Of a DNA stretch of 64,000 nt, positions 1-64,000 are shown one piece after another. The notes beneath the pieces are model-generated. The model was not told where the DNA came from and searched no databases. It was given only the letters and a program-made list of their open reading frames with translations. Numbering within the stretch: the stretch's first letter is position 1; the number at the start of each line of letters is the position of its first letter. The position numbers and the translations under genes were made by a program. Origin of the DNA: an uncultured bacterium (lineage in GTDB: Bacteria > Patescibacteriota > Patescibacteriia > UBA1558 > GWA2-36-10); assembly GCA_903855135.1 (NCBI GenBank), contig CAINYB010000006.1, positions 29,631-93,630 on the forward strand, written 5' to 3'.

Positions 1-699
1 TCTTGATCCTCGCCACTATCGCATCATGCACTTCGGCTGGTAACTCCACCTTATCATGTAATTCGCCATCTATTCTAAATCTGATCACGACAGCGTCAGG
101 TAAGGCCTCGATATGAATATCAGAAGCTTGATCAAATAAAGCATACTCTAAAATCACATCAACGATTTGGATAATCGGTAAGTCCAACTGACTTGGTGTA
201 CCTTGGACTTGTTTAAATTTTTGGTTAATAATTTCATGCAACTCTTCGGTAATATTTTTTTCATACAAATGAGCAGCGAAAAAGAAATTTTTACTACTAG
301 TTAAATATGGCGCAATTGGTTTTTTTAAAGATTGAGTGACAGCATCGACACTTTCTTTTCTCAAAGGATCAACAAAAGCTACTTTTATTTTATCCTGTTC
401 AATGGCAAAAGGAATAGCTTGATTGTCACGCGCAATTTTTTCGTCTAATAAATTGACAATTTCTGACTCTAATTTTATTTTACGTAAATTAGCATATGGC
501 ACTTTAATCAAGTCTCCAAGTAATTCATATAAAAATAGCTCATTAAAAAAACCTCTCTCTATCAATACTTCTTCGATAGCGCGACGACGACGAGAGGCGT
601 TTTTTTTCGCGTTTTCCCAATCAGTTTCCGTGATAACTTTTTGGGCTAACAATACTTTTTTTATTTCTTCTTCGGAAATTGGTAAACTTGAACTGGCCA
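1..699 (-). CDS. Type IV pilus/type II secretion ATPase PilB/GspE, N-terminal portion; the C-terminal ATPase half lies beyond the window edge
   Basis: My own translation of the minus strand from ATG at 699 is open to position 1. It contains the GspE/PilB N-domain signature IQIVDVILEYALFDQASDIHIEALPDAVVIRFRIDGELHD. It is absent from the ORF track because the frame has no stop inside the window. Confidence 0.7.
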
Positions 700-782
700 T
701 AATATATTTAAAGTAATTTAAACTAAATAATTATTTATATTATACCATATTTTAGAAATAAACTATAATTTATTTTATTCGT

Positions 783-804
783 GTCCCCGCGTACGCGGGG
801 AAGA
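783..804 (-). terminator. GC-rich hairpin (tccccgcg-tac-gcgggga) downstream of the FG-GAP/LDT gene; exact 20-nt copy of 50321-50340
   Basis: Perfect 8-bp GC stem in AT-rich background immediately 3' of a minus-strand stop; identical sequence recurs at 50321-50340. Confidence 0.6.
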
Positions 805-833
805 CGAAAGAAGTATTGATTTAGAAAAATATT

Positions 834-2213
834 TTATTCGTGGATAATTACTTTAGTGCCAAGTGCTGTAATGTTGTATAAATACTCTGCTGGGCCAACA
901 CCTAAGCGTACACAACCATGAGAAGCTTTCTTTCCTAAATGTGCTTCACCCTCTTTGTAGCCATTTGGCCACTCTGGTAATTCATGTAAACCATAGCCTT
1001 TTTGGACATTAAAGGCCATCCAATAAGGCATATAAAGTCCATAAGCTCTTGAATATCGCCTTTCTTGCTTATAATCTACAGTGAATTCGCCTATTGGCGT
1101 CGGCATCCTGTCTAAGCCAGAAGATACGGGAAAGCTAGCTATTTCTATGCCATGATAAGCATAAACTTTGAGATTTTGTTCACTTAAATCAATGTCGATA
1201 TACTTTTCTACATCGGTTCGGCCAGTGGTTTTATGGGCGGGAAAAAATAATAATTTATTTTCTAAGTCAACTAAATTTAAACCAGTTAATAAATCTGGAG
1301 CAAAGGCCATGAATTCATTTTTCAAATTACCAAAGCCATCAAAAATTTTTACATGTGGTCCACCTGATAGTTGCGGTACGGTGATAATTTCCTCTTTATT
1401 ATCATTATCTATATCTAAAGCTAAAACTTCAAATCCAGCTTTAAATTTTTCTTCATAAGTCAAAAAACTATTTACTTCAGAACCATCTAAACGATAAATA
1501 TAAAGTTTTGGATAACGATCAGCATCAGAAGCTAGTAAAATTTCATCCATTTCGTCACCACCCAAATCTACACGAGTGATCTTAAAATCTGGTCCCAAAT
1601 CATAAGGCACGATAAAATTAATGTCTAAATTTTCACCAAAACGATTAAAAACTTTGACGTGAACTTGATTATTTTCATAAATAGCCGTGGCTATTTCTCG
1701 TCGGCCATCTTGATTAGCATCGATACTCGCTACTTTGACGCCACTATTTGTTTTGGGGAAAGCAAACCATTCTTTGCCAAATTTTAGCTCACCATAGCCA
1801 TTAAATATTCTGACATGAGAACCACCACTGCCATTTACACCAGTAATAATCTCTTGTTTATTATCACCGTCTAGATCTCCAACCGTTAATTCCACGCCTT
1901 GAGTCATATCTTCTTTATAGGCTAGCCAGCTTTTTATTAAACTGCCATCTTGCCTCAAGATTTTTACATAAGGCAGACCCTTTTTTTTGGTACTTAAAAC
2001 TAATTCATCCATGCCATCGCCACCAAGATCAACTGAAGCGATATTAAATTCACTAAAATCTTGTAAATTTTCTGTTGACCACAAAAAATCACTGACTGTT
2101 TTATCAGTCGGTGACCATAAACGGCCGCGATCAAAATCAATCGCGCCAAAAACTATCTTTGGAGTTAAAAATATAAAGCTAAACAAAAAGTAATATAGTA
2201 TCTTTTTGTGCAT
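834..2213 (-). CDS. Secreted protein with FG-GAP/VCBS-like repeats and a C-terminal L,D-transpeptidase (YkuD) domain
   Basis: N-terminal signal peptide; repeated DLGGDGMDE / GDLDGDNKQEI / DANQDGRREI / DLGGDEMDE / DIDNDNKEEI calcium-binding-like repeats; C-terminal ...GKKASHGCVRLG motif typical of the YkuD catalytic Cys region. Confidence 0.6.
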   Translation of the reverse strand: MHKKILYYFLFSFIFLTPKIVFGAIDFDRGRLWSPTDKTVSDFLWSTENLQDFSEFNIASVDLGGDGMDELVLSTKKKGLPYVKILRQDGSLIKSWLAYKEDMTQGVELTVGDLDGDNKQEIITGVNGSGGSHVRIFNGYGELKFGKEWFAFPKTNSGVKVASIDANQDGRREIATAIYENNQVHVKVFNRFGENLDINFIVPYDLGPDFKITRVDLGGDEMDEILLASDADRYPKLYIYRLDGSEVNSFLTYEEKFKAGFEVLALDIDNDNKEEIITVPQLSGGPHVKIFDGFGNLKNEFMAFAPDLLTGLNLVDLENKLLFFPAHKTTGRTDVEKYIDIDLSEQNLKVYAYHGIEIASFPVSSGLDRMPTPIGEFTVDYKQERRYSRAYGLYMPYWMAFNVQKGYGLHELPEWPNGYKEGEAHLGKKASHGCVRLGVGPAEYLYNITALGTKVIIHE

Positions 2214-2255
2214 TTTTATTTATGTTTTTTTGTTTTTATGTAATTTCTTTACCTT

Positions 2256-2276
2256 TTTCCCGCCTACGGCGGGAAA
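2256..2276 (-). terminator. GC hairpin (tttcccgcc-tac-ggcgggaaa)
   Basis: Perfect palindrome downstream of minus-strand gene 2389..2640; second hairpin follows at 2354-2374. Confidence 0.55.
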
Positions 2277-2353
2277 TAAGCTTATATTTACCCGGAGATT
2301 TTCTGTCTCCTTTTGAATTAATACTTTCTTCCACCTTTTCCGCGTATACTGTT

Positions 2354-2374
2354 TTCCTCCGCGTAGCGGAGGAA
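2354..2374 (-). terminator. GC hairpin (ttcctccgc-gta-gcggaggaa)
   Basis: Perfect 9-bp stem with triloop, 15 nt 3' of the stop of the small lipoprotein gene. Confidence 0.55.
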
Positions 2375-2388
2375 ATATAGGGTATAGT

Positions 2389-2640
2389 TTATTTCTGGAA
2401 TCTTAAATCACAAGATCTCTGACAAGAATCAAAACCTTGCTGTAAACAATTTGCTTGACCCTCGATGTTAACTTCACAAAAATTATCTTGGCACATTTTC
2501 ACACAAGACTTGTGATCGGTAAAAGGCACAATGGCAGTATCTACTTCCGCTGCTTTGCCCGTCACACTACAAGCACTCAAAGTCAAGCTTAAAGTAAGAA
2601 GTAAAAAAGATATAGCTGTTTTATTTGCTTTATTTTCCAT
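2389..2640 (-). CDS. Small cysteine-rich lipoprotein (83 aa)
   Basis: Signal peptide ending in lipobox LTLSAC; mature part has 7 further Cys (CVKMCQDNFCEV...NCLQQGFDSCQRSC). Confidence 0.45.
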   Translation of the reverse strand: MENKANKTAISFLLLTLSLTLSACSVTGKAAEVDTAIVPFTDHKSCVKMCQDNFCEVNIEGQANCLQQGFDSCQRSCDLRFQK

Positions 2641-2642
2641 AT

Positions 2643-3821
2643 TTAAACAATAACTATTTTTTTATCTTGATAAACAGTTTCTTCTACAAACTTATTTACT
2701 ATTATTTGAAATTGATCAAATTCATTTTTAAATTTTTCTCTGCCTTCTGGAAATGATAAATTTAATTCTTTCATTTTTCTTAATACACTAAAAAATTCTG
2801 TTTTAATGTCTACTTTTTTTAAAAATTCTACCATTTTTGGAAATTTTGTTTCTAAATTATCTAAATCTGCCATACTTAAATTTGACCAATCGTTTTTAAG
2901 TTGTTTCCCTTCTTTATTTAGCGCAATATGGAATTCTTCCCAATCTTTATTAATTTCTTTCAAAACTATCTCTTGTCCTCTTCTGTCAGCTGGTAAAAAT
3001 TTTTGTAAAAAATCTTCGACAGTCATAAAACCAAAACGAACTTTATACAAAAAGTCTCCAGTTTCTAATAATTTTTTTAAACGATTATGATTAATCTGCC
3101 CATTTTGATCAATAAATTGTAGCCAAGTTGATTGACTATGATGGGTAAATGCTTTATCCGTGATTTGAAAACCTAATCTTTTAGCGACTGGCGTGTCCAT
3201 CAGCCAAGATGTTCCGGTGATAAATTTTACTTTTGGGTATTTATCTATAATTTCTTCCGCTAATTTACCAAACCATATGTGTAAATTCTCTGGATTTAAT
3301 TCTGTTTCTGCTTTTTTAAAAAATTCTTCAACGTGTATCTCTAAACATTCGTCTGATTTTTTAATACCATATTCTTCCAAATTCGTTTCTCTGTTATCAC
3401 TAATATTATGTCTAATGGGACCTATGCTACGCTCTTGATTATTACTAATTGGCTTATCTTTCTTTTTAAGTTCTTTAAGAAAGTTTTTTTTACTTAAAAC
3501 TAGCTGAAAAATTTGTGTATGCCAATCTTCTTGATGATCATGATGTATTTGATCTATATTTACTAAAATTGGCTGTAAAAATTCTTGCCAAGCATCTTCA
3601 TTTGCCCCCTCTGTTTGATTATACTCATTACTTAGGTCAGAAATAATAGTTGTGTATTGGTCTAGAATTTGTGTAAATTTAATCTCTGGATTTGTAAGTA
3701 CTTCTTGAGAAAATTTTTGACCAGCAAAATATAACTGAATTTCTGATAATTTTTCATACAAAAGCCTCTCGTGTTCTTGAGGGTCTTCGGCATTTATTCT
3801 TGTTTCAAAACTATTTTCCAT
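2643..3821 (-). CDS. Hypothetical acidic protein. Start is probably Met at MENSFETR (3821), which overlaps the secA stop by 11 nt; the track start at 3893 runs deep into secA.
   Basis: Long uninterrupted ORF, no recognisable motif; start re-assigned to avoid an 83-nt overlap with secA. Confidence 0.4.
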   Translation of the reverse strand: MENSFETRINAEDPQEHERLLYEKLSEIQLYFAGQKFSQEVLTNPEIKFTQILDQYTTIISDLSNEYNQTEGANEDAWQEFLQPILVNIDQIHHDHQEDWHTQIFQLVLSKKNFLKELKKKDKPISNNQERSIGPIRHNISDNRETNLEEYGIKKSDECLEIHVEEFFKKAETELNPENLHIWFGKLAEEIIDKYPKVKFITGTSWLMDTPVAKRLGFQITDKAFTHHSQSTWLQFIDQNGQINHNRLKKLLETGDFLYKVRFGFMTVEDFLQKFLPADRRGQEIVLKEINKDWEEFHIALNKEGKQLKNDWSNLSMADLDNLETKFPKMVEFLKKVDIKTEFFSVLRKMKELNLSFPEGREKFKNEFDQFQIIVNKFVEETVYQDKKIVIV

Positions 3822-6567
3822 GACAATGTTTATATTTTTTACCAGAGCCACAAAAACAAAGATCATTGCGACCAATTTTATGACCGCTAGCATCTTTTGG
3901 TTTAGTAGCTAAAACTTGATTAGCTTGAGCCCTTTCCTCTACTTGCTGTTGAAAAGGACTAAAGCCTTGCTTTTGTTCATTGAATTGTCGCATTTGCTGA
4001 ACTTGGGGTGCGGCCATTTTACGAGCAATACCGACTTTAAAAATAGCATAAACTATTTGTTGGCGAATAGCATTAATCAAACTATTAAACAATATAAAAG
4101 CTTCACGTTTGTACTCTACTAGTGGATCACGCTGTCCGTAGCCCTGTAAGCCAATACCGGTACGTAATTTGTCCATGGCCGTCAAATGCTCTACCCATAA
4201 AGTATCCACGCTACGCAAGACTAAACCGCGCTCGATCATCTGCATCGGGGCGATTTGCTCATCATTAATATCAATCGAGCTGTTGATAGTTTCGGTTTGC
4301 TCCTGATATTTTGTTTTGGCTAAAGCCTGCAAATAAGTGATTAATTCTGTGCGAGCAACATGATCATGACTTTTTTCTACTTGCTCTAATAATTCTTTGA
4401 TTTTTGCAATCTCCTCTTCAGAAACAGTAAAAATATTTTTGATAGTTTCGATGATTTCTTGAGGATTGAAATCACCGTGCTCTTCTTTACCTAAAGTATG
4501 AAAAGAAACCACTTCTTCAATTTCTTTATTGATTTGTTCTAAAACAAAATTTTGTGCTAATTCTGCTTTAGCTGTTTTGTCATTGATGTCCGTAAAAATA
4601 GTCAAAAAGTTTTGACGTAGTTTATAAACTACTTGACGATGTTTATTTATCACATCATCATACTCGACTAAATGTTTACGAATATCAAAGTTATGACCTT
4701 CTACTTTTTTCTGAGCAGCTTCAATAGAATTAGAAATCATTTTATTTTCAATGGCGGTTTCTTCATCCAAACCCAAAGTAGTCATCAATGATTTGATTCT
4801 ATCAGAGCCGAAAATACGCATCAAATCATCATCCAAAGAAATATAAAATTGAGAAGAACCAGGATCACCCTGACGACCAGCACGTCCTCTGAGCTGATTG
4901 TCGATACGACGAGACTCATGTCTTTCGGTACCTAAAACATGCAAGCCACCTAAAGCTTTTATTTCTTCGTGTTTATCTTTATCAAAAGGTATACCACCCA
5001 AAACAATGTCCACACCTCTACCAGCCATATTGGTCGCTACCGTAACAGCACCTTTTTTACCTGCCTGTGCTAAAATTTCAGCCTCTTTAGCGTGCTGTTT
5101 AGCATTTAAAAGACTAAAAGGAATACCAGTTTTTTCTAGCATTGCTGCTAGCTCTTCATTTTTTTCGATAGAAACTGTACCGACTAGCACCGGCTGACCA
5201 GCCTGATGTCGCTCTTCGATTTCTTTGACAATAGCCTTGAGTTTACCGCGATAAGATTTATAAATACGATCTTTTTTATCATTTCTGACAAAAGGCTTAT
5301 TACCCGGCACTACTGTCACATCTAAGCTATAGATTTTAGCCATTTCTTCGGCTTCAGTTTCGGCTGTACCAGTCATACCAGCTAGCTTGTCATACATTCT
5401 AAAATAATTTTGGAAAGTAATGGTGGCCAAAGTCATGCTTTCTTTTTGAACTGATACTCCTTCTTTGGCTTCGATGGCTTGATGTAAGCCCTCAGAATAT
5501 CTACGACCTTCCATCATACGGCCAGTAAATTCATCGATGATGATAACTTCATTATTTTTCACCACATAATCTCTGTCTATCTGAAATAAAGTTTTCGCAC
5601 GCAAAGCTTGCTCCAAGTGATGAATAGTGCTTAAACCATGACTTTCATAAATATTATCAACGTTGAGTAATTCTTCCATTTTTTTCACACCAGCTTCTGT
5701 CAAAGTAGCCGTGCGCATCTTTTCATCGATATTATAATGCTCATCTGCTTGTAAAACATTGACTAGCTGAGAGAACTGTTGATATTGAGCAGCTGATTCT
5801 TCGGCTGGTGCGGAAATAATAAGTGGAGTTCTAGCTTCATCGATCAAAATACTATCGACTTCATCGACAATAGCATAGTGCAAACCACGTTGCGCTTGTT
5901 CGTCTATGCTTTGCGCCATATTATCACGCAAGTAGTCAAAACCAAACTCATTATTAGTACCATAAGTAATATCAGCATTATAGGCTTCTTTTCTGGTCAC
6001 TGACTGTAAATAATCAGTCACCACTTTGACACCAGCATCTCGTGTCTGATCATCTTGAGTGTCAGCTGCTTGTTTATTATAAATAAAAGAAGCATCGTGC
6101 TGAATCACACCGATACTCAAACCTAAGAAATCATAAATTTGGCCCATCCAAGTAGCATCACGTTTAGCTAAATAGTCATTGACGGTCACGACATGCACAC
6201 CTTTGCCTTCTAAAGCATTTAAATAAACAGCTAAAGTAGCGGTCAAAGTCTTACCTTCACCAGTTTTCATTTCCGCGATTTGACCTTGATGTAAAACCAT
6301 GCCGCCTAATAACTGCACATCAAAATGTCTTTGCTTCAAAGTACGAAAAGCAGCTAATTTGACTAAAGCAAAAGCTGGCACTAATAGCTCTTCTAAATTA
6401 GCACCGGTTTGGGCTTGAGTTTTTAATTCAAGTGATTTAGTTTTTAATTCTTCATCAGATAAATCTTGCCAAGCTTGTTCTTGCTTGTTTATTTCTTCAA
6501 TCTGTGGATTTAATTTATCTAAAAAACGTTGGTTGGCATCGCCGAAAATTTTTTGTATCCAGGACAT
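3811..6567 (-). CDS. secA: Preprotein translocase ATPase SecA
   Basis: 918 aa; DEAD-like motor motifs (KTGEGKTL, DEVDSILIDEARTPLIIS); C-terminal zinc finger CFCGSGKKYKHCHG. Confidence 0.95.
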   Translation of the reverse strand: MSWIQKIFGDANQRFLDKLNPQIEEINKQEQAWQDLSDEELKTKSLELKTQAQTGANLEELLVPAFALVKLAAFRTLKQRHFDVQLLGGMVLHQGQIAEMKTGEGKTLTATLAVYLNALEGKGVHVVTVNDYLAKRDATWMGQIYDFLGLSIGVIQHDASFIYNKQAADTQDDQTRDAGVKVVTDYLQSVTRKEAYNADITYGTNNEFGFDYLRDNMAQSIDEQAQRGLHYAIVDEVDSILIDEARTPLIISAPAEESAAQYQQFSQLVNVLQADEHYNIDEKMRTATLTEAGVKKMEELLNVDNIYESHGLSTIHHLEQALRAKTLFQIDRDYVVKNNEVIIIDEFTGRMMEGRRYSEGLHQAIEAKEGVSVQKESMTLATITFQNYFRMYDKLAGMTGTAETEAEEMAKIYSLDVTVVPGNKPFVRNDKKDRIYKSYRGKLKAIVKEIEERHQAGQPVLVGTVSIEKNEELAAMLEKTGIPFSLLNAKQHAKEAEILAQAGKKGAVTVATNMAGRGVDIVLGGIPFDKDKHEEIKALGGLHVLGTERHESRRIDNQLRGRAGRQGDPGSSQFYISLDDDLMRIFGSDRIKSLMTTLGLDEETAIENKMISNSIEAAQKKVEGHNFDIRKHLVEYDDVINKHRQVVYKLRQNFLTIFTDINDKTAKAELAQNFVLEQINKEIEEVVSFHTLGKEEHGDFNPQEIIETIKNIFTVSEEEIAKIKELLEQVEKSHDHVARTELITYLQALAKTKYQEQTETINSSIDINDEQIAPMQMIERGLVLRSVDTLWVEHLTAMDKLRTGIGLQGYGQRDPLVEYKREAFILFNSLINAIRQQIVYAIFKVGIARKMAAPQVQQMRQFNEQKQGFSPFQQQVEERAQANQVLATKPKDASGHKIGRNDLCFCGSGKKYKHCHGK

Positions 6568-6586
6568 AATGTGTTATATATTCTAT

Positions 6587-6937
6587 TTACTGCCAAAATT
6601 TTAAAGATTTTATCGAATTAGTTGCTCTTTTCCAACGGCTAATATTTTTATCTTTAAGCTTGAGCAATTGACGACTTAGCTTGTCTTGTAAAATATCTAC
6701 CGCTGCTCTAGGATCAGCGTGCATTTCACTCAAAACTAATTGCTTTTTATTTGGCAAAGCTACTTTTACTTCTACTTGAAAAACCTCTCCTTTTTTATGA
6801 TGTTGATCGCGAGACAAATTAACCTCAAAAGAGCTAATATCTCCCTGATATCTATCTAGGCTAGAAAATTTATCTTGTAGATAAATCTCAAAACTATCCG
6901 TTAAATCAAAGTTTTTGTTGTAGATTTTAATGTTCAT
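6587..6937 (-). CDS. hpf: Ribosome hibernation promoting factor / RaiA (short form)
   Basis: 116 aa; family-typical N-terminus MNIKIYNKNFDLTDSFEIYLQDKF... and the EMHADPRAAVDILQDKL segment. Confidence 0.75.
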   Translation of the reverse strand: MNIKIYNKNFDLTDSFEIYLQDKFSSLDRYQGDISSFEVNLSRDQHHKKGEVFQVEVKVALPNKKQLVLSEMHADPRAAVDILQDKLSRQLLKLKDKNISRWKRATNSIKSLKFWQ

Positions 6938-7030
6938 AGCTTTTTATTGTTCACTCGCCCTGTGGGCGATTAATTAATTACTTAATTACACTTTAAATAT
7001 ACCAAAAAGAGCCCAAAAAATCAATACCAA

Positions 7031-7055
7031 AAAACTGCTTAAATTAAGCAGTTTT
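7031..7055 (-). terminator. Hairpin aaaactgcttaa-a-ttaagcagtttt followed by a T-tract on the minus strand (alaS terminator)
   Basis: 12-bp perfect stem 22 nt after the alaS stop; run of U in the minus-strand transcript. Confidence 0.6.
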
Positions 7056-7076
7056 AAAGCTAACATTAGCTAAAAT

Positions 7077-8846
7077 TTATTCTAAAATGGCTTTAATACG
7101 TCGTATGCCAGCAGAACTAGACTCTTCTTTTAAGATCTTAAAATGACCTAATTCGCTAGTATTTTCGACATGTGGGCCACCACAAATTTCTCGGCTAAAG
7201 AAATTAGCGTCAGATCCCACTGTATAAACCTTTACTTTTTCTCCATATTTATGGCCAAATAAACCAATCGCGCCTTTATTTTTAGCCTCTTCTACGGTCA
7301 TTTCTTGCCAAGACATTGGCAATTTAGCATTAATCTGTTGATTCACTAAATCCTCTACTTGGCTGATTTGTTCAGGAGTCATTTTGTCTGGGTGGACAAA
7401 GTCAAAACGCATGCGTTCAGCATTGATATTACTACCACGTTGTTCCACATGATCACCTAAAACAGTACGTAAAGCCTGATGTAAAAGATGCGTAGCCGTA
7501 TGATATTTACGACTCATGTCGCTATCATCAGCAAGTCCTCCTTTGAACATACCAGCGGAAGCAGTGCGAGATAATTCCTGATGTTTTAAAAATGCCTCTT
7601 TATATTCTGCTTCTGAAAACTTTAAACCTTTTTCTTGTGCCAATTCTAAAGTTAATTCAATCGGAAAACCATAAGTAGCAAAAAGTTCAAAAGCAGTTTG
7701 TGCATTTAAATTATTAGCCTGAAATAATTTTTCAAATTGTTTTAAACCATTTTGTAAAGTTTGATTAAACTTTTCTTCTTCTTTTTGTAGTTCAGTAAAA
7801 ATAAAACTTTTATTTTTTTCTAATTCTGGATAAGTATTTTTAAAATTATCTATCACGACTTGCACTAAAATAGTTGTAAAGCCAGCTTGAATGTTTAGAT
7901 TTTTAGCAAAACGAATTGCTCGTCTGATCACACGTCTTAAAACATAGCCTTGGCCAGTATTTGACGGTGATACACCTTTTGGATCACCTAATAAAAAAGT
8001 AGCTGAGCGCATGTGATCAGCGATCACCCGAAAAGATTTAGTGTCTTCTGTATATTTTTTAGCACTCAAGTCCTCTATTTTTTGAATCAGCGGATAAAAT
8101 AAATCTGTTAGATAATTATCAGCCAAGCCATTTAAAACTGCCAAAGTTCTTTCTAGACCCATACCAGTATCAATATTTTTTTGGGCTAAAGGCAAAAATT
8201 GACCATCAATAGTTTTGTTATATTCCATGAAAACATTATTCCAGATCTCTACCCAATTTTTATCTGTGGGATCAAAATCTTCTGGCACAGCATCTTTATC
8301 GCCTACCCAATAAAATATCTCTGTATCCGGACCACAAGGGCCGCTGGTGCCTGCTGGACCCCACCAGTTATCATCTACGCCTAGTTTAGCTATTCTTGGT
8401 GCTTTGACGCCTAAACTAAGCCATTTATCATAAGCTATTTTATCTTCACCGACGTTTTCATTGCCTGCAAAAACAGAAACTGCTAAATATTTATCCTCTA
8501 TAACTAATTCTTTGGTCAAAAATTCCCAAGCAAAATCAATAGCTTGGATTTTATCATAATCACCCAAAGACCAATTACCCAGCATCTCAAAAAAAGTGTG
8601 GTGGGTAGTGTCTCCTACTTCTTCAATGTCTCCTGTGCGCCAACATTTTTGTACGTCAACCAATCTTGTGCCACTTGGATGTTTTTCACCCATTAAATAT
8701 GGCACCAAAGGATGCATACCAGCGGTCGTAAATAAAACCGTTGGATCATTTTCGGGAATCAAAGACGCTGAAGAAATAATAGCGTGATTATTTTTTTGAA
8801 AATACGTTAAAAATTTTTCTCTTAACTTTTGTCCTGTTATATTCAT
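7077..8846 (-). CDS. alaS: Alanyl-tRNA synthetase, compact form (catalytic + editing domains, no C-Ala domain)
   Basis: Class II AlaRS N-terminus (FLTYFQKNNHAIISSASLIP, TTAGMHP, FFEMLGNWSLGDY); editing-domain HTATHLLHQAL and CGGPHV motifs; protein ends right after the editing domain. Start moved to Met at 8846 because the track start overlaps upstream hairpins. Confidence 0.85.
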   Translation of the reverse strand: MNITGQKLREKFLTYFQKNNHAIISSASLIPENDPTVLFTTAGMHPLVPYLMGEKHPSGTRLVDVQKCWRTGDIEEVGDTTHHTFFEMLGNWSLGDYDKIQAIDFAWEFLTKELVIEDKYLAVSVFAGNENVGEDKIAYDKWLSLGVKAPRIAKLGVDDNWWGPAGTSGPCGPDTEIFYWVGDKDAVPEDFDPTDKNWVEIWNNVFMEYNKTIDGQFLPLAQKNIDTGMGLERTLAVLNGLADNYLTDLFYPLIQKIEDLSAKKYTEDTKSFRVIADHMRSATFLLGDPKGVSPSNTGQGYVLRRVIRRAIRFAKNLNIQAGFTTILVQVVIDNFKNTYPELEKNKSFIFTELQKEEEKFNQTLQNGLKQFEKLFQANNLNAQTAFELFATYGFPIELTLELAQEKGLKFSEAEYKEAFLKHQELSRTASAGMFKGGLADDSDMSRKYHTATHLLHQALRTVLGDHVEQRGSNINAERMRFDFVHPDKMTPEQISQVEDLVNQQINAKLPMSWQEMTVEEAKNKGAIGLFGHKYGEKVKVYTVGSDANFFSREICGGPHVENTSELGHFKILKEESSSAGIRRIKAILE

Positions 8847-8868
8847 AAAATCATCATTATTATCTCGT

Positions 8869-8888
8869 ATCTCCGCTAACGCGGAGAT
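8869..8888 (-). terminator. GC hairpin (atctccgc-taac-gcggagat), first of a tandem pair
   Basis: Downstream of the membrane protein gene 8952..9551; second hairpin at 8911-8932 (cacacccgc-gtca-gcgggtgtg). Confidence 0.55.
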
Positions 8889-8951
8889 AGATCTAAGCCA
8901 CTTATAGTTCCACACCCGCGTCAGCGGGTGTGATCTAAATGGCGTATTAAT

Positions 8952-9551
8952 TTATTTTTTAAATTTATCAAAAAACCAATCACTATATTTATAGACCAAA
9001 ACAGATGAGACTGGCAGACTCATAAAGCCCAATAACACATCATATAGTGTATCATTTGGCTCAGTTGCTGTAAAAAACATATTTTTGTTTAAATAAATCG
9101 TAATAAAATATTCAAATAATTCCCATAATAAAATTAAAGACATGGAAACCACTAAAGTCGCTAATACTAAATCAGATTTGGTAGTTTTGATATTTAAATG
9201 TAAAGTTCCAGCTTTAAAAAATATTGAAAATAAAATAAATAGGGCTAAAGGCGTAAAAAAGTGTACATAAGTATCATAGTGATAAATATTATCAAACAAC
9301 CACAAATAACCAGCTACTGATAACAACATCACAGCTGAAAAACCAATCTCAATCCAGTCTAAAAACTCATTGGAAATATTTTCATGTAGACCTAAACGGC
9401 GGTAGATAATACGTGGCAAAAATAAAACTGCAGCAAAAGCTAAATAACCTAAAACTACAAAAATACTATGTCCAGTGATCAAAAAATAAGCTGACATAAA
9501 CATCAAAAGTACGCTAACAGCATTGATAAATTGACGAATTTTTAATTTCAT
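8952..9551 (-). CDS. Polytopic membrane protein, unknown function
   Basis: 199 aa, about 5 predicted TM segments, no recognisable motif. Confidence 0.4.
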   Translation of the reverse strand: MKLKIRQFINAVSVLLMFMSAYFLITGHSIFVVLGYLAFAAVLFLPRIIYRRLGLHENISNEFLDWIEIGFSAVMLLSVAGYLWLFDNIYHYDTYVHFFTPLALFILFSIFFKAGTLHLNIKTTKSDLVLATLVVSMSLILLWELFEYFITIYLNKNMFFTATEPNDTLYDVLLGFMSLPVSSVLVYKYSDWFFDKFKK

Positions 9552-9559
9552 AAAATTAT

Positions 9560-10633
9560 TTATTGAATAATTGCTGAAGCAATTAATTCTTTATTTTTAT
9601 AAACAGCTAAAGTTTGCCCTGAAGCTGGAGCAAATTGTTTTATTTTAAAAATTGCTTTATATTCTTGATCGTTGATTTTTATAATATCAAGACCCTGGTC
9701 TTCTTGGCGATAACGAATTTTAGCTTTGGCTTTGAGTGGAAATTTATACTGATTATTGAGCCAGTGCCAATCATGGACTATCAATTTTTTATTATAAAGT
9801 TCTAGTGATTCTTTTGGTCCAACGACTAAAATATTTTTTTCTAAGTCTTTTTTCACTACATAAAGCGCAGGACCACCACCAACTTCAATGCCTTTGCGTT
9901 GGCCAATAGTATAAAACCACACACCTTCGTGCTCACCGATTTTCTTGCCATTTACATCATGTATCTCGCCTATTTTGGGACTAATTTTTTGACTCAAAAA
10001 ATCTTTTAAATTTACTTTGCCGACAAAACAAATGCCTTGAGAGTCTTTTCTGTCTGCGTTTGGTAGACCAGCTTTTTTGGCAATTTGCCTGACTTTTGGT
10101 TTTTTCAAATGGCCAATAGGAAATAAACTTCTAGCTAATTGTTCTTGATTTAAACCCGCTAAAAAATATGATTGATCTTTATTTGGATCTTTGCCTTTTA
10201 ATAAATGAAAGCCAGTTTTATCTTGTTTGATTTGGGCATAATGTCCGGTAGCGATTTTATCAAAACCTTTTAAAAGTGCTTTGGCTAAAAAAAGCTTAAA
10301 TTTAATTTCGGAATTACACAAAATATCTGGATTTGGTGTTTGACCTTTTTGATAGGTCTCAAATAAATAATTCACCACTGTTTCACGATACTGTTCTTCA
10401 AAATCCCAAGTTTCAATTGGAATATCTAAATGTTTAGCCACAGCATAAGCTTCGTCTCTATCCGTTTTCCAAGGACATTCATGATTGGTATTATCTCGGC
10501 TAGAAAAGTTTTTCATAAAAACCACCGATACTTCATGACCTACTTTTTTTAATAACAAAGCAGTGACAGCACTATCCACTCCACCAGATAAACCAACTAA
10601 AACTTTTAATTTTTTTTCTTTCTGAAAAAACAT
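9560..10633 (-). CDS. mnmA: tRNA-specific 2-thiouridylase MnmA
   Basis: PP-loop VLVGLSGGVDSAV; length 357 aa; catalytic Cys (ICF) present. Confidence 0.85.
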   Translation of the reverse strand: MFFQKEKKLKVLVGLSGGVDSAVTALLLKKVGHEVSVVFMKNFSSRDNTNHECPWKTDRDEAYAVAKHLDIPIETWDFEEQYRETVVNYLFETYQKGQTPNPDILCNSEIKFKLFLAKALLKGFDKIATGHYAQIKQDKTGFHLLKGKDPNKDQSYFLAGLNQEQLARSLFPIGHLKKPKVRQIAKKAGLPNADRKDSQGICFVGKVNLKDFLSQKISPKIGEIHDVNGKKIGEHEGVWFYTIGQRKGIEVGGGPALYVVKKDLEKNILVVGPKESLELYNKKLIVHDWHWLNNQYKFPLKAKAKIRYRQEDQGLDIIKINDQEYKAIFKIKQFAPASGQTLAVYKNKELIASAIIQ

Positions 10634-10635
10634 GA

Positions 10636-11178
10636 TTAATACAAGTGCTTGTTATAAAATTTAGCCATGGCCATCAAAATACCATTTTCAAAAGATTGTG
10701 TGCGAGTGATAAAGTCATTAGTTAGTTCGCCAACAGTGCCATTAGTTCCTCTTACATTGGATTTACTAAACATTTCTTCAGCAACTGGCGCTAACTCGCG
10801 TTTTTTATCCATGATTTCTACTTTAGCATAATCTGGTAATTCTATTGCTTCGCCATAAGCCATGCTATCGATTTTAGCATCAGTCACATAAATAGCACCA
10901 ATTAAAAAGAATCTTTCTTTGCCTAAAAATTTATTTAACCAAACGCCACCTTCAATACCTAAATAAAAATCTGCTTGCACGCCAGCCTTGATCAAGTTTT
11001 GCGCTCGATTATAAGCACCAAGACTCGTCTCCTCTATACTACGAGGCTGATCATCTACATCAGAAGCTGATTTTTGGGCAATTACTTCTATTTCTTCATT
11101 AGGATAAATCTTAGCAAAAGCTGATTTAACAGCTAATACTTTTGGTTCTTGTATAGAGCCTAGGGCAATTTTTATCAT
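10636..11178 (-). CDS. YjjX-like non-canonical purine NTP phosphatase (ITPase/XTPase family)
   Basis: About 180 aa; N-terminal IALGSIQEPK-A-K and C-terminal FITRTQSFENGILMAMAKFYN resemble E. coli YjjX ends; overall similarity is weak. Confidence 0.45.
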   Translation of the reverse strand: MIKIALGSIQEPKVLAVKSAFAKIYPNEEIEVIAQKSASDVDDQPRSIEETSLGAYNRAQNLIKAGVQADFYLGIEGGVWLNKFLGKERFFLIGAIYVTDAKIDSMAYGEAIELPDYAKVEIMDKKRELAPVAEEMFSKSNVRGTNGTVGELTNDFITRTQSFENGILMAMAKFYNKHLY

Positions 11179-11247
11179 AAATAAATCTTTAAATAATGTT
11201 TATATTATGCTATGTATTTTAGCTTTTGTCAAAGTACCCGCCTTATC

Positions 11248-11276
11248 AAAACACCCCCGCGTCGCGGGGGTGTTTT
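11248..11276 (-). terminator. GC hairpin aaaacacccccgcg-tc-gcgggggtgtttt
   Basis: 13-bp stem followed by U-run on the minus-strand RNA; 3' of the phosphorylase gene. Confidence 0.6.
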
Positions 11277-11285
11277 AGAGCTATT

Positions 11286-12782
11286 TTATCTACCTATTTT
11301 AAATATCTCTCCTTTTTCTAAAGCTTTGCTAGCTAATTTTATTCGATCTTGAGTACGAGCATAAAGTGTAAATAAACGTTCACCTTTTTTCACTGGATCA
11401 TTAAACTCTTTATTTAAATACACGCCGGCGAGCTTGTCAGCTGGTGCGCCTAAAATACGCGCAATGATATTAATCATCTTATTATCAGTAAAAGTAATTT
11501 TACCTGATTTTGGTGCATTAAAATATTTTTTACAAGCACCGATCACGATATCGTCAGGCTGAACATTTGGATTTCCACCTTGAGCTTTGATAATATCTTG
11601 CATTTTATTCCAAGCCTTACCACTTTCCAAAGTTTTCCAAGCCATGGTTGCACCGTGGCCTTTTTTGGCTTTACCACAAAGCTCCAAAAGTTCACCAGCT
11701 AAATGGATAGCTTTATTAGCTAAATCAGCAGGATAATTATCTTTTTGCTGCAAAACTCTTAAAACATCCCTAGCTTCTAAAGCTGGGCCAACACCACGAC
11801 CAACTGGATCTTCAGTTTTAGTCATGATGACTTTTATTTTGATCTTAAATTTTCTAGCTAAATATTTAAATTTTTTCTCTAATTCTTTGGCTGTTTTCAT
11901 GTCTGGTATTTTGGTAGTTTCACCAACCGGCATATCGATCACTAAACATTTTACGCCAGCTGCTACTTTTTTAGCCATAATACTGACCAGCATCTTGCTA
12001 TATGGCTCCAAAGACAAAGGATAAGAAACTTTAAGAATTTTATCATCCGCTGGAGCCAGGTTAAATCCACCACCCCAAACTAAACAAGCGCCGTGTTTTT
12101 TAACAATGTCGTGTATTTTTTCAGCTGTTAAAGACACTGGGGCTAAAACTTCCATAGTGTCAGCCGTTCCGGCTGGTGAAGTAATAGCTCGAGAAGAAGT
12201 CTTAGGGATAGTAAGGCCCAGCGCAGCAATAATCGGGATCACGACCATGGTAGTACGATTACCAGCCAAACCACCGACTGAATGTTTGTCTACTACTAAG
12301 CCGGGAAATTTCAACATCTCGCCAGTTTCGGCCATGGCTTTAGTCATAAAATAAAGCTCTTCATCGGTATATTGACGCATAAAACCAGAAGCTACAAAGT
12401 AAGTGATTTCTGTCCTGGTTAAAACCCCAGAAGAGATATCAGTAAAAATTTGCTCAAATTCTTTATAAGTCAATTTTTTACCTAATAATCTTTTTTTAAT
12501 AGCTTGAATTGATGGTGCGCGCTCTAAAACTTCTATTTCTACGATAGTATTATTAGGAATCGCTATTTTTTTCCAAATATCTTCATACAAACCTATGTGC
12601 CCAGAGCTATTTTTTTCATCAGTAGTATTTGCTTCAGCAATAAGCTCTTTATGATCCCAAGAAATGCGGATTTTATCACCAGCATGCACGCCATAACGCA
12701 TCGCTTCATCGTCATTTAATAAAGCGATATTTGCTTGCCCAGTCTTGATATCTAATTTTTTAGTTTTTAAATAATATGCCAT
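11286..12782 (-). CDS. AMP phosphorylase / thymidine phosphorylase family protein (archaeal-type, about 500 aa)
   Basis: Pyrimidine-nucleoside phosphorylase core (DKHSVGGLAGNRTT, SSRAITSPAGTADT); about 60-aa N-terminal extension and 498-aa length fit AMPpase rather than classical DeoA. Confidence 0.65.
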   Translation of the reverse strand: MAYYLKTKKLDIKTGQANIALLNDDEAMRYGVHAGDKIRISWDHKELIAEANTTDEKNSSGHIGLYEDIWKKIAIPNNTIVEIEVLERAPSIQAIKKRLLGKKLTYKEFEQIFTDISSGVLTRTEITYFVASGFMRQYTDEELYFMTKAMAETGEMLKFPGLVVDKHSVGGLAGNRTTMVVIPIIAALGLTIPKTSSRAITSPAGTADTMEVLAPVSLTAEKIHDIVKKHGACLVWGGGFNLAPADDKILKVSYPLSLEPYSKMLVSIMAKKVAAGVKCLVIDMPVGETTKIPDMKTAKELEKKFKYLARKFKIKIKVIMTKTEDPVGRGVGPALEARDVLRVLQQKDNYPADLANKAIHLAGELLELCGKAKKGHGATMAWKTLESGKAWNKMQDIIKAQGGNPNVQPDDIVIGACKKYFNAPKSGKITFTDNKMINIIARILGAPADKLAGVYLNKEFNDPVKKGERLFTLYARTQDRIKLASKALEKGEIFKIGR

Positions 12783-12785
12783 AAA

Positions 12786-14516
12786 TTAAAATTTTATTAC
12801 TTCTCCTGGCTGAATAATATTTTGCTCTTCTTCGGCTTGATCTTGGCGAAGAATCTCTGGCTTAGCCTTTAGAGCTTCAGCTAAAGAAACAAACTCTTCT
12901 TTTTTATCATCTCTATCATAGTTCGGCACTATTTTTATACTAGAAGGTGGTGGAATTTTACCAGACTTAGCTAAATCTAAACAATTTTTGCAATAAACCG
13001 CTTTGCTTGGATCTGGATCAAAATTAATCTCTGCTTCTGAACCACAAAAAGAACAGTTTATTTTATGTTTAATATTTTTTATACTTTTCTTTGATCCGTG
13101 TTCATCACGGCTTAGTTTTTCTTGTTTTTTTCTATCGCCTGCACGTCTATTCTCTACTTTTTTAGCAGACTGTGTCCCACCAGAAGGCGTGATAGCAGCA
13201 GAAGAACTCTCTTTTTTCTCACTTGTTTTTTCGTCTTTATTTTCACTCCAGCGCATAATCTTTTCTTCTATTTCTTCTCTGGGACTAGCATAACGTTCTC
13301 GTGAGACCCTAATCACTTTATCTCTAACTTCTTTATCACTTGGTTTGATATCTATCGGCGGTAAAGTAGTGGCCGAGAAGGCTTCAGAAGCTACGCCGTC
13401 GATCATGAGTTTTAAATAAATCTGATATTTTGGTAAATTGACTAAATTTTCTTGCGTGAATTGTGGAAAAAACTCTTTTTCTAAAGCTTCGGCATCTACC
13501 GCACCAACTCTAAAAGAAACTATCGTGCCCACATTACCAAAAATAGCAGCTTGAACTTTTTCATCTACCTGCTCAATGTATTGGTGGGCAATTGTTAAGT
13601 CTAGACGATATTTTCTAGCTTCTGATAAAATATTAGCAAATGATTCTGTGGCAAAGTTTTGAAACTCATCGACATAAAGAAAAAAATCTTTACGTTCAGT
13701 TTCTGGAATATTCACTCGACTCATAGCCGCGAGCTGGATCTTAGTAATCATCATCGCCCCCAATAAAGCTGAATTATCTTCACCGACTCTACCTTTAGCT
13801 AAGTTTAATAACAAAATTTTCTGATTATCCATCACTTCCCTCATAGTAAAAGAAGATTTTACTTGGCCTAAAATATTTCTGATCAAAGCTGAAGACAAGA
13901 ATCTGCCAACCTTATTTTGAATCGGAGCGATAGCCTCACTTTGAAATCTATCTGGATATTTAGCATATTCCTCTACCCAAAAAGCTTTGACCACTGGATC
14001 AGATAATTTATCTACTACTTTATTACGAAAATTTTTGTCCACCAACATCCTCATGATGCCAAGCAAAGTAGAACCCGGATACTCCAGTAAAGCCGAAATA
14101 GCATGGTGCAAAACATATTCCAAACGAGGACCCCAAGAATCAGCCCAAATCTTTTTGAAAACACCGATCAAACCGGAAACTACCAAATGTCTTTCTGACT
14201 CGTCGACACTTTCTAACACATTAAAAGCAATGGGGAAATCTAAATCTGAAGGATTAAAATAAATCACATCATTGATTCTATTTGCCGGAATAAAATCAAC
14301 GACTTTTTCTACTAAATCGCCATGTGGATCAATCACGCAGACGCCGTGTCCAGCATGAATATCTTGGATGATCATATTTTCCTGCAAAACTGATTTACCC
14401 ATACCAGTTTTACCAATGATGTACATATGTCGACGACGATCATCGGTTTTGATACCAAACTTTACTTCTGAATTACGAAAGTTTGTTTTACCAAAAAAGT
14501 TAATATTTTGATTCAT
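12786..14516 (-). CDS. TrwB/VirD4/HerA-type P-loop ATPase domain protein (split form) with C-terminal CxxC-x17-CxxC zinc ribbon
   Basis: RRRHMYIIGKTGMGKS Walker A with upstream His; VCVIDPHGD; Walker B FFLYVDEFQNF; AHQ motif; tail CSFCGSEAEINFDPDPSKAVYCKNC. Paralog of the C-terminal half of 25146..27593. Confidence 0.65.
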   Translation of the reverse strand: MNQNINFFGKTNFRNSEVKFGIKTDDRRRHMYIIGKTGMGKSVLQENMIIQDIHAGHGVCVIDPHGDLVEKVVDFIPANRINDVIYFNPSDLDFPIAFNVLESVDESERHLVVSGLIGVFKKIWADSWGPRLEYVLHHAISALLEYPGSTLLGIMRMLVDKNFRNKVVDKLSDPVVKAFWVEEYAKYPDRFQSEAIAPIQNKVGRFLSSALIRNILGQVKSSFTMREVMDNQKILLLNLAKGRVGEDNSALLGAMMITKIQLAAMSRVNIPETERKDFFLYVDEFQNFATESFANILSEARKYRLDLTIAHQYIEQVDEKVQAAIFGNVGTIVSFRVGAVDAEALEKEFFPQFTQENLVNLPKYQIYLKLMIDGVASEAFSATTLPPIDIKPSDKEVRDKVIRVSRERYASPREEIEEKIMRWSENKDEKTSEKKESSSAAITPSGGTQSAKKVENRRAGDRKKQEKLSRDEHGSKKSIKNIKHKINCSFCGSEAEINFDPDPSKAVYCKNCLDLAKSGKIPPPSSIKIVPNYDRDDKKEEFVSLAEALKAKPEILRQDQAEEEQNIIQPGEVIKF

Positions 14517-14521
14517 TTTAT

Positions 14522-16021
14522 TTATTCGATTGGTAAATTAGATGGTGCCTCAGCTTTTGTGCTAGCTAATCTAGCTGGCTCTTTGGTGCTTTTAGCTTTT
14601 GCAAATTTATCTTCAAAATAATTATTATCTATATCCACATTAAAAGCTGGTTTTTTTAATTGCGCCATTAAAGCTTCTTTTTCTGACGAAACATTATCGC
14701 TAAAACCAGCAATCGGTAAAGAGCTTGGAGCTTCAGATTTTTTAACTTCCGTACGATGCAAAAGCGGCGTGCGTACTTCCATACCAGGGAAATGCCATAA
14801 ACTAGCTAGCTCTTCAATATTTAAAATAAAAGATTTGTAGCCCATTGCACCGCTACGACTCTTGCAAGCTCTGATGATATTTTCTCGACGACGATTATTA
14901 CGATATTTAGTAAACCAATAGTTAGTTGAAGTTTTAGTTTTAGGATCTGGTTTAAAACTATTTAAATCTAAGGTAGAAAATTGTTTAATAGCTCCAAAGA
15001 CAGAAGATATCACTCTGGGTGGAGAAAAATCTTCTTTAGGGGAGATATAAGCCAAACGAATTTTACACTCGAAACCTATCTTACTAGCCTTATTATTAAT
15101 CGCTTCTAAAATATTTTTTTCGCCTGGCGTCAAATGCAACATCATGCTTGGCATGTCTTCTTTTTTCTTTTCTTTTGATTCTTTCCAAAGAGGATAGACA
15201 AACTCACCTAAATTATCAAGCGTATTCATAAAAACATCCACTGCCTGATTACCTTTTGAGGCTGGTTTTGGCGCTGCTTTCTTACCGGCTATTTTATAAG
15301 CCATTTTTTCCGAATTTGCTAGCCATTCTACGCCAGTTGGTTTGACCATGATTTGAAACCAAACTTGTTCACCAACATGAATTTTACTCATGGTTTCTAG
15401 CAAAGCTGCTAAAGGATCTTTATACTCACCAGAAACCTTATCTTCAAAAGCTGGGTAAGTACGAATCGGTAAAGCATCTGATTTTACCGGTACTATTTCT
15501 GTGCCCCAGACATTATAGTTATCATCCGGAAATTTGGTTGGCGCCCAAGTCGTATAATCCTCTACTTCAGTGATTTCGGCATCTGGGTATTGGGAATAAA
15601 TCGCACTTTCTACCACATCCCTATGTTGGGTAGGAGTACGCACCAAAAATTGCACATAACCGTCAATACTCACAATTTCAAAAGAAAAGGCAAGTTGAAA
15701 TTGCCCTTTAACATACATATCAACATTATTCAAGTTAGCATGAGCACCGGAAACTGTCGAAAATAAACCCTCAACCGCTTTAGGTGTTTGTTCATGGTCT
15801 TTTGGTATATCTACCGCTAATAAAGTAAATTTTATGCCCGAAAACCATTTGTCTTGTTTAAGCATTAGCCAAACTTGATAGCCTTGAGTAATAAAAAGAT
15901 AAGCAAAAAGTATCCAAGCACCATGGATAAAAATATACCACATCGCTGCTTCAGGACCATTAGAAACCGCATTCAATAAATCAGTTAAATCAATAACTAA
16001 ATTTAAAAACTCTATTTGCAT
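14522..16021 (-). CDS. Membrane-anchored N-domain partner of the split ATPase; homologous to the N-terminal half of 25146..27593
   Basis: TM helix followed by segments alignable to the fused paralog (..FSFEIVSIDGYVQFLV..YPDAEITEVEDY.. versus ..FSLEIVATSTEINFYA..YPKVYFEEISDY..) and the shared linker LNIEELASLWHFPG / LNAEEMISMVHLPL. Confidence 0.5.
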   Translation of the reverse strand: MQIEFLNLVIDLTDLLNAVSNGPEAAMWYIFIHGAWILFAYLFITQGYQVWLMLKQDKWFSGIKFTLLAVDIPKDHEQTPKAVEGLFSTVSGAHANLNNVDMYVKGQFQLAFSFEIVSIDGYVQFLVRTPTQHRDVVESAIYSQYPDAEITEVEDYTTWAPTKFPDDNYNVWGTEIVPVKSDALPIRTYPAFEDKVSGEYKDPLAALLETMSKIHVGEQVWFQIMVKPTGVEWLANSEKMAYKIAGKKAAPKPASKGNQAVDVFMNTLDNLGEFVYPLWKESKEKKKEDMPSMMLHLTPGEKNILEAINNKASKIGFECKIRLAYISPKEDFSPPRVISSVFGAIKQFSTLDLNSFKPDPKTKTSTNYWFTKYRNNRRRENIIRACKSRSGAMGYKSFILNIEELASLWHFPGMEVRTPLLHRTEVKKSEAPSSLPIAGFSDNVSSEKEALMAQLKKPAFNVDIDNNYFEDKFAKAKSTKEPARLASTKAEAPSNLPIE

Positions 16022-16079
16022 AAAATTTGTTACACTTTGACATAATTATAACCTATTCCGCCAAAATATAAAAGTTTTC

Positions 16080-16250
16080 ACCCCTCCCATCCTCCCCTTC
16101 GTAAGGGGAGGAGTTATAATCAAGATGTTTTGTTGTTTTCTCCCCCTTGCGAAGGGGGAGATACAGAGGGGGTCAAAAAACACCCCAGGATAAACCCGGG
16201 GCGTTCTGATAATAAATTCACTTGAGTTTTCTCCGCCGTAGGCGGAGAAA
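16080..16250 (-). repeat. Tandem cluster of 3-4 GC-rich palindromic units between the sigma-like gene and the split ATPase locus
   Basis: cctcccctt-cgt-aaggggagg; tctccccctt-gcg-aagggggaga; cccc(a)gg..ccgggg; ttctccgcc-gta-ggcggagaa. All in a 170-nt intergenic gap; the spurious 69-aa track ORF 16046..16255 is made of these. Confidence 0.6.
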
Positions 16251-16258
16251 ATCAAATC

Positions 16259-17362
16259 TTAGTTAGTTTTTAAGAAATATCTACCTTTTTCATCGCGACC
16301 AAAACGATCTTTATTCATCAAAGCTAAGGTAATAGTAGTCTCTTTGATTAAGCGTTTCTTTAATACTTCAGCGACAATTTCTTTTTTAGATAATGATCTA
16401 TCAGTATTTTTCAAAATCTCCGCAATCACATCAGCGACTACACCTGGTTTAAAGCCCCATTCTTTAAGGGCATAAATACCACGACCAACTAAAACATATT
16501 TGTCATCCAAGATTAATTCATTGTGAATAGTAGCCGGATAAGCTTTACGGGTATCAAAAGTGCGATCATTGATGATGTTAGCGATTTCTGTAAAGTGTAA
16601 TGGCTTAGCTTCTTTTTTCAAAACAATATAAATCTTATCATTCATACGTTTTGGACTGATGCTTGGCCAATGATTTAAACCCCATTCTTGATAAGGATTA
16701 TCTTTGATCTTTTTGGTAATAAACAAAAAGTTTACTACTACTTTATCAGTCAAATCGTCATTGGAGACAAAAAAGTCAGCCTCAGAAATCTTATTAATCA
16801 ACTCATCTAAAGTCAAAGGCTCTTCTTCTTTGCTTAATAGATCAACAATTTTGTTGACTACTTCATCAAAAAAGTCTAAAGAAGCTTCTGGAGTTTTCCA
16901 AAAATCATGTACTTCTTTATTGGCTCTGACAAAATGAAAACGATGATTCAAAAGTTGACTTAAAATAAAGTTAATCGCGGCTTTATTACTTGAGCTTGCA
17001 CCCGGCACTAACAATAATTCTTTAATCAAGTTTTCTTCTGACATCATGCCACCGTGCTCAGCCAAAATAGCATTAGCAATATCCTCGATCTTCTTTAATA
17101 AGTTTTGATCAAAGTTTTTGCTAATTTTTTTCAGCGAACTGTTTTCAATTTGACGCACACGTTCACGAGTGATTTGGTATAGTTTACCAATATCTTCTAA
17201 AGTCTTTTTTTCTACTCCAGATAAACCGTGACGCATTTTTAAAATCTCTCTTTCACGTTCAGAAAGCAAAGACAACAGTTCTTCAACTGTTTGAGTCGGA
17301 TTAAATTCGGCTAAATGGGACAACTGTTGAGCAGTCATTACTTGGTCTAAAATTGAACTCAT
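16259..17362 (-). CDS. Putative transcription regulator: N-terminal sigma-70 region-4-like HTH plus C-terminal HARE-HTH-like winged helix
   Basis: N-terminus LSEREREILKMRHGL..KTLEDIGKLYQITRERVRQIENSSLKKI is a region-4 signature; C-terminus HFTEIANII...YVLVGRGIYALKEWG matches the HARE-HTH pattern (RVGRG.F.L+EW). Confidence 0.5.
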   Translation of the reverse strand: MSSILDQVMTAQQLSHLAEFNPTQTVEELLSLLSEREREILKMRHGLSGVEKKTLEDIGKLYQITRERVRQIENSSLKKISKNFDQNLLKKIEDIANAILAEHGGMMSEENLIKELLLVPGASSSNKAAINFILSQLLNHRFHFVRANKEVHDFWKTPEASLDFFDEVVNKIVDLLSKEEEPLTLDELINKISEADFFVSNDDLTDKVVVNFLFITKKIKDNPYQEWGLNHWPSISPKRMNDKIYIVLKKEAKPLHFTEIANIINDRTFDTRKAYPATIHNELILDDKYVLVGRGIYALKEWGFKPGVVADVIAEILKNTDRSLSKKEIVAEVLKKRLIKETTITLALMNKDRFGRDEKGRYFLKTN

Positions 17363-17425
17363 ATATGTATGTGTTTATAAATTCCCCTAGAGAATAACAT
17401 ATTTCTAAAAAAAAGTCAAGGCAAA

Positions 17426-17486
17426 ATACCCCCTCTGCCGCTGAAGCGTCTTCTCCCCCTAAATTAGGGGGAGATATAGAGGGGGT
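17426..17486 (-). repeat. Nested GC palindrome: outer stem aataccccctct/agagggggtatt enclosing hairpin tctcccccta-aatt-agggggaga
   Basis: 12-bp outer stem enclosing a 9-bp inner hairpin; the inner unit recurs at 22864-22886 and the outer 5' arm recurs reverse-complemented at 22913-22930. Confidence 0.55.
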
Positions 17487-17510
17487 ATTTCTTTAATTTA
17501 TTGGCTAATA

Positions 17511-18413
17511 TTAGCTCTTTTTTGAATTCCAAAGCACTACTATCGGGGAAGCAATAAAAATAGATGAATAAGTACCGATAATTACGCCCAAAATCAAAGC
17601 TAAGACAAAATATCTCACACTCTCACCACCAAAGATATAGACCGCTAATAGGGCAAATAAAGTTGTTAAAGAGGTATTTAAAGACCTTACAATGGTCTCA
17701 TTGACACTCAAATTGACAATTTCTGCAAAAGATTGTCCTTTGATCTTAAATAAATTTTCACGAGTTCTATCAAAAGTCACAATCGTGTCATGAACAGAAA
17801 AGCCTAAAATCGTCAATAAGGCAGTAACAAATAAAACGTCTACTTCAACATTTAGAAAATGTCCTAAAATAGCATAAATACCAATAATAATGAAAATGTC
17901 ATGGAATAAAGCAATAACAGCGGCTACACCATACTTCCAGCTAGCTACTGGTTTTGACACGTGTCTAAAGGCATAAGCAATGTAAGCAATGATTAAGATC
18001 AAAACTAAAACGATCGCTTGCACAGCCTTGTCTTTTAATTCGTTACCAATAGTTGGTCCGATAGATTCAAATTTTAATTCTTGTCCTTGCAAAGCTTGAT
18101 TATCAACTTGAACGTTTTTTAAAGCAGTTAAAATTTCCTGATGTCTTGGTTCGTCAACGCTTTCAAAACGAATAAAAAATTCATTATCACCACTTGGCTG
18201 AATACGTAAACTTTCTAGATTTAAAGGCTGTAAAACTTCTGTGATTTTTTCTACACTTGGTCGATTTGGCTGATAAGCTATTTCCAATAAACTTCCACCA
18301 GTGAAATCAATGCTTAATTTCAAACCCCAAATAAGCAAAGCAGCTAAACTAATAGCAGACAAAACACCTGAAATACCAAACCACCAATTTTTTTTACCAA
18401 TAATATTATACAT
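17511..18413 (-). CDS. secF: Protein translocase subunit SecF
   Basis: 300 aa, SecF topology and conserved C-terminal TM bundle; immediately follows secD. Confidence 0.85.
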   Translation of the reverse strand: MYNIIGKKNWWFGISGVLSAISLAALLIWGLKLSIDFTGGSLLEIAYQPNRPSVEKITEVLQPLNLESLRIQPSGDNEFFIRFESVDEPRHQEILTALKNVQVDNQALQGQELKFESIGPTIGNELKDKAVQAIVLVLILIIAYIAYAFRHVSKPVASWKYGVAAVIALFHDIFIIIGIYAILGHFLNVEVDVLFVTALLTILGFSVHDTIVTFDRTRENLFKIKGQSFAEIVNLSVNETIVRSLNTSLTTLFALLAVYIFGGESVRYFVLALILGVIIGTYSSIFIASPIVVLWNSKKS

Positions 18414-18418
18414 AAAAA

Positions 18419-20095
18419 TTACTCTTTATTTTGTTTAACACCAAATAGCCACAATTTATTTTCTAACTTTTGGGTGACTAATAAACGTAAAAATGTACGA
18501 GTGACGGTAATAGCTGTAAACATAGAAACCAAGATACCAAGTGCCAAAGTAATAGCAAAACCCTTGACCACCGAAGTACCGAACCAAGCTAAAACCAAAC
18601 AAGTAATAATCGAGGAAACATTTGAGTCACGGATAGAAGTCCAAGCACGAGCAAAACCATTTTCAATCGCCATAGTTAAACTCTGACCAGCGCGTAGCTC
18701 TTCTTTGGTACGTTCAAAAATCAACACATTGGCATCCACGGCCATACCAATAGAAAGAATAAAGCCAGCAATACCAGCTAAAGTCATCGTGACCGGAATA
18801 GCTTCAAAAATAGCCAAAGAAACAATAGCGTAAATCAATAAAGCAAAGACTGATAACAAGCCTGGGAAACGATAGAATACTAACATGAAGATAGCAGCGG
18901 CTAACAAACCGATGATACCAGCAGCCAAACTCTTTTGGACTGAATCAGCGCCTAAAGAAGCACCGATAGTTTGTTGACTTAATAATTTGATAGGCACAGG
19001 AAGTGCACCAGAATTCAAACGTCTGACCATGTCTTTAGCTTCTTTGACAGTGAAATTACCAGAAATAACAGCTTTACCATCAGTAATCGCCTCTTGGACA
19101 GTTGGAGCAGAAATAATAAAGCCATCCAAGAAAATAGCTACTGGTTTACCGACATTGGCTTGAGTAATCTGACCAAATAAATCTTTACCAGTTTCATCAA
19201 ACTCTAGTGCTACTAATGGTTGATTGGTATTTTGATCAAAGTCTAAAGCAGCTTTTTTTAAATTTTTACCACCCAAAGCTGTCAAATCCCAAGTGGAACC
19301 AGCTAAATCAGCATTTGGATCTTTGATCAAAATATGAGCAGCGTGTACTTCAGTTTCTCCAGCATCATTTTTACGCTCCTCTATCTTTTTAATAATATGA
19401 AAACCAAACTGGGATTTCACTAAAGTTTTAGAAATCTCGCCAGCTTTTAGCTGATCAAAAATAGCAGCATCAAACTCAGGCACAAAATCTCCACGCTTAG
19501 CCCATGGTAAATCACCACCATTGGTAGCCGTGGATAAATCTTCACTATATTCTTGAGCAAGCTTAGTAAAATCTTCACCTTTTAAAGCTTTATTTAAAAT
19601 ATCTTGAGCTTTAGTTTGTGCATCAGTCAAGGCTTGGTTATCAACTGCTACTGGCTGACCTTGAGTTTTGAATTCTAACAATGGAGTTTCGCCGATCATT
19701 TTGATCGCTTCACTGACATCTTTGACACCAGCCAACTCGACAATGATACGATAATTATCACCACTGTAATTTGTTTGCACATTTGGTTCTGACACACCGT
19801 AGACATTGACACGACGTTCAATCACATCTCTGACGCCTTCAACTGCTTCTTTTTTTTCAACATTTGGGATATTGCTGACATCAGCCTGATAAACCAAGTG
19901 AGTACCACCTTGTAAATCTAAACCTAAATGAACTTTAAAGCGACTAAACCAAGCAACTCCATTTGGCCAAGCAACAAAGCCAGCAAAAGTGGCAACTAAA
20001 ACTATGGCCAAAAAAGTCCAACGAACTTGATTTTTACTTGCGACACGACGAATGGTATTTCTTTTTTCCATAAATAAAGTATTTAAATATGACAA
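18419..20095 (-). CDS. secD: Protein translocase subunit SecD with an embedded parvulin (PpiC)-like motif set in the periplasmic P1 domain
   Basis: SecD N-terminal TM, LGLDLQGGTHLVY, C-terminal RND-like TM bundle; internal NGGDLPWAKRGDFVPEFDAAIF...SQFGFHIIKKIEE plus AAHILIK resemble PpiC rotamase motifs. Confidence 0.8.
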   Translation of the reverse strand: MSYLNTLFMEKRNTIRRVASKNQVRWTFLAIVLVATFAGFVAWPNGVAWFSRFKVHLGLDLQGGTHLVYQADVSNIPNVEKKEAVEGVRDVIERRVNVYGVSEPNVQTNYSGDNYRIIVELAGVKDVSEAIKMIGETPLLEFKTQGQPVAVDNQALTDAQTKAQDILNKALKGEDFTKLAQEYSEDLSTATNGGDLPWAKRGDFVPEFDAAIFDQLKAGEISKTLVKSQFGFHIIKKIEERKNDAGETEVHAAHILIKDPNADLAGSTWDLTALGGKNLKKAALDFDQNTNQPLVALEFDETGKDLFGQITQANVGKPVAIFLDGFIISAPTVQEAITDGKAVISGNFTVKEAKDMVRRLNSGALPVPIKLLSQQTIGASLGADSVQKSLAAGIIGLLAAAIFMLVFYRFPGLLSVFALLIYAIVSLAIFEAIPVTMTLAGIAGFILSIGMAVDANVLIFERTKEELRAGQSLTMAIENGFARAWTSIRDSNVSSIITCLVLAWFGTSVVKGFAITLALGILVSMFTAITVTRTFLRLLVTQKLENKLWLFGVKQNKE

Positions 20096-20136
20096 TATTC
20101 TAGCACAATTAGATATTTTTACAAGTCTTTAATAAG

Positions 20137-20931
20137 CTATTTTTTAATAGCCAAAAACTGAATCGCTGAACCTAAATTTATCCATATTTTAGCTAAATAT
20201 CGATGTTCCCAAGCTAAATACTGATAATAATGCCTCAAAAACAACTTGCTTTCATTTCTCGGTAGATAATCATAAGTATAAAAAGCCTTAATTTCAAAAC
20301 CAACCTTAGCTAAAGTAACCTTTAATTCAGCGGGCACAAAGCTCTCGGCTTCTGGCTCTATTAGCTCAGTCTGCACAGTTTTTTGCTTAACAAAAATGTT
20401 TAAAATACGAGTAAACAATCTAAATAAAAACCAAACATAAAAAAATGGATTCCATAAAGCGCCATAGTTTTTATTTGGCTCACCTAGAACTACAAATTTA
20501 GCACCAGCTTTCAAAACTCGGAAAGCTTCAGTAAAAGTCTTTTCGGTGGCAAAAAAATGATGCAACGAACCATTGATCACTACCAAATCAAAAAAATTAT
20601 CTTCATAAGGCAAATTCACTGACTCACCTAAGCTAAAATTTATCTGCGGATATTTATTTTTCGCAATCTTTAAAACTTCTTCTGATAAATCTACACCGTA
20701 AACATTATCGGTAACTTGTAATAGCTTGGCACTCAAACGTCCAGTACCACAAGCAATGTCTAAACATTTATCAACTTTTTTATGATCAATAAAATTCTGT
20801 AAATTATCAAAATTCCACTGATCAACTATTTTGGCTGATTCAGTTTCGGTATGCCAAGCATCATATTTCTCGGCTGTACTATTATAATAATCTTGTTGAA
20901 TTTGTTTTTTCTCTTGATAAAAATCTTGCAT
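20137..20931 (-). CDS. Class I SAM-dependent methyltransferase
   Basis: Motif I LDIACGTGRLS, motif post-I VYGVDLSE, FDLVVINGSLHH. Confidence 0.7.
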   Translation of the reverse strand: MQDFYQEKKQIQQDYYNSTAEKYDAWHTETESAKIVDQWNFDNLQNFIDHKKVDKCLDIACGTGRLSAKLLQVTDNVYGVDLSEEVLKIAKNKYPQINFSLGESVNLPYEDNFFDLVVINGSLHHFFATEKTFTEAFRVLKAGAKFVVLGEPNKNYGALWNPFFYVWFLFRLFTRILNIFVKQKTVQTELIEPEAESFVPAELKVTLAKVGFEIKAFYTYDYLPRNESKLFLRHYYQYLAWEHRYLAKIWINLGSAIQFLAIKK

Positions 20932-20933
20932 AT

Positions 20934-21623
20934 TTATTTAAAAAATATTGGAATCTCTAAAGCGTCATCATTGGCTGGCAAGCCAGACGGATTGTCTTTT
21001 TGTAAAATGATTGAACCGTTATTTTTATAAGTAGCTTTATCAAAACTAATATTTGCTTCAAAAGGCACAAAGTCTTCTGTCATCCAGTCGCCTTTAGCCT
21101 GCGCTATTCCTTGACCGATGATCAAACCATCCCAATTTACAATAGATATCGGAAAGCTGGCTTCAAAAAACCAATTACCTCTCGCCTCACCTGTGATTTT
21201 AACAGGGCTAGTGATGCTATCGCCAGCATGGACTGACTCTAGCTTGATCAAATCTTTGTGCTCTTCTTCTTGCTTGTTATCAATCGCTATTTCCTCTACA
21301 TAAACCATGTCTTTACCTTGGCATTGACGTGGATATGACTCCATCACCGGGAAGCCAGCTGCTTCACACTCACTAAAATTAGTCACTACTTTATCTTCAT
21401 CTGTTTTCACTTCCCCACAGCCTGTTTTTGGCATTTCCGCACTAGGGCTTCCATGCTTGATCCACTGACTATTTTCACATAACCAAGTATCTTCTTTGGT
21501 AGAAAATTTAAGCGCTAAACCAATAATAAGCAATAAAGCAAAAAAACCTTCTAAGATAAAATAAATGTATTTTTTACATGTACATGCACTGCCATTTTGG
21601 CAATTTTTACATTTTGATATCAT
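20934..21623 (-). CDS. Membrane-anchored protein with N-terminal Cys cluster and possible C-terminal Gmad2-like Ig-fold domain
   Basis: CKNCQNGSACTCKK, one TM helix, C-terminal GNWFFEASFPISIVNWDGLIIGQGIAQAKGDWMTEDFVPF reminiscent of Gmad2. Confidence 0.4.
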   Translation of the reverse strand: MISKCKNCQNGSACTCKKYIYFILEGFFALLLIIGLALKFSTKEDTWLCENSQWIKHGSPSAEMPKTGCGEVKTDEDKVVTNFSECEAAGFPVMESYPRQCQGKDMVYVEEIAIDNKQEEEHKDLIKLESVHAGDSITSPVKITGEARGNWFFEASFPISIVNWDGLIIGQGIAQAKGDWMTEDFVPFEANISFDKATYKNNGSIILQKDNPSGLPANDDALEIPIFFK

Positions 21624-21637
21624 AAAATTATATATTA

Positions 21638-21666
21638 TTGACTAAAATTACGCTTTATTTTATAAT
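21638..21666 (+). promoter_or_regulatory. Sigma70-type promoter for tRNA-Gln: TTGACT-17 nt-TATAAT
   Basis: Consensus -35 (21638-21643) and perfect -10 (21661-21666) with 17-nt spacer, 10 nt upstream of the tRNA 5' end. Confidence 0.65.
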
Positions 21667-21676
21667 CTCATCATAT

Positions 21677-21750
21677 TCGGGGATCGTCTAATGGTAGGAC
21701 AACAGGTTCTGGTCCTGTTTATTGGGGTTCGAATCCCTATCCCCGAGCCA
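21677..21750 (+). tRNA. tRNA-Gln (anticodon CUG), 74 nt with encoded CCA
   Basis: Hand-folded cloverleaf: 7-bp acceptor tcgggga/tccccga with U1-A72 and G73 (bacterial Gln identity elements), D-loop with GG, anticodon stem acagg/cctgt, loop ttCTGgt, T-loop ttcgaat, 3' CCA. The reverse orientation fails because there is no U33. Confidence 0.8.
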
Positions 21751-21820
21751 CTCGACTCCTCCTCGGCTACGCTCGGAGTCGCTCGCGGTCTGTCGACCAA
21801 ATTCATATAAAATCAATGAT

Positions 21821-21838
21821 CCCCGGCGGATGCCGGGG
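21821..21838. terminator. Bidirectional GC hairpin ccccggcg-ga-tgccgggg with flanking T/A runs; exact copy at 22896-22913
   Basis: Follows the tRNA on the plus strand (then ttttatt) and follows the stop of minus-strand gene 21853..22782. Confidence 0.6.
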
Positions 21839-21852
21839 ATTTTATTATTTCT

Positions 21853-22782
21853 TTATTGTTTCAAAATAGGTTTATACAACTCTGGATCTATGGTTCTACT
21901 AAAACAAGTTTTTTCAGCTTTATGATCCCAATTTTGTTGGAAATCTACCATATACATATCATTGTTTATCCTATCATTTTGAGCATTACTTATGGTCTTG
22001 AAGTCAGCACAAAGCTCAAAAGCTAAATCACCAGTGACTTTGTATTCATAGATAGCTTTAGTGTCTGGGTCAGTTGGTACTTTAAAACCAGAAATACTAT
22101 CCTCTAGAGCGCTTAATTGGTTTGGTAAGGTTTGTTTTTGTTGCCAATAATTTAAGACTTCATTTTGAATAGTCTGTAAATTTTGTATTCTTTGTTCATC
22201 AAAACGATAAGCTCTTTGTTTAGTTGGTGTACCGATAATAAAAAATCCTAAAGCCACAGAAGCAATCACCAAAATCGCAGTCACCCAAGCAAAAATCTGA
22301 TTTAATTTTTTATTGGCTTCCTCTCTTTTCAAATCCCAAAGATAATAAGAGAATACTAAACCAGCTACTAACAAGACCACTAGGACTTTAAAGAAAAATT
22401 TAATACTCAAATCACCATCTAAAAAGCGATAAACAAACATGATCAAATCAATAATAATTGTAACAGCAGAAACAAAAAGGGTTAAATAAAGTAACCACTT
22501 TCTGATTTTGATTTCTCTTTTTTCTTTGTTAAGCGAGACATCTTTAGCTAAGATCCAAGCAGTTAACAAATAAAACGGCCAAGCAATAATCAACATCGAG
22601 GTAAATACCCTGACAGCTTGGGCAATACTGTTATAATAAAAAGTCAAAGCATCTGGATACAGGAAGTCAATGTATTGGATATAAAGATTGATAAAACTCA
22701 CGATACTTAAATAAAAAGTCACGATGCCAAATAAATGTAAAAATACATCTTTGGGCGTGCTTTTTAGTGTAGTTTGCTCCAT
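21853..22782 (-). CDS. Polytopic membrane protein, unknown function
   Basis: 309 aa, about 6 TM helices in N-terminal half, soluble C-terminal domain; no motif recognised. Confidence 0.4.
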   Translation of the reverse strand: MEQTTLKSTPKDVFLHLFGIVTFYLSIVSFINLYIQYIDFLYPDALTFYYNSIAQAVRVFTSMLIIAWPFYLLTAWILAKDVSLNKEKREIKIRKWLLYLTLFVSAVTIIIDLIMFVYRFLDGDLSIKFFFKVLVVLLVAGLVFSYYLWDLKREEANKKLNQIFAWVTAILVIASVALGFFIIGTPTKQRAYRFDEQRIQNLQTIQNEVLNYWQQKQTLPNQLSALEDSISGFKVPTDPDTKAIYEYKVTGDLAFELCADFKTISNAQNDRINNDMYMVDFQQNWDHKAEKTCFSRTIDPELYKPILKQ

Positions 22783-22814
22783 ACAATTTTGTTTTAGATT
22801 GATTATTTATTTAG

Positions 22815-22930
22815 TACCCCCTCCTCTTCGAGCCTTGAGGCTCTTCTGAGCCGAAACGGTCGGTCTCCCCCTAAATTGGGGGGAGAAGGCGCGTTCCCCG
22901 GCGGATGCCGGGGAAGCGGCAGAAGGGGTA
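22815..22930 (-). repeat. Composite mosaic of GC-rich palindromic units (BIME-like) between dnaX and the membrane protein gene
   Basis: Contains gagcc-ttga-ggctc, tctcccccta-aatt-ggggggaga (copy of 17452-17474), ccccggcggatgccgggg (copy of 21821-21838) and an outer arm gcggcagaaggggta that is the reverse complement of taccccctctgccgc at 17428-17442. Confidence 0.6.
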
Positions 22931-22941
22931 TTTTATATTTT

Positions 22942-24432
22942 TTAAACTACTTCACCACCAAAAACATCAACGGCGAGATCAACATCTTCTTCACTGCGTC
23001 CACGAAAGTTTTGGTGATTAGTAAGATAATTGCTATCAACTTTTAGCTCTATTTTTACGCTTCTTTTCAAAAGTTCATGAACAGCTTGCTTCAAGGCCAA
23101 GATAAACTCTGGTTTATTTATTTGCTCCGCATGAAAAGAATATTCAACACCTAAAAATAATTGCTCTTGATCTAAAGATAAAGGATGAGCGGTTTTTAAA
23201 AATGCTGCCACCGAATTATTTACTTTTTTTAAATTATCAACTATCTGGTCCCAATTATTTTTTAAAACTGCTAAATCTTGCTCTCCACCACTTACAGCTG
23301 CTGCTGGTGTTGACGCTGTGCTAACTTTAGTATTTTCTGCTTCGGTCAATAAAAACTCCACACAAGCCAGCTCAAGCGGTAGCTGATCAATCATCGCATA
23401 GTGACGTTGATTCGTTTTAGTCAAAACAATGTTTAATAAACGATGTAAATCACTTAATTCAAAACCATCGCCTTGATTTTTTAATAAGTCTCTAAAACTA
23501 TCATCAAAATCTCGCAAATAATCAGCCCCTAAGATCTTATAAAGCATAGCGTGACGCAAGTATTCCAGTAAATCAGCGGTCAAAGTCTCTAGATCTACAC
23601 CTTCGTCAATAAGTTTATGGATTTGATTCAAAGCCGTGTTTAAATTACGCATGCGTAAAGCCGCTACAAAATCATCGATTTCTTGCCAATTGTTACGTGG
23701 TAAAACTAGCGAAGCTAATTCATCATCAACTTGGCCATCAGCCAAAGAAATGATTTGACCAAGCAGTGACTCGGCATCACGCAAACAACCATCCGAACGA
23801 CGAGCAATTTGCCAAAGCAAAGTTTCGGCCATGGTCACTTTTTCCCACTCAATAATCTCACTTAATCTTTTGACAATATCCGCACTAGGTATTTTTTTAA
23901 AATCAAATCTTTGACAACGGGAAATAATAGTTTCTGGCACTTTATGAATTTCTGTAGTAGCTAAAATAAAAATAACTTTTTTTGGTGGTTCCTCTAAAGT
24001 TTTTAATAAAGCATTAAAAGCTGGCTTAGAAAGCATGTGGACTTCGTCGATCACAAAAACTTTATAGCTTCCTACTTCAAAAGCTGGGACATAAGAATTG
24101 GCAATGATATTTTCCCGGACATTTTCCACGCCAGTATGAGAAGCGGCATCGATCTCGATAATATCCATGGATTGGTTATTCAAGTTTGCCTGACAATTAT
24201 GACATTCATTACATGGCTCCGTCGAGTTAGCAGTTTTATTTTGACAGTTCAAAGAACGCGCAAAAAGACGGGCCAAAGTAGTTTTGCCCGTACCGCGAGG
24301 TCCAACAAACAAATAAGCATGTGCCAAGTTGCCAGATAAGACTTCATTTTGCAGGGTCACTTTGATCGGTCTTTGTCCAACTACTTCAGCAAATGTTTTC
24401 GGACGATATTTTCGGTAAATGACTTCTGACAT
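22942..24432 (-). CDS. dnaX: DNA polymerase III subunit gamma/tau
   Basis: KYRPKTFAEVVGQ, Walker A GPRGTGKTT, zinc module CNECHNCQ. Confidence 0.9.
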   Translation of the reverse strand: MSEVIYRKYRPKTFAEVVGQRPIKVTLQNEVLSGNLAHAYLFVGPRGTGKTTLARLFARSLNCQNKTANSTEPCNECHNCQANLNNQSMDIIEIDAASHTGVENVRENIIANSYVPAFEVGSYKVFVIDEVHMLSKPAFNALLKTLEEPPKKVIFILATTEIHKVPETIISRCQRFDFKKIPSADIVKRLSEIIEWEKVTMAETLLWQIARRSDGCLRDAESLLGQIISLADGQVDDELASLVLPRNNWQEIDDFVAALRMRNLNTALNQIHKLIDEGVDLETLTADLLEYLRHAMLYKILGADYLRDFDDSFRDLLKNQGDGFELSDLHRLLNIVLTKTNQRHYAMIDQLPLELACVEFLLTEAENTKVSTASTPAAAVSGGEQDLAVLKNNWDQIVDNLKKVNNSVAAFLKTAHPLSLDQEQLFLGVEYSFHAEQINKPEFILALKQAVHELLKRSVKIELKVDSNYLTNHQNFRGRSEEDVDLAVDVFGGEVV

Positions 24433-24443
24433 TATTTATGTGT

Positions 24444-25040
24444 TTATAAATTAATCTCTAAATCTTGCGGATCACCCGAATGCGGATGAGCATATTTAGC
24501 TTTGATGATATTTTCAACGGCGGCCCATTCAGAATCGCCAGCTTTTGGCGTCAAAATCACTACTTCATCCCCTTCTTCACCCTTAAAGTAAGTAATACTA
24601 GCCAATAAAACTTTAAATACTTTTTCACCAGCCAAAACCACGAAATCTCCACTTTCATTATCTTTGACTAGATGTCCGACTATCCGCTGTCTATCGACGG
24701 GAGAAATTTGTTTAAAAATGAAGGCGCCACTAGGATCGATGGTCAATTTCAACATATCACCTTCAACCAGCTTTGATTTTGAGGCATAATTGGCGGGTAC
24801 AGAATATTGCTTACCATCTGGTCCGATCATGACTTGGCCATTAAAAACACCTTCTATCACCAAGCCTTCATCTGACTGACCTTCAGCACCGAACTCTGCC
24901 GCTTTTAAACTATAGTCAACGGCTGATTTGCCCTTTTTGCCACTTAATTCGCCTAAAATTAGTTTAGTTTTCTTTAGCTCTAGCTCTAAATTGTAGACCA
25001 AAGACTCCAATTCTTTGATTGTTTTTAAATTATTCGCCAT
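24444..25040 (-). CDS. Hypothetical protein (coiled-coil N-terminus), start probably MANNLKT
   Basis: ORF without recognisable motif; sits between the fused ATPase and dnaX. Confidence 0.35.
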   Translation of the reverse strand: MANNLKTIKELESLVYNLELELKKTKLILGELSGKKGKSAVDYSLKAAEFGAEGQSDEGLVIEGVFNGQVMIGPDGKQYSVPANYASKSKLVEGDMLKLTIDPSGAFIFKQISPVDRQRIVGHLVKDNESGDFVVLAGEKVFKVLLASITYFKGEEGDEVVILTPKAGDSEWAAVENIIKAKYAHPHSGDPQDLEINL

Positions 25041-25123
25041 TTTTATTTTTATTTTATTTGTATTTAAAGAATAACATAAAAGCAACTCGTTTTCAAGAGC
25101 TGCTTTTGTCTAAAATTTATCCT

Positions 25124-25145
25124 GCTTCGCCGAATCGAGGCGAGC
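25124..25145 (-). terminator. GC hairpin gcttcgcc-gaatc-gaggcgagc abutting the stop of the fused ATPase gene
   Basis: 7-8 bp GC stem directly 3' of the stop at 25146. Confidence 0.5.
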
Positions 25146-27593
25146 TTAAAAACTAAAACGTTTCTCAATTTCCGCTTCTACACCAGCTCTGTCTTTACCG
25201 TATTTGAGACTAGATAATTCTTTCAAAGCTTGAGCTAATTCAAAGTTTCCTTTTTCCGCCATAATCGGATTAAAGTTAAAAGCCGGAGCAGCCGTGTTAT
25301 CGATCAATAATCTGACGTAACAAGTATATTTGGGCATATTGACCAAATCATATTCCGAAACCACTGGCGCCATTTGTTTAGCAATGATCTCTGCATCTTC
25401 GACACCGATACGATAAGAAATGATGGTACCAACATTACCAAAGATAGCATCTCGTACACGCGTGTCACCATTTTTGACTAGCTGGGCTAAAAACTGATGG
25501 GCCAAGATAAGGTCTAGACGATATTTTCTGGCTTCCGATAAAATAATAGCGATACTATCAGTAATAAAGTTTTGAAACTCATCAATGTATAAATAAAAAT
25601 CTTTGCGTTCATTTTCTGGGATATTCACTCGACTCATAGCCGCAAATAATAGTTTACCGATGACAATCATACCAAGCAAGCTACTATTTATTTCTCCGAT
25701 TTTACCTTTGGATAGATTTAATAAAATTATTTTATTCGTATCCATGGCTTCCCGAAAATTAAAAGCACTTTTACTTTGCGCAATTATCGGACGGATCAAA
25801 TCATTAGCAATAAATGGCGTCAATTTACTAGTGATATAAGGCACCATGTTGGCCAATGATGCTTCACCACCAGCTTTTTGCGCTTCTTTTTCCCAAAAGT
25901 CTTTGACGAAATGATTTTTTACTGTCAGTAATTTTTGTTTTCTAAAATCTTCATCAGCCAAAACTTTAGGGATTTCGAGTAGCGTTGCACCAGAATCTTT
26001 ATCATCCATGATGAGTAACATCGCATTACGCATATATTGCTCAAACATCGGACCACCGGTGGCTTTCAAATCATAGAGTTTGTCAAAGATCGCGATCATT
26101 TCATTGATCACAAAAGTTTTTTGCTCATCAGTGTCATATTCTAGCATGTTCATGCCTAATGGCCGGCTAGAATTTGCTGGATCAAACAAAATCACATCTC
26201 CTGCTCTTTCTTTCGGAATATGTGCTAAAACTGACTCGATGCTATCACCATGTGGATCAATCACGCAGACACCTTTGCCGGCTTTGATATCCTGGATAAT
26301 CAAACTTTCTTGTAAAACTGATTTACCCACACCAGTCTGACCGATGATGTACATATGTCGACGACGATCAGCATCTTTGATACGCACGAGAGTCTCTGCA
26401 CCTCTAAAAGAGCTCTTGCCTAAAACTAAGCCTTCTGTAGCCATATTTTGTGGTGGCGCTGCTTTACTGGCCTCTAGCCAGGCAATGCGTGGTGTTTCAG
26501 TCGTAGGCAAAGGCAAATGAACCATTGAGATCATTTCTTCTGCATTGAGCAAAATACGAATATTAGTATCATAATGACGATAAATAAAATCTTTGATTAA
26601 TTTGTCTGGATTTTTTGGTAATAAAGCTTTAAAAACATTACCAAATTCATAAATATTATATTGGGCATAGCTATTTAAGATGTCAGCCAAAATAGCATTT
26701 GACCTTTCTTTACTTGGGCTTGAACAAATCACTCTGATATTGACATCTAGTCCGGGCTTAGAGCTTTTTTCTTGCAACATCTTGCCAGCTTCTTGTTCCA
26801 TGGCTGAAGTCTGATGTTTATCTTTATCTCCTAAAACACCTTGATCATTATCTTTTTTGGTAGAAAAAAAACTTAATAAAAAACTAAAAGCTTTACCTAA
26901 AAAATTTAAAACACCGGTTCCATAACTTTCAGTAATCGCTGCTTTAAAAGTCATGCCTTTGGCCATATTAGCTACTATTTTGTGAGCACGATCATGCCAT
27001 TTTTTTGGTGCAGATTTAAAGACATATTGCACTGCAGCTGATTCATGTTCATTTAGCTTACTTAAAGCATTGGTGATACTTTCCAAAGGATCATTGTCAA
27101 AACTTTTGTAAGTTTTGACTGGTAAAGCGATATCACTCTGTATTTTTAAAACACCAGCTTTTATCACACTATTTGCTTCAAAAATATTATAATCAGATAT
27201 TTCTTCAAAATATACTTTTGGATAAACAGTCTGTATTTGTTGAACAAAAAAGGTTTTATATTTTGGTGGCATCGCAGCGTAAAAATTTATCTCTGTAGAA
27301 GTAGCAACTATTTCTAAAGAAAAAACTTCACTTAGTTTAAACCAAGATTTTTCTGCTTTTAAACCAGCTAAAGAATAAAAAAAATTTTCTACTTGTCCCA
27401 AACTAGAGATGATAAAATCTTTTGTTAGCTGTTCTCTTTCACTTTTGGTGTAGCGCGGTATCTTAATCAAAATAATGTCTAAAGATAAATCTTTATTTAT
27501 TCTTTTTTTATACCAAACAAATAAAAACAAGGCAATTAAACAAAAAACAACCAATATAGCTACTAGTAAAATTGTCTGAATATCAATAGTCAT
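25146..27593 (-). CDS. Membrane-anchored TrwB/VirD4/HerA-type P-loop ATPase, fused form (N-domain + ATPase), 815 aa
   Basis: N-terminal TM helix; RRRHMYIIGQTGVGKS; VCVIDPHGD; Walker B FYLYIDEFQNF; AHQ. Its N- and C-halves align respectively with ORFs 14522..16021 and 12786..14516. Confidence 0.7.
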   Translation of the reverse strand: MTIDIQTILLVAILVVFCLIALFLFVWYKKRINKDLSLDIILIKIPRYTKSEREQLTKDFIISSLGQVENFFYSLAGLKAEKSWFKLSEVFSLEIVATSTEINFYAAMPPKYKTFFVQQIQTVYPKVYFEEISDYNIFEANSVIKAGVLKIQSDIALPVKTYKSFDNDPLESITNALSKLNEHESAAVQYVFKSAPKKWHDRAHKIVANMAKGMTFKAAITESYGTGVLNFLGKAFSFLLSFFSTKKDNDQGVLGDKDKHQTSAMEQEAGKMLQEKSSKPGLDVNIRVICSSPSKERSNAILADILNSYAQYNIYEFGNVFKALLPKNPDKLIKDFIYRHYDTNIRILLNAEEMISMVHLPLPTTETPRIAWLEASKAAPPQNMATEGLVLGKSSFRGAETLVRIKDADRRRHMYIIGQTGVGKSVLQESLIIQDIKAGKGVCVIDPHGDSIESVLAHIPKERAGDVILFDPANSSRPLGMNMLEYDTDEQKTFVINEMIAIFDKLYDLKATGGPMFEQYMRNAMLLIMDDKDSGATLLEIPKVLADEDFRKQKLLTVKNHFVKDFWEKEAQKAGGEASLANMVPYITSKLTPFIANDLIRPIIAQSKSAFNFREAMDTNKIILLNLSKGKIGEINSSLLGMIVIGKLLFAAMSRVNIPENERKDFYLYIDEFQNFITDSIAIILSEARKYRLDLILAHQFLAQLVKNGDTRVRDAIFGNVGTIISYRIGVEDAEIIAKQMAPVVSEYDLVNMPKYTCYVRLLIDNTAAPAFNFNPIMAEKGNFELAQALKELSSLKYGKDRAGVEAEIEKRFSF

Positions 27594-27599
27594 AATAAT

Positions 27600-28085
27600 T
27601 TAAGTATTTTTGTTTTTAGTTAAGGCAAAAATCTCATCCGCCTTAATTTTCGCTTCTTGCTCTAAGAAATATTTATTCACTTGCGGAATGATGCGTAGCC
27701 ACTCCACGATTAAGCTCAAAATCTTTTTTAATTTTGCTTTACCAGTTTTTAAGAGTTCATTTATTTTAAGGGCAGTTTCCTCACCTTTTTGCTTAAACTT
27801 GATTTGTGTAGCACTATCTAAAGACAAAAAAACTTTTTCCATATCTTTGGACAAGATTTCTTCTACTTTTTTAAGCTCCCAGCCCTCTTCTACTACTGGC
27901 CTTGTCGGCTGACTAGCGATATTAGCCAAAACAGCAGCCGTTTGATTTGCTTCAGTGCTTTTTTCTGTGACTGTTTCTGGCTGTTGTTCTAAAACTGCGC
28001 TAGTATCTTTTTGCTCAACAGCTAAATTAGCCTGTTGCTCAGGAGTGCTACTTTGCTCAATGATTAATTTTTCATCTATTACCAT
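27600..28085 (-). CDS. Acidic hypothetical protein (161 aa) upstream of the fused ATPase
   Basis: ORF only; Q/E/T-rich N-terminus, helical C-terminus. Confidence 0.35.
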   Translation of the reverse strand: MVIDEKLIIEQSSTPEQQANLAVEQKDTSAVLEQQPETVTEKSTEANQTAAVLANIASQPTRPVVEEGWELKKVEEILSKDMEKVFLSLDSATQIKFKQKGEETALKINELLKTGKAKLKKILSLIVEWLRIIPQVNKYFLEQEAKIKADEIFALTKNKNT

Positions 28086-28096
28086 ATGCGTCTTTA

Positions 28097-28534
28097 TTAT
28101 AACAAGTTTCTAAGTTTTTGTAAAAAAATATTTCTATTTTTTAAATTAGTTAAATAAATCTTTTTTTCTCCGATTATCAAACACAAATTAAAAATAGCAT
28201 GTTTATAAACTTGATCAATATCTTCTAAAAATATCTCGTGAAATATTTTATATTCTTTGTGTTGCCAAACTAAAAAAATAATACGCTGATTGGTCAGTAG
28301 ATAACAATCTTCACTATGTAAAATCAGCTGACTAATGAGTAACAATAAAAATAAAATAAGACTAAGCCATAAAGCTAGTCCCTGTCTATTTGAAGATGTC
28401 AGTGGATAGAGCAAAAAAAATGCGAGAGGCAAAAAAACAAAGACTAATAAATACAACAAAGCTCTTTTCTGACGTTTTTTGGCCAAATAACGCAAAATTT
28501 CATTTTTACCTAAAAATTTGCTAAAATTATACAT
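28097..28534 (-). CDS. Small membrane protein, possible bacterial PH-like (YdbS/YdbT-type) fold
   Basis: Two adjacent TM helices followed by an approximately 70-aa soluble domain; assignment by topology only. Confidence 0.3.
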   Translation of the reverse strand: MYNFSKFLGKNEILRYLAKKRQKRALLYLLVFVFLPLAFFLLYPLTSSNRQGLALWLSLILFLLLLISQLILHSEDCYLLTNQRIIFLVWQHKEYKIFHEIFLEDIDQVYKHAIFNLCLIIGEKKIYLTNLKNRNIFLQKLRNLL

Positions 28535-28623
28535 ATGAAAAGAAAAACTAAAAAATTTATTTGGGCTATTTTTTCCAGCATCATGATCTTATCGATGATT
28601 GCCTGGGCTTTTGGTACTGGTAG

Positions 28624-30393
28624 CTAGTCTTTTTTCAAAATTGCCAAATAAGCCTCTTGGGGTATAACGACACGGCCTGTGCTGGCCATTCTTTTTTTAC
28701 CTTTTTTCTGTTTTTCTAATAGTTTACGCTTACGAGTCACATCACCACCATAGAGCTTAGCAGTCACATCTTTACGCATAGCAGATATTTTATCACCAGC
28801 GATTATTTTGCCACCCACGGCTGCTTGTAATTTTATTGCAAATTGAGCTTTTGGTAAAACATCTTTTAGTTTGTTGACTATTCTTTTACCCACCATATGA
28901 GCTTGATCACGATAAACTAAGCTCGTCAAAGCTTCGACTGGATTTTCTGCTACTAAAATATCCATTTTGACCAAATCACATTCGTGATAGCCAGTCAAAT
29001 CATAATTTAATGAAGCATAACCAGAAGAAATGCTTTTTATTTTGTCATAAAAATCTACTAAGACACTACTCAAAGGTATTTGATAACGCAAAATAACTCT
29101 ATTTTCATCCAGATATTCAGTGTCTTTAGCCTGGCCTTTGGCTTCTATAACATACGCTATTAAATCACCGATGTATTTTTTCGGAGTCACTATCTCAATA
29201 TTGACATAAGGCTCCTCTACATAATCAATCAAGGTAGGATCTGGCATTTCTGACGGCGTAGTCAAAATCTTTTGTTCGCCGTTTTTTAAATACAATTTAT
29301 AAGCCACAGTTGGCGTCGTCACTATCAAGTCAAGATTAAACTCTCGCTTTAATCTTTCTTGAAAAATTTCTAAATGCAATAAACCTAAAAAACCACAGCG
29401 AAAACCAAAGCCTAAAGCTTGAGAACTCGCTGGCTCATAAGCCAAACTTGAGTCGCTAAGCTTTAATTTCATGATGGCATCACGCAATTTTTGATATTCA
29501 TTACCTTCGGCTGGGAAAATACCAGCATAAACCATAGGCTTTACTTCTTTGTAGCCAGGCAATGCTTTGGTCTCAGTATTTTGCTTGATGATCGTATCAC
29601 CTACTTGCGCTTTAGAAAGATTTTTTACACTAGTGACTAGATAGCCGATACTACCATTATGTAATAATGGTGCACTGACCCAGTTTGGCTGGAAATAACC
29701 AAGATCTAAAACTTCGGTGTTTTCACCACTGGCAACAAATTGTACTTTGTCCCCTTTTTTTAAGTCACCACCAAAAACTCGGATATAAATCACTACACCC
29801 CGATATTCATCATAAGTGGAATCAAAAACTAAAGCTTTTAAATCTCTTTCTGTATCTTTAGGGCTTGGTACGCGCTCGATAATAGCTTGCAAGACCGCTT
29901 CGACGCCCATGCCAGTTTTTGCTGACACGCTCAAAATATCTTCTTTTTTGCAGCCCAATAAATTAACGATTTCTTGAGTCACCGTGGGCACATCAGCAGC
30001 TGGCAAATCAATTTTATTTATAACCGGGATAATAGTTAAGTTTTGTTCTAAGGCTAAATACAAATTAGCCAAAGTCTGTGCTTCGATACCTTGAGTAGCG
30101 TCAACTAATAAAATAGCTCCTTCAACAGCCGCTAGGGAGCGAGAAACTTCATAAGTAAAATCGACGTGACCAGGAGTGTCGATCAAGTTTAGTTCATGAC
30201 CATGCCATTGCATTCGTGCGGGCTGAAGCTTGATCGTGATACCACGCTCACGCTCAAGATCCATTTGATCCAAAATTTGTGCTTTCATTTTTCGCGCCTC
30301 AACAGTTTTTGTCACCTCTAAAAAACGGTCAGCCAAAGTCGACTTACCGTGGTCAATATGCGCTATTATGCAGAAATTACGGATATTATTCAT
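28624..30393 (-). CDS. lepA: Elongation factor 4 (LepA)
   Basis: IRNFCIIAHIDHGKSTLADR, DTPGHVDF, NKID; LepA-specific C-terminal region; 589 aa. Confidence 0.95.
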   Translation of the reverse strand: MNNIRNFCIIAHIDHGKSTLADRFLEVTKTVEARKMKAQILDQMDLERERGITIKLQPARMQWHGHELNLIDTPGHVDFTYEVSRSLAAVEGAILLVDATQGIEAQTLANLYLALEQNLTIIPVINKIDLPAADVPTVTQEIVNLLGCKKEDILSVSAKTGMGVEAVLQAIIERVPSPKDTERDLKALVFDSTYDEYRGVVIYIRVFGGDLKKGDKVQFVASGENTEVLDLGYFQPNWVSAPLLHNGSIGYLVTSVKNLSKAQVGDTIIKQNTETKALPGYKEVKPMVYAGIFPAEGNEYQKLRDAIMKLKLSDSSLAYEPASSQALGFGFRCGFLGLLHLEIFQERLKREFNLDLIVTTPTVAYKLYLKNGEQKILTTPSEMPDPTLIDYVEEPYVNIEIVTPKKYIGDLIAYVIEAKGQAKDTEYLDENRVILRYQIPLSSVLVDFYDKIKSISSGYASLNYDLTGYHECDLVKMDILVAENPVEALTSLVYRDQAHMVGKRIVNKLKDVLPKAQFAIKLQAAVGGKIIAGDKISAMRKDVTAKLYGGDVTRKRKLLEKQKKGKKRMASTGRVVIPQEAYLAILKKD

Positions 30394-30396
30394 GCG

Positions 30397-31974
30397 CTAT
30401 CTTTTAAAGATTAATAGGCCTTTTTTAAATAATTTTTTAAATAAAGCTACTTCTTCTAGCTTGAACACTATACCTAAAATCAAATAACTTAGCAAGCCGA
30501 CAGTACCCGCTACTAGACCCTGGCTAAAGATACCAATAAAGCTATGCATATCTACTAATGGTGCGATAAAATGTAAGGCTAAATAAGCTAAAACACCAGC
30601 CAGCAAAGAATTAAAAGTTATTTTTAAAGAAGAAATAAAAATTATTTGATCATCTAAATCTCGTACATGTCGATGTAAAAAAATGTATAACAAAATCATA
30701 TTTAAAATACTAGAAATCGAAAAAGCTGTAGCTAGACCCAAAACACCATATGGCTTGGCTAAAGAAATAGACAAAACAATATTGATAGCTACACTAAATA
30801 AACTGATATACATCGGGATCTTGGTATCTTCACAAGCATAAAAAGAACGAGCAAGTAGTGGAATAAGTCCTTGAGCAAAAATAGAAATCGCAAAACAACC
30901 AAGCGCTTGAGCAGTGTAATAAGTATTATCCCAATTAAAAGCTCCGGAGCCCAAGACAATACGGACAAACTGGGCACGTAAAATCAAAATAAAAACAGAT
31001 AGTGGCACTAATAAAAATAAAATGCGACGAAAACTTTGCGAAAAAGTCTTGGCAAATAATTGTTTATTATCTTCGTTGATCGCTTGGGTAAAAGTAGGAA
31101 AAACTGCGATTGCCAAAGATACCGCAAATAAACTAACTGGCAAGCTCTGTAAATTGTTAGCTAAATTAAATACCGCAATGCTACCGGCTGATAAAGTGGA
31201 AGCAATCACCGTGGTAGCAATCAGATTCAACTGACCAACTGCCAAAGAAAAAGTCCGTGGCAACATCAGCCACAAGATTCTTTTTAACTCTTGGCTAAAT
31301 TTGAAAGTCAACTGATAATGATAGCCATGTTTATAAGCTTCTGGTAATTGTACTAACAAATGCATAGCTGCACCCAAAACTACACCCCAGGCTAAACCGG
31401 ATAAAGAAAAAATTGGGTAAAGCCAAACAATACCAATAATAATACCGATATTATAAAAACTAGAAGCTAAAGAAAAGCTGAAAAACTTTTTCCAAGAATT
31501 TAATACTCCACCCAAAAGATTGGAAGCCACAAAAAAGAAAACTGCAAATAACATGATGCGTGTCAAATAAGTGACTCGCTCTAATTGCCAAGCTAAAAAT
31601 CCCGGGGTCAAAACCTGCATGATCTTTGGGGCAAAAACAAAAGCCAAAACAACTAGAATTGCCATGATAAACAAAAAGAAATTCAAAACAGAATTCGCTA
31701 AAATCAAAGCCTTATCTCTGTCTTTAGTCCAGGCTTTTTGAAATACCGGGATAAAAGCTGAAGTCAAAGCTCCTAAAACTAAAGTATTAAAAATCAAATC
31801 TGGCAAACGAAAAGCTGCATAATAAATATCAGATATTTGTGAAGCGCCAAAATTATGCGCGATCAAACGCTCTCGCAATAAAGCAAAAACTTTGGATAAA
31901 AAAGAAAAGCCGGTGATCAAAATCGCACCGCCCATCACTGTATTATTTATTTTTTGCCAAATTTTATGCAACAT
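30397..31974 (-). CDS. murJ: Lipid II flippase MurJ (MviN)
   Basis: 525 aa, 14 TM; N-terminal SKVFALLRERLIAHNFGAS...DIYYAAFRLPDL typical of MurJ. Confidence 0.85.
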   Translation of the reverse strand: MLHKIWQKINNTVMGGAILITGFSFLSKVFALLRERLIAHNFGASQISDIYYAAFRLPDLIFNTLVLGALTSAFIPVFQKAWTKDRDKALILANSVLNFFLFIMAILVVLAFVFAPKIMQVLTPGFLAWQLERVTYLTRIMLFAVFFFVASNLLGGVLNSWKKFFSFSLASSFYNIGIIIGIVWLYPIFSLSGLAWGVVLGAAMHLLVQLPEAYKHGYHYQLTFKFSQELKRILWLMLPRTFSLAVGQLNLIATTVIASTLSAGSIAVFNLANNLQSLPVSLFAVSLAIAVFPTFTQAINEDNKQLFAKTFSQSFRRILFLLVPLSVFILILRAQFVRIVLGSGAFNWDNTYYTAQALGCFAISIFAQGLIPLLARSFYACEDTKIPMYISLFSVAINIVLSISLAKPYGVLGLATAFSISSILNMILLYIFLHRHVRDLDDQIIFISSLKITFNSLLAGVLAYLALHFIAPLVDMHSFIGIFSQGLVAGTVGLLSYLILGIVFKLEEVALFKKLFKKGLLIFKR

Positions 31975-31975
31975 T

Positions 31976-34351
31976 TTATTTATTTGTCATGATAAAACCA
32001 AAGTATTGATCATTTTCTAAATCATCACCATAGCTCACCAATTTATTATTGATGCTCATTTTAGTTTGATCTAAAGCTTGACCCCAAACTACTTTGAGAT
32101 TATCTGGCAATAAAACACTAGAGTTAAAAACCGTATTTTTTACACCAGCTTGTGACTGTAATAATAAGCTATAATTATCTAAAGTGACATTATCTTTAAA
32201 AATTTTATGCCACCAATTATTAGCTAGATTATCAACTACTTTGATTTTAAAAGGTAATTTGTATTTAAGGGCTACCGTTTTACTTTCACCTGGCTTTAAA
32301 GTCATCCAGTTTGCAAACACGGTTTTATTTAAACTAGTATAAATTTCTGTCTGCGAATCAGACGCAAAAACTTTATTTTTTTCTTCTAGCTTTATATCTT
32401 GATCATCTTGAGCATCGGTCTGTGCTTGAAAAGCTTCGCTATTAAAATGATCAAAGCCCGAAGCTAAAACTAGCTCACTGCCTACTGGCACATAAAAACG
32501 TAAATAGCTAGCATTTCCACCTTGAAAACCAGCCAAAGGATTATTAGCCTCGCCTTTGTTTGTTCTCGTCACTTTGACGGTATCAATGATTTCACCATTT
32601 GGCATGATCTCTGCCTGATGCTCAATCGTCTGGTAAATATCTTTATCGGTTTTTCCACCAGCAATATTTGTATTTACTACTTCTAGATAGTCCTTGCTTG
32701 AGCTCAACATTTCTCCAGCCCAAGCAAATTTTTTGACCTTAGCTTGCAAATCAGCGTCTGATAAATAAATTTGTATATCTTTGTTGGCTAAAGCATCGAC
32801 TAAAACTTTGACTACTTCTTTTTGCTTATCTTTGTTATCAAGTAATTTTTCTAAAAGTTTTGGCGCTAAATCAGCAATAATCGCTTTTGGCTGATTGGTA
32901 GTTTTGTCATAATTTAGCTCTACTTGATTTTGTAAAGTAGTAAATAAATTATCCGCCGTAATAGTGACATTATATTCCGGCATCGACATCTCACCAGTCA
33001 CTTTTAATAGCTCACCCAACAAATCCGCATTGACTGCAATCACGCCGTCAGTGGTTGCTCCACCATAATTTTGGTACATCCAAGAGATTTTTTTAGCGCT
33101 CGTGGGAAAATCTGGCCACCAATTTGCATCCCAGAGATTAAAATAAGGATTAATCAAGGATAAAGCCCGTGGAGATTTGAGCTTCACAGTTTGACCAGCT
33201 GCTAAATCATAAGTGCCACCTTTAGGAATTTCTAGATTAGTGATTTTACCGTGATAAACATCTAACAAAGCCATGGAACCGATAAAACCACCAGTGGCTC
33301 TTAATTCATTATTATTTTGAAATAATACTAAATATCTTTTTTCTTGTGTATGGCCTAAGACTTCCCCAAAGACGGCAAAAACATCTTTAATGTTTTTCAA
33401 GCTCATTGTTGCTTTTGGCAAATAGTCAGCTAATTCTTTAAAATAGCCTTGGATTTCTGGATCTAGACTATCTAAATCTATTTTTTTAATGTCACGGCTT
33501 GCTGTCTCTAGATAAGGCAAAGTTTGATCAATTTGACCACTCAAAAATAATAGATGATTAGTGACGTTTTCATTGTTTTGGAATTGCTGATTCAAAGTCA
33601 CGGCTGCCTGGGAAACATCGTTGGCAATATTCAAAAGATTTGTGCCCACGGAAACTGATTTACCGACAATAGGCATCTTGCCACCAGCCTCGATCATCCA
33701 GGTCTGATATTTATCTAAAACATCTTGAATGGCCGCAAAATTAGCTAAAGCCGCTTGAAAATCGCTTTCTGAAGTTTGTAAATCATTAGCAGAAGCAGAT
33801 AGCAAGCCAGATTGCAGATTAAATAAGCCATTTTTACCTAGTTGCCAAATCTTAGTTTTGTCTTGGGAAAAATTTTGATAAAAAACCAAAGCCTTTAGCG
33901 GTAATAAAACTAATAAAATAATAAAAACAAAGACTATTAATTGCTTAGAAATTTTAAATAAAGGTGTTTTAACATCTGACCAAGAAAAGCTATCATCCTC
34001 GCCTTGATCAAAAGTTTCTTTATTTCTCCAGCTAAATTTCTTTTTGACTTCTACTTTAGGCTGTGGATGTTTTAAGTCCAAAACATGATGAGCTGGTTTG
34101 ATTTTTTTAATGATTTGTGGAGTTTGCTGGGCTACAACAGTTTCTTTAAATTCACTTTTTTGTCTAGTCAAAAAATATGAAGCCTGGCCTAAGTCTTCTT
34201 GGATTAATCTATCTAATTTCGCTAAAGCTTTTTGTCTTTTTTCCCAGCTTGCACCAAAATCCACTAAAAAATCATCCAGATCAGTTAAGAAGGATTGTTT
34301 GATTTCTGTTAAATTAGAAAGATTTGGAGATTTATAATCTTCGTGTTGCAT
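31976..34351 (-). CDS. DUF4012-like large membrane-anchored extracytoplasmic protein
   Basis: 791 aa, single TM after an N-terminal cytoplasmic segment; NNNELRATGGFIGS motif; context next to the cell-wall glycosylation cluster. Confidence 0.5.
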   Translation of the reverse strand: MQHEDYKSPNLSNLTEIKQSFLTDLDDFLVDFGASWEKRQKALAKLDRLIQEDLGQASYFLTRQKSEFKETVVAQQTPQIIKKIKPAHHVLDLKHPQPKVEVKKKFSWRNKETFDQGEDDSFSWSDVKTPLFKISKQLIVFVFIILLVLLPLKALVFYQNFSQDKTKIWQLGKNGLFNLQSGLLSASANDLQTSESDFQAALANFAAIQDVLDKYQTWMIEAGGKMPIVGKSVSVGTNLLNIANDVSQAAVTLNQQFQNNENVTNHLLFLSGQIDQTLPYLETASRDIKKIDLDSLDPEIQGYFKELADYLPKATMSLKNIKDVFAVFGEVLGHTQEKRYLVLFQNNNELRATGGFIGSMALLDVYHGKITNLEIPKGGTYDLAAGQTVKLKSPRALSLINPYFNLWDANWWPDFPTSAKKISWMYQNYGGATTDGVIAVNADLLGELLKVTGEMSMPEYNVTITADNLFTTLQNQVELNYDKTTNQPKAIIADLAPKLLEKLLDNKDKQKEVVKVLVDALANKDIQIYLSDADLQAKVKKFAWAGEMLSSSKDYLEVVNTNIAGGKTDKDIYQTIEHQAEIMPNGEIIDTVKVTRTNKGEANNPLAGFQGGNASYLRFYVPVGSELVLASGFDHFNSEAFQAQTDAQDDQDIKLEEKNKVFASDSQTEIYTSLNKTVFANWMTLKPGESKTVALKYKLPFKIKVVDNLANNWWHKIFKDNVTLDNYSLLLQSQAGVKNTVFNSSVLLPDNLKVVWGQALDQTKMSINNKLVSYGDDLENDQYFGFIMTNK

Positions 34352-34398
34352 AAGCTAAAAGCTTGCCTATATTATAGCATAATAACACAAAAAAAATA

Positions 34399-34425
34399 AA
34401 CTACCCACCAGCGGCGGGTAGTTTA
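34399..34425 (-). terminator. Hairpin aaactacccacc-agc-ggcgggtagttt plus T-run
   Basis: Downstream of the DUF4012 gene stop. Confidence 0.5.
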
Positions 34426-35514
34426 TTTTTGATAGCAGTGTGTAATTATTTCTTGCGCCATTTTTTCCCAAGAGTATCTAGCCAACACTGCATTGCTATT
34501 ACTCAATAAAGATTGTTTTAAATTATCATCGCTGATGATTTGCTCTAGCTTATGTAATAAGTCTTCTTTATTTTTCGGATCAAAGTATAAAACCGAGTCA
34601 GCTAAAATCTCCGGCAGACAAGAAGCTGATGATGATAAAACTGGCGTCTGATAAGCTAAAGCTTCGAGTGGTGGTAAACCAAAACCTTCATAAAGCGAAG
34701 GAAAAATATAAGCTGTTGCTTGCTGATAAAAAGAAGCTAATTTTTTATCAGGGATAAAACCAGCAAAAACCACATGCTGTCCAGCAGTTTTTTCTAGCTG
34801 TTGGTAAAAATAGTTATGATCCCCTACTAAAACTAAATAAAAATCTGGATGAGTTTTTAAAAATTTAGCAAAAACTGTTAATAAAAATTCTAAATTTTTA
34901 TGAGGATAAGCATTACCCACATAAAGAAAAAATTTCTCCGGTAAATCATCATTGATTTCTGGCGTGGCTTTGATAGGTGTCAAACCTTCATAAATAACTT
35001 TTATTTTTTCAGCTTGCTTTGGTGATAATTTAAAATAATTTTTGATATCATCAGCCGTAAATTGTGAGACCGCGATTATCTTCTCTGCTCTTTTGATAGC
35101 TAATCTGATGGTCAACTGATAAGCTAAACGTTTAAAAATAAAAATGAAACGATTTAAAGTACTAGTGCGAATACTAGGAAACTTGGTCATAATCAAATCA
35201 TGGATAGTGACGATAAATTTTCCTCGATAAAAAATCGGTACATTAAAATGAGGAAAATGCACTAAATCTGGTTTTAATTTTTTTAATATCGATGGCAAAA
35301 AAATTTGTTCTTGCCATGAATACCAATGATATGGACAAATTTTCCAAGAAAAATTAGCCGGCAATTCCGGCAAATCTGAACTTAATGTTTTTATTAAAAT
35401 AATATATTGATTTTGTGCATCAAATTTAGCTAAATTTAATAAAAGCTGTTGGTTATAACGACCTAAGCCACCATATTTTGGACCAAAAATTCTAAGATCT
35501 AAAACGATGCGCAT
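34423..35514 (-). CDS. GT4-family glycosyltransferase
   Basis: EX7E region FPSLYEGFGLPPLEALA; start taken at MRIVLDLRIF. Confidence 0.75.
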   Translation of the reverse strand: MRIVLDLRIFGPKYGGLGRYNQQLLLNLAKFDAQNQYIILIKTLSSDLPELPANFSWKICPYHWYSWQEQIFLPSILKKLKPDLVHFPHFNVPIFYRGKFIVTIHDLIMTKFPSIRTSTLNRFIFIFKRLAYQLTIRLAIKRAEKIIAVSQFTADDIKNYFKLSPKQAEKIKVIYEGLTPIKATPEINDDLPEKFFLYVGNAYPHKNLEFLLTVFAKFLKTHPDFYLVLVGDHNYFYQQLEKTAGQHVVFAGFIPDKKLASFYQQATAYIFPSLYEGFGLPPLEALAYQTPVLSSSASCLPEILADSVLYFDPKNKEDLLHKLEQIISDDNLKQSLLSNSNAVLARYSWEKMAQEIITHCYQK

Positions 35515-36619
35515 TTTTAAACAGGTTAATAATAGTTTGTGTTTGTTGAGCTTTATCCGGGATGACAAAGCCTTTCGTTTTATTGATAATATATTGCTCT
35601 AAATTTTTATCAGTAGTCAATTGTTTTAATAATTGATAAATCTCCGCTGGATTATAAGGATCGACGTATAGTGCTTGATCTTTCATGATTTCTGGCAAAG
35701 AAGTTTTATAGCTGATAATCACTGGCTTAGCTTGAACTGTAGCCTCTAGCGGTGGAAAGCCAAAGCCTTCATAAAAAGATGGCCAAATCAAGCCAAGAGA
35801 CAAAAAATATAAAGCATCACGTTTTTTACCAGCCACAAAACCCACGTATCTGATATAATCTCTTTTTTTTAATAAACGAAATAAAGGATTATAAAGCCAG
35901 CCTTTATTTCCAACTAATAACAAATCAATATCTGGATAGTCCTGGTGATACAGATCAAAAGCTTTGATAATGCTCCTGATATTTTTTCTCGGCTCCACAG
36001 TGCCTAGATAAAGAAAAAACTTTTTATTTAACTGCAAATCCTTAGTCAATTCTTCGGCTAAAGCTTGCGTCATACGATGAGTATGTAAGCTAGGATAAAT
36101 AACTTTTAACTTTTCTTCCCTGACTGTAAAAAAACGCATGATATCTCGCTTAGTATGTAATGAAACAGCAATCACTTGATCAGCACGATTGATTAATTGC
36201 TTGATATTCACTAAAGCATGCCACCACTTCATTTTTAAAGAATAAAAATGACGACTGTGCAAAAAAGATAAATCATGCACCGTCAAAATCAATGGCGTGA
36301 CATCATTGATTCGAAAAAAATTTAAATTTGGTAGCCAAAAAACATCCAAACTAACTGGCGAAAAACTAGTAAAATCTTTTAATAAATTAAATAGCAAAGC
36401 TAGATTTAATATTTTATTTGGCCAAGGGATATGAAGATGAACAACGTTTTTTTGCTTTAGGCTTTCTGGCAAAGTAAGTTTTTTTAAACCAGCGGAAAAT
36501 AAATAATAAATATTTACTTTATCCTGTGCTAAAACATCCTGTAAAGTATGAAAAACATAATTACCCACGCCACTGCGCTGGTCAAAAGACAAAGTTCTGA
36601 TATCTACTCCAATTTTCAT
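35492..36619 (-). CDS. GT4-family glycosyltransferase
   Basis: MKIGVDIRTL N-terminus; WPSFYEGFGFPPLEA. Confidence 0.75.
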   Translation of the reverse strand: MKIGVDIRTLSFDQRSGVGNYVFHTLQDVLAQDKVNIYYLFSAGLKKLTLPESLKQKNVVHLHIPWPNKILNLALLFNLLKDFTSFSPVSLDVFWLPNLNFFRINDVTPLILTVHDLSFLHSRHFYSLKMKWWHALVNIKQLINRADQVIAVSLHTKRDIMRFFTVREEKLKVIYPSLHTHRMTQALAEELTKDLQLNKKFFLYLGTVEPRKNIRSIIKAFDLYHQDYPDIDLLLVGNKGWLYNPLFRLLKKRDYIRYVGFVAGKKRDALYFLSLGLIWPSFYEGFGFPPLEATVQAKPVIISYKTSLPEIMKDQALYVDPYNPAEIYQLLKQLTTDKNLEQYIINKTKGFVIPDKAQQTQTIINLFKNAHRFRS

Positions 36620-36621
36620 AA

Positions 36622-37704
36622 TTAAGCTTGCTTTAGTAGTTCTAATAATCTTGCTTTAAAAACACTGATATCAAATTTTTCTGCATGAGCTCGGATCAGT
36701 TCTGGCTGCCAAGTGATAGTTTGATAGCGTAAAACTGCATAAGTCAAAGCCGCCCAATTTTGATCTTTAAAAAATACGCCTGTCTGACCATCTATGACAG
36801 TCTCTAAAGCACCACCTTTTTTATAGGCGATCACTGGTCGCCCAGAAGCCATTGCTTCTAAAGCCGAGATGCCCAAATCCTCTACTTGGGGATACAAAAA
36901 TGCCTGACAACGAGCTAAATATTTATTTCTGACTTCGTCTGACACTTCACCTAAAAATTCAATATTGGCACTTGCCATTTTTTTCAGTTTTTTATATTCA
37001 CTACCGGTGCCAATGATTTTTAAAGGCAATTTCATATTATTAAAAGCCCGAATCGCTAAATCTACTTTCTTATATGGTCTAAGACGCGAAACAATCAAAA
37101 AATAATCATCTACTTGGTTACTTATATAAAAATCATCTACTTTTATCGGCGGATAAATAACTTGTGCTTCACGCTGATAATGTTTTTTTATTTTGTCCGC
37201 GATAAATTGAGAGTTGGCGATAAATTTATCTACTTTTTGCGCTTGGCTAAAATCCCAAGTTTGCAAACCATTTAATAAACGTGGTAAAAATATTTTTAAA
37301 AATTTAGGTACTTGTAAGTTACCTAAATATTCAGCCTTATCATCCCATAAATAGCGAGTCGGCGCGTGACAATAGCAAATATGTTTAGCTTGATTTTTAG
37401 TTTTTACTCCTTTGACAAAACTAGAAGCCGAAGATATGACGGTGTCATATTCACTTAAGTCAGTTTTTTCCCAAATTTTTGGCATCAAAAATAAAAAATA
37501 TTTAAAAAAATGCAAAATCAAAGGAATGTTTTGCAAATCAGAAGTTTTTATTTTTTCTTGACTCAAAAGTAAAGCGCTTACTTTTTTATCATTAATCAAA
37601 GTAAAAATTGGCGCTTCCGGAAACATTTCAGCTAAAACTGCTAAAACTCTTTCTGCGCCACCGTTTTGAAATAAATGATCGTGAGCCAAAGCAATTTTTG
37701 GCAT
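36622..37704 (-). CDS. GT4-family glycosyltransferase
   Basis: AHDHLFQNGGAERV N-terminus; C-terminal EDLGISALEAMASGRPVIA. Confidence 0.75.
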   Translation of the reverse strand: MPKIALAHDHLFQNGGAERVLAVLAEMFPEAPIFTLINDKKVSALLLSQEKIKTSDLQNIPLILHFFKYFLFLMPKIWEKTDLSEYDTVISSASSFVKGVKTKNQAKHICYCHAPTRYLWDDKAEYLGNLQVPKFLKIFLPRLLNGLQTWDFSQAQKVDKFIANSQFIADKIKKHYQREAQVIYPPIKVDDFYISNQVDDYFLIVSRLRPYKKVDLAIRAFNNMKLPLKIIGTGSEYKKLKKMASANIEFLGEVSDEVRNKYLARCQAFLYPQVEDLGISALEAMASGRPVIAYKKGGALETVIDGQTGVFFKDQNWAALTYAVLRYQTITWQPELIRAHAEKFDISVFKARLLELLKQA

Positions 37705-37705
37705 A

Positions 37706-39094
37706 TTAGCAAGCGTCTTTTTTTAGTACCACCCAAGGGGTTTTTAATAAAATAATAATGTCTAATAAAATAGACCAGTTTTCAATATAAAAAATATCTA
37801 GTTTGGCTTCTTCAGCAAATAAAAGATTTGACCTGCCAGACACTTGTGCTAAACCTGTCATACCCGGCTTGATGCTCAACAATCTTTTGTAGCCACGCTG
37901 ATAATTTGACACTTCTTCTGGCTCATGGGGTCTAGGACCCACTAAACTCATGGTACCACGCAAAACATTAAAGAGCTGCGGAAACTCATCTAAGCTGCTG
38001 GTGCGTAAAAATTTACCAAACTTTGTCACGCGTGGATCATTTTTCATTTTAAATAATGGGCCATCTTTACGCTCATTGTGAGCTAACATTTCTGATTTTA
38101 AGCTATGTGCACCATTGATCATGGAGCGAAATTTGTATAAATTAAAAATCTTACCCTTCTCGCCCACTCTTTTTAAACTGACAAAAATCGGACCTTCAGA
38201 GGTGGTTTTGACTAAAATAGCTAAAATTAAAAATATTGGTGATAAAATAATTAACAAAAATAAAGCTAAAATAAAATCAAAAATTCTTTTATAAACCTTA
38301 CGCCAGCCATCAAGTGGTGTACCAGCTATTTCTACCAAAGGATAACCAGCGATTTCACTAAAGTTCACATGCAAACTTTGGGCTTGAAATAAATTAGCAA
38401 TATATTTTAAACTCAAATGATTTTCCTGACAAAAAGTCAATAAATCTAAAGCTTGATCTTTAGCTAGCGCTGAATCAGTCTGCATCAAATAATCTACTTT
38501 TTTGGCACTTAATAAATTTTTGGCAGTAGCGTCATTTTCTAGCTGGGCTAAATCATCAAATTCACCTACAACTTTAAAGCCTAAGCGTGGATTATGTTTG
38601 TAAGTATTCACGATGATCTGACGAGCATTGATATCACCTAAAACAAAAATGCTAGACAAGCCAAAGCCTAAGCTAAAAAATCGATCGCGCAATAAAAATA
38701 CTATCACTCGACCAATAAATAAATATAAAATAGCCAATGCCCAGCCTAATAAAATAATAAAACGAGAAGAAAATAATTCTCTCGTCAAAAAAATAAATAA
38801 TACTAGAAATACCACGACCATGGAAACGCCAAAAAATATTCTAGGGATTTCTTTGATCAATCTTTTGCTCCGCATTGCATAAAAACCAGCCAGAGCAAAA
38901 ACGAAAATACTTAAAATCGAAACATTAAAAGCCAGCTGTAAATAATGATCAAAACTTAAGTCAAAAACTACTGGCCTAATAGTACTAATTGCTTCAGAAA
39001 AACGAAAATAATAAGCTGTCAAAGCCGCTAAAAACACTAAACAAAAGTCTAGTGGTACTAAGAAAATGTTTAAAATAAAATCCGCCTTTTTCAT
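37706..39094 (-). CDS. Polyprenyl-phosphate glycosyl-1-phosphate (priming) sugar transferase, WbaP/CpsE family
   Basis: N-terminal multi-TM region and C-terminal bacterial sugar transferase domain (KRIFDFILALFLLIILSPIFL...KFRSM...DEFPQLFNVLRGTMSLVGPRP). Confidence 0.8.
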   Translation of the reverse strand: MKKADFILNIFLVPLDFCLVFLAALTAYYFRFSEAISTIRPVVFDLSFDHYLQLAFNVSILSIFVFALAGFYAMRSKRLIKEIPRIFFGVSMVVVFLVLFIFLTRELFSSRFIILLGWALAILYLFIGRVIVFLLRDRFFSLGFGLSSIFVLGDINARQIIVNTYKHNPRLGFKVVGEFDDLAQLENDATAKNLLSAKKVDYLMQTDSALAKDQALDLLTFCQENHLSLKYIANLFQAQSLHVNFSEIAGYPLVEIAGTPLDGWRKVYKRIFDFILALFLLIILSPIFLILAILVKTTSEGPIFVSLKRVGEKGKIFNLYKFRSMINGAHSLKSEMLAHNERKDGPLFKMKNDPRVTKFGKFLRTSSLDEFPQLFNVLRGTMSLVGPRPHEPEEVSNYQRGYKRLLSIKPGMTGLAQVSGRSNLLFAEEAKLDIFYIENWSILLDIIILLKTPWVVLKKDAC

Positions 39095-39150
39095 AAGATT
39101 ATGATAACATTTGCTTGAATTTTAGTAAATGCTAATTTTTACAAACTAAA

Positions 39151-39633
39151 AAGGCTTAAATTAGCCTCATAAGCCGAATTCTGTTCTCCAGCAAGCTGGA
39201 GTGATGATCATCTATCTAGGACTATGATTGCCCATAGCCTCAAGCAAGCTACCCGATCCCGCTTAGCGGGACCCTATTTGCTCTTGCACCGAATAGAGTT
39301 TAGCTCTTTTAGCTTGTCACCAAGCTAACGGGTCAGCTCATTATCTGACCATTTCACCCTTATCCTTCGATTCGGCCTTGCGGTCTCACTCAGGAAGGAA
39401 TACTCTCTGTTCAACTTGTCCTGACCACTTAGTCGCCCAAATGGCCGGTTGTCGTTAACAACTATCCTCCATTTAAAAATGGAAAATGGTGTTCGGACTT
39501 TATCCTCCCTCCTTCGCTGTCGCTACGCGCCAGCTACGGACGGGCAGGCCCCGCTAAATTGTAGGGCTTGCCGTACGAAGCTCAAACGCAGTGAGAGCGA
39601 AGGACGGCGATCATCTCGGCTAATTTAAACCTT
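39151..39633 (-). ncRNA. rnpB: RNase P RNA (bacterial type), not in ORF track
   Basis: Minus-strand transcript contains GGAGGAUAAAGUCCGAACACC (CR-I/P4 5' strand), AAGGGUGAAAUGGUCAGAUAAUGAGCUGACC (CR-II/P10.1-P12 pattern) and ACAGAAUUCGGCUUAU (CR-IV/P4 3' strand). P4 shows compensatory GG to AA and CC to UU changes relative to E. coli. P1 helix GGUUUAAAUUAGCC/GGCUAAUUUAAGCC closes the molecule. Lies in a 750-nt ORF-free gap of elevated GC. Confidence 0.8.
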
Positions 39634-39641
39634 AGAATTGA

Positions 39642-39670
39642 TTTATAACATATTTACTATTTTTTGTCAA
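39642..39670 (-). promoter_or_regulatory. Sigma70-type promoter for rnpB: TTGACA-17 nt-TATAAA
   Basis: Minus-strand TTGACA (39665-39670) and TATAAA (39642-39647) with 17-nt spacer; predicted TSS about 7-8 nt downstream coincides with the 5' strand of the P1 helix. Confidence 0.55.
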
Positions 39671-39675
39671 ATCAA

Positions 39676-39701
39676 GGCCCTACTAAGGATTTAGCAGGGC
39701 C
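39676..39701 (-). terminator. Hairpin ggccct(a)ctaa-ggat-ttag(c)agggcc directly after the small ORF stop
   Basis: 10-bp stem with one internal mismatch, 1 nt after the TAA at 39703-39705. Confidence 0.5.
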
Positions 39702-39702
39702 A

Positions 39703-39822
39703 TTAAACACCGGATGTTTTGTTCTTGTATCGCTTTTTAAAGCCTCCCCAATCACCATCGATCGGGAAAAATAAGGCTAAGGCGATTCCCATCAGCATGA
39801 TGGAAATAAACAGGCTTTCCAC
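39703..39822 (-). CDS. Possible small hydrophobic protein (39 aa, GTG start) with strong Shine-Dalgarno
   Basis: GGAGGA 5 nt upstream of GTG; translation VESLFISIMLMGIALALFFPIDGDWGGFKKRYKNKTSGV; own hairpin terminator. Codon usage is GC-richer than neighbours, so it could instead be part of a structured RNA. Confidence 0.25.
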   Translation of the reverse strand: MESLFISIMLMGIALALFFPIDGDWGGFKKRYKNKTSGV

Positions 39823-39850
39823 CTTATCCTCCTTTTATATTGAAAAAACG

Positions 39851-40954
39851 TTATTTCAAAATATAAGCTAAAGTTTCTTGAGCACATTTCTCCCAAGAAA
39901 ATAAGTCAACTCTTATCTTACCAGCTTTAATCATTTGCTGACGCAAATTATCATTGCTTAATAAGCTGTCGATAATTTTAGCAATTTCCGCTGGCTGATG
40001 CGGATCAAAATACAAAGCCGTATCGCTAGCTACTTCTTTTAAAACTGGCAAATCAGAAACTGTCATCGCTACGCCACAAGCAGCTGCTTCTAATAATGGC
40101 ATACCAAAACCTTCAAACAAAGACGGAAAAACAAAAATATCTGCACTTGCTAAAATCAAAGGGTAATCAGCTTGGGATACATAACCAAAAAAATGTACAC
40201 GATCTTTGATGCTATGATGATGAGCTAACTCAAGAATATCTCGATAACCATAATTACCCGGTCGACCAGCTAAAACTAGATGATAATCTGTATGTCGCAA
40301 AATAGTAAAAGCTCTTAATAAATTTTGAATGTTTTTTTTAGTCTCTAGTCTACCGATATATAATAAAAATTTAGCTGGCAAATTATATTTAGTTTTAACT
40401 AAATTTTTTTCTGTTGCACTCAAAACTTTGAATTCATCACGATTATAGCCGTGATAAATGACTTGAATTTTATTTTTAGCTTTAGGAAAATATTTAGCTA
40501 CATCATCAGCAGTATTTTGTGATGGCGTGATGATTTTATTTGCCCGCTTAATCAATAAAGTATGAGCAATTTTTTGATAAATTCTTTCTAGTGGATGATA
40601 AAGCTCTGGATTTTTATAAAAACCCAAATCATGGATAGTAGCGATTAGCTCACCTTTAAAAAATAAAGGCGCGGCATTAGAAGCAAAAAATTTATCTACT
40701 GGATGAAAAAATAGCTCCCAAGATAAACGCCAATAAGTCCAAAATTTACTAAAAGGCCAGTTTAATTTTTTAAAAGTAAAATTAGCTGGCGCGTTTTTTA
40801 ATTCCGCACTTAAATCTTGATAATAATAAACAAAAATTTCTAAATCCTGTGATTCAGAAATTTTCTTAAACTGTGCAAATAAATGCCAAGCATACCACTC
40901 GGTGCCAGTTTTATTGGCTTTATTTGCTCTGCTTATTTCTAAACCAAGCTTCAT
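39851..40954 (-). CDS. GT4-family glycosyltransferase
   Basis: FPSLFEGFGMPLLEAAACGVA; 367 aa. Confidence 0.75.
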   Translation of the reverse strand: MKLGLEISRANKANKTGTEWYAWHLFAQFKKISESQDLEIFVYYYQDLSAELKNAPANFTFKKLNWPFSKFWTYWRLSWELFFHPVDKFFASNAAPLFFKGELIATIHDLGFYKNPELYHPLERIYQKIAHTLLIKRANKIITPSQNTADDVAKYFPKAKNKIQVIYHGYNRDEFKVLSATEKNLVKTKYNLPAKFLLYIGRLETKKNIQNLLRAFTILRHTDYHLVLAGRPGNYGYRDILELAHHHSIKDRVHFFGYVSQADYPLILASADIFVFPSLFEGFGMPLLEAAACGVAMTVSDLPVLKEVASDTALYFDPHQPAEIAKIIDSLLSNDNLRQQMIKAGKIRVDLFSWEKCAQETLAYILK

Positions 40955-40955
40955 A

Positions 40956-41969
40956 CTATTTAGCAGATAAAATACTACGTTTATAAGACTCTAGATTTTC
41001 TAAAGCAATACCAGTACCACGAGCTACACAGAGCAAAGCGTCATCAGCGGTGTAGGCTGGCACACCAGTAGCTTGGGATAAAAGTTTATCCATATTACGC
41101 AAAAGCGCTGTACCACCGGACAAAACCATGCCTTTGTCCATAATATCAGCTGACAACTCTGGTGGTGTCTGATATAGCACCGATTTTACGGCCGAAATCA
41201 AGCCCTGGAGCTCGTTTTGTAAGGCTTCGGTCACATCATCTGAACTGACTGTAATCGTGCGTGGTAGGCCAGTGATCATATCACGGCCTTTGACATCCAT
41301 AAATAATTTTTCTTCTTTTGGTAAAAATTGAGCTGAACCGATTCTTATTTTGACTGCTTCTGCACTGCTTTCACCGATAGCGAGATTATACTTCTTCTTA
41401 ATATACTCACCAATAGCTGTATCATATTTATTACCACCGATTTTCACTGAAGTGTTAGCCACGATACCGCCCAAAGAAATAACCGCAATTTCTGAAGTGC
41501 CACCACCCATATCGACGATCATATGACCAGAAGCCGAACCGATCGGAATATCAGCCCCGATAGCCGCCGCAATTGGTTCACGAATAATATAAGCTGCTTT
41601 AGCACCAGCATTCAAAGTGGCGTCAATAACAGCTCTGCGCTCAGTAGAAGTAATACCAGCTGGTACGGCGATCATCACTTCAGGACGAAATAGTTTCATA
41701 CCACCAACCGCTTTGTTGATAAAATACCTAAGCATGCTTTCGGTAGTTTTATAGTCAGCGATCACACCATTTTTTAGAGGTCGAGAAGCAATGATTGAAT
41801 CTGGCGTACGACCGATCATATCTTTAGCTTCATCACCAACGGCTAAAACTTTTTTATCAAAAACCGAAATCGCCACCACACTTGGCTCATTAATAACAAT
41901 ACCTCGTTTAGGAATATAAACTAAGGTATAAGTCGTGCCCAAATCAATCCCGATTTTCTTAATAAACAT
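40956..41969 (-). CDS. mreB: Rod shape-determining protein MreB (copy 1)
   Basis: IGIDLGTTYTLVY, actin-fold phosphate motifs, DMGGGTSEIAVISLGG. Confidence 0.85.
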   Translation of the reverse strand: MFIKKIGIDLGTTYTLVYIPKRGIVINEPSVVAISVFDKKVLAVGDEAKDMIGRTPDSIIASRPLKNGVIADYKTTESMLRYFINKAVGGMKLFRPEVMIAVPAGITSTERRAVIDATLNAGAKAAYIIREPIAAAIGADIPIGSASGHMIVDMGGGTSEIAVISLGGIVANTSVKIGGNKYDTAIGEYIKKKYNLAIGESSAEAVKIRIGSAQFLPKEEKLFMDVKGRDMITGLPRTITVSSDDVTEALQNELQGLISAVKSVLYQTPPELSADIMDKGMVLSGGTALLRNMDKLLSQATGVPAYTADDALLCVARGTGIALENLESYKRSILSAK

Positions 41970-42425
41970 TTATTTGATTTCTAAAATCTTATATTTTATT
42001 TTACCAGCCGGCAAATCAACTAAAAATTCTTCGTGCAATCTTTTATTGACAAAAGCTTGGCCCAATGGTGATTCTACCGAGATTTTGCCGTTACTTGGAT
42101 CCGCTTCAGTGGAACCAACGATAGTGAATTCCAAAACTTGTCCTTCTCTGTCAACAACGATAGTATTACCGACATTGATTTGATCATCATCGTTTTTGTC
42201 AGCCACGACAGCAGTTTTGATCAAATTTTCTAAATTTAAAATTCGACCTTCAGTAAAGGCTTGCTCATCTTTGGCTTCTTGATATTCAGCGTTTTCTGAT
42301 AAGTCACCAAACTCTTTAGCAGTTTTGATACGATCAGACACTTGCTTTCTTTTTTCGGTTTTTAGATATTCTAGCTCTGCTTTGAGCTTCTCCAAACCTT
42401 CTGGTGTTACTATTGTGCTATTCAT
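41970..42425 (-). CDS. greA: Transcription elongation factor GreA
   Basis: 151 aa; coiled-coil N-domain with acidic tip (DLSENAEY) and FKBP-like C-domain. Confidence 0.85.
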   Translation of the reverse strand: MNSTIVTPEGLEKLKAELEYLKTEKRKQVSDRIKTAKEFGDLSENAEYQEAKDEQAFTEGRILNLENLIKTAVVADKNDDDQINVGNTIVVDREGQVLEFTIVGSTEADPSNGKISVESPLGQAFVNKRLHEEFLVDLPAGKIKYKILEIK

Positions 42426-42476
42426 AAAAAATTTTGATTTTTAAAATTATTTGTTATTTTTATCCAATAAACGCGT

Positions 42477-42504
42477 ATTTCCGCCCCGCGAAGCGGGGCG
42501 GAAT
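42477..42504 (-). terminator. GC hairpin atttccgccccgc-gaa-gcggggcggaat (contains GCGAAGC mini-hairpin core)
   Basis: 12-bp GC stem downstream of greA. Confidence 0.6.
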
Positions 42505-42558
42505 ATATAACGCACTCTATCCCTGTATTGTGCCAAAAAATTGAAATTTTAGCAAATA

Positions 42559-44457
42559 CTACCTATTAAAATACCATTCCATAAACTGCCTTGAAACTGT
42601 GACTGCTAAACCGGTGTCTCCACCTTCTTCCACCAAAACTGCCATCACAATCTGCGGATTATCATAAGGTGCAAAGCTAGCAAACCAAGAATGTGGCGTT
42701 TTATTGTGATTAAACTGGGCGGTACCAGTCTTACCGGCCACCGGCACTTTGACTGATTGTAAGCTTTTAGCCGTACCAATAACCACTGTTTCTCGCAAAC
42801 CCTGCCGTATAATATCTAAATTATTCTGACTAAGCAAATTTTCTAAAATAACTGGTGTAGCTTTTTCCTCTAAAGTTGTTTCTTGCTTAATGCCTTTTAA
42901 TAAATGAGGCTGCCAAGCTTTGCCGCTGGCAAAATAAGCCATTTCCACCGCTACTTGCAAAGGAGTCCCTAATAAATAGCCCTGGCCAATAGATAGATTA
43001 TAAGTATCTCCTAAATACCAGCGATCATTAAAAGTTTTTTCTTTCCAAGCTTGGCTTGGTAAAAAACCCTCTACTTCGTTAGTCAGGTCAATCTTAGTAG
43101 GAGAGCCAAAACCAAACTTTTTTGCATATTGGAGAATTTTTTCCATACCTAAACCTTTATCTAGCCACTGATTATTAGCGCCACCAATAGTATAAAAAAA
43201 TGTATTGACTGAATCAGCCAAGGCCCATTTGATATCTGTCTTACCATGGCCAGCTGGACGCCAATCAGGAAAAAAATTGTTACCAATTTGCACACCGCCA
43301 GTACTCTGGACAGTGAAATTCTGATCAATAATTTTTTCTTCCAGAGCTGCCCCCGCAACCACTGGCTTAAATACTGAGCCAAAAGGATATTCCCCAGAAA
43401 CTACGCGATTTAATAGTGGCGTATTAGGATCAGACATTAAAGTGCTGTATTCTTCTTTTTTTAAAGCTGAAGTAAAAATATTATTATCAAAACTAGGCAA
43501 ACTCACCATCGCTAATACTCCACCATCTTTGGCATCCAAAACTACTGCCGCCATTTTATTTTTACCATTACTTGCCGCATTTTTGGCCATCACGCTATAA
43601 AGCTGACTTTGCGCCGCCGCATCAATGGTCAAGACTATGTCTGTGCCATCTTTTGGCTCTTGCCAACCAATACTATTTTTAGCTCGATTTAAAGCATCAA
43701 CTTCGATCTGACGAAAACCGTCTTGTCCACGTAAAACATTTTCATAAATATATTCTAAGCCAGTCTTACCCAAACGATCATTATAATTATAAGCAGGATT
43801 TTCCGCTAAATCTTTTTCGCTCACGACTCCCAAATATCCTAGCTCATGCGATAAACCAAACTGCGGAAAATATTCACGACGTGGCTCATAAGATATTTCG
43901 ATACTATGATTATTTTCCGCTGCTAGCATCAGCTGAATCGCTTTTTCATAAGTAACATTTTCAAACACCAAAACTTTTTCTCCTTTTTTATAATTTTTTA
44001 AACTTTCTTCAATATCAGTTGCTGGCACGGCTAAAACTTCTGTTAATTTTTGCAAAGTTTCTTGCTTTTTATTTTCGTCAGCCCAATTATCTGGCCATAA
44101 ATAAAGAAAAAAATGAGAAACATTTTTTACCAGCTGCACACCATTACGATCATAGATTAAACCGCGGTTGGCCTTGACTATCTCATGACGAATACGATTA
44201 CCTTCTGCCCGATTACGATAAGTGTCACCTTTGATAATTTGTAAATAAAAAGCCCTACTTAATAAAATAAATAAAACCGCTAATAATACTTTAAATAAAC
44301 GACGACTTTGACTTTCAGCAAAAAAACGTCCTAAAGTCTGAGCACTTTTTTCCCAAACAAAATCAAGATAGTCACCGCTATGCTGATTTTCAGAAAAACC
44401 TTTTAGCTTGCTATCCTTAATAGATCCTTCTTGTATTTTAAAAGGATCGTTTTTCAT
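42559..44457 (-). CDS. mrdA: Penicillin-binding protein 2 (peptidoglycan D,D-transpeptidase MrdA)
   Basis: N-terminal TM and PBP dimerisation domain; SxxK (SVFK) and KTGT motifs. Confidence 0.85.
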   Translation of the reverse strand: MKNDPFKIQEGSIKDSKLKGFSENQHSGDYLDFVWEKSAQTLGRFFAESQSRRLFKVLLAVLFILLSRAFYLQIIKGDTYRNRAEGNRIRHEIVKANRGLIYDRNGVQLVKNVSHFFLYLWPDNWADENKKQETLQKLTEVLAVPATDIEESLKNYKKGEKVLVFENVTYEKAIQLMLAAENNHSIEISYEPRREYFPQFGLSHELGYLGVVSEKDLAENPAYNYNDRLGKTGLEYIYENVLRGQDGFRQIEVDALNRAKNSIGWQEPKDGTDIVLTIDAAAQSQLYSVMAKNAASNGKNKMAAVVLDAKDGGVLAMVSLPSFDNNIFTSALKKEEYSTLMSDPNTPLLNRVVSGEYPFGSVFKPVVAGAALEEKIIDQNFTVQSTGGVQIGNNFFPDWRPAGHGKTDIKWALADSVNTFFYTIGGANNQWLDKGLGMEKILQYAKKFGFGSPTKIDLTNEVEGFLPSQAWKEKTFNDRWYLGDTYNLSIGQGYLLGTPLQVAVEMAYFASGKAWQPHLLKGIKQETTLEEKATPVILENLLSQNNLDIIRQGLRETVVIGTAKSLQSVKVPVAGKTGTAQFNHNKTPHSWFASFAPYDNPQIVMAVLVEEGGDTGLAVTVSRQFMEWYFNR

Positions 44458-44935
44458 GATGTTTTTTTAGCCATAAATTAAAATATAAAATATAGACAAA
44501 AACAATGATAAAAGTATTGATAAAAATTATTTTAAATATTTGCCAAAATGTTATCCAAGAAAATAGATAAATTGACCAATGACTAATAGAATAAAGTAGC
44601 CACAATACTAACCAAAAAATTAACTGACCTAAAAAAGTCAAAAAAATAATCGTACCAGTATTTTTAGAAGTAAAAATGGTTAGTTGCAAAGTACTTAAAA
44701 TAAATAACACCAATAAAAAACTAAAAGTATGTAAACCAAAACTAGCAGAAAAACTATCAATAAATAAACCAGCTAATATAGCTATCGGATAATAAATCCA
44801 AGGATTTTCAAAAATATAATAAACTAAAATTAGCATAATTAAAAATGGTTCTAGTAAACTCCAAGAACCAACATTGACCAAAGAGTAAACCGTGTGTGTC
44901 AAGATAAATAAAATTAATAAGGCTAAATACTTCAT
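44438..44935 (-). CDS. mreD: Rod shape-determining protein MreD
   Basis: 165 aa, 5 TM; position between mreC and PBP2. Confidence 0.6.
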   Translation of the reverse strand: MKYLALLILFILTHTVYSLVNVGSWSLLEPFLIMLILVYYIFENPWIYYPIAILAGLFIDSFSASFGLHTFSFLLVLFILSTLQLTIFTSKNTGTIIFLTFLGQLIFWLVLWLLYSISHWSIYLFSWITFWQIFKIIFINTFIIVFVYILYFNLWLKKHHEKRSF

Positions 44936-45672
44936 AAAGAGACAATGATTGCTACCAAAGACAAAGTGCTATAATCCAATAATGGAGAAACAGTGGCTTG
45001 TTTAAATAATTCTTCTTGAGAAAATTTTACTTCTTCTACAGAACCTATCACTAGGCCAGCTGGTATCTTTTCATTTAGACGTGAAGTCAAGACTAAATCA
45101 CCTTTATTAATCGCTTGTTCTTGAGGTACATAGCTTAAATTCATCCCTAGACCTAGTGAACCAGTCAAAACACCAGCGACATTTTGACTATCGCCGATAT
45201 TGACCGCTATTTTGCTCAAACCATCAGTCAATAAACGCAGCACCGAGGCATCAGCCCTGACTTCAATAATTTTGCCGATAATCACACCATCGTTGACCAC
45301 GACTGCTTGGCCAGGCACTACACCGTCAGCCTCACCCGCATCAATCACGAGTAGATTTTGATTTAGTAAATCCCTACTCAAAATATTAGCTACTTTCAAA
45401 TCATAATTAGCTTTAGACTTTAAATTTAGCAAAGCTCGTAAGCTATCATTTTCTTGAGCTAAAGCTTGTAGCCTAGTATTTTGACTTAATAATTCTTGAT
45501 AAGAACTTTCAAGATTATTTGGTGGATTTAATAATTGATTGACAGTTTTTTGTGGTTGTGGCAATAAACGCAGCAAAACACCAAAATCAAAAAAACGGCC
45601 AGCTTTGAAAAATATCAAAAGTAAGGCCACCAAAAAAAATAATAAAAAAATCTGTACGTTTCGTCTTAACAT
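44932..45672 (-). CDS. mreC: Rod shape-determining protein MreC
   Basis: N-terminal TM, coiled coil, beta-rich C-domain; ATGA overlap with mreD. Confidence 0.75.
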   Translation of the reverse strand: MLRRNVQIFLLFFLVALLLIFFKAGRFFDFGVLLRLLPQPQKTVNQLLNPPNNLESSYQELLSQNTRLQALAQENDSLRALLNLKSKANYDLKVANILSRDLLNQNLLVIDAGEADGVVPGQAVVVNDGVIIGKIIEVRADASVLRLLTDGLSKIAVNIGDSQNVAGVLTGSLGLGMNLSYVPQEQAINKGDLVLTSRLNEKIPAGLVIGSVEEVKFSQEELFKQATVSPLLDYSTLSLVAIIVSL

Positions 45673-45680
45673 ATCAAAAA

Positions 45681-46733
45681 TTAATTAAGACCTAAATCTT
45701 TAGTTGAAGGCAATAAAATTTCTCTTAAATTATCCAAATCAGCTAATACTTTACCAGTGCCACGTACCACGGCAGTCAAAGGATCGTCAGCGACATGGAC
45801 TGGCATTTTTGTTTCTTGAGCAATCATCACATCAAGACCTCTTAATAAGGCTCCACCACCAGTCAAATACAAACCTTTTTCGTATAAATCAGACACTAAT
45901 TCTGGTGGAGTACTTTCAATGGTAGTTTTGATGTTGTCAACGATTAATTTAATCGGTTTAGCGATCGCTTCTCTGATATTGGCATCGGTGATACGAATTT
46001 CTTTTGGCAAACCAGTCAACAAATCACGACCGCGCATCGTGGTCTCCATTGGTTTGTCTAGCAGTAAGACAGAAGCAATCTGAATCTTGATTTTTTCAGC
46101 GGTCCGTTCACCTAATAAAATATTAAATTTATCACGAGCGTATTGGGTGATAGCTTCGTTTAGTTTATCGCCAGCTAATTTCAAAGATTTCCAAGAAACT
46201 ACTCCACCCAAAGAAATCACAGCAATTTCTGTGGTGCCACCGCCCATATCTACCACCATACTGGCTGTAGCCTCTAAAATAGGCAAACCAGCCCCGATAG
46301 CAGCAGCAATCGGTTCTTCTATCAAAAGTACCTCTGAAGCACCCGCACCCATGACAGCGTCCTCCACCGCCTTACGCTCCACTTCAGTGATGTCCAAAGG
46401 TATAGCGATCATCACTCTGGGACGTGGCATAAAAGTCATGCTTTCTTTATGTACTTTATTGATAAAATGTTTAATCATTTTTTCACTGACTTCAAAATCA
46501 GAAATAACTCCATCAACCAAAGGTCTGACGACATTGATATGTAATGGAGTTTTACCAAGCATAACTTTAGCATCATCACCAACGGCTACTATTTTATCCG
46601 TTCTAGTATTGATAGCCACCACACTCGGCTCATTGATAACAATACCTTGATCTTTGACATACACCAAAGTATTGGCCGTACCAAGGTCAATACCCATATC
46701 TTTAGAAAATTGTCCTAAAAATTTCTTAAACAT
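45681..46733 (-). CDS. mreB: Rod shape-determining protein MreB (copy 2)
   Basis: GIDLGTANTLVYV, DMGGGTTEIAVISLGG; distinct paralog of 40956..41969. Confidence 0.85.
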   Translation of the reverse strand: MFKKFLGQFSKDMGIDLGTANTLVYVKDQGIVINEPSVVAINTRTDKIVAVGDDAKVMLGKTPLHINVVRPLVDGVISDFEVSEKMIKHFINKVHKESMTFMPRPRVMIAIPLDITEVERKAVEDAVMGAGASEVLLIEEPIAAAIGAGLPILEATASMVVDMGGGTTEIAVISLGGVVSWKSLKLAGDKLNEAITQYARDKFNILLGERTAEKIKIQIASVLLLDKPMETTMRGRDLLTGLPKEIRITDANIREAIAKPIKLIVDNIKTTIESTPPELVSDLYEKGLYLTGGGALLRGLDVMIAQETKMPVHVADDPLTAVVRGTGKVLADLDNLREILLPSTKDLGLN

Positions 46734-46743
46734 TATTTATATT

Positions 46744-48234
46744 CTAATAAGCCTTAGCAAATAAAACTCTTTGCTCTGATGCTTTACCACTATAAACACA
46801 TTTGCCATTCTCTTTTTTTTGATCAAAAGGTAAACATCTAATAGTTGCTCCCGTTTCTTTCTTAATCTTTGCTTCAACACTAGCCTCTCCTGACCAATGA
46901 GCTAAAACAAATTTTTCACTCTCTATAGCTTTCTTAAAATCTTCCCAATTATTTACAATTTTAGTATTTTTTATCCTGTTTTGTTCGGATTTTTTTGATA
47001 GCTCATTTTGCATGTCTTCTAGTGTATCCTTAATGACTTTAGCTAAATTGTCAATATTGACTAAAATTTTATCTTTTGTATCTCTACGAGCCAAAACAAC
47101 AGAACCTTTTTCTAGCTCTTTTGCGCCAAGCTCCAATCTAATAGGCACGCCTTTTTTCTCCCAAATATTAAATTTCATGCCCATTGATAAATTATCCCTA
47201 TCATCAACCTCTAAATGATCTTTTAATTTTAAAATATCCTTGATTTTTTTCACCATTTTTAAAACATTCTGATCAGTATCTGAACCATTTAAAATTGGGA
47301 TCAGCACGACTTTAATAGGAGCAATATTTGGTGGTAAAACTAAGCCACTATCATCACTGTGCGTCATGATCAAACCACCGATAATACGTGTACTCATACC
47401 CCAGCTAGTTTGCCAAACATATTGTTTTTTGTTTTCTTTATCTAAAAACTGAATATCAAAAGCTTTAGCAAAATTTTGGCCAAGATTATGAGAAGTAGCT
47501 GACTGTAAAGCCTTACCATCTTGCATCATAGCTTCGATAGTATAAGTATGCTTGGCTCCAGCAAATTTTTCACTTTCTGATTTTTTACCAGCCACTACAC
47601 TCATAGCTAGATAATCACGCACAAAATCATTATAAACACCTAGCATTTTTTCTGCTTCTTGCTCTGCTTCTATTTCAGTAGCGTGTGCAGTATGTCCTTC
47701 TTGCCATAAAAATTCCGAAGTTCTTAAAAAAGGACGAGTACGCATTTCCCAACGTAAAACATTTGCCCATTGGTTAATCAAAACCGGTAAATCACGCCAG
47801 GAATTAATCCATTGAGAAAAACTGTGATTAATGATAGTTTCTGAAGTTGGACGAATAATCAGTTCTTCTTCTAGTTTAGCTTCTGGATCAACTACTATTT
47901 CTCCTTTATTATTATTTTTTAAACGATAATGCGTAACAACCGCGCACTCTTTAGCAAAACCATCGACATGAGAAGCTTCTTTATTAAAAAAAGATTTAGG
48001 AATCAATAAAGGAAAATAAGCATTTTTATGGCCAGTCTCCTTAATTTTTGCATTCAAAATACTTTGAATATTTTCCCAAATAGCATAGCCATAAGGCTTG
48101 ATAACCATCGTGCCCTTCACTGGGCCATATTCAGCTAAATCAGCAGCTTCAATAACATCTAAATACCACTGGGAATAATCATCTTTCCTGGTGCTAATTT
48201 TATTATTTTTTACACTCATAAATTTATAAAACAA
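46744..48234 (-). CDS. proS: Prolyl-tRNA synthetase, archaeal/eukaryote-like short form
   Basis: SQWYLDVIEAADLAEYGPVKGTMVIKPYGYAIWE; class II motifs; C-terminal zinc-binding region (CLPFDQKKENGKCVYSG); 496 aa without the bacterial insertion domain. Confidence 0.85.
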   Translation of the reverse strand: MFYKFMSVKNNKISTRKDDYSQWYLDVIEAADLAEYGPVKGTMVIKPYGYAIWENIQSILNAKIKETGHKNAYFPLLIPKSFFNKEASHVDGFAKECAVVTHYRLKNNNKGEIVVDPEAKLEEELIIRPTSETIINHSFSQWINSWRDLPVLINQWANVLRWEMRTRPFLRTSEFLWQEGHTAHATEIEAEQEAEKMLGVYNDFVRDYLAMSVVAGKKSESEKFAGAKHTYTIEAMMQDGKALQSATSHNLGQNFAKAFDIQFLDKENKKQYVWQTSWGMSTRIIGGLIMTHSDDSGLVLPPNIAPIKVVLIPILNGSDTDQNVLKMVKKIKDILKLKDHLEVDDRDNLSMGMKFNIWEKKGVPIRLELGAKELEKGSVVLARRDTKDKILVNIDNLAKVIKDTLEDMQNELSKKSEQNRIKNTKIVNNWEDFKKAIESEKFVLAHWSGEASVEAKIKKETGATIRCLPFDQKKENGKCVYSGKASEQRVLFAKAY

Positions 48235-48247
48235 TATCTACTTAGCT

Positions 48248-48267
48248 TTCCCCGCGTCCGCGGGGAA
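48248..48267 (-). terminator. GC hairpin ttccccgcg-tc-cgcggggaa
   Basis: Perfect 9-bp stem after the proS stop. Confidence 0.55.
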
Positions 48268-48289
48268 TAACTCTAGAATACGTTTTTTA

Positions 48290-48574
48290 TTATTTATTTA
48301 AAATATTTTTTATGCGCTCGACTTCTTGCTCTAAAACCTCACCATCATAATCTCCACTATGAGCAGTAGTGCCCGCGTAGCAAGCATTTTTTTGATCAAG
48401 GTGCAGATTGAGTTCTAAACCATCACTCAAAGTTTTAAAATAAATATGGAATCTGGGAAAATTATTTCTCCCTAAACGACGAATAAAAGCTTCTGGTTTA
48501 TGATCCGGGTGATAGCCCAAACTTCTAAAAAACTGAAGTGGATTAACGGCTTTTTGTTTTAAAATAAATTTCAT
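48290..48574 (-). CDS. Hypothetical small protein (94 aa)
   Basis: ORF only. Confidence 0.3.
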   Translation of the reverse strand: MKFILKQKAVNPLQFFRSLGYHPDHKPEAFIRRLGRNNFPRFHIYFKTLSDGLELNLHLDQKNACYAGTTAHSGDYDGEVLEQEVERIKNILNK

Positions 48575-48578
48575 CTTT

Positions 48579-49682
48579 TTAAAAAATATTTTTTACACCT
48601 TGCCACATTTGCGCACCATATTTCACAAAATCATGCCAAGTGATAACTAAAATCAAAAGCATCAATAAAACAAAAAAACTGTTATGCAGAATAGCTTCAA
48701 ATTTTTCCCCCATTTTTTTACCACGGACTTTTTCTAAAAGTACAAAAAATAAACGTCCGCCATCTAAAGCTGGAATCGGCAAAATATTTAAAACTGCTAA
48801 ATTCAAAGACAAAATAGCCGCAAAATTCAAAATATAGACAAAACCAAGTTTAGCAACTTGGCCACTCATCACAGCCACACCAATTGGTCCAGATAAGTCT
48901 GGTGACAAATGTCCAGTGCTAAATAAATCTTTTAGTAAATTACCAAAGGCTGCCAAAATAAGCCAAGTCATTAAAGATGCGCTCTTTAGACCTTGCCATA
49001 AGGCTGTCCAAAAACCATAATGCACAATGCCAGTATCTAGCATAGCAATACCTAAAATTGGTTCTTGATTTTCAGCAAAAATCTCTGGCTTGGTTTTAAT
49101 ATCTAAGGTATCTTTACCACGCAAAACATTTAAATTAAACTCCTGTTGGTTATGCTCCTGGATATAAGTATAAAGAAATTCTGAATCAGCAATACTTTGC
49201 CCATCGATACTGATAATTTTATCACCTAATTTTAAGCCCGCCTTATCTGCTGGACTACTGACCAATACTTCAGCCACCACAACATTGCGTTCAGTGATAT
49301 TATCTGTCGGTGTATTTTTATCGATCGCTTGTGGTAAGCCCACAAAAAAACCAATACTTAAAAAAACAAAGCCTAAAATAAAATTCATGATCACACCGGC
49401 TGATAAAATCAAAGATTTTTTCCAAGCTTTTTGATTGACAAAACTTTTCGGATCTTCTACTTCATCACCATTTTCACCTTTGATTTTGACAAAACCTCCT
49501 AAAGGCAAAAGATTAATAGAATAAACAATGCCCTTACGCTTAAAACTAAAAATCTTTGGTGGAAAACCAATACCAAATTCTTCTACACCAACACCGAGTT
49601 TAATAGCTGTGACAAAATGGCCTAGCTCATGAGCTAGCACCAAAACGCCTAAGATTAAAACAAAAGAAATTATACTCAACAT
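48579..49682 (-). CDS. rseP: RIP metalloprotease RseP (site-2 protease) with PDZ domain
   Basis: HELGHF zinc motif, PDZ segment, LDGG motif (LNILPIPALDGGRL). Confidence 0.8.
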   Translation of the reverse strand: MLSIISFVLILGVLVLAHELGHFVTAIKLGVGVEEFGIGFPPKIFSFKRKGIVYSINLLPLGGFVKIKGENGDEVEDPKSFVNQKAWKKSLILSAGVIMNFILGFVFLSIGFFVGLPQAIDKNTPTDNITERNVVVAEVLVSSPADKAGLKLGDKIISIDGQSIADSEFLYTYIQEHNQQEFNLNVLRGKDTLDIKTKPEIFAENQEPILGIAMLDTGIVHYGFWTALWQGLKSASLMTWLILAAFGNLLKDLFSTGHLSPDLSGPIGVAVMSGQVAKLGFVYILNFAAILSLNLAVLNILPIPALDGGRLFFVLLEKVRGKKMGEKFEAILHNSFFVLLMLLILVITWHDFVKYGAQMWQGVKNIF

Positions 49683-49684
49683 AT

Positions 49685-50239
49685 TTATATTTTCATTATT
49701 TCCGCCTCTTTTTGATCAGCGATCTCTTTGACTTTATCACCATATTGTTTAGTTAATTCATCCAGCTCTTTTAAGGCTTGAAATCTTTCATCTTCAGCAA
49801 TTTCTTTGTTGCGCTCTGCTGCAAGTATCGTATCTTTGATTTTTTCTCGCTGGCCGCGCAAAGCTACTTTTGCTTCTTCAGCTTTTTTGCCTAAAATTTT
49901 CACTAAATTTTTACGACTTTCTTCAGTGAGTGGAGGAAAATTCAAACGCACAAATTCACTATCCACTACCGGATTGATATTTAAATCAGCTGCACGAATA
50001 GCACGCTCAATATCTTTTAAAATACCTTTATCCCATGGCTTGATCACTATGGTATGTGGATCAGAGGAAGAAATAGAAGCCAAAGTAAGAAGCTCTGACA
50101 CTGTACCATAAGACTCGACTTTGACATTTTCCACAATGCTTGGCGAAACACGACCAGTTCGCAAAGAAGAAATATCATTTTTAAAAAACTCAATAGTTTT
50201 TTCAAAATGATGACGATTTGTATCTAATAAATGATGCAT
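49685..50239 (-). CDS. frr: Ribosome recycling factor
   Basis: 184 aa; characteristic RRF three-helix bundle sequence (VRLNFPPLTEESRKNLVK, ISSSDPHTIVIKPWD). Confidence 0.9.
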   Translation of the reverse strand: MHHLLDTNRHHFEKTIEFFKNDISSLRTGRVSPSIVENVKVESYGTVSELLTLASISSSDPHTIVIKPWDKGILKDIERAIRAADLNINPVVDSEFVRLNFPPLTEESRKNLVKILGKKAEEAKVALRGQREKIKDTILAAERNKEIAEDERFQALKELDELTKQYGDKVKEIADQKEAEIMKI

Positions 50240-50258
50240 ATAGTTATTTTATTAACTT

Positions 50259-50279
50259 TTCCCCGCCTACAGCGGAGAA
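50259..50279 (-). terminator. Hairpin that pairs fully only in the minus-strand RNA (ucuccgc-ugu-aggcgggga with G.U)
   Basis: Plus-strand version has C.A mismatches and the minus-strand version has G.U wobbles, implying RNA-level function on minus transcripts; a second hairpin at 50319-50345 is a copy of 783-804. Confidence 0.5.
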
Positions 50280-50365
50280 TATTTAATTATCTTGTTACTA
50301 AGTCCACTTTTGACCTCTGGTCCCCGCGTACGCGGGGAAGGCGGGGGCAATATCAACTTAAAGCT

Positions 50366-51532
50366 TTATTGCTCTATAACGTAAGTGCCTAAATATAAAT
50401 ATTTACTATTTGGTGAAAACTCTAGCTCTTTGGCAATTTTAGTAGTGGGCAAAGCTTTATTTTGCCAATTCGCTCCTCCATCTTTAGTAAAGTAAAAAGC
50501 ATTATTGGTACCATAGTAAATCTCTTGACCATTCAAAGGATTAACAGTCACTGAATAAATAGAGGCCTTATTTTTGCTAGTCAAAAGCTTATATTGCTCC
50601 CAATGGTCGCCAGTAAACCTAAAAATACCAATTTTATTCGCATAAAGCAAGTTGTCTTTGGTGGTCAAATCTACTGTCACATCAGACAAAATTTTCACGC
50701 CACTAACTTTTGACATCAATTTTTTATCATCAGTAATTACCGCCCTGGTAAAAGTTTTATCATTTTCCGTCACATTTTCTAATTGATAAAGTGGCAAAGG
50801 CATAACATCTTCCCAATTTGCTCCAGCATCCATGCTACGCCAGACACCCTGGCTTTCTAAAGCGACATACATGATATTACTATCACTGTGATTCATGATT
50901 AAAATTTCACTAATTTTACTATCAAAACGATGATAAACAGACCAAGACAATCCTTTGTCAACACTACGCAATAAAGCACCTTCTTTAGTGCCGGCAAAAA
51001 TAATCTCTGGATTTTGATAATTGATAGCCAAACTAGAAATATATTGGCCAGCTCGTGGCTCAAAATATAAATCAGTCCAAGTACGAGCGCAATCTTCACT
51101 CTTTAAAATTTTATTATGAATCGCGGCATAAAGCTGACATTTATCTTTCGGATGAACAAATAAATCATTGACTGTGCCGCTATATGGCAAAGTATTTTCC
51201 CAGGAAGCGCCATAATTATAAGTATAATAAATACCACTGTCAGTCGTGCCGAGATAAATCGCTTTTTCATCTTGCGGATCTAGGGCGATCTTAGTGATGT
51301 TATTGGTAAAAGTTTTGGTAGCGGCTTCAACGTTAGCGATTTTATTTTTAGCTCCCCAAGTCTGACCAAAGTCAGTGCTGATAAAAAAGGCACTAGCTGA
51401 AGTAGCGTTGCTAGTATTACTACTCTTGACACTGATACAAGCCGATAAAAATAAAGGCAAGCATAACAAGCTTAAATAAAAAATTAAATATTTTCCGTTA
51501 GGTCTTGAGCTCGCCGAAAGATGTTTTGTCAT
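50366..51532 (-). CDS. BNR/Asp-box repeat beta-propeller lipoprotein (sialidase/Ycf48-like fold)
   Basis: Lipobox LFLSAC; six SxDxGxTW-type repeats (STDFGQTW, YNYGASWEN, SEDCARTW, SVDKGLSW, SMDAGANW, TKDGGANW). Start taken at MTKHL, a 4-nt overlap with holB. Confidence 0.6.
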   Translation of the reverse strand: MTKHLSASSRPNGKYLIFYLSLLCLPLFLSACISVKSSNTSNATSASAFFISTDFGQTWGAKNKIANVEAATKTFTNNITKIALDPQDEKAIYLGTTDSGIYYTYNYGASWENTLPYSGTVNDLFVHPKDKCQLYAAIHNKILKSEDCARTWTDLYFEPRAGQYISSLAINYQNPEIIFAGTKEGALLRSVDKGLSWSVYHRFDSKISEILIMNHSDSNIMYVALESQGVWRSMDAGANWEDVMPLPLYQLENVTENDKTFTRAVITDDKKLMSKVSGVKILSDVTVDLTTKDNLLYANKIGIFRFTGDHWEQYKLLTSKNKASIYSVTVNPLNGQEIYYGTNNAFYFTKDGGANWQNKALPTTKIAKELEFSPNSKYLYLGTYVIEQ

Positions 51533-52548
51533 ATTTTTAAATCTAAAAGTAAATTTTCCCAAACTAATTGTGGCGTCACATTATTTTTTAATTGACGACG
51601 AATTTTATTGATGCTTAATAAATTATTTAAAATTTTTGTCACACTATATTTTTGGCTAATTTTCGCAATATTTTCTGAAAATAAAACATTTAATGCCGGC
51701 CGATTTAATTTGTGCCACAAAATATCTCTGAGTAATAATTGCCACAAGTCTAAATAATGCGTAGTGATGTGAGCTAATTCATAAACTTTAGCTTGAGGAT
51801 TTTCTTTTTTTAAAATCCCAAACCAATGTTCTAAATCTTGCCAAGCTACAAAAGTATTATCATTTAAAATCTTTAATAAAAACTGACAATCTTTTTTAAA
51901 ATTTACTAAATTATCTTCGATATATTCTAGTGCTAAACCAGGCTTTCCAAAAGATAAATTCAAAATTGTTTGCTGATCAACTTCAGCTAAGCTAAAAGTC
52001 TCCAGCCAGGCAGACATATCTTTTTTATTCAAAGGCTGAAATTTTAAGAGCTGACAACGGGAAATCACAGTCGCTGGTAGATTATTGATTTGATCAGCGA
52101 TCAAAATAATGGTCGTGTTTTTTGGTGGTTCTTCAATGACTTTGAGTAAAGCATTTAAAGAAAAAATGTTTAGCTTATCAACAGCGTAAATAATCGCTAA
52201 TTTGTAACCACCATCAAAGCTAGTCAAAGATAAATTACTCAAAAAATTTCTCACTTGCTCAACTTGGGTGTCTTCAGTATCATCTTTGGTTTTTAAAGCT
52301 GACAAATAAAGAAAATTTTGCTGCAAACCCTTGTTCATCTTGAGACAAGCTAGACAGTTTTGGCAAGGCTTTAAATCATCAGTACAAAATAGACTTTGCA
52401 CAAAATATTTGGCAATCATTTTTTTACCTAAGCCTTTGGCACCATAAAACAAATAAGCATTAGCTAAATTACCTTGTTTTAAGGTATTTTGTAAAAAACT
52501 TATTTGCTTATTATGGCCAAAAATAGGCCAGGAAAAATTGACTGACAT
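51529..52548 (-). CDS. holB: DNA polymerase III delta-prime subunit
   Basis: AAA+ clamp-loader N-terminus NAYLFYGAKGLGKK with CQNCLAC zinc module; 339 aa. Confidence 0.7.
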   Translation of the reverse strand: MSVNFSWPIFGHNKQISFLQNTLKQGNLANAYLFYGAKGLGKKMIAKYFVQSLFCTDDLKPCQNCLACLKMNKGLQQNFLYLSALKTKDDTEDTQVEQVRNFLSNLSLTSFDGGYKLAIIYAVDKLNIFSLNALLKVIEEPPKNTTIILIADQINNLPATVISRCQLLKFQPLNKKDMSAWLETFSLAEVDQQTILNLSFGKPGLALEYIEDNLVNFKKDCQFLLKILNDNTFVAWQDLEHWFGILKKENPQAKVYELAHITTHYLDLWQLLLRDILWHKLNRPALNVLFSENIAKISQKYSVTKILNNLLSINKIRRQLKNNVTPQLVWENLLLDLKI

Positions 52549-52590
52549 TGACTAAAATATAACATTTTCAGAACTAAAAATCAACCAGCT

Positions 52591-52989
52591 CTAACGGCTA
52601 TCTAAAGCTAAATTTACTAGTCTATCTGCTTCTTTGTTAAACTCACGTCGGACATGATTAAAGCTAATACTTTCAAACTCTTGGGCTAAATTCCAGACTT
52701 TGACAAATAGTTTAGCTAAATCAGCATCTTTGACGCGATATTCTTTTTTTAGTTGTTTGACTACTAGCTCGCTATCTAAAAAACATTGCACATTAGTTAT
52801 TTTATGTTTTTTGGCTAATTCTAAACCAGTCAATAAAGCATTGTATTCTGCCTGATTATTTGTGCCTTGACCTAAATATTTAGAAAAATTAGCAATTTCT
52901 TTATCATTTTCATACAAAACTCCGCCAATCGCTGCTGGACCAGGATTGCCACGCGATCCTCCATCGGTAAATAATTTAAATTGTGTCAT
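52591..52989 (-). CDS. rnhA: Ribonuclease HI
   Basis: FTDGGSRGNPGPAAIGGVL and NNQAEYNALLTGLELA catalytic DEDD-context motifs; 132 aa. Confidence 0.8.
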   Translation of the reverse strand: MTQFKLFTDGGSRGNPGPAAIGGVLYENDKEIANFSKYLGQGTNNQAEYNALLTGLELAKKHKITNVQCFLDSELVVKQLKKEYRVKDADLAKLFVKVWNLAQEFESISFNHVRREFNKEADRLVNLALDSR

Positions 52990-54683
52990 GATGATATTTT
53001 TAAATCTCTAATAATTAATTGAATTTGGCGCGTGCCATTCCATTGATTGATATTTAAATTATAAACAATATCTATTCTTTGGCCAAGACCAATTTCTATT
53101 TTACCCAAAGAAAAAGCAATCGCGCCTAATTTTTTATTTTGTTTGACTAACTCTAATTTCCAATGATTTTGATCTTTACCAACTTTTTTAGCTCCAGTTA
53201 CTAATACGCCATAATCAACAAATAATGGCTCTGAATTTGCTTGTCCATATGGCTGAAATTTATCCAAAGTATCGACTAAATCCCAATTTATCGCCAGCAA
53301 ATCTAGCTCTAATTCAACTTTCAATACTGGCTCTAGCTCTTCATCTTTGATATGTGCATTAGCCAAAGTCTGCATATTGGCCTGGAAGCTGGCTAAGTTT
53401 TCTTTTTTTAAAGAAAAGCCACAAGCTTGCGGATGTCCACCAAAACGTAACAATAAATCAGCATTTTTCTGCAAAGCTTCAGTGATATGAAAGCCTTCAA
53501 TACTGCGTCCAGAGCCGACAACAGTATCTTCATCAATGTTAGTCAACAAAATAGCTGGTCGATTAAATTCTTTGACTAATTTTGAAGCTACCAAGCCGGT
53601 CAAACCAGCTGGCCAATCTGTTTTATAAAAAAATAATAATTTATCTTTTAAATCTGGCGCTTGATTTTTTGCTTCTTTAAAAACATTTTCGGTAATTTTT
53701 TGTCTTTGGGTATTAGCTTGATTTAATTCTTCAGCCCAAGCTAAAGCTTTTACTTCATCTTGAGTGTTTAATAAATGATAAGCTAAATTAGCATGATCCA
53801 TGCGACCAGCCGCATTGATGCGTGGCGCAAAAGCAAAGCTAATCATGGTTGTGTCTAGCTTACTGATATCTATCGCCGAGGCGAAAATCATTTTTTGTAA
53901 ACCCAAACGTTGAGTTTTTTTCAAGACAATCAAACCATATTTCACTAAAGTTCTGTTTTCGCCTGTCAAAGGCACCATATCAGCCACGGTAGCGATGGCA
54001 ACTAAATCTAGCAACCATTTTTCTTGGCGTTCAGCTTCCGCTTTCTCTAGCTGACAATTTTTGTGTCTTAATAAAGCCTGAACTAGCTTAAAAGCTACTC
54101 CGCCACCACAAAGAAACTTAAAAGGATAAGTCTCACCTTCAACTTGAGGATGGATAATAGCCAAAGCTTTGGGTAAATTAGCGGGAATCGCATGATGATC
54201 AGTGATGATAACTTGTAGGCCCAAAGAGTTAGCTAACTCTATTTCTTCAGCATTGCTAATACCACAATCACAAGTGATCAATAATTTGGTATTTGTTTTG
54301 GCTAATTCTTCGACAGCTAATTTATTTAAACCATAGCCTTCTTTTTCGCGATGCGGCAGATAAACCTCTACTTTAGCACCTAGACGCTCCAAAACTGTAG
54401 TCAAAATCACAGCTGCTGGCACACCATCAGCATCATAATCACCAAAAACAGTAATCAAGTCTTGGTTTTTAATAGCTTGAAAAACAGCTTCACAAGCTTT
54501 ATTCATATCTTTAAATAAATACGGGTCATGAATGTCTTGTGAATAGTCTGGAGACAAAAACTGATCAATTTCTGCCTGAGTTTGCAAACCACGATTAAAT
54601 AACAAAGTCGCCATAATTGGTGACAATTCTGGAAACTTATTCAAAAACTCACTGTTTACTGGTGGGGATACTTGCCAACGCAT
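52986..54683 (-). CDS. recJ: Single-stranded-DNA-specific exonuclease RecJ
   Basis: DHH motifs (FGDYDADGV, ITDHH) and DHHA1 GGH region; 565 aa. Confidence 0.85.
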   Translation of the reverse strand: MRWQVSPPVNSEFLNKFPELSPIMATLLFNRGLQTQAEIDQFLSPDYSQDIHDPYLFKDMNKACEAVFQAIKNQDLITVFGDYDADGVPAAVILTTVLERLGAKVEVYLPHREKEGYGLNKLAVEELAKTNTKLLITCDCGISNAEEIELANSLGLQVIITDHHAIPANLPKALAIIHPQVEGETYPFKFLCGGGVAFKLVQALLRHKNCQLEKAEAERQEKWLLDLVAIATVADMVPLTGENRTLVKYGLIVLKKTQRLGLQKMIFASAIDISKLDTTMISFAFAPRINAAGRMDHANLAYHLLNTQDEVKALAWAEELNQANTQRQKITENVFKEAKNQAPDLKDKLLFFYKTDWPAGLTGLVASKLVKEFNRPAILLTNIDEDTVVGSGRSIEGFHITEALQKNADLLLRFGGHPQACGFSLKKENLASFQANMQTLANAHIKDEELEPVLKVELELDLLAINWDLVDTLDKFQPYGQANSEPLFVDYGVLVTGAKKVGKDQNHWKLELVKQNKKLGAIAFSLGKIEIGLGQRIDIVYNLNINQWNGTRQIQLIIRDLKISS

Positions 54684-54736
54684 AAAAAAATAAAAGCCTT
54701 AACGGCCTTTATTGTATCAATATTTTGTAAAATTGG

Positions 54737-55099
54737 CTACTTGACTTTTTTGACAGGAACTTTCAAAACTTTATGCACTTTTTTCTCAGCTTTTTGCACA
54801 GCTGGCTCAATGATTTTTTTCTTCACTTCTCTTATTTCTTCGCGAGCTAAATCTATCCGCTTTATTTTCAGCTCTAGATATAAAAACCATAAAGCAAATA
54901 AAATCAAAAATAAACCACAGACTACTAACCAAAAATAAATATTAGAAAAATTAAAAAAAGACATTGGTTCTGCTGGAGCTTGTAAATTTTGATATTCGGT
55001 TTTGATCATATTTAAACGCTGATTCAGCTCTTGAAACTTTTGTTCTGAATCATTCAAATTATTTAATATTTCGTTTTGTGCTAAAATAATCCCTCGCAT
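54737..55099 (-). CDS. Hypothetical coiled-coil membrane protein (120 aa)
   Basis: N-terminal coiled coil, single TM, basic C-tail. Confidence 0.3.
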   Translation of the reverse strand: MRGIILAQNEILNNLNDSEQKFQELNQRLNMIKTEYQNLQAPAEPMSFFNFSNIYFWLVVCGLFLILFALWFLYLELKIKRIDLAREEIREVKKKIIEPAVQKAEKKVHKVLKVPVKKVK

Positions 55100-55644
55100 A
55101 TATCACCATTTTTAAGGCCGGCAGCATTAGCCTCATCAGTATCTAAGTGCAAACGTGTCTGGCCGTCACTCACTCTTACTATAATACTCTTAAAAATTAA
55201 TTCTCTTTCACCTTTGACTGCTAGAGAAACTTTTTGATTATTTTTTAATTGCCATTTTTTAGCGTCTTGAACTGCTAAATGCAAATGTCTCTTGGCTACT
55301 ATGACTCCTGTTTTTAATTTTACTTTTCCTTTTGGTCCAACTAAAGTGAGGCCACTAGAATTTTTTATGTCGCCAGATAATTTTAAAACTGGTTTAATAT
55401 CTAAAAATTTACAATCCGTCATGGATAACTCTACTTGCGTATCCGGACGTGTCGGACCAATGACACGCACTGTCAAAGATTTACTTTTATTTACTAAAGT
55501 GACAGTTTCTTGAGCAGCATAGTGTCCTGTTTGTGATAAAGCTGATTTTTTACGCAAAGTATAATTTTTGCCAAACAAAATTTCTAAATCTTTTTGACAA
55601 AGATGTATGTGGCGAGCAGAAACTTCAGCAATAATTTTTTTCAT
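55081..55644 (-). CDS. pduL: PduL-type phosphate acyltransferase (phosphotransacetylase analogue)
   Basis: Two PduL repeat signatures: VSARHIHL near N-terminus and AKRHLHL in second half; 187 aa. Confidence 0.6.
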   Translation of the reverse strand: MKKIIAEVSARHIHLCQKDLEILFGKNYTLRKKSALSQTGHYAAQETVTLVNKSKSLTVRVIGPTRPDTQVELSMTDCKFLDIKPVLKLSGDIKNSSGLTLVGPKGKVKLKTGVIVAKRHLHLAVQDAKKWQLKNNQKVSLAVKGERELIFKSIIVRVSDGQTRLHLDTDEANAAGLKNGDICEGLF

Positions 55645-55724
55645 ACTTTTGTCATTCTGAATTCATTTCAGAATCTTTTATATTAAATCACCAGACCCTG
55701 AAAAAATTTCAGGGTGACATAAAA

Positions 55725-56717
55725 TTACAAATTATGTTTTTTCAAATCTGCGACTGTCAAAATACCAACTTGTGCACCAACTTTCATAATCACCGAATTA
55801 CTATTCCAAATACCTAAACGCAAAGCTTTTTCCACGTCGCCATTGTATCGAATCAAGCCGGTCACAAAAGCTGAACCAAAAGCATCGCCCGCCCCAGTAG
55901 TGTTTAAGCCTTTACGTTTTAAAGCTGGATGAAAATATACTTTTTTACCATCATAGACATAGGCACCTTTGGGTCCATCAGTAATAACGGTTAATTTTTG
56001 TCCAAATTTGTGCAGCTCTTTTAACAAAACATTAATATTATTTTTAAAGTCTTTACCCTTAATTTTGATGACCAGCTCTAAAGCTTCATCGCGGTTCACA
56101 TCAAAAACATAAGTATCTTGCATAAAACGATGTAAACGCGTCAAACCTAAGCGTAGCTGATCAGCGCCTGGGTTCCAAGCAATTTTTATCTTACGATGTC
56201 TGACTTGTTCAAAAATATTGGCTAATTTTGGGAAAAAATTGGCTGATAAACGAGTTAAATAAATCCAAGGAGTTTTTATCTTTCTGACTGTTGTTGGGCT
56301 CAAATCAATATCTTCATACGCTCCCCGACAAGAAAAAATCACATGCTCATTAAAAGAGCCAACGTTGACAATAAAAGAATTATCAGTAATTTTTTTAGAA
56401 TTTCTTTGAATTAAATGAGTGTCAACTTTTTTTTCTTTTAGATTATCTAAAACAGCTTGCCCGATAGCGTCAGTACCTAACGAAGAAATTAATTGTACTT
56501 TCAAACCTAAAGAAGCAAAGTTAACCGCCGCATTAGCACCACCACCACCGAAAGTAGTAGTGACATTTTGGCTAGAAATTTTAGCACCATATTCAAAACC
56601 AATTAATTTTTGTTGCAACAAATCTTTTTTATTATCCACCAAAATCATTTGATCAGTATAAAACATGGTGTCCGTCGTCGAACTACCAATTGTTGTGATA
56701 ATATTATTACCTAACAT
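55725..56717 (-). CDS. PfkB-family carbohydrate kinase (ribokinase-like)
   Basis: GGGGANAAV N-terminal motif and C-terminal TGAGDAFGSAF. Confidence 0.75.
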   Translation of the reverse strand: MLGNNIITTIGSSTTDTMFYTDQMILVDNKKDLLQQKLIGFEYGAKISSQNVTTTFGGGGANAAVNFASLGLKVQLISSLGTDAIGQAVLDNLKEKKVDTHLIQRNSKKITDNSFIVNVGSFNEHVIFSCRGAYEDIDLSPTTVRKIKTPWIYLTRLSANFFPKLANIFEQVRHRKIKIAWNPGADQLRLGLTRLHRFMQDTYVFDVNRDEALELVIKIKGKDFKNNINVLLKELHKFGQKLTVITDGPKGAYVYDGKKVYFHPALKRKGLNTTGAGDAFGSAFVTGLIRYNGDVEKALRLGIWNSNSVIMKVGAQVGILTVADLKKHNL

Positions 56718-56723
56718 AAAAAA

Positions 56724-56951
56724 TTATAAATAACGATGCCAGTCTTGAAATTTACTGACCATCACTTTTAATAAATATAAATAAATACCAGACATGCCAG
56801 CGATAAAAAATAAGCGCACACTAAAACTAATAGGAAAATCATTCAAACTTTCTAAGATTGAAATAAAAGTCATGATACTAATGACCATGATAATCAAAAA
56901 TAAAATCAGCAAAATAGTAAAAATAATTTCTATCGCTTGATTGATTTGCAT
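56724..56951 (-). CDS. Small membrane protein (75 aa)
   Basis: Two TM helices; ORF only. Confidence 0.25.
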   Translation of the reverse strand: MQINQAIEIIFTILLILFLIIMVISIMTFISILESLNDFPISFSVRLFFIAGMSGIYLYLLKVMVSKFQDWHRYL

Positions 56952-56960
56952 ACAAGAAAA

Positions 56961-57428
56961 TTATAACATATTTTTACTAATAATATAATAGCCTGCCACT
57001 GCCATCGCCACACCGACATTGAGAGATTCTTTTTCACCGTTCATCGGTAAAGCAATGATTTGATCTGCTTGTTTTAACAATTGTGGCGAGATCCCTCTAA
57101 CTTCATTACCGACTAATAAAGCTAAAGGAAATTTTGGTTTAAAATCTAAATAATTTATAGCCTTATCAGTTTTTTCTAAAGCTATGATAGTAAAACCTGA
57201 TTTTTTTAATTTACGCAAAAGAGTAGAAATATTTTTATGGTATTCCCAGTAAACACTTTCTTCTGCACCTAATGCTACTTTAGAAATTTCTTTGCGTGGT
57301 GGATGTCCAGAATAGCCAGACAAAATAAGCGACGCCCCCAGGGCGTCGGCTGTACGAAACATCGTGCCAATATTATAAAGACTACGAATATTGTGAGCAA
57401 TAATATAAAATTCCTTCTTATTCATCAT
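56961..57428 (-). CDS. SPOUT-family tRNA 2'-O-methyltransferase (TrmL/TrmH-like)
   Basis: 155 aa; LLVGNEVRGIS and SLNVGVAMAVAGY motifs of SpoU class. Confidence 0.7.
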   Translation of the reverse strand: MMNKKEFYIIAHNIRSLYNIGTMFRTADALGASLILSGYSGHPPRKEISKVALGAEESVYWEYHKNISTLLRKLKKSGFTIIALEKTDKAINYLDFKPKFPLALLVGNEVRGISPQLLKQADQIIALPMNGEKESLNVGVAMAVAGYYIISKNML

Positions 57429-59028
57429 GATACATGCCTTCTTTTTTGTCTTTCAAAAAACCAAGCCAATCTTCAAAAGTAGAAATAAAAATCTTAAACG
57501 GCGCTTCGATAATATAATCCATCACAAAAGCAAAAACATTGATCTTTTTAAATTTAGTAGAAAGCCAACGCCCGGCCGAAACTATCGGTAAAGAAAAGAA
57601 ATCTATCAAAAATGATAATAAACCAACTTTTTTCTGTAAAACCTTATACTCTTTGGCTGTAGAGCGGATTTTCAAAGCAAAGAAACTAACCATGGTTAAA
57701 AAGAAGAAAAATAAAGTGCCAGACAAAATATTAAAGTTCAAACTTTGTAAAAACATGATAATCACACCAAATACTAAAATGTACAAAGTAGTGAACATGG
57801 AATAATAAAAAGTTCTAAAGCCCCAATTTTGATTATACTTAGCACTCAATTTACACAACAAAGATTGCTTAGGCTCACCGTAAATAATTTGCTCTAAATT
57901 TTCCAAAATCTTACCAGTATTTTCTTTGGTCGGTGGCAAAATAGTCAAAGTGATTAAAAACATCAAGAATGGTGGTAATAAGACATTGATAATCAAAGGT
58001 AGATAATGCAATTCTTTTACCACATAAACTTCATATGGCAACTCAAAAATCAAAGCCATTGTCATCTTGGTGATAAAAATATAAATAATAGCCCTGATGG
58101 AGCTTTGCCTGATTTTATTGCCAACGATTTTATACTTCTGATTGATCAAAACTTTAGCTTCTGCTAAAAATTGTTCTGGATCAGAAAGTAAATCTGCCAA
58201 ATCATCCCCTTTTAATAAAATTAATTCGTATAAAATTTTAAAAGTGACCACATCCTCTTTGATGGTGCTTAACAATTTTTTCTGATAAGGATGTTTTAAA
58301 TGATGCTGAATAGTTCTGTGAATCGAAGCAAAATTAGCGGCCACTACTTTCACTAAATCGCCGTTCGCTTGTTGCCAATCAGGAAAATAAAGATTAAACA
58401 AATGATAAGCAATGATAGTATCGTCTGACTTGACTAAAGACTTGTGAATAGCAATATAAAGTTGGACGTTTTTTTCTCTAACCCTGACCTCATCCACACT
58501 TGTGCCACTAAATTTAATACGTGGTTTGATCGCCTGATACATGGTCTCAATCACTGAGTCGCCAATGGTCTCTGGGCTAAGCAACATATCAATCTCACAA
58601 GCCTCAATGCCAACTAACCAATCAAAATATTTTTTTCTTTCTGAAGTATGATAAAGGTCATTGAGTAATAAAAATAAATCATTGTAACGCTTAATAATTT
58701 GCGCTACTTGTAAAATTATTTTTTCCGGTAAAGCATTGTTTGGTAAATAGCGACTACGAATCAAATCTTCTATCAAACCTTTGGCGATTTGCGGTTTTAA
58801 AGTTTCAAGTAATAAGCGACGACGTAAATTTCTCTCAATCGCAAAACGACGTAAAAGATGGACTTCTTTAAAGTCTACACTGTTACGTAATTTTTCATAG
58901 AAAAAAGTAACTTTCGAAGTTATTTCTTCTACTTCTATTTTATTTTCTTCTTCAGCTACGGCCCGCTTTATTTTTTTAGCTCGCTCTAATTTTTGGTACA
59001 AAGCCACGATAATTGGCGAAATTTGCAT
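57418..59028 (-). CDS. Hypothetical membrane protein (536 aa)
   Basis: Large cytoplasmic N-domain followed by about 6 TM helices; no motif recognised. Confidence 0.35.
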   Translation of the reverse strand: MQISPIIVALYQKLERAKKIKRAVAEEENKIEVEEITSKVTFFYEKLRNSVDFKEVHLLRRFAIERNLRRRLLLETLKPQIAKGLIEDLIRSRYLPNNALPEKIILQVAQIIKRYNDLFLLLNDLYHTSERKKYFDWLVGIEACEIDMLLSPETIGDSVIETMYQAIKPRIKFSGTSVDEVRVREKNVQLYIAIHKSLVKSDDTIIAYHLFNLYFPDWQQANGDLVKVVAANFASIHRTIQHHLKHPYQKKLLSTIKEDVVTFKILYELILLKGDDLADLLSDPEQFLAEAKVLINQKYKIVGNKIRQSSIRAIIYIFITKMTMALIFELPYEVYVVKELHYLPLIINVLLPPFLMFLITLTILPPTKENTGKILENLEQIIYGEPKQSLLCKLSAKYNQNWGFRTFYYSMFTTLYILVFGVIIMFLQSLNFNILSGTLFFFFLTMVSFFALKIRSTAKEYKVLQKKVGLLSFLIDFFSLPIVSAGRWLSTKFKKINVFAFVMDYIIEAPFKIFISTFEDWLGFLKDKKEGMYHDE

Positions 59029-59052
59029 AAAGTTTAACTTAACTATCTATAT

Positions 59053-59077
59053 AAACCGCCGCCTTCGGCGGCGGTTT
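59053..59077 (-). terminator. GC hairpin aaaccgccgcc-ttc-ggcggcggttt
   Basis: Perfect 11-bp stem downstream of gene 59123..60235. Confidence 0.6.
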
Positions 59078-59122
59078 CGTGAGATTATTATGCTTTTAAA
59101 ATACCACAAAACCACTTTTTTT

Positions 59123-60235
59123 TCAAGATTTCTTAGCAAAATATTTAGCAGCTAGATAAGTAGAAATAGGTACCGCTAACAAAATACCGATACTACCAAC
59201 TAAAGTCCTTAATATCTCCGTAGCAATCATTTCGTTATTAACAACCAAGCTCGGGCTAAGCCATTGGCCGGTTTTTAGACTAAACAAAATAAGCAAAGGC
59301 AAAGCTGCGCCAGCATAAGCTAAAAACAAAGTATTGATCATCGAAGCTAAATGAGATTTACCGATATTGATACTACTAGTATATAGATGTTTAAAATCAA
59401 AACTAGCGTTGGCTTTTTTAAGTTCTTCAACTGCGCTAATCTGACTAATTACTACATCGTCCAAAACACCTAAGGTACCTAACAAAATACCAGCTAATAA
59501 TAAACCGCGGAAATTAATAGCTTGCTCGGTCAAGCCCACTAATAGCATAGACTCTTCATTTGACATGCCACTCAAACGTAAATAAGCCTCAAAAAATACA
59601 GTCAACATACCAACTGATATCAAAACTAAAACAATAGATAAAACTGCTAAATTTGATTTTTTATTTAAGCCTTCCGTGAAATAGATAATAAAAACTAAGA
59701 TAAACAAAGCACCGATTAAGGCTACCCAAAATGGATTAAAGCCGGTTAAAATATTAGGTATCATAAATTTCATGATAACTAAGACAGAAAAAAATAAACT
59801 CAACAAAGCCTTTAGGCCCTTCCATTTGGCAATAACTATAACTAATAATACAAAAAATAAAAATAAATAAGCCAGGCCATTTAGTCGCACATAATCAGTG
59901 ATATCATAAAAATCTCTCCCATCTTCTGTTTGAGATTTATTTACCAAAACCTTATCACCTACCTGATAATAGCCCTGTGAAACAACACTGAATTGATCAA
60001 TACCTTGATAAATAACTTCTTTATCTTTTTCTGGCCCACTTAAAAGTAATAGTTTGATGTTTTGCTGTTTATTAATTACACCGTTATCTGTCGTTGTATC
60101 TCTTTCATCCAAAATCTCTAATACTCGAGCATAAAACAAAGAGTCATTGCTAGCTTGAGATTCTTGTGCTAACAAAATATTAGGCAATAAAATTAATGCC
60201 AAAAAAGCTAAAAGCAAATATTTTAATTTATTCAT
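59123..60235 (-). CDS. Polytopic membrane protein with cleavable signal peptide (YibE/F-like topology, unverified)
   Basis: Signal peptide, approximately 100-aa extracytoplasmic domain, then 6-7 TM helices. Confidence 0.35.
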   Translation of the reverse strand: MNKLKYLLLAFLALILLPNILLAQESQASNDSLFYARVLEILDERDTTTDNGVINKQQNIKLLLLSGPEKDKEVIYQGIDQFSVVSQGYYQVGDKVLVNKSQTEDGRDFYDITDYVRLNGLAYLFLFFVLLVIVIAKWKGLKALLSLFFSVLVIMKFMIPNILTGFNPFWVALIGALFILVFIIYFTEGLNKKSNLAVLSIVLVLISVGMLTVFFEAYLRLSGMSNEESMLLVGLTEQAINFRGLLLAGILLGTLGVLDDVVISQISAVEELKKANASFDFKHLYTSSINIGKSHLASMINTLFLAYAGAALPLLILFSLKTGQWLSPSLVVNNEMIATEILRTLVGSIGILLAVPISTYLAAKYFAKKS

Positions 60236-60304
60236 AAAATTTAACTAATTTTTTCTTATTATAGCACAAAAAACTACCTTTCACGAAAGCTTGATACTAA
60301 TATT

Positions 60305-60330
60305 AAAAAACACCCCCGTCAGGGGGTGTT
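60305..60330 (-). terminator. GC hairpin aaaaacacccccg-tca-gggggtgttt
   Basis: Downstream of the RGG/zinc-ribbon gene. Confidence 0.6.
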
Positions 60331-60341
60331 TCATATAAACT

Positions 60342-60821
60342 TTATTTTTTCTTTTTAGCTACTTTTTTAACTTCTTTTTTAGCAGCTTTAGGTTTTTCTT
60401 CTACTTCATCAAATACTATGTCCATATCTTTTTCTTTAGTCTTTGCTTTAGCAGGAGCTTTACTAGCTTGTAAAAGATTTAAAATTTGATCCAGCTTTTT
60501 GTTTAAACCATTGATAGCCTCGGTAACTTGACTATTATCATGACCGCCAGCAGAAGAACGACTTGATCTAGTATCGTTTTTCTTAAAACAATCATTACAA
60601 TAAACTGGTTTACCACTTGTTGGACGAAATGGTACTTCACAATCAGAGCCACAACCATCGCATACTGCTTGATGCATTTCTGCTGGGCGACTATCTCGAT
60701 CTCGACGATCTCCGCCAAAACCTCTATCTCTGCCACCGCCAAAACCACCACGGTTAGAGCCTCTAAAACCGCCTCTATCTCTGCCACCGCCAGGTCTTCT
60801 ATCTCGATTAAAATTTCCCAT
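60342..60821 (-). CDS. RGG/RG-rich protein with CxxC-x17-CxxC zinc ribbon and lysine-rich C-tail
   Basis: N-terminal RGG-type low-complexity region; zinc ribbon VCDGCGSDCEVPFRPTSGKPVYCNDCF clearly homologous to the tail of ORF 12786..14516; C-terminal KAKTKEK...KKKK. Confidence 0.5.
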   Translation of the reverse strand: MGNFNRDRRPGGGRDRGGFRGSNRGGFGGGRDRGFGGDRRDRDSRPAEMHQAVCDGCGSDCEVPFRPTSGKPVYCNDCFKKNDTRSSRSSAGGHDNSQVTEAINGLNKKLDQILNLLQASKAPAKAKTKEKDMDIVFDEVEEKPKAAKKEVKKVAKKKK

Positions 60822-60846
60822 AAAGTTGTCCGTCTATGATATTAAT

Positions 60847-60869
60847 TTTCCGCCTGACGGCGGAAAATA
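60847..60869 (-). terminator. GC hairpin ttttccgcc-tgac-ggcggaaaa
   Basis: Perfect 9-bp stem in the 280-nt gap after gene 61104..63011. Confidence 0.55.
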
Positions 60870-61103
60870 ACTATCTAGATTAATTTAATTATTAAACTTA
60901 AGTATTACAATAACACATATTGACAAATAAAGCAAGTTTTATTCTAGTCAATTATTTAATAAATCCGCCCACCTGCTTTTCCCACTTCTATTCATAAAAG
61001 TCAATAATATAATTCCCTCATCAATTATATTAAACTTAACAAGCCGCCATAAGAAATCTAAAGCGCCAACCAATTCAAGTTAGCGCTTTATTTTAACTAT
61101 ATT

Positions 61104-63011
61104 TTACCAACCCCCGCCTCCTCCGCCTCCTCCGCCGCCACCAGAAAATCCACCGCCACCAGCACCACTTGATGAAGAGGCGCTCTGTGAAATAGCCGAA
61201 GTCATACTAGTTAAAGCTGAGGAAAAACTATCTACATCAAAACTTCCATTAGAACTAATAAACCAAACTGGCGCCATAGAGTTAAATTTCTCTATACCAT
61301 AAATATTTTTCATCGCCTTGACCCAAATATCTGTCAAACCAAAATAAATAGCATAAGGCAAAATCTTTTCAAACATATTTTCTTTTTCATAAAATCTTGC
61401 TCGGTATTTTTCCGCGGTTTCTATAAATAGTTTAAAACCTTTTATCTTCCATTCCGCTTCCGCACCTTTTAAGGTACGCTTGTTCATAAAAACAACAAAT
61501 AAAAAGAAAATAATAAAAGATAATATAAAAGAAAAAACCATTAAAGAAATCGATTGAACTCCTGCAGAAGAAAAAAGAGTCAGACTAGCGCTAAAAATGA
61601 TCGTGGATAAAACCAAGGTGGAAAAACCATAAAGAAAATATCCAGTGGTATATCGGTTCTTTTCTAAATAACCATCAATCTCTAAAAGCGTCCTGACCGC
61701 TTGTTTTATGTCTGGTAACTTCATATAAAAAATCTTTTTTACATCCGATAATAAATTTTCACTTTTTTTCTCTGTAAAATCTGCCCAAACACCTTTGGTA
61801 AATTGATTTAATTTACTTGTATGTTGATTTGTCTTACCCAAAAGCATAGAGAAAATACCAGCTATAATTGTTTTGTCCAAATTTTTATTTTGACTAAAAA
61901 TTTTCTCAGCATTTTCTTTCATAAGAGCTTCATCTTTTGGACCTAAAAATATGGCATCAAATAAAATCTTTTCCCCACCATTCAAAGCGGCTGCCTTATT
62001 TACATCAATTACTGTGAATCTATAATCTTTTTTGGTAAAACCTAATACTTTAGCACTAACATCTTCTATTTTAATAATTCCGTCACAAGCAAATTTAATA
62101 ATAGCCGCTGAAATTGCTTCGTTTTTTAAAAAACCTAAACCAGACAACATACTCATTTGCATCGGCGTCAAATTATCTGGTGCTTCATATTCAGCAATCA
62201 CAGCTTTGTTTAAATTTGGATCTTTACCATGTTTTTTCCAAAAAGCAAAACAAAAAATAAAAGTCAAAATTGGAAAAACTAAACTAGGCCAACCTGGATA
62301 TTTATCTGAAAAAGTAATTTGATAAGGAATAAAAATATTTTTTGGCATTAAGACCGAAAGGCTGATGCCTTCGCCTTTTTTCAAAACTTGCGTTGAATAA
62401 ACTTGTAAAATATCATCCTGCCATTTTACAAAAGCTAAGTCTTTATTTTTTAATCCATATAAACCAGTATAATAATCAATTTTGGTATTATTTTCATTAA
62501 TGCCAGCTGGAAAATGAATATCAGCACTATAATTATCTATTTCTAGTTCCCAAAAATTACCATTTAAGTTCCACCATAATTCTTCAAAGTTTTCTTGAAA
62601 ACGAATAGCATTTTTTACTTTATAAACTATTTTATATTCATTTTCACCTTTCACTGTAATATTCGGATCACCTATTTTCCAAGTAATAGTATTATTTTGC
62701 TTACTAGTACTATATTCTAATGGCTGACCAGAAAAATCTGTAATGCTGACTAATTCTATCGGCGTTAAAATCTTGCCTTCAGGTGTATTTATCTGTGTTG
62801 GTAAAACTCTAAAAATACCATGCTTGCCTGGTAAATTTCCACAATCTGCTACAATTTTTTCCGTGATCAATAAAGACGAATCAGTATTAACGACAATATC
62901 TGAATGAAAATCTTTGATGTACCAATCATGAATTTGTGAATTAGTTCTAGCTAAACTAATATTTGGCAATAAAATCAATAACAGTAAAAAAGAAAAAAAT
63001 AATTTTTTCAT
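61104..63011 (-). CDS. DUF2207-family membrane protein with poly-Gly C-terminus
   Basis: Signal peptide, large extracytoplasmic N-domain, TM helices, and family-typical C-terminal SGAGGGGFSGGGGGGGGGGGW tail. Confidence 0.7.
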   Translation of the reverse strand: MKKLFFSFLLLLILLPNISLARTNSQIHDWYIKDFHSDIVVNTDSSLLITEKIVADCGNLPGKHGIFRVLPTQINTPEGKILTPIELVSITDFSGQPLEYSTSKQNNTITWKIGDPNITVKGENEYKIVYKVKNAIRFQENFEELWWNLNGNFWELEIDNYSADIHFPAGINENNTKIDYYTGLYGLKNKDLAFVKWQDDILQVYSTQVLKKGEGISLSVLMPKNIFIPYQITFSDKYPGWPSLVFPILTFIFCFAFWKKHGKDPNLNKAVIAEYEAPDNLTPMQMSMLSGLGFLKNEAISAAIIKFACDGIIKIEDVSAKVLGFTKKDYRFTVIDVNKAAALNGGEKILFDAIFLGPKDEALMKENAEKIFSQNKNLDKTIIAGIFSMLLGKTNQHTSKLNQFTKGVWADFTEKKSENLLSDVKKIFYMKLPDIKQAVRTLLEIDGYLEKNRYTTGYFLYGFSTLVLSTIIFSASLTLFSSAGVQSISLMVFSFILSFIIFFLFVVFMNKRTLKGAEAEWKIKGFKLFIETAEKYRARFYEKENMFEKILPYAIYFGLTDIWVKAMKNIYGIEKFNSMAPVWFISSNGSFDVDSFSSALTSMTSAISQSASSSSGAGGGGFSGGGGGGGGGGGW

Positions 63012-63032
63012 AAAATTAATTTACCAAAAACT

Positions 63033-63449
63033 TTACTTCCACATTCCTAAAATCAAACCAAAAGCTACAAAACAAATAAGTTGATAACCAGACTGAAGCA
63101 AAAATCTTGCCCAAGAAATTTTAGCTGAATCGTTATTCCACATCGCCGTACCCGCTATCACTGGTACCACAAAGGCTGCCCAAATCCACAAGGCGTTTGT
63201 TAAACCGCTAGCCTCTTTCCAACCTTCGATATAATAAGCTAAAACCCACACTTGAAATAAAGCCAATAAAAATTGGACTAAATATAGTTTCCAAACATTA
63301 GCTTCCATTTTCTTTCTTGCCTCTAAATCTAATTTAGTTGCACCAACGACTTGGAGCCAAATTTTACCAAACAATGGTCCGTACCATAAATAGCCAAAAA
63401 ACATGGCCAAAATCCCACATACTAAAATAGCATAATAATTTATTTGCAT
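63033..63449 (-). CDS. DUF1761-family membrane protein
   Basis: MQINYYAILVCGILAMFFGYLWYGPLFGKIW matches the DUF1761 N-terminal consensus; 4 TM, 138 aa. Confidence 0.55.
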   Translation of the reverse strand: MQINYYAILVCGILAMFFGYLWYGPLFGKIWLQVVGATKLDLEARKKMEANVWKLYLVQFLLALFQVWVLAYYIEGWKEASGLTNALWIWAAFVVPVIAGTAMWNNDSAKISWARFLLQSGYQLICFVAFGLILGMWK

Positions 63450-63470
63450 ATTTTTATTAATTAATAATTT

Positions 63471-63992
63471 TTACCTTTGCACATAAATAGAAGCGGTTGC
63501 ATAAGGACTCTCAACGCAAGAGCCAATAGTTATACGACCCTGGGAATTTCTATTAAAATAATAACCTGTACTAGGACCGCCTTCAAAACCAGGATTAACA
63601 GGTAATGTTGGCAAATATATTGGTGTCAAAGAATCTAAAGCGATCGCATCATCATCCACAAAATAAAAATTACCACCAGGATCACAAAGAGCCTTATCTC
63701 CTGGGAATCCAATAATCATAATTGAATATCCAGCGTCATTACTACCATTTCCTACTTGTACAATTGAGTCAGACAAAATACCAGTAGAAGTTGGATAAGT
63801 AGTCGCATTATCAGCCATATACATCTTAATAGCGTCAGCGATAGCTGTCACATCTTGCCAACGTTGTGCATCACGTGCTTGCCCAATTCTTTTCGCTGGA
63901 TCAACAGCCACAAAAGTAGCTGCCGCAAGCAATGCTATAACTGCAATAACTATAATTAATTCTATTAATGTAAAACCTTTTTTATTTTTCAT
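63471..63992 (-). CDS. Type IV pilin / pseudopilin (prepilin-type N-terminal cleavage-methylation domain)
   Basis: Class III signal MKNKKGFTLIELIIVIAVIALLAA with Gly at -1 and Glu+5; C-terminal Cys pair. Confidence 0.7.
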   Translation of the reverse strand: MKNKKGFTLIELIIVIAVIALLAAATFVAVDPAKRIGQARDAQRWQDVTAIADAIKMYMADNATTYPTSTGILSDSIVQVGNGSNDAGYSIMIIGFPGDKALCDPGGNFYFVDDDAIALDSLTPIYLPTLPVNPGFEGGPSTGYYFNRNSQGRITIGSCVESPYATASIYVQR

Positions 63993-64000
63993 TTTATTTA

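Follow-up and report, generated by a model that had tools for sequence, protein, structure and literature searches.

The stretch of DNA analyzed here (the window, 64,000 nt in full) belongs to a Patescibacteria (CPR) chromosome of 35% GC, and all of its genes lie on the minus strand. In the gap that follows its L,D-transpeptidase gene sits a GC-rich palindrome, TCCCCGCGTACGCGGGGAAG, at positions 784-803, and a search of the window found the same 20 letters at 50321-50340, beyond a BNR-repeat gene. The first-pass annotation had reported this pair as an exact palindrome present twice, 50 kb apart, each time 3' of a minus-strand gene, and both points stand. The identity extends further than the 20-mer, since a G precedes it in both places (783-803 = 50320-50340) and [A/G]CG follows. 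A third locus at 48248-48267, within a segment of about 65 nt between orf94 and proS, matches with 2 mismatches. Shuffled sequences gave an expectation of 0.00 chance matches, in agreement with the earlier claim that such identity is not fortuitous. Copies 1, 2, and 3 lie 32, 27, and 22 nt past stop codons (those of copies 1 and 2 are at 834 and 50366), and the neighboring genes are all co-directional.

Read on the minus strand, the REP-like unit of copy 1 (780..806) consists of CGTC (806-803), a T, the arm TCCCCGC (801-795), a GTAC loop (794-791), the arm GCGGGGA (790-784), and a CAC tail, and it lies upstream of a -10-like box, TGGTATAAT. That of copy 2 (50317..50343) reads CGCC, T, TCCCCGC, GTAC, GCGGGGA, and a CCAG tail, also on the minus strand. 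Both have a 7-bp stem (TCCCCGC/GCGGGGA) with a T.C mismatch at the outermost position. Copy 3 (48248..48267, minus strand), TTCCCCGC-GGAC-GCGGGGAA, has an 8-bp stem with TT/AA ends and an AGC tail. The tail is CCA(G) in copy 2, where CCA is found at 50317-50320, and in a further copy on the contig L111. The role of terminator that had been suggested for such hairpins is not supported by the exact copies, in which the 8 nt past the stem contain 0-1 T (1 on the minus strand, 0 on the plus strand).

Intergenic GC-rich hairpins of the window

The palindrome is one of many. Counting as perfect GC hairpins those with at least 7 bp and at least 5 G-C pairs, we found 20 in the window against 0.5 expected per simulated window, and 19 of the 20 are intergenic, although intergenic sequence makes up 5.3% of the window (p about 1e-23). 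A chance origin is thus ruled out by shuffles for the 20-mer and by simulation for the GC hairpins. About seven of the hairpins are ordinary intrinsic terminators, with an A-run, a stem, and a U-run. About 17, the 20-mer among them, are arranged the other way round (T-run, C-rich arm, loop, G-rich arm, A-run), with a U tail on neither strand; this count, like that of the three subfamily copies, covers 73 kb (the window plus L126). The rough consensus of the class is TTCCCCGC(C)-loop-(G)GCGGGGAA, and the sister hairpins have stems of 8-11 bp with TT..AA or TTT..AAA bases and loops of 3-5 nt. Several precede a start codon by 17-42 nt or are internal to operons, and T-stem-A GC hairpins fill most intergenic gaps of this AT-rich chromosome. 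The canonical terminators share CCCCGC/GCGGGG cores with the 20-mer class, there flanked by A and U.

Within the class, subfamilies share stem, loop, and flank together, beyond stem composition alone, which agrees with the earlier proposal of a dispersed palindromic repeat family. The GTAC/GGAC subfamily has 3 occurrences, and so has the TCTCCCCC..GGGGGAGA subfamily, in which loops are 3-7 nt; the window has two occurrences of CCCCGGC-ATCC-GCCGGGG, which L119, L120, and L130 have too. The hexamer GCGGGG is found six times and CCCCGCG five times in the 64 kb, and six CCCCGC/GCGGGG hairpins explain them all. We also considered a DNA uptake sequence, and rejected it, as k-mer counts show no excess over the catalogued hairpins' own share.

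All hairpins listed here are given on the minus strand. TTTCCCGCC-GTA-GGCGGGAAA (2256..2276) lies 42 nt upstream of the L,D-transpeptidase ATG, and TTTCCTCCGC-TAC-GCGGAGGAAA (2353..2375) 13 nt past a stop codon. TCGCCC-ACA-GGGCGA followed by GTGAAC (6955..6975) is a clean 21-nt insertion relative to L131, while the gap between DUF2238 and alaS (8868..8932) holds both CACACCCGC-TGAC-GCGGGTGTG and TATCTCCGC-GTTA-GCGGAGATA, each kept in L131. Four consecutive hairpins occupy 16078..16251, 3' of a sigma-factor-like gene; they include TTTTCTCCGCC-TAC-GGCGGAGAAAA and one canonical terminator (16177-16207, with 3 G.U pairs), and two TC(T/C)CCCC hairpins are enclosed in an outer stem, CCCCCUCU/GGGAGGGG. 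A second composite (17425..17492) places the outer stem AUACCCCCUCU/AGAGGGGGUAU around UCUCCCCCUAAUUUAGGGGGAGA and has CGTC as a plus-strand head (17447-17450); a third (22806..22926), 3' of dnaX, has inner hairpins within an outer stem, namely TTCCCCGGC-ATCC-GCCGGGGAA (22894-22915) and CGCC-TTCTCCCCCCAATTTAGGGGGAGA (22864-22891). An 11-bp stem, TTCCGCCCCGC-TTC-GCGGGGCGGAA (42479..42503), lies in the pbp2-greA gap, TTCTCCGC-TGTAG-GCGGGGAA (50259..50279) 19 nt upstream of the frr ATG, and ATTTTCCGCC-GTCA-GGCGGAAAAT (60845..60868), with a dRS3-like outline, 23 nt upstream of an ATG. As a contrast case, the canonical intrinsic terminator AAAACACCCCCGC-GAC-GCGGGGGTGTTTT lies at 11248..11276; further ones were recognized at 7031-7055, 34392-34430, 59053-59077, 60308-60331, and 61059-61090.

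The hairpin ATCCCCGGC-ATCC-GCCGGGGAT (21819..21840, minus strand) lies between a minus-strand gene and a tRNA-Gln gene that is convergent with it. This tRNA and RNase P RNA are the only matches to Rfam at the gathering threshold, so that a known RNA family can be set aside; permissive Rfam scans of the composite elements returned sub-threshold noise only, and no Rfam family matched the composite at 17425..17492.

The remaining hairpins cited in the first-pass annotation are all present, but the GCGAAGC heptamer of the pbp2-greA hairpin lies at 42488-42494 on the plus strand, one base from the 42487-42493 reported there. The special standing given to this core is not supported, as the heptamer occurs in the window at chance frequency (5 seen, 5.2 expected) and on the non-transcribed strand, and the orthologous hairpin in L120 and L124 has its loop flipped, with GAA now on the coding strand. 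The hairpin at 50259-50279, on the other hand, does pair fully on the minus strand only, through G.U pairs, as had been observed. A strand-asymmetry check proposed alongside gave an excess of G.U over A.C on the coding strand in intergenic hairpins (16 versus 4, p 0.006, a figure that strand G-over-C mutational skew could inflate, GC skew being about -0.14 on the plus strand) and none in ORF-internal hairpins (5 versus 9). Nearly all of the intergenic G.U pairs, however, belong to canonical terminators, and the 20-mer palindrome class is almost always perfectly Watson-Crick, so the asymmetry is underpowered for this class. Action at the RNA level is partly supported, by the overall G.U excess and by one orthologue pair, while the 20-mer class itself gives little signal. 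In that pair, copy 2 and its counterpart in L115 differ by 5 structure-preserving substitutions, among them 1 compensatory pair and 3 coding-strand G.U pairs, and the head in L115 is CGTC; the comparison supports RNA folding.

Turnover among close relatives

Public metagenome relatives form a graded series by RRF identity (71%, 85%, 90%, 96-97%, and 100%), along which individual elements come and go or have their core exchanged. The copies are non-random, almost exclusively intergenic, and gained, lost, swapped, loop-flipped, and nested among close relatives, while absent from a more distant one. Among syntenic relatives with 82-100% protein identity, hairpin insertions are present or absent, different cores occupy the same site, loops are flipped, and insertions are nested in others. 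The outgroup L116, at 71% RRF identity, has 0 hairpins over 19 syntenic kb. GTDB relatives at 62-66% RRF identity have no such hairpins in their frr neighborhoods, which are therefore informative on lineage specificity only.

The BNR-frr gap, which holds copy 2, illustrates this. It measures 15-23 nt in L116, L118, L120, L121, L123-L125, L128, and L129, and in the window, L114, L115, L119, and L130 it spans 106-177 nt and contains 2-3 hairpins; L118, with the short gap, and L119, with the long one, encode an identical RRF protein. The loop of the hairpin at 50259-50279 is reversed in L115 (CGC-CTACG-GCG), and this relative has specific insertions of 56 nt and 77 nt. Relative to L131, the window genome shows clean insertions of 21 nt and 39 nt; the counterpart in L131 of the gap around 2256..2276 is 22 nt long and lacks the hairpin, and the site of copy 1 holds a different hairpin, TTTCCTCCGCC-TAT-AGCGGAGGAAA. 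The segment with copy 3 is missing in most relatives. The orf94-proS insert is found only in the window and in L130, with different cores, TTCCCCG-CGGACG-CGGGGAA in the former and TTCCCCG-GCATCCGC-CGGCGAA in the latter.

Copies are also shared outside syntenic positions, which again fits the idea of a dispersed family. A 29-nt string of copy 2, CCCGCCTTCCCCGCGTACGCGGGGACCAG, is identical at L111:648-676 in an unrelated context, and the composite at 17425..17492 has 87% identity over 47 nt to L111:2620-2665; both matches sit in non-homologous contexts. The joint retention of stem, loop, and flank, together with these matches, supports copying rather than convergence as the origin of the family. 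At the insertions we recognized neither target-site duplications nor sharp common ends, and several insertions are accompanied by changes in the adjoining sequence, so import of whole alleles by recombination could explain some of the presence/absence pattern.

REP-like elements and competing explanations

The closest known resemblance is to the CGTC-tagged REPs. As described in the accessible text of Di Nocera, De Gregorio and Rocco (2013; PMC3733652), these have an unpaired CGTC head (variants TGTC or CCTC), an 8-9 bp stem whose positions 1 and 2 are complementary A/T, a loop of 4-5 nt, and an unpaired 3-nt tail that is mostly CCA. The same portion of that paper gives tens to thousands of copies per genome, a predominance of head-to-head dimers, and an intergenic location between genes that are unidirectional or convergent, near the 3' end of the ORF upstream; it includes the Neisseria dRS3 (ATTCCC-N8-GGGAAT) and the Rickettsia RPE-6 elements in the CGTC-1 family, and Patescibacteria/CPR is not named there among the host groups.

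Head, stem, and tail of the palindromes studied here give partial matches to this description, and it is in this sense that they resemble REPs. Like CGTC-tagged REPs, they form units of about 20 nt with a 4-nt loop (GTAC in copies 1 and 2, GGAC in copy 3), and they match in part the unpaired CGTC-type head, the GC stem with A/T outer pairs, and the short CCA-like tail; terminal arms are conserved and the center is variable, and TTCCCC-N8-GGGGAA recalls the dRS3 outline. They likewise lie between same-direction genes near the 3' end of the upstream ORF, as copies 1-3 do, contain G.U pairs of the kind read as a sign of transcription, are spread unevenly in a lineage-specific manner, and have no associated transposase in the 73 kb examined. 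Unlike them, the exact copies have a 7-bp stem and a mismatch, most of their sisters lack the head, and no head-to-head dimers were found, the three copies being single or beside a hairpin of a different type at spacings of 30-97 nt. CGTC heads are present at copy 1 (803-806, minus strand), at 17447-17450 (plus strand), and in the L115 orthologue, with CGCC at copy 2; copy 3 and most T-stem-A hairpins have none, and the exact CGTC occurs in only 2-3 window hairpins. Assignment of the whole population to the CGTC superfamily is therefore loose, as most of the about 17 hairpins are headless. Among metagenome hits to the 20-mer outside CRISPR arrays, 6 of 31 have a (C/T)GTC head, against an expectation of about 1, in a scan for the exact 20-mer that is biased by design and in which chance could account for single hits in GC-rich contigs. 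Homology with the same palindrome repeated in unrelated bacteria (e.g. L110) was not adopted, as this may be coincidence among many REP-like families.

REP-type palindromes are familiar from Proteobacteria and from a few further phyla. The GTAG-tagged REP/BIME and REPIN elements of Enterobacteria and Pseudomonas are mobilized by RAYT transposases; the REPIN-RAYT system combines a GTAG head and inverted REP doublets with a single-copy RAYT (Y1 transposase) gene that has REPs on both sides. In common with these, the present elements are short, GC-rich, imperfect palindromes, extragenic and multi-copy, with strain-variable presence. Neither a GTAG head nor REPIN doublets were found at the copies, and the scanned window ORFs and flank gene lists (73 kb) contain no Y1 transposase/RAYT domain, nor any element-encoded or nearby transposase. 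For CGTC-type REPs, we know of no mobilizing enzyme, nor of the manner in which they multiply. In our literature search, we found neither such elements nor terminators described for Patescibacteria.

We consider it probable that the 20-mer is the core of a lineage-specific, co-transcribed, REP-like family of dispersed palindromes that acts as an RNA-end barrier and not as a terminator. Under this reading, the 20-mer would be the core of a REP-type extragenic palindrome of ~25 nt, one subfamily among the GC hairpins of the lineage. The palindromes would be spread or renewed at the DNA level by copying without an element-encoded enzyme, for which hairpin-mediated template switching, gene conversion, or a trans-acting enzyme from elsewhere in the genome are candidate processes. 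Because they sit between same-strand genes, the hairpins would enter the transcript of the upstream gene and fold within that mRNA, where they would most likely block exonucleases, thereby defining and stabilizing transcript ends: 3' ends past stop codons and some 5' ends about 20 nt before start codons. E. coli REPs are considered to protect upstream mRNA from 3' exonucleases.

Alternatively, a dimeric protein or a site-specific recombinase might recognize the palindromes at the DNA level, in double-stranded or cruciform form, and their role would be in recombination, integration, or supercoiling, not in RNA, as has been proposed for the Neisseria dRS3. This is compatible with the nearly perfect Watson-Crick, and thus strand-symmetric, pairing of the class members, with a loop orientation that is free to flip, with arms that are conserved around variable centers between the window and L130, as in the dRS3 outline, and with the position of palindromes at the borders of the indel hot spots pbp2-greA, rnhA-holB, and BNR-frr. 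We nonetheless regard it as unlikely: the 73 kb examined encode no recombinase or transposase, the subfamily stems are too different for a single DNA-binding specificity, and the L115 orthologue of copy 2 retains its pairing via G.U, which preserves an RNA fold only.

It is rather improbable that each site holds an independent terminator or structural hairpin and that these are alike only through favored C-rich and G-rich stems. The hairpins do share with Rho-independent terminators a GC-rich stem-loop just past the stop codon, with a C-rich 5' arm and a G-rich 3' arm; CCCCGC/GCGGGG cores, there flanked by A and U, are found as well in the undoubted terminators of the window; and the retention of a hairpin at the copy 1 site despite its replacement in L131 points to selection for structure. 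An intrinsic-terminator role is, however, unlikely for the 20-mer class because there is no U tail: the stem is preceded by T and followed by A, with no U run on either strand, and several members lie 17-42 nt upstream of starts or inside operons. Identity over 21-29 nt spans the loop and unpaired flanks, which is not expected from convergence on stem stability, and by a rough estimate the chance that two independent hairpins agree in stem, loop, and 3 flank bases is, over all pairs together, below 1e-3. Least credible, and in our view scarcely tenable, is an origin as orphan CRISPR-like repeats, whether solitary ones of the type I-E kind or members of a degenerate mini-array. The stem CCCCGC..GCGGGG is that of type I-E repeats, two metagenomic CRISPR arrays with a 61-nt period (L091, L112) have a 28-29-nt repeat whose core is this 20-mer, and the hairpins at 50321 and 50259 are spaced by 62 nt. 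Those arrays, though, are on unrelated contigs of 63-65% GC, whereas the window has no periodic array or spacers, and no cas domain or gene in the scanned ORFs; flanks differ between 50321 and 50259, and where other gaps contain hairpin pairs, the two differ in sequence and are separated by 30-97 nt.

Returning to the reading of a REP-like family, we propose, tentatively, that a symbiont-type (CPR) genome of roughly 1 Mb harbors an actively turning-over REP population that has no transposase. If this is true, a CPR bacterium may mark most of its transcript ends with hairpins that have no U tail, and the lineage would offer a natural system for how CGTC-type REPs multiply, whether by hairpin-templated strand switching, by gene conversion, or by a trans-acting recombinase of the sort suspected for dRS3. 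Most of the scarce intergenic space of this minimal, AT-rich genome is given to the palindromes. The available metagenome relatives make both the mechanism of gain and the effect on neighboring messages testable, by comparison and by metatranscriptomics. For annotation, the lesson is that a GC hairpin in such a genome should not count as a terminator by default. Among near-identical strains, turnover already takes the form of clean hairpin insertions, loop flips, nested insertions, and exchanges of the center between conserved TTCCCC/GGGGAA arms.

The palindrome and the hairpins of the window

The palindromic 20-mer TCCCCGCGTACGCGGGGAAG has exact matches at 784-803 and 50321-50340 and a third locus at 48248-48267 (plus strand TTCCCCGCGTCCGCGGGGAA) that differs at two positions; dinucleotide-preserving shuffles gave zero matches. 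Identity between the exact copies extends by one base 5' (G at 783 and 50320) and then 3' through [A/G]CG. Copy 1 lies 32 nt 3' of the stop codon of a minus-strand L,D-transpeptidase gene and reads CGTC-T-TCCCCGC-GTAC-GCGGGGA-CAC on that strand; copy 2 lies 27 nt 3' of the stop codon of a minus-strand BNR-repeat gene and reads CGCC-T-TCCCCGC-GTAC-GCGGGGA-CCAG, also on the minus strand. Since only 0-1 T falls within 8 nt past the stem on both strands, the exact copies do not qualify as canonical terminators, whichever direction is read, and the term "terminator", applied in the first-pass annotation, does not fit this class.

All sizeable ORFs of the window (35% GC, plus-strand GC skew steadily negative) are on the minus strand and the gene content is housekeeping (secA, alaS, frr, rseP, proS, mreBCD, pbp2, greA, secDF, dnaX, lepA, murJ and glycosyltransferases), together with an RNase P RNA (39157-39557, minus) and one tRNA-Gln; no transposase, recombinase or cas genes are encoded within it. 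The RRF proteins of the nearest named genomes, Patescibacteria MAGs of the Parcubacteria/Komeilibacteria type, show only 62-66% identity, and closer relatives are present in public assemblies. Among a handful of start regions viewed by eye and non-systematically (frr and the genes whose starts lie at 60821, 2213 and 6937), A/T-rich sequence precedes the ATG and a GGAGG-like ribosome-binding site is absent. The RNase P RNA gene has on its upstream side a hairpin, GGCCCTGCTAA-ATCC-TTAGTAGGGCC (39676-39701, minus), that is followed by a T-rich stretch; the relative L118 keeps this hairpin (20474-20499) and shows a single compensating G.U change in it.

A strict scan, which required a perfect stem of 7 bp or more, 5 or more G-C pairs and a loop of 3-8, found 20 hairpins against 0.5 expected per simulated window, 19 of them intergenic, although intergenic sequence makes up 5.3% of the window (p ~1e-23). 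Counted from folds, one or more hairpins occur in 17 of the 24 gaps between genes that measure 25 nt or longer. Two layouts occur on the transcribed strand. About seven hairpins are textbook intrinsic terminators in the order A-run, stem, U-run, such as AAAACACCCCCGC-GAC-GCGGGGGTGTTTT at 11248-11276, with others at 16177-16207, 34392-34430, 59053-59077, 60308-60331, 61059-61090 and 7031-7055. Approximately 17 show the reverse layout of T-run, C-rich arm, loop, G-rich arm and A-run (here T-stem-A), for example TTCCCCGC-GGAC-GCGGGGAA, TTTCCCGCC-GTA-GGCGGGAAA, TTTTCTCCGCC-TAC-GGCGGAGAAAA, ATTTTCCGCC-GTCA-GGCGGAAAAT and TTCCGCCCCGC-TTC-GCGGGGCGGAA. These lie 7-55 nt past a stop codon or 17-42 nt ahead of a start codon, and the 20-mer is a member of this class.

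Among the T-stem-A hairpins are subfamilies whose members have stem, loop and part of the unpaired flank in common: CCCCGC-G(T/G)AC-GCGGGG (n=3), CCCCGGC-ATCC-GCCGGGG (two in the window, at 21819 and 22894, and also in L119, L120 and L130), and TCTCCCCC..GGGGGAGA (n=3), each of the last enclosed in a bigger three-way fold whose outer stem is ACCCCCUCU/AGAGGGGGU. By a rough estimate, about 27 independent hairpins would yield a pair agreeing in stem, loop and three bases of flank with a probability below 1e-3. If selection acted only on stem stability, neither common loops nor common unpaired flanks would be expected, so the hairpins are probably a REP-like dispersed family, and the dispersed palindromic family proposed in the first-pass annotation is borne out as a real finding. 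A metagenome contig, L111, from the same study as the relative L120, has no genes in common with the window; it holds a 29-nt exact match of copy 2 with its flanks (CCCGCCTTCCCCGCGTACGCGGGGACCAG) and matches the composite element at 17444-17490 with 87% identity over 47 nt. The composite structure has four copies (window 17425-17492, 22806-22926 and 16078-16172, minus; L111:2620-2700), in which the outer stem surrounds a UCUCCCCC..GGGGGAGA hairpin and at least one variable hairpin; its fold z-scores are -4 to -7, and no Rfam family matches it.

Turnover among relatives

Syntenic stretches of relatives were reached via the RRF protein cluster and the L,D-transpeptidase. One, L126, is the same genome as the window (100% identity over 12.2 kb). 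RRF identity to the window is 96-97% in L115, L118-L125, L128 and L129 and 90% in L114 and L131; L130 falls in an 85% cluster, and L116 shows 71%. Proteins of the close set are 80-100% identical to those of the window (at least 82% for all except spoU), and those of L116 49-94%. No GC hairpins were found in L116 over 19 syntenic kb, where the window has about eight.

The BNR-frr gap is 15-23 nt in L116, L118, L120, L121, L123-L125, L128 and L129 versus 106-177 nt, with 2-3 hairpins, in the window, L114, L115, L119 and L130; L118 and L119 encode an identical RRF protein, yet have a short and a long gap, respectively. The orf94-proS junction, 0-4 nt in eight relatives, carries in the window an insert of about 65 nt bearing copy 3; L130 has the same insert, in which conserved arms (TTCCCCG and CGG(G/C)GAA) surround the centre GCATCCGC where the window has CGGACG. 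In place of copy 1, L131 carries another hairpin, TTTCCTCCGCC-TAT-AGCGGAGGAAA, with flanks conserved. Clean insertions of 21 nt (TCGCCCACAGGGCGAGTGAAC, 6955-6975) and about 39 nt (T2SSE-T2SSF gap) distinguish the window genome from L131. Private insertions of 56 and 77 nt in L115 each contain hairpins, and L120 and L124 carry a 28-nt insertion within a loop whose uninterrupted form in L114 is TACCCCGC-TGAC-GCGGGGTA. Loops are also inverted between orthologous hairpins: CGC-TTC-GCG in the window versus CGC-GAA-GCG in L120 and L124, and CGC-TGTAG-GCG versus CGC-CTACG-GCG in L115. None of the insertions has target-site duplications and several are accompanied by altered neighbouring sequence; part of the pattern could thus stem from recombination importing whole alleles.

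This genome also holds a MITE-like element in two copies, 80-110 nt long, which has the ends ATGTCACCCTGAA...CAGAATGACAAAA (inverted termini TGTCA/TGACA) and lies in the pfkB-PTAC and GT2-CtpB gaps (window 55645-55724, minus, and L126:20979-21088); the second copy has a 33-nt insert nested inside. Close relatives lack the element at either site, with 1-18 nt there in L114, L116 and L118-L125 and 11 nt in L131. The rnhA-holB gap (52549-52590) is an indel hot spot: its length is 42 nt in the window as well as in L114, L116 and L118, and 83-253 nt in L115, L120-L125, L129 and L130, while in L119 it reaches 1410 nt and includes an additional gene on the reverse strand.

Likeness to known palindromic repeats

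Di Nocera and co-workers (PMC3733652) describe a superfamily of CGTC-tagged REPs with an unpaired CGTC (at times TGTC or CCTC) head, a stem of 8-9 bp whose first two pairs are A/T, a loop of 4-5 nt and a 3-nt tail, mostly CCA. Its elements form head-to-head dimers in most cases, lie in intergenic regions near ORF 3' ends, have G.U pairs suggesting transcription and are without an associated transposase; members include Neisseria dRS3 and Rickettsia RPE-4 and RPE-6. The TTCCCC-N8-GGGGAA outline in the window is very close to that of dRS3, ATTCCC-N8-GGGAAT (PMC1797815). The 20-mer has 31 non-CRISPR hits in metagenomes; six of these have a (C/T)GTC head against about one expected, and several have CCA(G) tails. 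In the L115 orthologue of copy 2 the head is CGTC. However, the exact window copies have a 7-bp stem plus a mismatch, the head is absent from most sister hairpins in the window, and no head-to-head dimers of the window elements were seen. As the fit to the definition is incomplete, we name the elements REP-like, of CGTC type; strict membership of the superfamily is in our judgement an even call, and we do not claim it for every GC hairpin in the window. The elements are of an already known kind, met here in a phylum, Patescibacteria, for which literature searches turned up no account of them. The most useful aspect is that the relatives form a graded series in which sites are filled in some and empty in others.

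The same palindrome serves as a dispersed repeat in an unrelated bacterium, represented by a metagenome contig (L110, 48% GC, flagellar rod genes) with four copies of ATCCCCGCGTACGCGGGGAT within 4.6 kb and other palindromic repeat families (AAGCTTTTGGAAAAGCTT and TAGGGGCG..CGCCCCTA). Two further metagenome contigs (L091 and L112, 63-65% GC) hold the 20-mer in CRISPR arrays, within a 28-29-nt repeat, GGCTTCCCCGCGTACGCGGGGATCGACC, of 61-nt period and type I-E-like stem. On a single-cell Patescibacteria contig (L010), ATCCCGCGTCAAGCGCGGGAT occurs at 1046-1066 and 3864-3884, 2.8 kb apart and one the reverse complement of the other, flanking a segment that adjoins frr.

Action as RNA or as DNA

Pairing asymmetry was scored with G.T and A.C treated equally, in hairpins of the window and its relatives. 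Intergenic hairpins gave 16 G.U versus 4 A.C pairs on the coding strand (p 0.006), or 11 versus 2 once three entries are taken out (a mis-binned ORF hairpin and two hairpins internal to RNase P RNA), in a test mildly biased by the G-rich coding strand; hairpin-like sequences inside ORFs gave 5 versus 9. The RNA-level action proposed in the first-pass annotation gains from the intergenic asymmetry, but nearly all the G.U pairs come from canonical terminators, and the T-stem-A palindromes, the class of the 20-mer, are uninformative on strand because nearly all are perfect. The best single piece of evidence that the 20-mer element may fold as RNA is the sequence of the L115 orthologue of copy 2 (TTCTCTGTGTATGCGGAGA), which differs by five substitutions: one C-G pair has become U-A in a compensatory change, and in three places C is replaced by U, so that G.U pairing persists on the coding strand where the other strand would have A.C. 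The loop flips and perfect symmetry point to DNA-level processes in the origin and upkeep of the elements; template switching at hairpins is known to produce inverted repeats that are perfect, inverted loops and changes that look compensatory (PMC8794818). The main rival explanation is a DNA-level role, in which the elements would be sites of recombination or of protein binding, a role suggested for dRS3.

The mechanism that we advance would combine the two levels. REP-like palindromes may arise and be renewed as DNA, without an enzyme of their own, and would be co-transcribed within the upstream message. The folded hairpin would be mainly an exonuclease barrier, setting and protecting transcript ends, a role ascribed to the REPs of E. 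coli as well. A main role at the RNA level is possible, and we put it forward tentatively.

The hyper-stable GCGAAGC core, placed at 42487-42493 in the first-pass annotation, is actually at 42488-42494, on the non-transcribed strand; the heptamer is not enriched, and with the loop inverted in close relatives nothing indicates selection for a GCGAAGC mini-hairpin. The pbp2-greA gap (42426-42558) extends to 641 nt in L120 (17619-18259) and L124, with short called ORFs between two hairpins (37 and 75 aa in L120; 75 aa in L124). Only the distal hairpin is present in the window and only the proximal one in L118, which suggests that deletions bounded by hairpins may have occurred there.

What the first reader, a model, noticed from the sequence alone, without database searches (positions are those of the whole stretch)
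19312..19618. Parvulin (PpiC)-like motif set embedded in the periplasmic P1 domain of SecD
Between the SecD base motifs the sequence reads TKLAQEYSEDLSTATNGGDLPWAKRGDFVPEFDAAIFDQLKAGEISKTLVKSQFGFHIIKKIEE, then AAHILIK. These match the GGDLG, FGYHIIK and HIL signatures of PpiC/SurA rotamases. That is where the P1-head subdomain would be. It looks like a domain fusion joining a prolyl isomerase or chaperone module to the translocon accessory subunit, comparable to PpiD/YfgM associating with SecYEG-SecDF in E. coli.
Basis: partly seen in the sequence, partly recalled or inferred. Interest (0 to 1): 0.55.

Follow-up and report, generated by a model that had tools for sequence, protein, structure and literature searches.

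The report
Prolyl isomerase domain inserted in SecD
The protein-export helper SecD of this candidate-phyla-radiation bacterium carries a complete, apparently active prolyl-isomerase (parvulin) domain spliced into its outer loop, with the domain's strands in a rearranged order, so a protein-folding catalyst is hard-wired to the secretion machine.

Summary
Window 19312-19618 (minus strand) encodes SecD residues 160-262, which match the parvulin families Rotamase_3 (E 2.7e-23) and Rotamase (E 4.1e-21).

The P1 head is kept (residues 267-367, PF22599, E 1.3e-30). The parvulin is a clean insertion of about 120 residues (147-266) between the last P1-base strand (LLEFK) and the first head motif (W..T.L.GK). 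Insert-free SecDs have only a few residues there.

Its beta1 strand (VHAAHILIK) follows beta4 (FGFHIIKK) as a hairpin. Pfam profile coverage, two AlphaFold models and fold searches all support this.

The parvulin catalytic tetrad (D186, H233, H254, S/T228) is conserved in 120 of 120 homologues.

The architecture is widespread in Patescibacteria. All 120 closest protein clusters have it, and so do the 80 loci kept from a scan of one genome per species. Two-parvulin and SecDF-fused variants occur in other lineages of the radiation. Databases name these proteins simply "SecD", and I found no paper describing the fusion.

The most likely function is a translocon-tethered, PrsA/SurA-like foldase that acts on chains emerging from SecYEG. 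It is a new variant of known kinds and of moderate interest.

The parts
18419..20071 (-). secD coding sequence. The mechanical ORF starts at TTG 20095. The likely true start is ATG 20071 (M9), which gives 550 aa like the homologues.
   Evidence: ORF list. TIGR01129 scores 397.7 bits against a cut-off of 244.4. The closest homologues are mostly 550-551 aa, and M9 is nearly invariant. Upstream sequence read.
19970..20035 (-). TM1 of SecD (aa 21-42, in the numbering of the 558-codon ORF)
   Evidence: Helix 21-42 in the AlphaFold model; coordinates checked.
19658..19945 (-). N-terminal part of the P1 base (aa 51-146), ending in the conserved strand LLEFK
   Evidence: Pfam Sec_GG (aa 53-72) and SecD_1st (aa 86-144, E 2.1e-16). 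Aligns to T. thermophilus SecDF residues 29-124.
19640..19657 (-). N-terminal linker of the insert (aa 147-152). It is variable in length and sequence among homologues.
   Evidence: Alignment excerpt. The region q146-160 ranges from 13 to 31 residues in length. pLDDT is about 73-74.
19370..19639 (-). Parvulin core: helices alpha1-alpha4 and strands beta2-beta4 (aa 153-242). It contains S184, D186, GGDL (193-196), F204, F208, S228 and FGFH233IIKK.
19355..19369 (-). Hairpin loop NDAGE (aa 243-247) linking beta4 to the relocated beta1
   Evidence: DSSP assignments on both models. The surrounding q238-250 stretch, which contains the loop, varies only between 12 and 14 residues across 120 sequences.
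19322..19354 (-). Relocated parvulin beta1 strand TEVHAAHILIK (aa 248-258), carrying the invariant H254-I255-L256
   Evidence: In an artificial de-permuted sequence this strand matches the N-terminal part of the Rotamase profiles. Modelled as strand 248-258 paired with 231-242. H254 is conserved in 120 of 120 sequences.
19298..19321 (-). C-terminal linker of the insert (aa 259-266)
   Evidence: Lowest-confidence stretch of the model, with pLDDT below 50 at 264-266. Absent from insert-free SecDs.
18995..19297 (-). Retained P1 head subdomain (aa 267-367), starting with the motif W269..T..L.GK
   Evidence: PF22599 SecDF_P1_head covers aa 272-367, E 1.3e-30. Aligns to T. thermophilus SecDF from residue 160 onward. 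The motif is shared with insert-free SecDs.
18476..18961 (-). TM2-TM6 bundle of SecD (aa 379-540), including D454, the equivalent of T. thermophilus SecDF D340
   Evidence: SecD_SecF_C. The alignment igmavDanvlifer / lgaavDgnvlsfer is shown. D454 is invariant.
17511..18413 (-). secF (300 aa), starting 5 nt after the secD stop codon
   Evidence: TIGR00966 scores 290.6 bits against a cut-off of 160; ORF list.

Best explanation
What is shown:
- The gene is a genuine secD, followed by secF.
- Its extracytoplasmic P1 domain carries an insertion of about 120 residues (aa 147-266), exactly at the junction between the P1 base and the mobile P1 head.
- The insert is a parvulin-type peptidyl-prolyl isomerase domain on two flexible linkers. 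The P1 head and base are otherwise intact.
- The parvulin is circularly permuted. The chain enters at helix alpha1 and runs through beta2, alpha4, beta3 and beta4. It then turns back through a 5-residue loop into the strand that is beta1 (the 'HIL' strand) in every canonical parvulin. It leaves from there into the P1 head.
- The catalytic hydrogen-bond tetrad is strictly conserved: D186, H254, H233 and S/T228, corresponding to Pin1 C113, H59, H157 and T152. The hydrophobic proline pocket (L196, F204, F208) is also kept.

What is inferred:
- The domain is an active, non-phospho-specific PPIase and substrate-binding module.
- It is held next to the polypeptide-binding P1 head, directly above the SecYEG exit.
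- There it captures unfolded exported chains as SecDF pulls them out, and accelerates their prolyl-limited folding.
- It would thus do in cis what PrsA (Firmicutes), SurA and PpiD (Proteobacteria) and the Mpn444 'dome' (Mycoplasma) do as separate translocon-associated proteins.

Distribution: the architecture is conserved across many Patescibacteria lineages. This genome is about 94% identical in SecD to Parcubacteria bacterium GW2011_GWA2_36_10.
For: Domain identity:
- Pfam Rotamase_3 E 2.7e-23 and Rotamase E 4.1e-21, flanked by SecD_1st (aa 86-144) and SecDF_P1_head (aa 272-367).
- PDB sequence matches to SecDF on both sides of the insert and to SurA and PrsA parvulins within it.

Insertion limits:
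- Alignment with insert-free SecDs.
- T. thermophilus SecDF has 35 residues (125-159) where this protein has 127 (147-273).

Circular permutation:
- The Pfam hits lack the N-terminal beta1 part of the profiles (positions 34-115 of 116 and 11-96 of 97).
- Moving aa 244-262 in front of the core extends coverage to 14-115 and 1-96. It raises the scores from 86.3 to 94.3 bits and from 80.1 to 83.5 bits.
- AlphaFold places strand 248-258 in a hairpin with 231-242 at pLDDT above 90, both in the full protein and in the isolated domain (pLDDT 90.8, pTM 0.80).
- Canonical parvulins superpose on only 77-90 of the 119 residues. This is what a sequential aligner gives when one strand is out of order.

Conservation:
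- D186, H233 and H254 are conserved in 120 of 120 sequences. Position 228 is S (103) or T (17). L196, F204 and F208 are each kept in at least 90%.

Distribution:
- All 120 best 90%-identity clusters carry PF00639/PF13616 together with the SecD domains.
- All 80 loci kept from the scan of one genome per species cover the whole junction. Their titles name Nomura-, Komeili-, Kuenen-, Uhr-, Buchanan-, Kerfeld-, Veblen- and Moraniibacteria. 72 of the 80 show the order GYHIIK-loop-xHIL.
- 60 of the 144 nearest 50%-identity representatives that have both flanking regions carry a parvulin at this site.
- SecDF-fused forms occur in Peregrinibacteria and Abawacabacteria.

Functional precedent:
- SurA binds the SecYEG-SecDF-YidC holo-translocon, and AlphaFold models place its parvulin domains on the SecDF P1 head (PMC9987972).
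- PrsA-like PPIase lipoproteins sit on SecDF/SecYEG in M. pneumoniae (10.1101/2025.04.25.650208; 10.1101/2024.09.05.611430).
Against: - No biochemical data exist for any member. PPIase activity and substrate contact are inferred only from residue conservation.
- Inactive parvulins that act purely as binding modules are known (SurA P1, PpiD).
- The GGDLG motif reads GGDLPW in this protein. Many homologues have G at that position.
- Inter-domain geometry is not established. The pTM of the full model is 0.52 and both linkers have low confidence.
- I could not obtain model coordinates. The placement of the relocated strand in the beta1 slot rests on DSSP assignments, strand-neighbour logic and alignment lengths, not on a direct non-sequential superposition.
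- I could not test whether these genomes lack a free PrsA-like foldase. I showed only that the 64-kb window has no other parvulin.
Confidence: 0.7

Rival explanations
1. The insert is a parvulin fold that works only as a non-catalytic substrate-binding or holdase module, or as a structural spacer on the P1 hinge. This would resemble the inactive P1 parvulin of SurA or the parvulin of PpiD. Prolyl isomerisation would play no role.
For: Inactive parvulins are common in translocon- and envelope-associated chaperones (established knowledge on SurA P1 and PpiD). In the two-parvulin SecD relatives, the first parvulin-like unit has lost the beta4 histidine, for example GYNLAK and GYEIFK. So degenerate, presumably non-catalytic units are tolerated at this site.
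Against: In the single-insert family every catalytic-network residue is kept: D186, H233 and H254 in 120 of 120 sequences, and S or T at 228 in 120 of 120. This holds across sequences only 57-96% identical overall. The proline-pocket residues are kept too. Such conservation is not seen in the known inactive parvulins.
Confidence: 0.2
2. The trailing HIL strand is not part of the parvulin fold. It would be a relic of the beta1 strand of a lost second parvulin (as at the SurA P1-to-P2 junction), or part of the hinge to the P1 head. The parvulin core would then lack its central strand or borrow one from elsewhere.
For: The beta4-loop-beta1 segment closely resembles the E. coli SurA P1-to-P2 junction: [30 protein letters not shown] against GFHIIKKIEERKNDAGETEVHAAHILIK. 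In SurA the second strand belongs to the next domain. Related SecDs do carry two parvulin units.
Against: - No beta1-like segment lies upstream of alpha1. There is only a variable acidic linker directly after the SecD base strand.
- H254-I255-L256 are nearly invariant although no second core follows.
- AlphaFold packs the strand against beta4 at pLDDT above 90 in two independent runs.
Confidence: 0.07
3. One reading: the parvulin module replaces the P1-head subdomain of SecD.
For: Only the approximate position in the sequence, between the SecD 'base' motifs.
Against: PF22599 SecDF_P1_head matches aa 272-367 at E 1.3e-30. T. thermophilus SecDF residues 160-438 align to aa 274-551. Insert-free SecDs align on both sides of a clean gap.
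Confidence: 0.02
4. Artefact: a chimeric assembly, a frameshift joining two genes, or a chance motif resemblance.
For: None found.
Against: A single uninterrupted ORF spans the region. The same architecture appears in well over a hundred independent assemblies from NCBI, JGI, ENA and Logan. Pfam E-values are near 1e-23.
Confidence: 0.01

Closest known systems
Canonical SecD/SecDF (T. thermophilus SecDF, PDB 3AQP/5YHF; D. radiodurans 5XAN)
   Same: TM1, P1 base, P1 head and TM2-6 are all present. SecF is encoded immediately downstream. The TM4 aspartate (D454, equivalent to T. thermophilus D340) is present. The best PDB matches by both sequence and fold are SecDF structures.
   Different: A 120-residue parvulin domain is inserted at the base-to-head junction. 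T. thermophilus has 35 residues there, and the smallest SecDs only a few.
Parvulin PPIases (E. coli PpiC/Par10, the PrsA parvulin, SurA P2, Pin1 PPIase domain)
   Different: The strand order is circularly permuted: beta1 comes last instead of first. The beta1-alpha1 loop, which is the phosphate-binding loop in Pin1, is where the chain is opened and joined to SecD. No free-standing or lipoprotein form is involved.
Translocon-associated parvulin chaperones: PrsA (Firmicutes), SurA and PpiD-YfgM (E. coli), Mpn444/Mdp dome (M. pneumoniae)
   Same: All place a parvulin module on the trans side of the Sec translocon. SurA's parvulin domains are modelled on the SecDF P1 head (PMC9987972). Mpn444 cross-links to SecD and sits over SecYEG. 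PpiD-YfgM binds SecYEG (PMC9643414, listed).
   Different: Those are separate polypeptides. Each carries a SurA_N / trigger-factor-like chaperone domain, which this protein lacks (no such Pfam hit). Here the association is covalent and the host is SecD itself.
Bacteroides fragilis essential periplasmic PPIase (PDB 8HM3/8HM4, the target of BfUbb)
   Different: It is a soluble 427-residue chaperone-type protein, not a SecD. I could not inspect its sequence or coordinates, so the equivalence of topology is inferred from alignment lengths only.
Two-parvulin SecD and SecDF variants in other Patescibacteria (for example P0122, P0137, P0149; Peregrinibacteria, Abawacabacteria)
   Same: The insertion site in P1 is the same. 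All share a parvulin core lacking a leading beta1 and a trailing strand before the P1 head.
   Different: Their inserts are 230-470 residues long. The usual order is a degenerate first core, then SHIL (beta1), then an intact second core (GYHII), then a mostly His-less trailing strand. Their intact unit therefore has the canonical strand order, while the window protein's single intact unit is permuted.

Membership tests
SecD (protein translocase subunit SecD, TIGR01129) | Scores above the curated equivalog-domain cut-off | tested here: met
   TIGR01129 scores 397.7 bits against a cut-off of 244.4, matching aa 57-536 to profile positions 1-397 of 397.
SecD (protein translocase subunit SecD, TIGR01129) | P1 base, P1 head and the C-terminal SecD/SecF transmembrane domain are all present | tested here: met
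   Pfam SecD_1st, SecDF_P1_head and SecD_SecF_C all match. The fold search returns SecDF structures first.
SecD (protein translocase subunit SecD, TIGR01129) | A partner SecF is encoded adjacently | tested here: met
   ORF 17511..18413 scores 290.6 bits on TIGR00966 against a cut-off of 160. It starts 5 nt after the secD stop codon.
SecD (protein translocase subunit SecD, TIGR01129) | Conserved TM4 aspartate of the proton pathway (T. thermophilus D340) | tested here: met
   D454 aligns to D340 in the phmmer alignment and is invariant in 42 homologues. The role of D340 comes from the SecDF structural literature, recalled from memory.
SecD (protein translocase subunit SecD, TIGR01129) | PMF-dependent stimulation of protein export | not testable with these tools
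   Needs genetics or biochemistry.
Parvulin / PpiC-type PPIase (PF00639, PF13616) | Scores above the Pfam gathering thresholds | tested here: met
   Rotamase_3 scores 83.1 bits (cut-off 22.5) and Rotamase 76.2 bits (cut-off 21.7).
Parvulin / PpiC-type PPIase (PF00639, PF13616) | Catalytic H-bond network (Pin1 H59, C113 or Asp, T152, H157) and hydrophobic proline pocket | tested here: met
   H254, D186, S228 and H233 are conserved in 120 of 120 sequences, with S or T at 228. L196, F204 and F208 are conserved. MAFFT pairs D186 with Pin1 D112. Assigning D186 to the C113 position rests on the S-x-D motif of bacterial parvulins and is an inference.
Parvulin / PpiC-type PPIase (PF00639, PF13616) | Canonical secondary-structure order beta1-alpha1-alpha2-alpha3-beta2-alpha4-beta3-beta4 | tested here: not met
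   The beta1 strand (HIL) follows beta4. The fold elements are the same but circularly permuted, so this is a topological variant of the family.
Parvulin / PpiC-type PPIase (PF00639, PF13616) | Measurable cis-trans isomerase activity | not testable with these tools
   Needs an enzyme assay.
PrsA / SurA / PpiD-type envelope chaperones | Parvulin domain inserted in a SurA_N / trigger-factor-like chaperone (NC) domain | tested here: not met
   No SurA_N or trigger-factor-type Pfam hit is found in the protein. The NCBIfam PrsA, SurA and peptidylprolyl-isomerase models match aa 142-288 and are limited almost entirely to the insert (aa 147-266). All fall far below their cut-offs, for example 57.4 bits against 303. 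The protein is a functional analogue, not a member.
PrsA / SurA / PpiD-type envelope chaperones | Location on the trans side of the membrane at or near the Sec translocon | tested here: met
   The insert lies in P1, between TM1 and TM2 of SecD. By homology to 3AQP this loop is extracytoplasmic.

The most novel reading that the evidence does not exclude
Across Patescibacteria, the free PrsA/SurA/PpiD-type foldase may have been replaced by a circularly permuted, catalytically active parvulin built into the hinge of the PMF-driven SecD P1 head. Head movement would then hand each emerging chain directly to an isomerase. On this reading the fusion is 'Rosetta-stone' evidence that parvulin chaperones in all bacteria work at the SecDF P1 head. 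It would also be the first described natural circular permutation of the parvulin fold, with a likely counterpart in the solved B. fragilis PPIase (8HM3).
Probability: 0.35. Interest if true: 0.7.

Novelty: new variant of a known kind. Interest (0 to 1): 0.55.

Why it matters
- How exported proteins are received and folded at the outer face of the Sec translocon is still debated. The roles of PpiD/YfgM, SurA-SecDF contacts, PrsA and the Mycoplasma dome are all under study.
- A conserved covalent fusion of a parvulin to the SecD P1 hinge, in a whole radiation of minimal-genome bacteria, is independent evolutionary evidence for a functional coupling between SecDF's polypeptide-binding head and parvulin foldases.
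- It offers a compact, single-chain system for testing that coupling.
- It shows that the base-to-head junction of P1 tolerates whole-domain insertions.
- It shows that the parvulin fold tolerates circular permutation, which is useful for protein engineering and for domain annotation.
- Current annotation hides the feature. These proteins are named only "SecD", and NCBIfam has no model for the architecture.

Tried and rejected
- **Model coordinates.** The tools do not return them, so a permutation-aware superposition could not be run. I relied on DSSP assignments, alignment lengths and a de-permuted Pfam scan instead.
- **8HM3/8HM4.** Three attempts failed. The two papers that mention BfUbb do not describe the PPIase fold. 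The original structure paper is not in the library. A short-query PDB search printed only the five E. coli SurA constructs.
- **Taxon names.** The listing of cluster members on ten variant SecDs returned none. Names for the SecDF-fused variants came instead from a second homologue search.
- **Curated models.** NCBIfam scans of the window SecD and of seven variant SecDs found none for the fused architecture.
- **Literature.** Searches for SecD or SecDF with parvulin, PpiC, rotamase, PPIase, Patescibacteria or CPR, and for 'circular permutation' with parvulin, found no description of the fusion or of a permuted parvulin. The library is incomplete, so this is not proof of absence.
- **Second parvulin.** A six-frame HMM scan of the 64-kb window found only the SecD insert.
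- **Other readings rejected.** Replacement of the P1 head, an assembly artefact and a chance motif match were all considered and rejected (see the rival explanations).
Full report
**1. Observation**

The finding lies on the minus strand. ORF 18419..20095 encodes 558 codons from a TTG start. Homologues and the nearly invariant M9 point to ATG 20071 as the true start, giving 550 aa.

The ORF is SecD. TIGR01129 scores 397.7 bits against a cut-off of 244.4. SecF follows 5 nt downstream (17511..18413; TIGR00966 scores 290.6 bits against 160).

Translating 19312-19618 on the minus strand gives residues 160-262 and contains the quoted peptides. I use the numbering of the 558-codon ORF throughout. The plus-strand frame is full of stop codons.

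Pfam finds four domains in order:
- SecD_1st, aa 86-144
- Rotamase_3, aa 157-240 (E 2.7e-23), with Rotamase at aa 152-238 (E 4.1e-21)
- SecDF_P1_head, aa 272-367 (E 1.3e-30)
- SecD_SecF_C, aa 370-539

A sequence search of the PDB gives SecDF structures on both flanks and the SurA and PrsA parvulins in the middle.

**2. Where the domain sits**

It does not.

- T. thermophilus SecDF residues 29-124 align to aa 51-146, and residues 160-438 align to aa 274-551. So 35 residues in Thermus correspond to 127 here.
- Aligned with the shortest SecDs among the nearest relatives, the protein shows a clean gap. It runs from just after LLEFKTQG (aa 139-146) to just before the shared head motif W269..T..L.GK.
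- The insert is therefore aa 147-266, or window 19298..19657. It sits at the junction between P1 base and P1 head.
- Both linkers vary in length among homologues and are the least confident parts of the AlphaFold model. This suggests a flexibly tethered domain.
- In related SecDs without a parvulin, the same junction carries anything from about 4 to more than 100 residues, some of it acidic low-complexity sequence. It is a hot spot for insertions.

**3. Circular permutation**

In all canonical parvulins the 'HIL' strand (beta1, with the first catalytic histidine) comes first and 'FGYHII' (beta4) comes last. Here the order is reversed: FGFH233IIKK, then the loop NDAGE, then TEVHAAH254ILIK. Five lines of evidence show that this is a true permutation.

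- **Missing N-terminal profile match.** The Pfam matches lack the N-terminal part of both profiles (positions 34-115 of 116 and 11-96 of 97). Nothing beta1-like lies upstream of alpha1, only a variable linker.
- **De-permuted test sequence.** I made an artificial sequence with aa 244-262 moved in front of the core. It matches Rotamase over positions 1-96 of 97 and Rotamase_3 over 14-115. The scores rise from 80.1 to 83.5 bits and from 86.3 to 94.3 bits.
- **AlphaFold models.** The full protein (42-sequence alignment, mean pLDDT 82.5) and the isolated insert (pLDDT 90.8, pTM 0.80) both give long strands 231-242 and 248-258 joined by a five-residue loop.
- **Strand-neighbour logic.** The parvulin sheet order is 2-1-4-3 (established knowledge, recalled from memory). 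Beta3 already pairs with one edge of beta4. A strand hairpinned to beta4 can therefore only occupy the beta1 slot, and it runs antiparallel, as beta1 does.

No templates were used for the models, so the predicted fold has an experimental counterpart. That protein probably shares the strand order, but I could not inspect it.

The beta4-loop-beta1 segment is strikingly like the P1-to-P2 junction of E. coli SurA. The two-parvulin inserts of related SecDs are colinear with SurA's tandem parvulins. This points to an origin from a tandem SurA/PrsA-type array.

**4. Is it likely to be active?**

The equivalences are:

| Window SecD | Pin1 |
|---|---|
| H254 | H59 |
| S228 | T152 |
| H233 | H157 |
| L196 | L122 |
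| F204 | M130 |
| F208 | F134 |

D186, in the S-E-D motif, takes the position of Pin1 C113, which is Asp in most bacterial parvulins. That last assignment is an inference, because MAFFT places a one-residue gap differently.

Across 120 sequences (the window SecD plus 119 of its homologues, 57-96% identical):
- D186, H233 and H254 are invariant.
- Position 228 is S (103 sequences) or T (17).
- The pocket residues are each conserved in at least 90%.

Pin1's basic phosphate loop is absent. It is the very loop that has been opened to join SecD. A non-phospho-specific PPIase is therefore the best reading. Activity itself is untested.

**5. Distribution**

- The closest sequence (94-96% identity) includes Parcubacteria bacterium GW2011_GWA2_36_10.
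- All 120 best 90%-identity clusters carry the Rotamase domains together with the SecD domains.
- I scanned one genome per species with a profile of the junction. All 80 loci kept cover the whole junction. Their titles name Nomura-, Komeili-, Kuenen-, Uhr-, Buchanan-, Kerfeld-, Veblen- and Moraniibacteria. 72 of the 80 show GYHIIK-loop-xHIL in that order.
- Some of those records are titled 'uncultured Gammaproteobacteria' or 'Bdellovibrionales'. I did not verify these labels.

Of the 150 nearest 50%-identity representatives, 144 have both flanking regions. Of these:

| Insert at the junction | Representatives |
|---|---|
| Single parvulin | 15 |
| 230-470 aa insert | 45 |
| No parvulin | 84 |

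In the large inserts the usual order is a degenerate first core, then SHIL, then an intact second core (GYHII), then a mostly His-less trailing strand. The intact unit in those proteins therefore has the canonical order.

SecDF-fused versions of 1000-1100 aa belong to Peregrinibacteria and Abawacabacteria.

No NCBIfam model captures the architecture, and the proteins are named only SecD or SecF.

**6. Mechanism**

Shown:
- A parvulin with intact catalytic residues is tethered by flexible linkers at the hinge of the P1 head.
- It lies on the extracytoplasmic side, between TM1 and TM2.
- The protein otherwise has all SecD features, including D454, the equivalent of T. thermophilus D340.

Inferred:
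- SecDF's P1 head binds emerging polypeptide and swings with proton flow (SecDF structural literature, recalled from memory).
- The parvulin would bind the same unfolded chain and catalyse prolyl isomerisation. It would act as a built-in PrsA-like foldase in organisms with very small genomes.

Precedents for non-covalent versions:
- SurA binds the holo-translocon, and AlphaFold places its two parvulin domains on the SecDF P1 head (PMC9987972).
- PpiD-YfgM binds SecYEG (PMC9643414, listed).
- In M. pneumoniae, PrsA-like PPIase lipoproteins form a dome over SecDF/SecYEG, and Mpn444 cross-links to SecD.

**7. Rival explanations**

- A purely non-catalytic binding module remains possible (about 0.2). 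It fits poorly with the strict conservation of the tetrad.
- The trailing strand could be a relic outside the fold (about 0.07). This conflicts with its invariance, the absence of any other beta1, both models and the 8HM3 match.
- Replacement of the P1 head and an assembly artefact are refuted.

**8. Novelty and score**

SecD and parvulin are both well known, and precomputed Pfam annotations already show the combination. However, I found no description of the fusion, or of a permuted parvulin, in eight literature searches. The library is incomplete, so this is not proof of absence.

I class it as a new variant of a known kind. Interest is 0.55. It is a lineage-wide, evolution-made fusion that bears directly on an open question, namely who receives proteins at the Sec exit. 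The unexpected fold permutation adds to this. It has no experimental support yet.

Noticed in passing
Related proteins P0122, P0124, P0127, P0131, P0137, P0144, P0153 and others: Many related SecDs carry inserts of 230-470 aa at the same site. The usual order is a degenerate parvulin core (beta4 His lost, for example GYNLAK), then SHIL, then an intact core (GYHII), then a mostly His-less trailing strand. The co-retention of the histidines suggests that the middle strand and second core form a canonical parvulin. That parvulin would be nested inside a permuted, degenerate first one. This is untested.
   Followed up: partly
Related proteins P0149, P0150, P0162 and about 120 homologues: SecD-SecF single-chain fusions of 1000-1100 aa that also carry the parvulin insert(s). 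The named ones are Candidatus Peregrinibacteria and Abawacabacteria. The trait therefore spans deep branches of the Patescibacteria.
   Followed up: partly
PDB 8HM3_B / 8HM4: The essential B. fragilis periplasmic PPIase (target of the BfUbb toxin) matches the permuted insert colinearly over 109-116 positions, including the strand after beta4. Canonical parvulins match only 77-90. It may contain the same permuted parvulin. I could not inspect it.
   Followed up: partly
window 20071-20095 (minus strand): The mechanical ORF starts at TTG 20095, but homologues start at the equivalent of ATG 20071 (M9). No obvious Shine-Dalgarno sequence lies upstream of either start.
   Followed up: partly
Related proteins P0129 and P0135; gap lengths: SecDs without a parvulin have anything from about 4 to more than 100 residues at the same base-to-head junction. 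Some of this is acidic low-complexity sequence. The junction is a general insertion hot spot.
   Followed up: partly
Loci L006-L009, L011, L012, L019 and others: More than 20 of the 80 loci come from third-party assemblies titled 'uncultured Gammaproteobacteria' or 'Bdellovibrionales'. Their SecD junction matches the window's about as well as the named Patescibacteria loci do, and most have low G+C (0.26-0.45). These titles look like mislabels.
   Followed up: no
window 12786-14516 and 25146-27593 (minus strand): Two ORFs with TrwB/TraG/VirD4-type coupling-protein ATPase domains (PF10412, PF12696, PF02534; E 1e-7 to 1e-10) flank the secDF region. ORF 14522-16021 next to one of them has no Pfam hit.
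   Followed up: no
window 16259-17362 (minus strand): The ORF immediately downstream of secF combines a sigma-70 region 4 domain with a HARE-HTH domain.
   Followed up: no
window 21677-21750 (+) and 39157-39557 (-): tRNA-Gln (CTG) is found, one of very few plus-strand features. A class A bacterial RNase P RNA is also present (156.7 bits).
   Followed up: yes
window 1-64000: All of the long non-overlapping ORFs of 100 aa or more lie on the minus strand. The only plus-strand ORFs in that list are short ones nested inside minus-strand genes. G+C is 34.8%.
   Followed up: no
window 20934-21623 and 21853-22782 (minus strand): Upstream neighbours of secD include a membrane-anchored protein with a Gmad2 Ig-like domain and a DUF5671 membrane protein. 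A class I SAM methyltransferase lies directly upstream at 20137-20931.
   Followed up: no

Follow-up and report, generated by a model that had tools for sequence, protein, structure and literature searches.

A degenerate nested copy of a dispersed palindromic repeat family next to dnaX in a Patescibacteria genome

The GC-rich block between dnaX and a DUF5671 membrane-protein gene, here called T3, is a real but disrupted and degenerate nested copy of a dispersed palindromic repeat family. More likely than not it is an old copy, and the family to which it belongs consists of short non-coding palindromic repeats dispersed in low-GC Patescibacteria. The closest known class is that of the G/C-rich triplex motif repeats (BoxC / PIT / TM), which an earlier model-made reading of the letters alone (the sequence-only reading) had left unnamed.

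The window, that is, the whole stretch of 64,000 nt that was analysed, has a GC content of about 35%, and its minus strand holds nearly all of the genes. Nomurabacteria, Komeilibacteria and Parcubacteria were the named sources of the homologues found for DnaX and for a sigma-like protein in a protein homologue search, and such homologues assign the window to the Patescibacteria (candidate phyla radiation, Parcubacteria-type). On the minus strand, 11 nt separate the dnaX stop codon (22942) from the beginning of T3, and its end lies 32 nt ahead of the DUF5671 gene, which begins at 22782. The 159-nt spacer that holds it is identical across five independent assemblies from different samples, so T3 is no assembly artefact. 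The sequence-only reading had seen at least four stem-loops in this 116-nt block, and both RNA and DNA folding gave four hairpins within one outer stem. The RNA folds of the two strands reach -67.6 and -70.8 kcal/mol (z about -5 to -6) and the DNA fold has a z of about -5.3, the outer stem closing the four hairpins on both strands. The parts of the block are as follows:

22815-22930, minus strand: T3, the flagged block, consisting of outer arm, P2, P3, CCG, a 35-nt insert (P4 and P5) and outer arm
22920-22930, minus strand: 5' outer arm, TACCCCTTCTG, with a single C>T change against the family consensus TACCCCCTCTG
22890-22918, minus strand: slot hairpin P2, CGC-TTCCCCGGCATCCGCCGGGGAA-CGCG, whose 20-nt core matches the hairpin at 21820-21839 exactly
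22864-22886, no strand assigned: core hairpin P3, TCTCCCCC-N7-GGGGGAGA, one arm pyrimidine and the other purine, the family's conserved centre
22851-22863, minus strand: small hairpin P4, CCGACCGTTTCGG, the first half of the 35-nt insert
22824-22850, minus strand: hairpin P5, CTCAGAAGAGCCTCAAGGCTCGAAGAG, the second half of the 35-nt insert
22815-22825, minus strand: 3' outer arm, AGGAGGGGGTA, an imperfect form of the mirror block AGAGGGGGTA

Both slots of T3 are occupied and its outer arms carry mismatches. The insert formed by P4 and P5 sits between P3 and the mirror block, and a search for a second copy of it found none anywhere in the data searched.

Three repeats connect T3 with other places in the window, and each of them gave 0 matches in 100 dinucleotide shuffles. 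The first is a hairpin already noticed at 21821-21838, which proved to be an exact 20-mer, TCCCCGGCGGATGCCGGGGA, with exactly two sites (21820-21839 and 22895-22914). The second, TCTCCCCCTAAATTRGGGGGAGA, occurs at 17452-17474 and at 22864-22886 with one difference, just as had been reported. In the third, the 3' arm had been described as the reverse complement of a sequence at 17428-17442; here the repeat itself stood, with GCGGCAGAAGGGGTA (22916-22930) the reverse complement of TACCCCCTCTGCCGC, but not an exact one, as there is one mismatch, and the partner lies one base further left, at 17427-17441. T3 is the largest of three related elements, and the other two, together with the free-standing hairpin, are:

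17427-17487, plus strand: T2, compact and 61 nt long, whose class II triplex motif (17452-17486) is intact
within 17427-17487, plus strand: part of T2, TCTCCCCCTAAATTAGGGGGAGATATAGAGGGGG
16080-16173, plus strand: T1, CCCCTCC-CAT-CCTCCCC..GGGGAGG, a 27-nt spacer and TCTCCCCC..GGGGGAGA-TAC-AGAGGGGG
21820-21839, no strand assigned: the P2 hairpin again, standing free between the tRNA-Gln and DUF5671 genes, which converge here, and scored as bidirectional terminator-like

The minus strand of T3 aligns end to end with the plus strand of T2, the two being members of one family in opposite orientations. This kinship, and T1 altogether, had escaped the sequence-only reading. T2 lies in the stretch from the secF stop codon to the promoter of the sigma-like gene, and T1 is a two-hairpin copy with one triplex motif on each strand, a layout that is also found on phage contigs and in other phyla. 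The three elements and an element in a relative (L009) share a common frame: TACCCCCTCT, a hairpin slot, TCTCCCCC-N7-GGGGGAGA, about 3 nt or a second slot, and AGAGGGGGTA. The list of GC islands in the window held no further C5/G5 elements. A 69-aa open reading frame at 16046-16255 on the minus strand (…PPLTKGRMGGV…) is a spurious translation over T1 and the adjoining hairpins.

The family extends well beyond the window. In a hairpin-only scan, the core hairpin with its TAAWTTA loop was found in 83 metagenome stretches, nearly all of them on low-GC contigs and a few GC-rich (GC about 0.68), with six separate sites on one contig of 860 kb. The sequence-only reading had proposed a module search as a check on dispersal, and the census came out in favour of it. 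The loop is conserved although it is structurally dispensable, and the linkers and flanks are conserved as well. A consensus built from 43 normalised copies from other genomes reads AAAA-TACCCCC(T/A)CTG-[TGTCC-N4-GGACA]-TCTCCCCC-TAAWTTA-GGGGGAGA-[3-5 nt]-AGAGGGGGTA-TTTT. The outer inverted repeat, TACCCCCTCT and AGAGGGGGTA, is often preceded by an A-tract and trailed by a T-tract. Two slots flank the core hairpin, and normally one of them is a linker of 3-5 nt and the other a small variable hairpin, the arm changes of which are compensatory (GTCC/GGAC, GCCC/GGGC, GTCT/AGAC, TCGC/GCGA). This hairpin is sometimes swapped for others of 20-46 nt, including the CCGGCATCCGCCGG module of the window, which stands alone in L007 and acts as slot filler in L189/L223/L254 and in L240. 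Either slot can be filled, and both are filled in 6 of 52 copies, as in T3. Among 68 unselected copies a mirror block lies at most 6 nt from the hairpin in 56, and a direct-repeat block in one. Furthermore, 11 of 66 copies, and those of L176 and L236 (the same sequence), apparently lie inside long open reading frames with flanks that are not AT-rich.

Taken together, these comparisons indicate that the family is a genuine set of dispersed, modular palindromic repeats of common descent that is used in both orientations, and the modular reuse proposed by the sequence-only reading is borne out by the opposed T2 and T3 and by the 83 stretches. RNAalifold found no covariation in the fixed stems, with a MAFFT alignment whose 3' side was mis-registered. 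A search of Rfam 15 over 15.9-23.1 kb, at gathering thresholds and at E<=10, gave nothing relevant: T1 drew only chance-level matches to microRNA models (E above 1, far below gathering scores), and T2 and T3 drew none. The sequence-only reading was not aware of such repeats having been described for such genomes, and a search of the accessible library gave no paper tying palindromic or triplex repeats of this kind to candidate phyla radiation genomes and a full-text search on the arm sequences returned unrelated papers only.

The same census bears on the possibility that the repeats are convergent GC-clamp terminators that arose independently at a few sites, without common descent. Some GC-rich hairpin stands in almost every intergenic region of the window, and orthologous gene ends of relatives carry unrelated hairpins, as such convergence would lead one to expect. 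However, the exact identities of 20-23 nt extend to loop bases without any structural role, shuffled sequence gave 0 matches, and the 83 stretches agree in the TAAWTTA loop as well as in linkers and flanks. This explanation, which the sequence-only reading had held out as its own alternative, is excluded by that conservation of loop, linker and flank sequence across the census, and the chance that it is right is vanishingly small.

Simple hairpin families occur in the window in their own right. The GTCCCCGCGTACGCGGGGAAG GC hairpin forms an exact 21-nt repeat at 783-803 and 50320-50340, 49.5 kb apart, with a variant at 48248-48268. CCGCC-N4-GGCGG hairpins lie at 2257, 16230, 50260, 59054 and 60848, and ACACCCCCG..CGGGGGTGT hairpins at 8910, 11250 and 60310. 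Hairpins of these families turn up in nearly every intergenic region. Other features of the window include about 1.1 kb at 2641-3810 that lacks a convincing gene and has three plus-strand open reading frames of 81-94 aa with no Pfam matches, in contrast to the dense minus-strand coding elsewhere. There are also paralogues of a DUF8128/TrwB-like ATPase at 12786-16021 and 25146-27593 (77-84% DNA identity over stretches), two mreB genes (40956-41969 and 45681-46733) and an RNase P RNA at 39157-39557 on the minus strand.

Relatives with 90-95% protein identity were compared at orthologous spacers. The spacer between dnaX and the DUF5671 gene is 33 nt long and empty in L008 and L010, has 50 nt and a lone small hairpin, TCCGGCATCCGCCGGA, in L007, and has 118 nt and a shorter intact element in L009. 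The empty site consists of TAAATTTTGAAATT joined directly to AATCAATC, and the filled site of TAAAAAATATAAAA, the element and CTAAATAAATAATCAATC. Besides the element, the filled and empty alleles differ in an AT-rich flank of about 10 nt. Between secF and the sigma-like gene, relatives have a canonical intrinsic terminator, AAAAGCCCGCTAATAGCGGGTTTTTT, and the window has T2 instead; the spacer is of equal length in both and the flanks and the promoter are conserved, which points to replacement of a segment. In the spacer between the sigma-like gene and the DUF8128 gene, only a terminator is found in relatives, and a hairpin, a terminator and T1 in the window. The syntenic 21-kb stretches of L010 and L014 gave zero triplex motifs, as compared to three in the window. 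Conversely, copies in L217 and L238 sit where the corresponding spacers of the window (42 nt and 10 nt) are empty, and operon-internal spacers of relatives also hold copies. As read from these alignments, gain, loss and replacement of elements at orthologous sites are shown, along with the nesting of hairpins into slots.

Other differences between the relatives surround these sites. In the region at window 21677-21852, tRNA-Gln is convergent with the DUF5671 gene, as it also is in L014, whereas in L007, L010 and L011 it is co-directional with the genes, and the tRNA-Gln/DUF5671 region of relatives has extra open reading frames (75 and 170 aa) and an M23 peptidase, none of them in the window. 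The 60 nt downstream of the tRNA-Gln (21751-21810) are GC-rich. Directly after the family copy of L217, the segment at 2830-3200 opens with a promoter-like TTGACA-17-TAATAT, continues with some 330 nt of non-coding, GC-richer sequence and closes with a strong intrinsic terminator. It has no Rfam match, may be a candidate for an undescribed small RNA gene, and has no counterpart in the window, where the orthologous spacer (52549-52590) measures 42 nt.

Presence and absence at orthologous sites, several copies per genome, terminal inverted repeats in the family (TACCCCCTCT...AGAGGGGGTA, imperfect in T3) and a TA at both ends of most copies could be taken as signs of a MITE, moved in trans by a transposase such as one of the IS630/Tc1 type, which duplicates TA. 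The terminal TA belongs to the palindrome itself, however, and is therefore no evidence of duplication; the comparison of filled with empty sites gave no clean target-site duplication, the alleles differ by more than the element plus TA, and the segment between secF and the sigma-like gene was replaced by one of equal length. Moreover, a Pfam scan found no transposase or RAYT among the 57 genes of the window (64 kb of the source genome), and there was no transposase in the annotated syntenic loci of relatives. The same core motif is spread across many phyla and phage contigs of GC 0.30 to 0.70, for which a single transposase is hard to invoke. The MITE-like reading offered earlier is thus unproven, and we regard it as improbable.

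The likeness to REP/BIME elements, which the sequence-only reading had also suggested, fares worse. Such elements are mosaics of REP hairpins moved by a RAYT, an IS200/IS605-like Y1 transposase, and the mosaic of GC-rich hairpins, the extragenic 3' positions and the recurrence of simple hairpin families between window genes (for example, the exact 21-mer at 783 and 50320) are in keeping with them. However, by direct reading none of the modules and none of the 43 family copies has a GTAG or CGTC head, alternating REP pairs with fixed linkers are absent, and the suggested check for a RAYT gave no Y1 transposase match in the window. The homopyrimidine/homopurine hairpin with its mirror block is a signature of the BoxC type and not of REP. 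That the family is a REP/BIME system is accordingly very improbable.

That signature was examined using an ITxF-like finder, with a triplex motif defined as a pyrimidine arm, a loop of 3-9 nt, a homopurine arm, a loop of 1-6 nt and a mirror purine copy, with at least 7-8 triads and at most one mismatch. The finder gave three G/C-rich motifs in the window, at 16139-16173 (plus), 17452-17486 (plus) and 16080-16111 (minus), and 0 in 100 shuffles; the motif of L009 lies at 3287-3321. AGAGGGGG is the mirror image, and not the complement, of the purine arm GGGGGAGA, and would correspond exactly to the third strand of a purine-motif triple helix. With its hairpin, linker and purine mirror block, the family has the sequence make-up that defines a class II intrastrand triplex motif, and it shares further traits of the class in being intergenic, without strand bias, present in several copies per genome and variable in its loci among close relatives. 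No motif was reported by the finder in T3 itself, where the motif is broken because the 35-nt insert makes the second loop 38 nt long; the third blocks of T3, AGGAGGGGG and AGAAGGGG, are imperfect, and T3 is homologous to the intact copies of L009 and L189. The E. coli TM_ECO consensus, CCCTCNCCC-N3-6-GGGNGAGGG-N3-GGGNGAGGG, had 0 matches in the window. Judged by primary sequence, the family is a member of the BoxC/PIT/TM structural class but a separate sequence family from TM_ECO.

Matches to the hairpin in a hairpin-only scan of viral contigs also carried AGAGGGGG 1-3 nt downstream. The pattern of hairpin plus AGAGGGGG was present in 27 viral stretches and, among species-representative genomes, in at least 120 stretches that span many phyla, including several lineages of the candidate phyla radiation, and a GC range of 0.30 to 0.70; it was mostly intergenic and without orientation bias among the matches listed. 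The IMG/VR viral contigs L020, L029, L030, L047, L051 and others (GC 0.43-0.70) have both the motif and the two-hairpin layout of T1, and single IMG/VR contigs have 2-3 motif copies each.

In all composite copies the mirror block can also pair with the other outer arm by Watson-Crick rules. Since this is the pairing that appears in the predicted folds, the element can do without a triplex. At one position of the outer stem, an uncompensated T>A or A>T is found in 17 of 52 copies and a compensated change in none; these variant copies may be one subfamily, and C variants also occur. In the two-hairpin copies, a noisy automated test had the mirror rule do better than outer-stem pairing in 10 cases, equally well in 13 and worse in 6.

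Another possibility is that the family acts primarily at the RNA level, as a three-way-junction 'super-terminator' or 3'-end protector by which candidate phyla radiation genomes replace simple intrinsic terminators, with T3 as the working 3' structure of dnaX. Copies lie a median of 9 nt past stop codons, and they are flanked by tandem genes in 18 cases, by convergent ones in 9 and by divergent ones in only one. Of 26 gene-proximal copies, 14 run into a U-rich tail, T2 takes the place of a canonical terminator with the promoter of the next gene directly after it, both strands fold very stably, and the arm changes of the slot hairpin are compensatory. Against this, the orientation of copies relative to the upstream gene is about even (9:6), and the copies at the dnaX site (window, L009 and L189) have no sense-strand U-tail. 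In T3 the sense-strand tail is UACUAAAUAAAU, with no U-tract after the stem, and a terminator scan flagged no more than the 21820 hairpin and a stem at T2's edge. The link between dnaX and the DUF5671 gene in relatives is 33 nt of unstructured sequence, which suggests that no terminator is needed there. Similarly, copies occur in operon-internal spacers and apparently also inside open reading frames, and the A.A or T.T mismatches in the outer stem of a third of the copies go uncompensated throughout. Terminator activity is also absent from E. coli BoxC (PMC4666352). A role as RNA-level terminator or protector plausibly fits part of the family and T3 poorly; that the family is primarily such a device, with T3 as the working structure of dnaX, is doubtful. 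Ribozyme, riboswitch, attC and Shine-Dalgarno-sequestering readings were dropped because the copies have no conserved unpaired core nucleotides, are independent of orientation and keep no fixed distance to start codons.

On the preferred reading of T3 as an old, disrupted family copy, the comparison shows the following history. An element is present in the dnaX-DUF5671 spacer of the window lineage and of L009, and not in other relatives. In the window lineage both of its slots have been filled with extra GC hairpins, namely the locally duplicated CCGGCATCCGCCGG terminator hairpin and the unique 35-nt double hairpin, and its outer arms have gained mismatches. With the slots filled and the arms mismatched, the triplex motif is no longer intact. 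The family as a whole may be selfish or neutral DNA without genes, and its spread or exchange probably relies on template switching driven by structure, or on illegitimate recombination of folded single strands, at terminator-like spots just past stop codons. It would be tolerated there because a very stable fold could do the work of a terminator or of a 3'-end protector, and copies with a U-tail, possibly including T2, could substitute for a terminator. The genes dnaX and DUF5671, with T3 between them, likely form an operon; given this position and the missing sense-strand U-tail, T3 is less likely to be a true terminator than a passenger that stabilises or attenuates the transcript.

A wider proposal is that the TCTCCCCC..GGGGGAGA-NNN-AGAGGGGG unit is pan-bacterial mobile DNA without genes, which spreads by means of its own single-strand fold (hairpin or triplex), hijacks replication or repair instead of depending on a transposase, and may have been domesticated as a modular, hairpin-accepting terminator cassette in the transposase-poor genomes of the candidate phyla radiation. 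This is a speculative suggestion that we think unlikely to hold.

Gene-less repeats such as BoxC have been without a mechanism of spread since the 1990s. In the streamlined genomes of ultra-small Patescibacteria, a repeat of this kind is gained, lost, swapped with terminators and loaded with hairpins between lineages of 90-95% protein identity. As such, these genomes offer a clean natural system for studying how structured repeats move and whether they act as terminators. The asymmetric arms are also suited to asking whether a triplex-type mirror block works, as the self-mirror arms of E. coli cannot reveal a mirror copy. In metagenome-assembled genomes, the elements seed spurious open reading frames and false 'hypothetical proteins' (such as the one at 16046-16255) and mark spacers that are prone to rearrangement.

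Several known systems resemble the family. Bidirectional intrinsic terminators share with it an A-tract, a GC-rich stem and a T-tract just past stop codons, and T2 occupies the place of one. They differ from it in that the family is multi-branched, has conserved loop and linker sequence and forms a dispersed homologous set, and T3 has no sense-strand U-tail. The REP/BIME elements of enterobacteria and pseudomonads, with their RAYT, are likewise small GC-rich extragenic palindromes that form mosaics and occur in both orientations and in many copies. The family differs from these in having neither the GTAG/CGTC head nor a RAYT in 64 kb, and its mosaics are hairpins nested in one element, whereas REPs alternate with fixed linkers. 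The small dispersed repeats of Nostoc, reportedly described by Elhai and colleagues in 2008, and nested MITEs are said to be similar in being very small, intergenic, embedded in one another and polymorphic in their insertion between relatives, and to differ in unrelated sequences and host phylum.

The closest counterpart is BoxC of E. coli, which was found anew twice, first under the name of PIT elements and later as TM_ECO, an intrastrand triplex motif (Hoyne et al. 2000; Holder et al. 2015, PMC4666352). Both have a pyrimidine arm, a loop, a purine arm, a loop of about 3 nt and a second purine block that could serve as a reverse-Hoogsteen third strand. The second loop of BoxC has 3 nt, TTA or CCG (PMC4666352), and that of the family also usually has 3 nt, including CCG and TTA. 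BoxC is always intergenic, favours neither strand and is found in inverted pairs too; strains differ unusually often at its loci, and no mobility gene or transposase is known for it (PMC4666352); intergenic position, unbiased strands, some inverted pairs, hypervariable loci and the want of a known associated transposase are common to the family. As a single strand, BoxC forms a triplex in vitro, which was not detected in vivo, and it has neither promoter nor terminator activity (PMC4666352). Differences are equally clear. The arms of the family are TCTCCCCC/GGGGGAGA and those of TM_ECO CCCTCNCCC/GGGNGAGGG, and the former are asymmetric whereas the E. coli arms are self-mirror, so that the second purine block of the family can be seen to be a mirror copy rather than a direct one. 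The family unit also includes an outer Watson-Crick stem and a slot for a variable hairpin, and the third blocks point outward in its two-hairpin copies but inward in the E. coli pair 1+2. The family hugs stop codons, often with terminator-like A/T tracts, whereas TM_ECO keeps no particular distance from genes (PMC4666352). The family motif is also found on viral contigs, whereas E. coli BoxC is not phage-associated according to Holder et al. (PMC4666352). T3 is a lineage-specific new addition to the known palindromic repeats of the BoxC/PIT/TM type.
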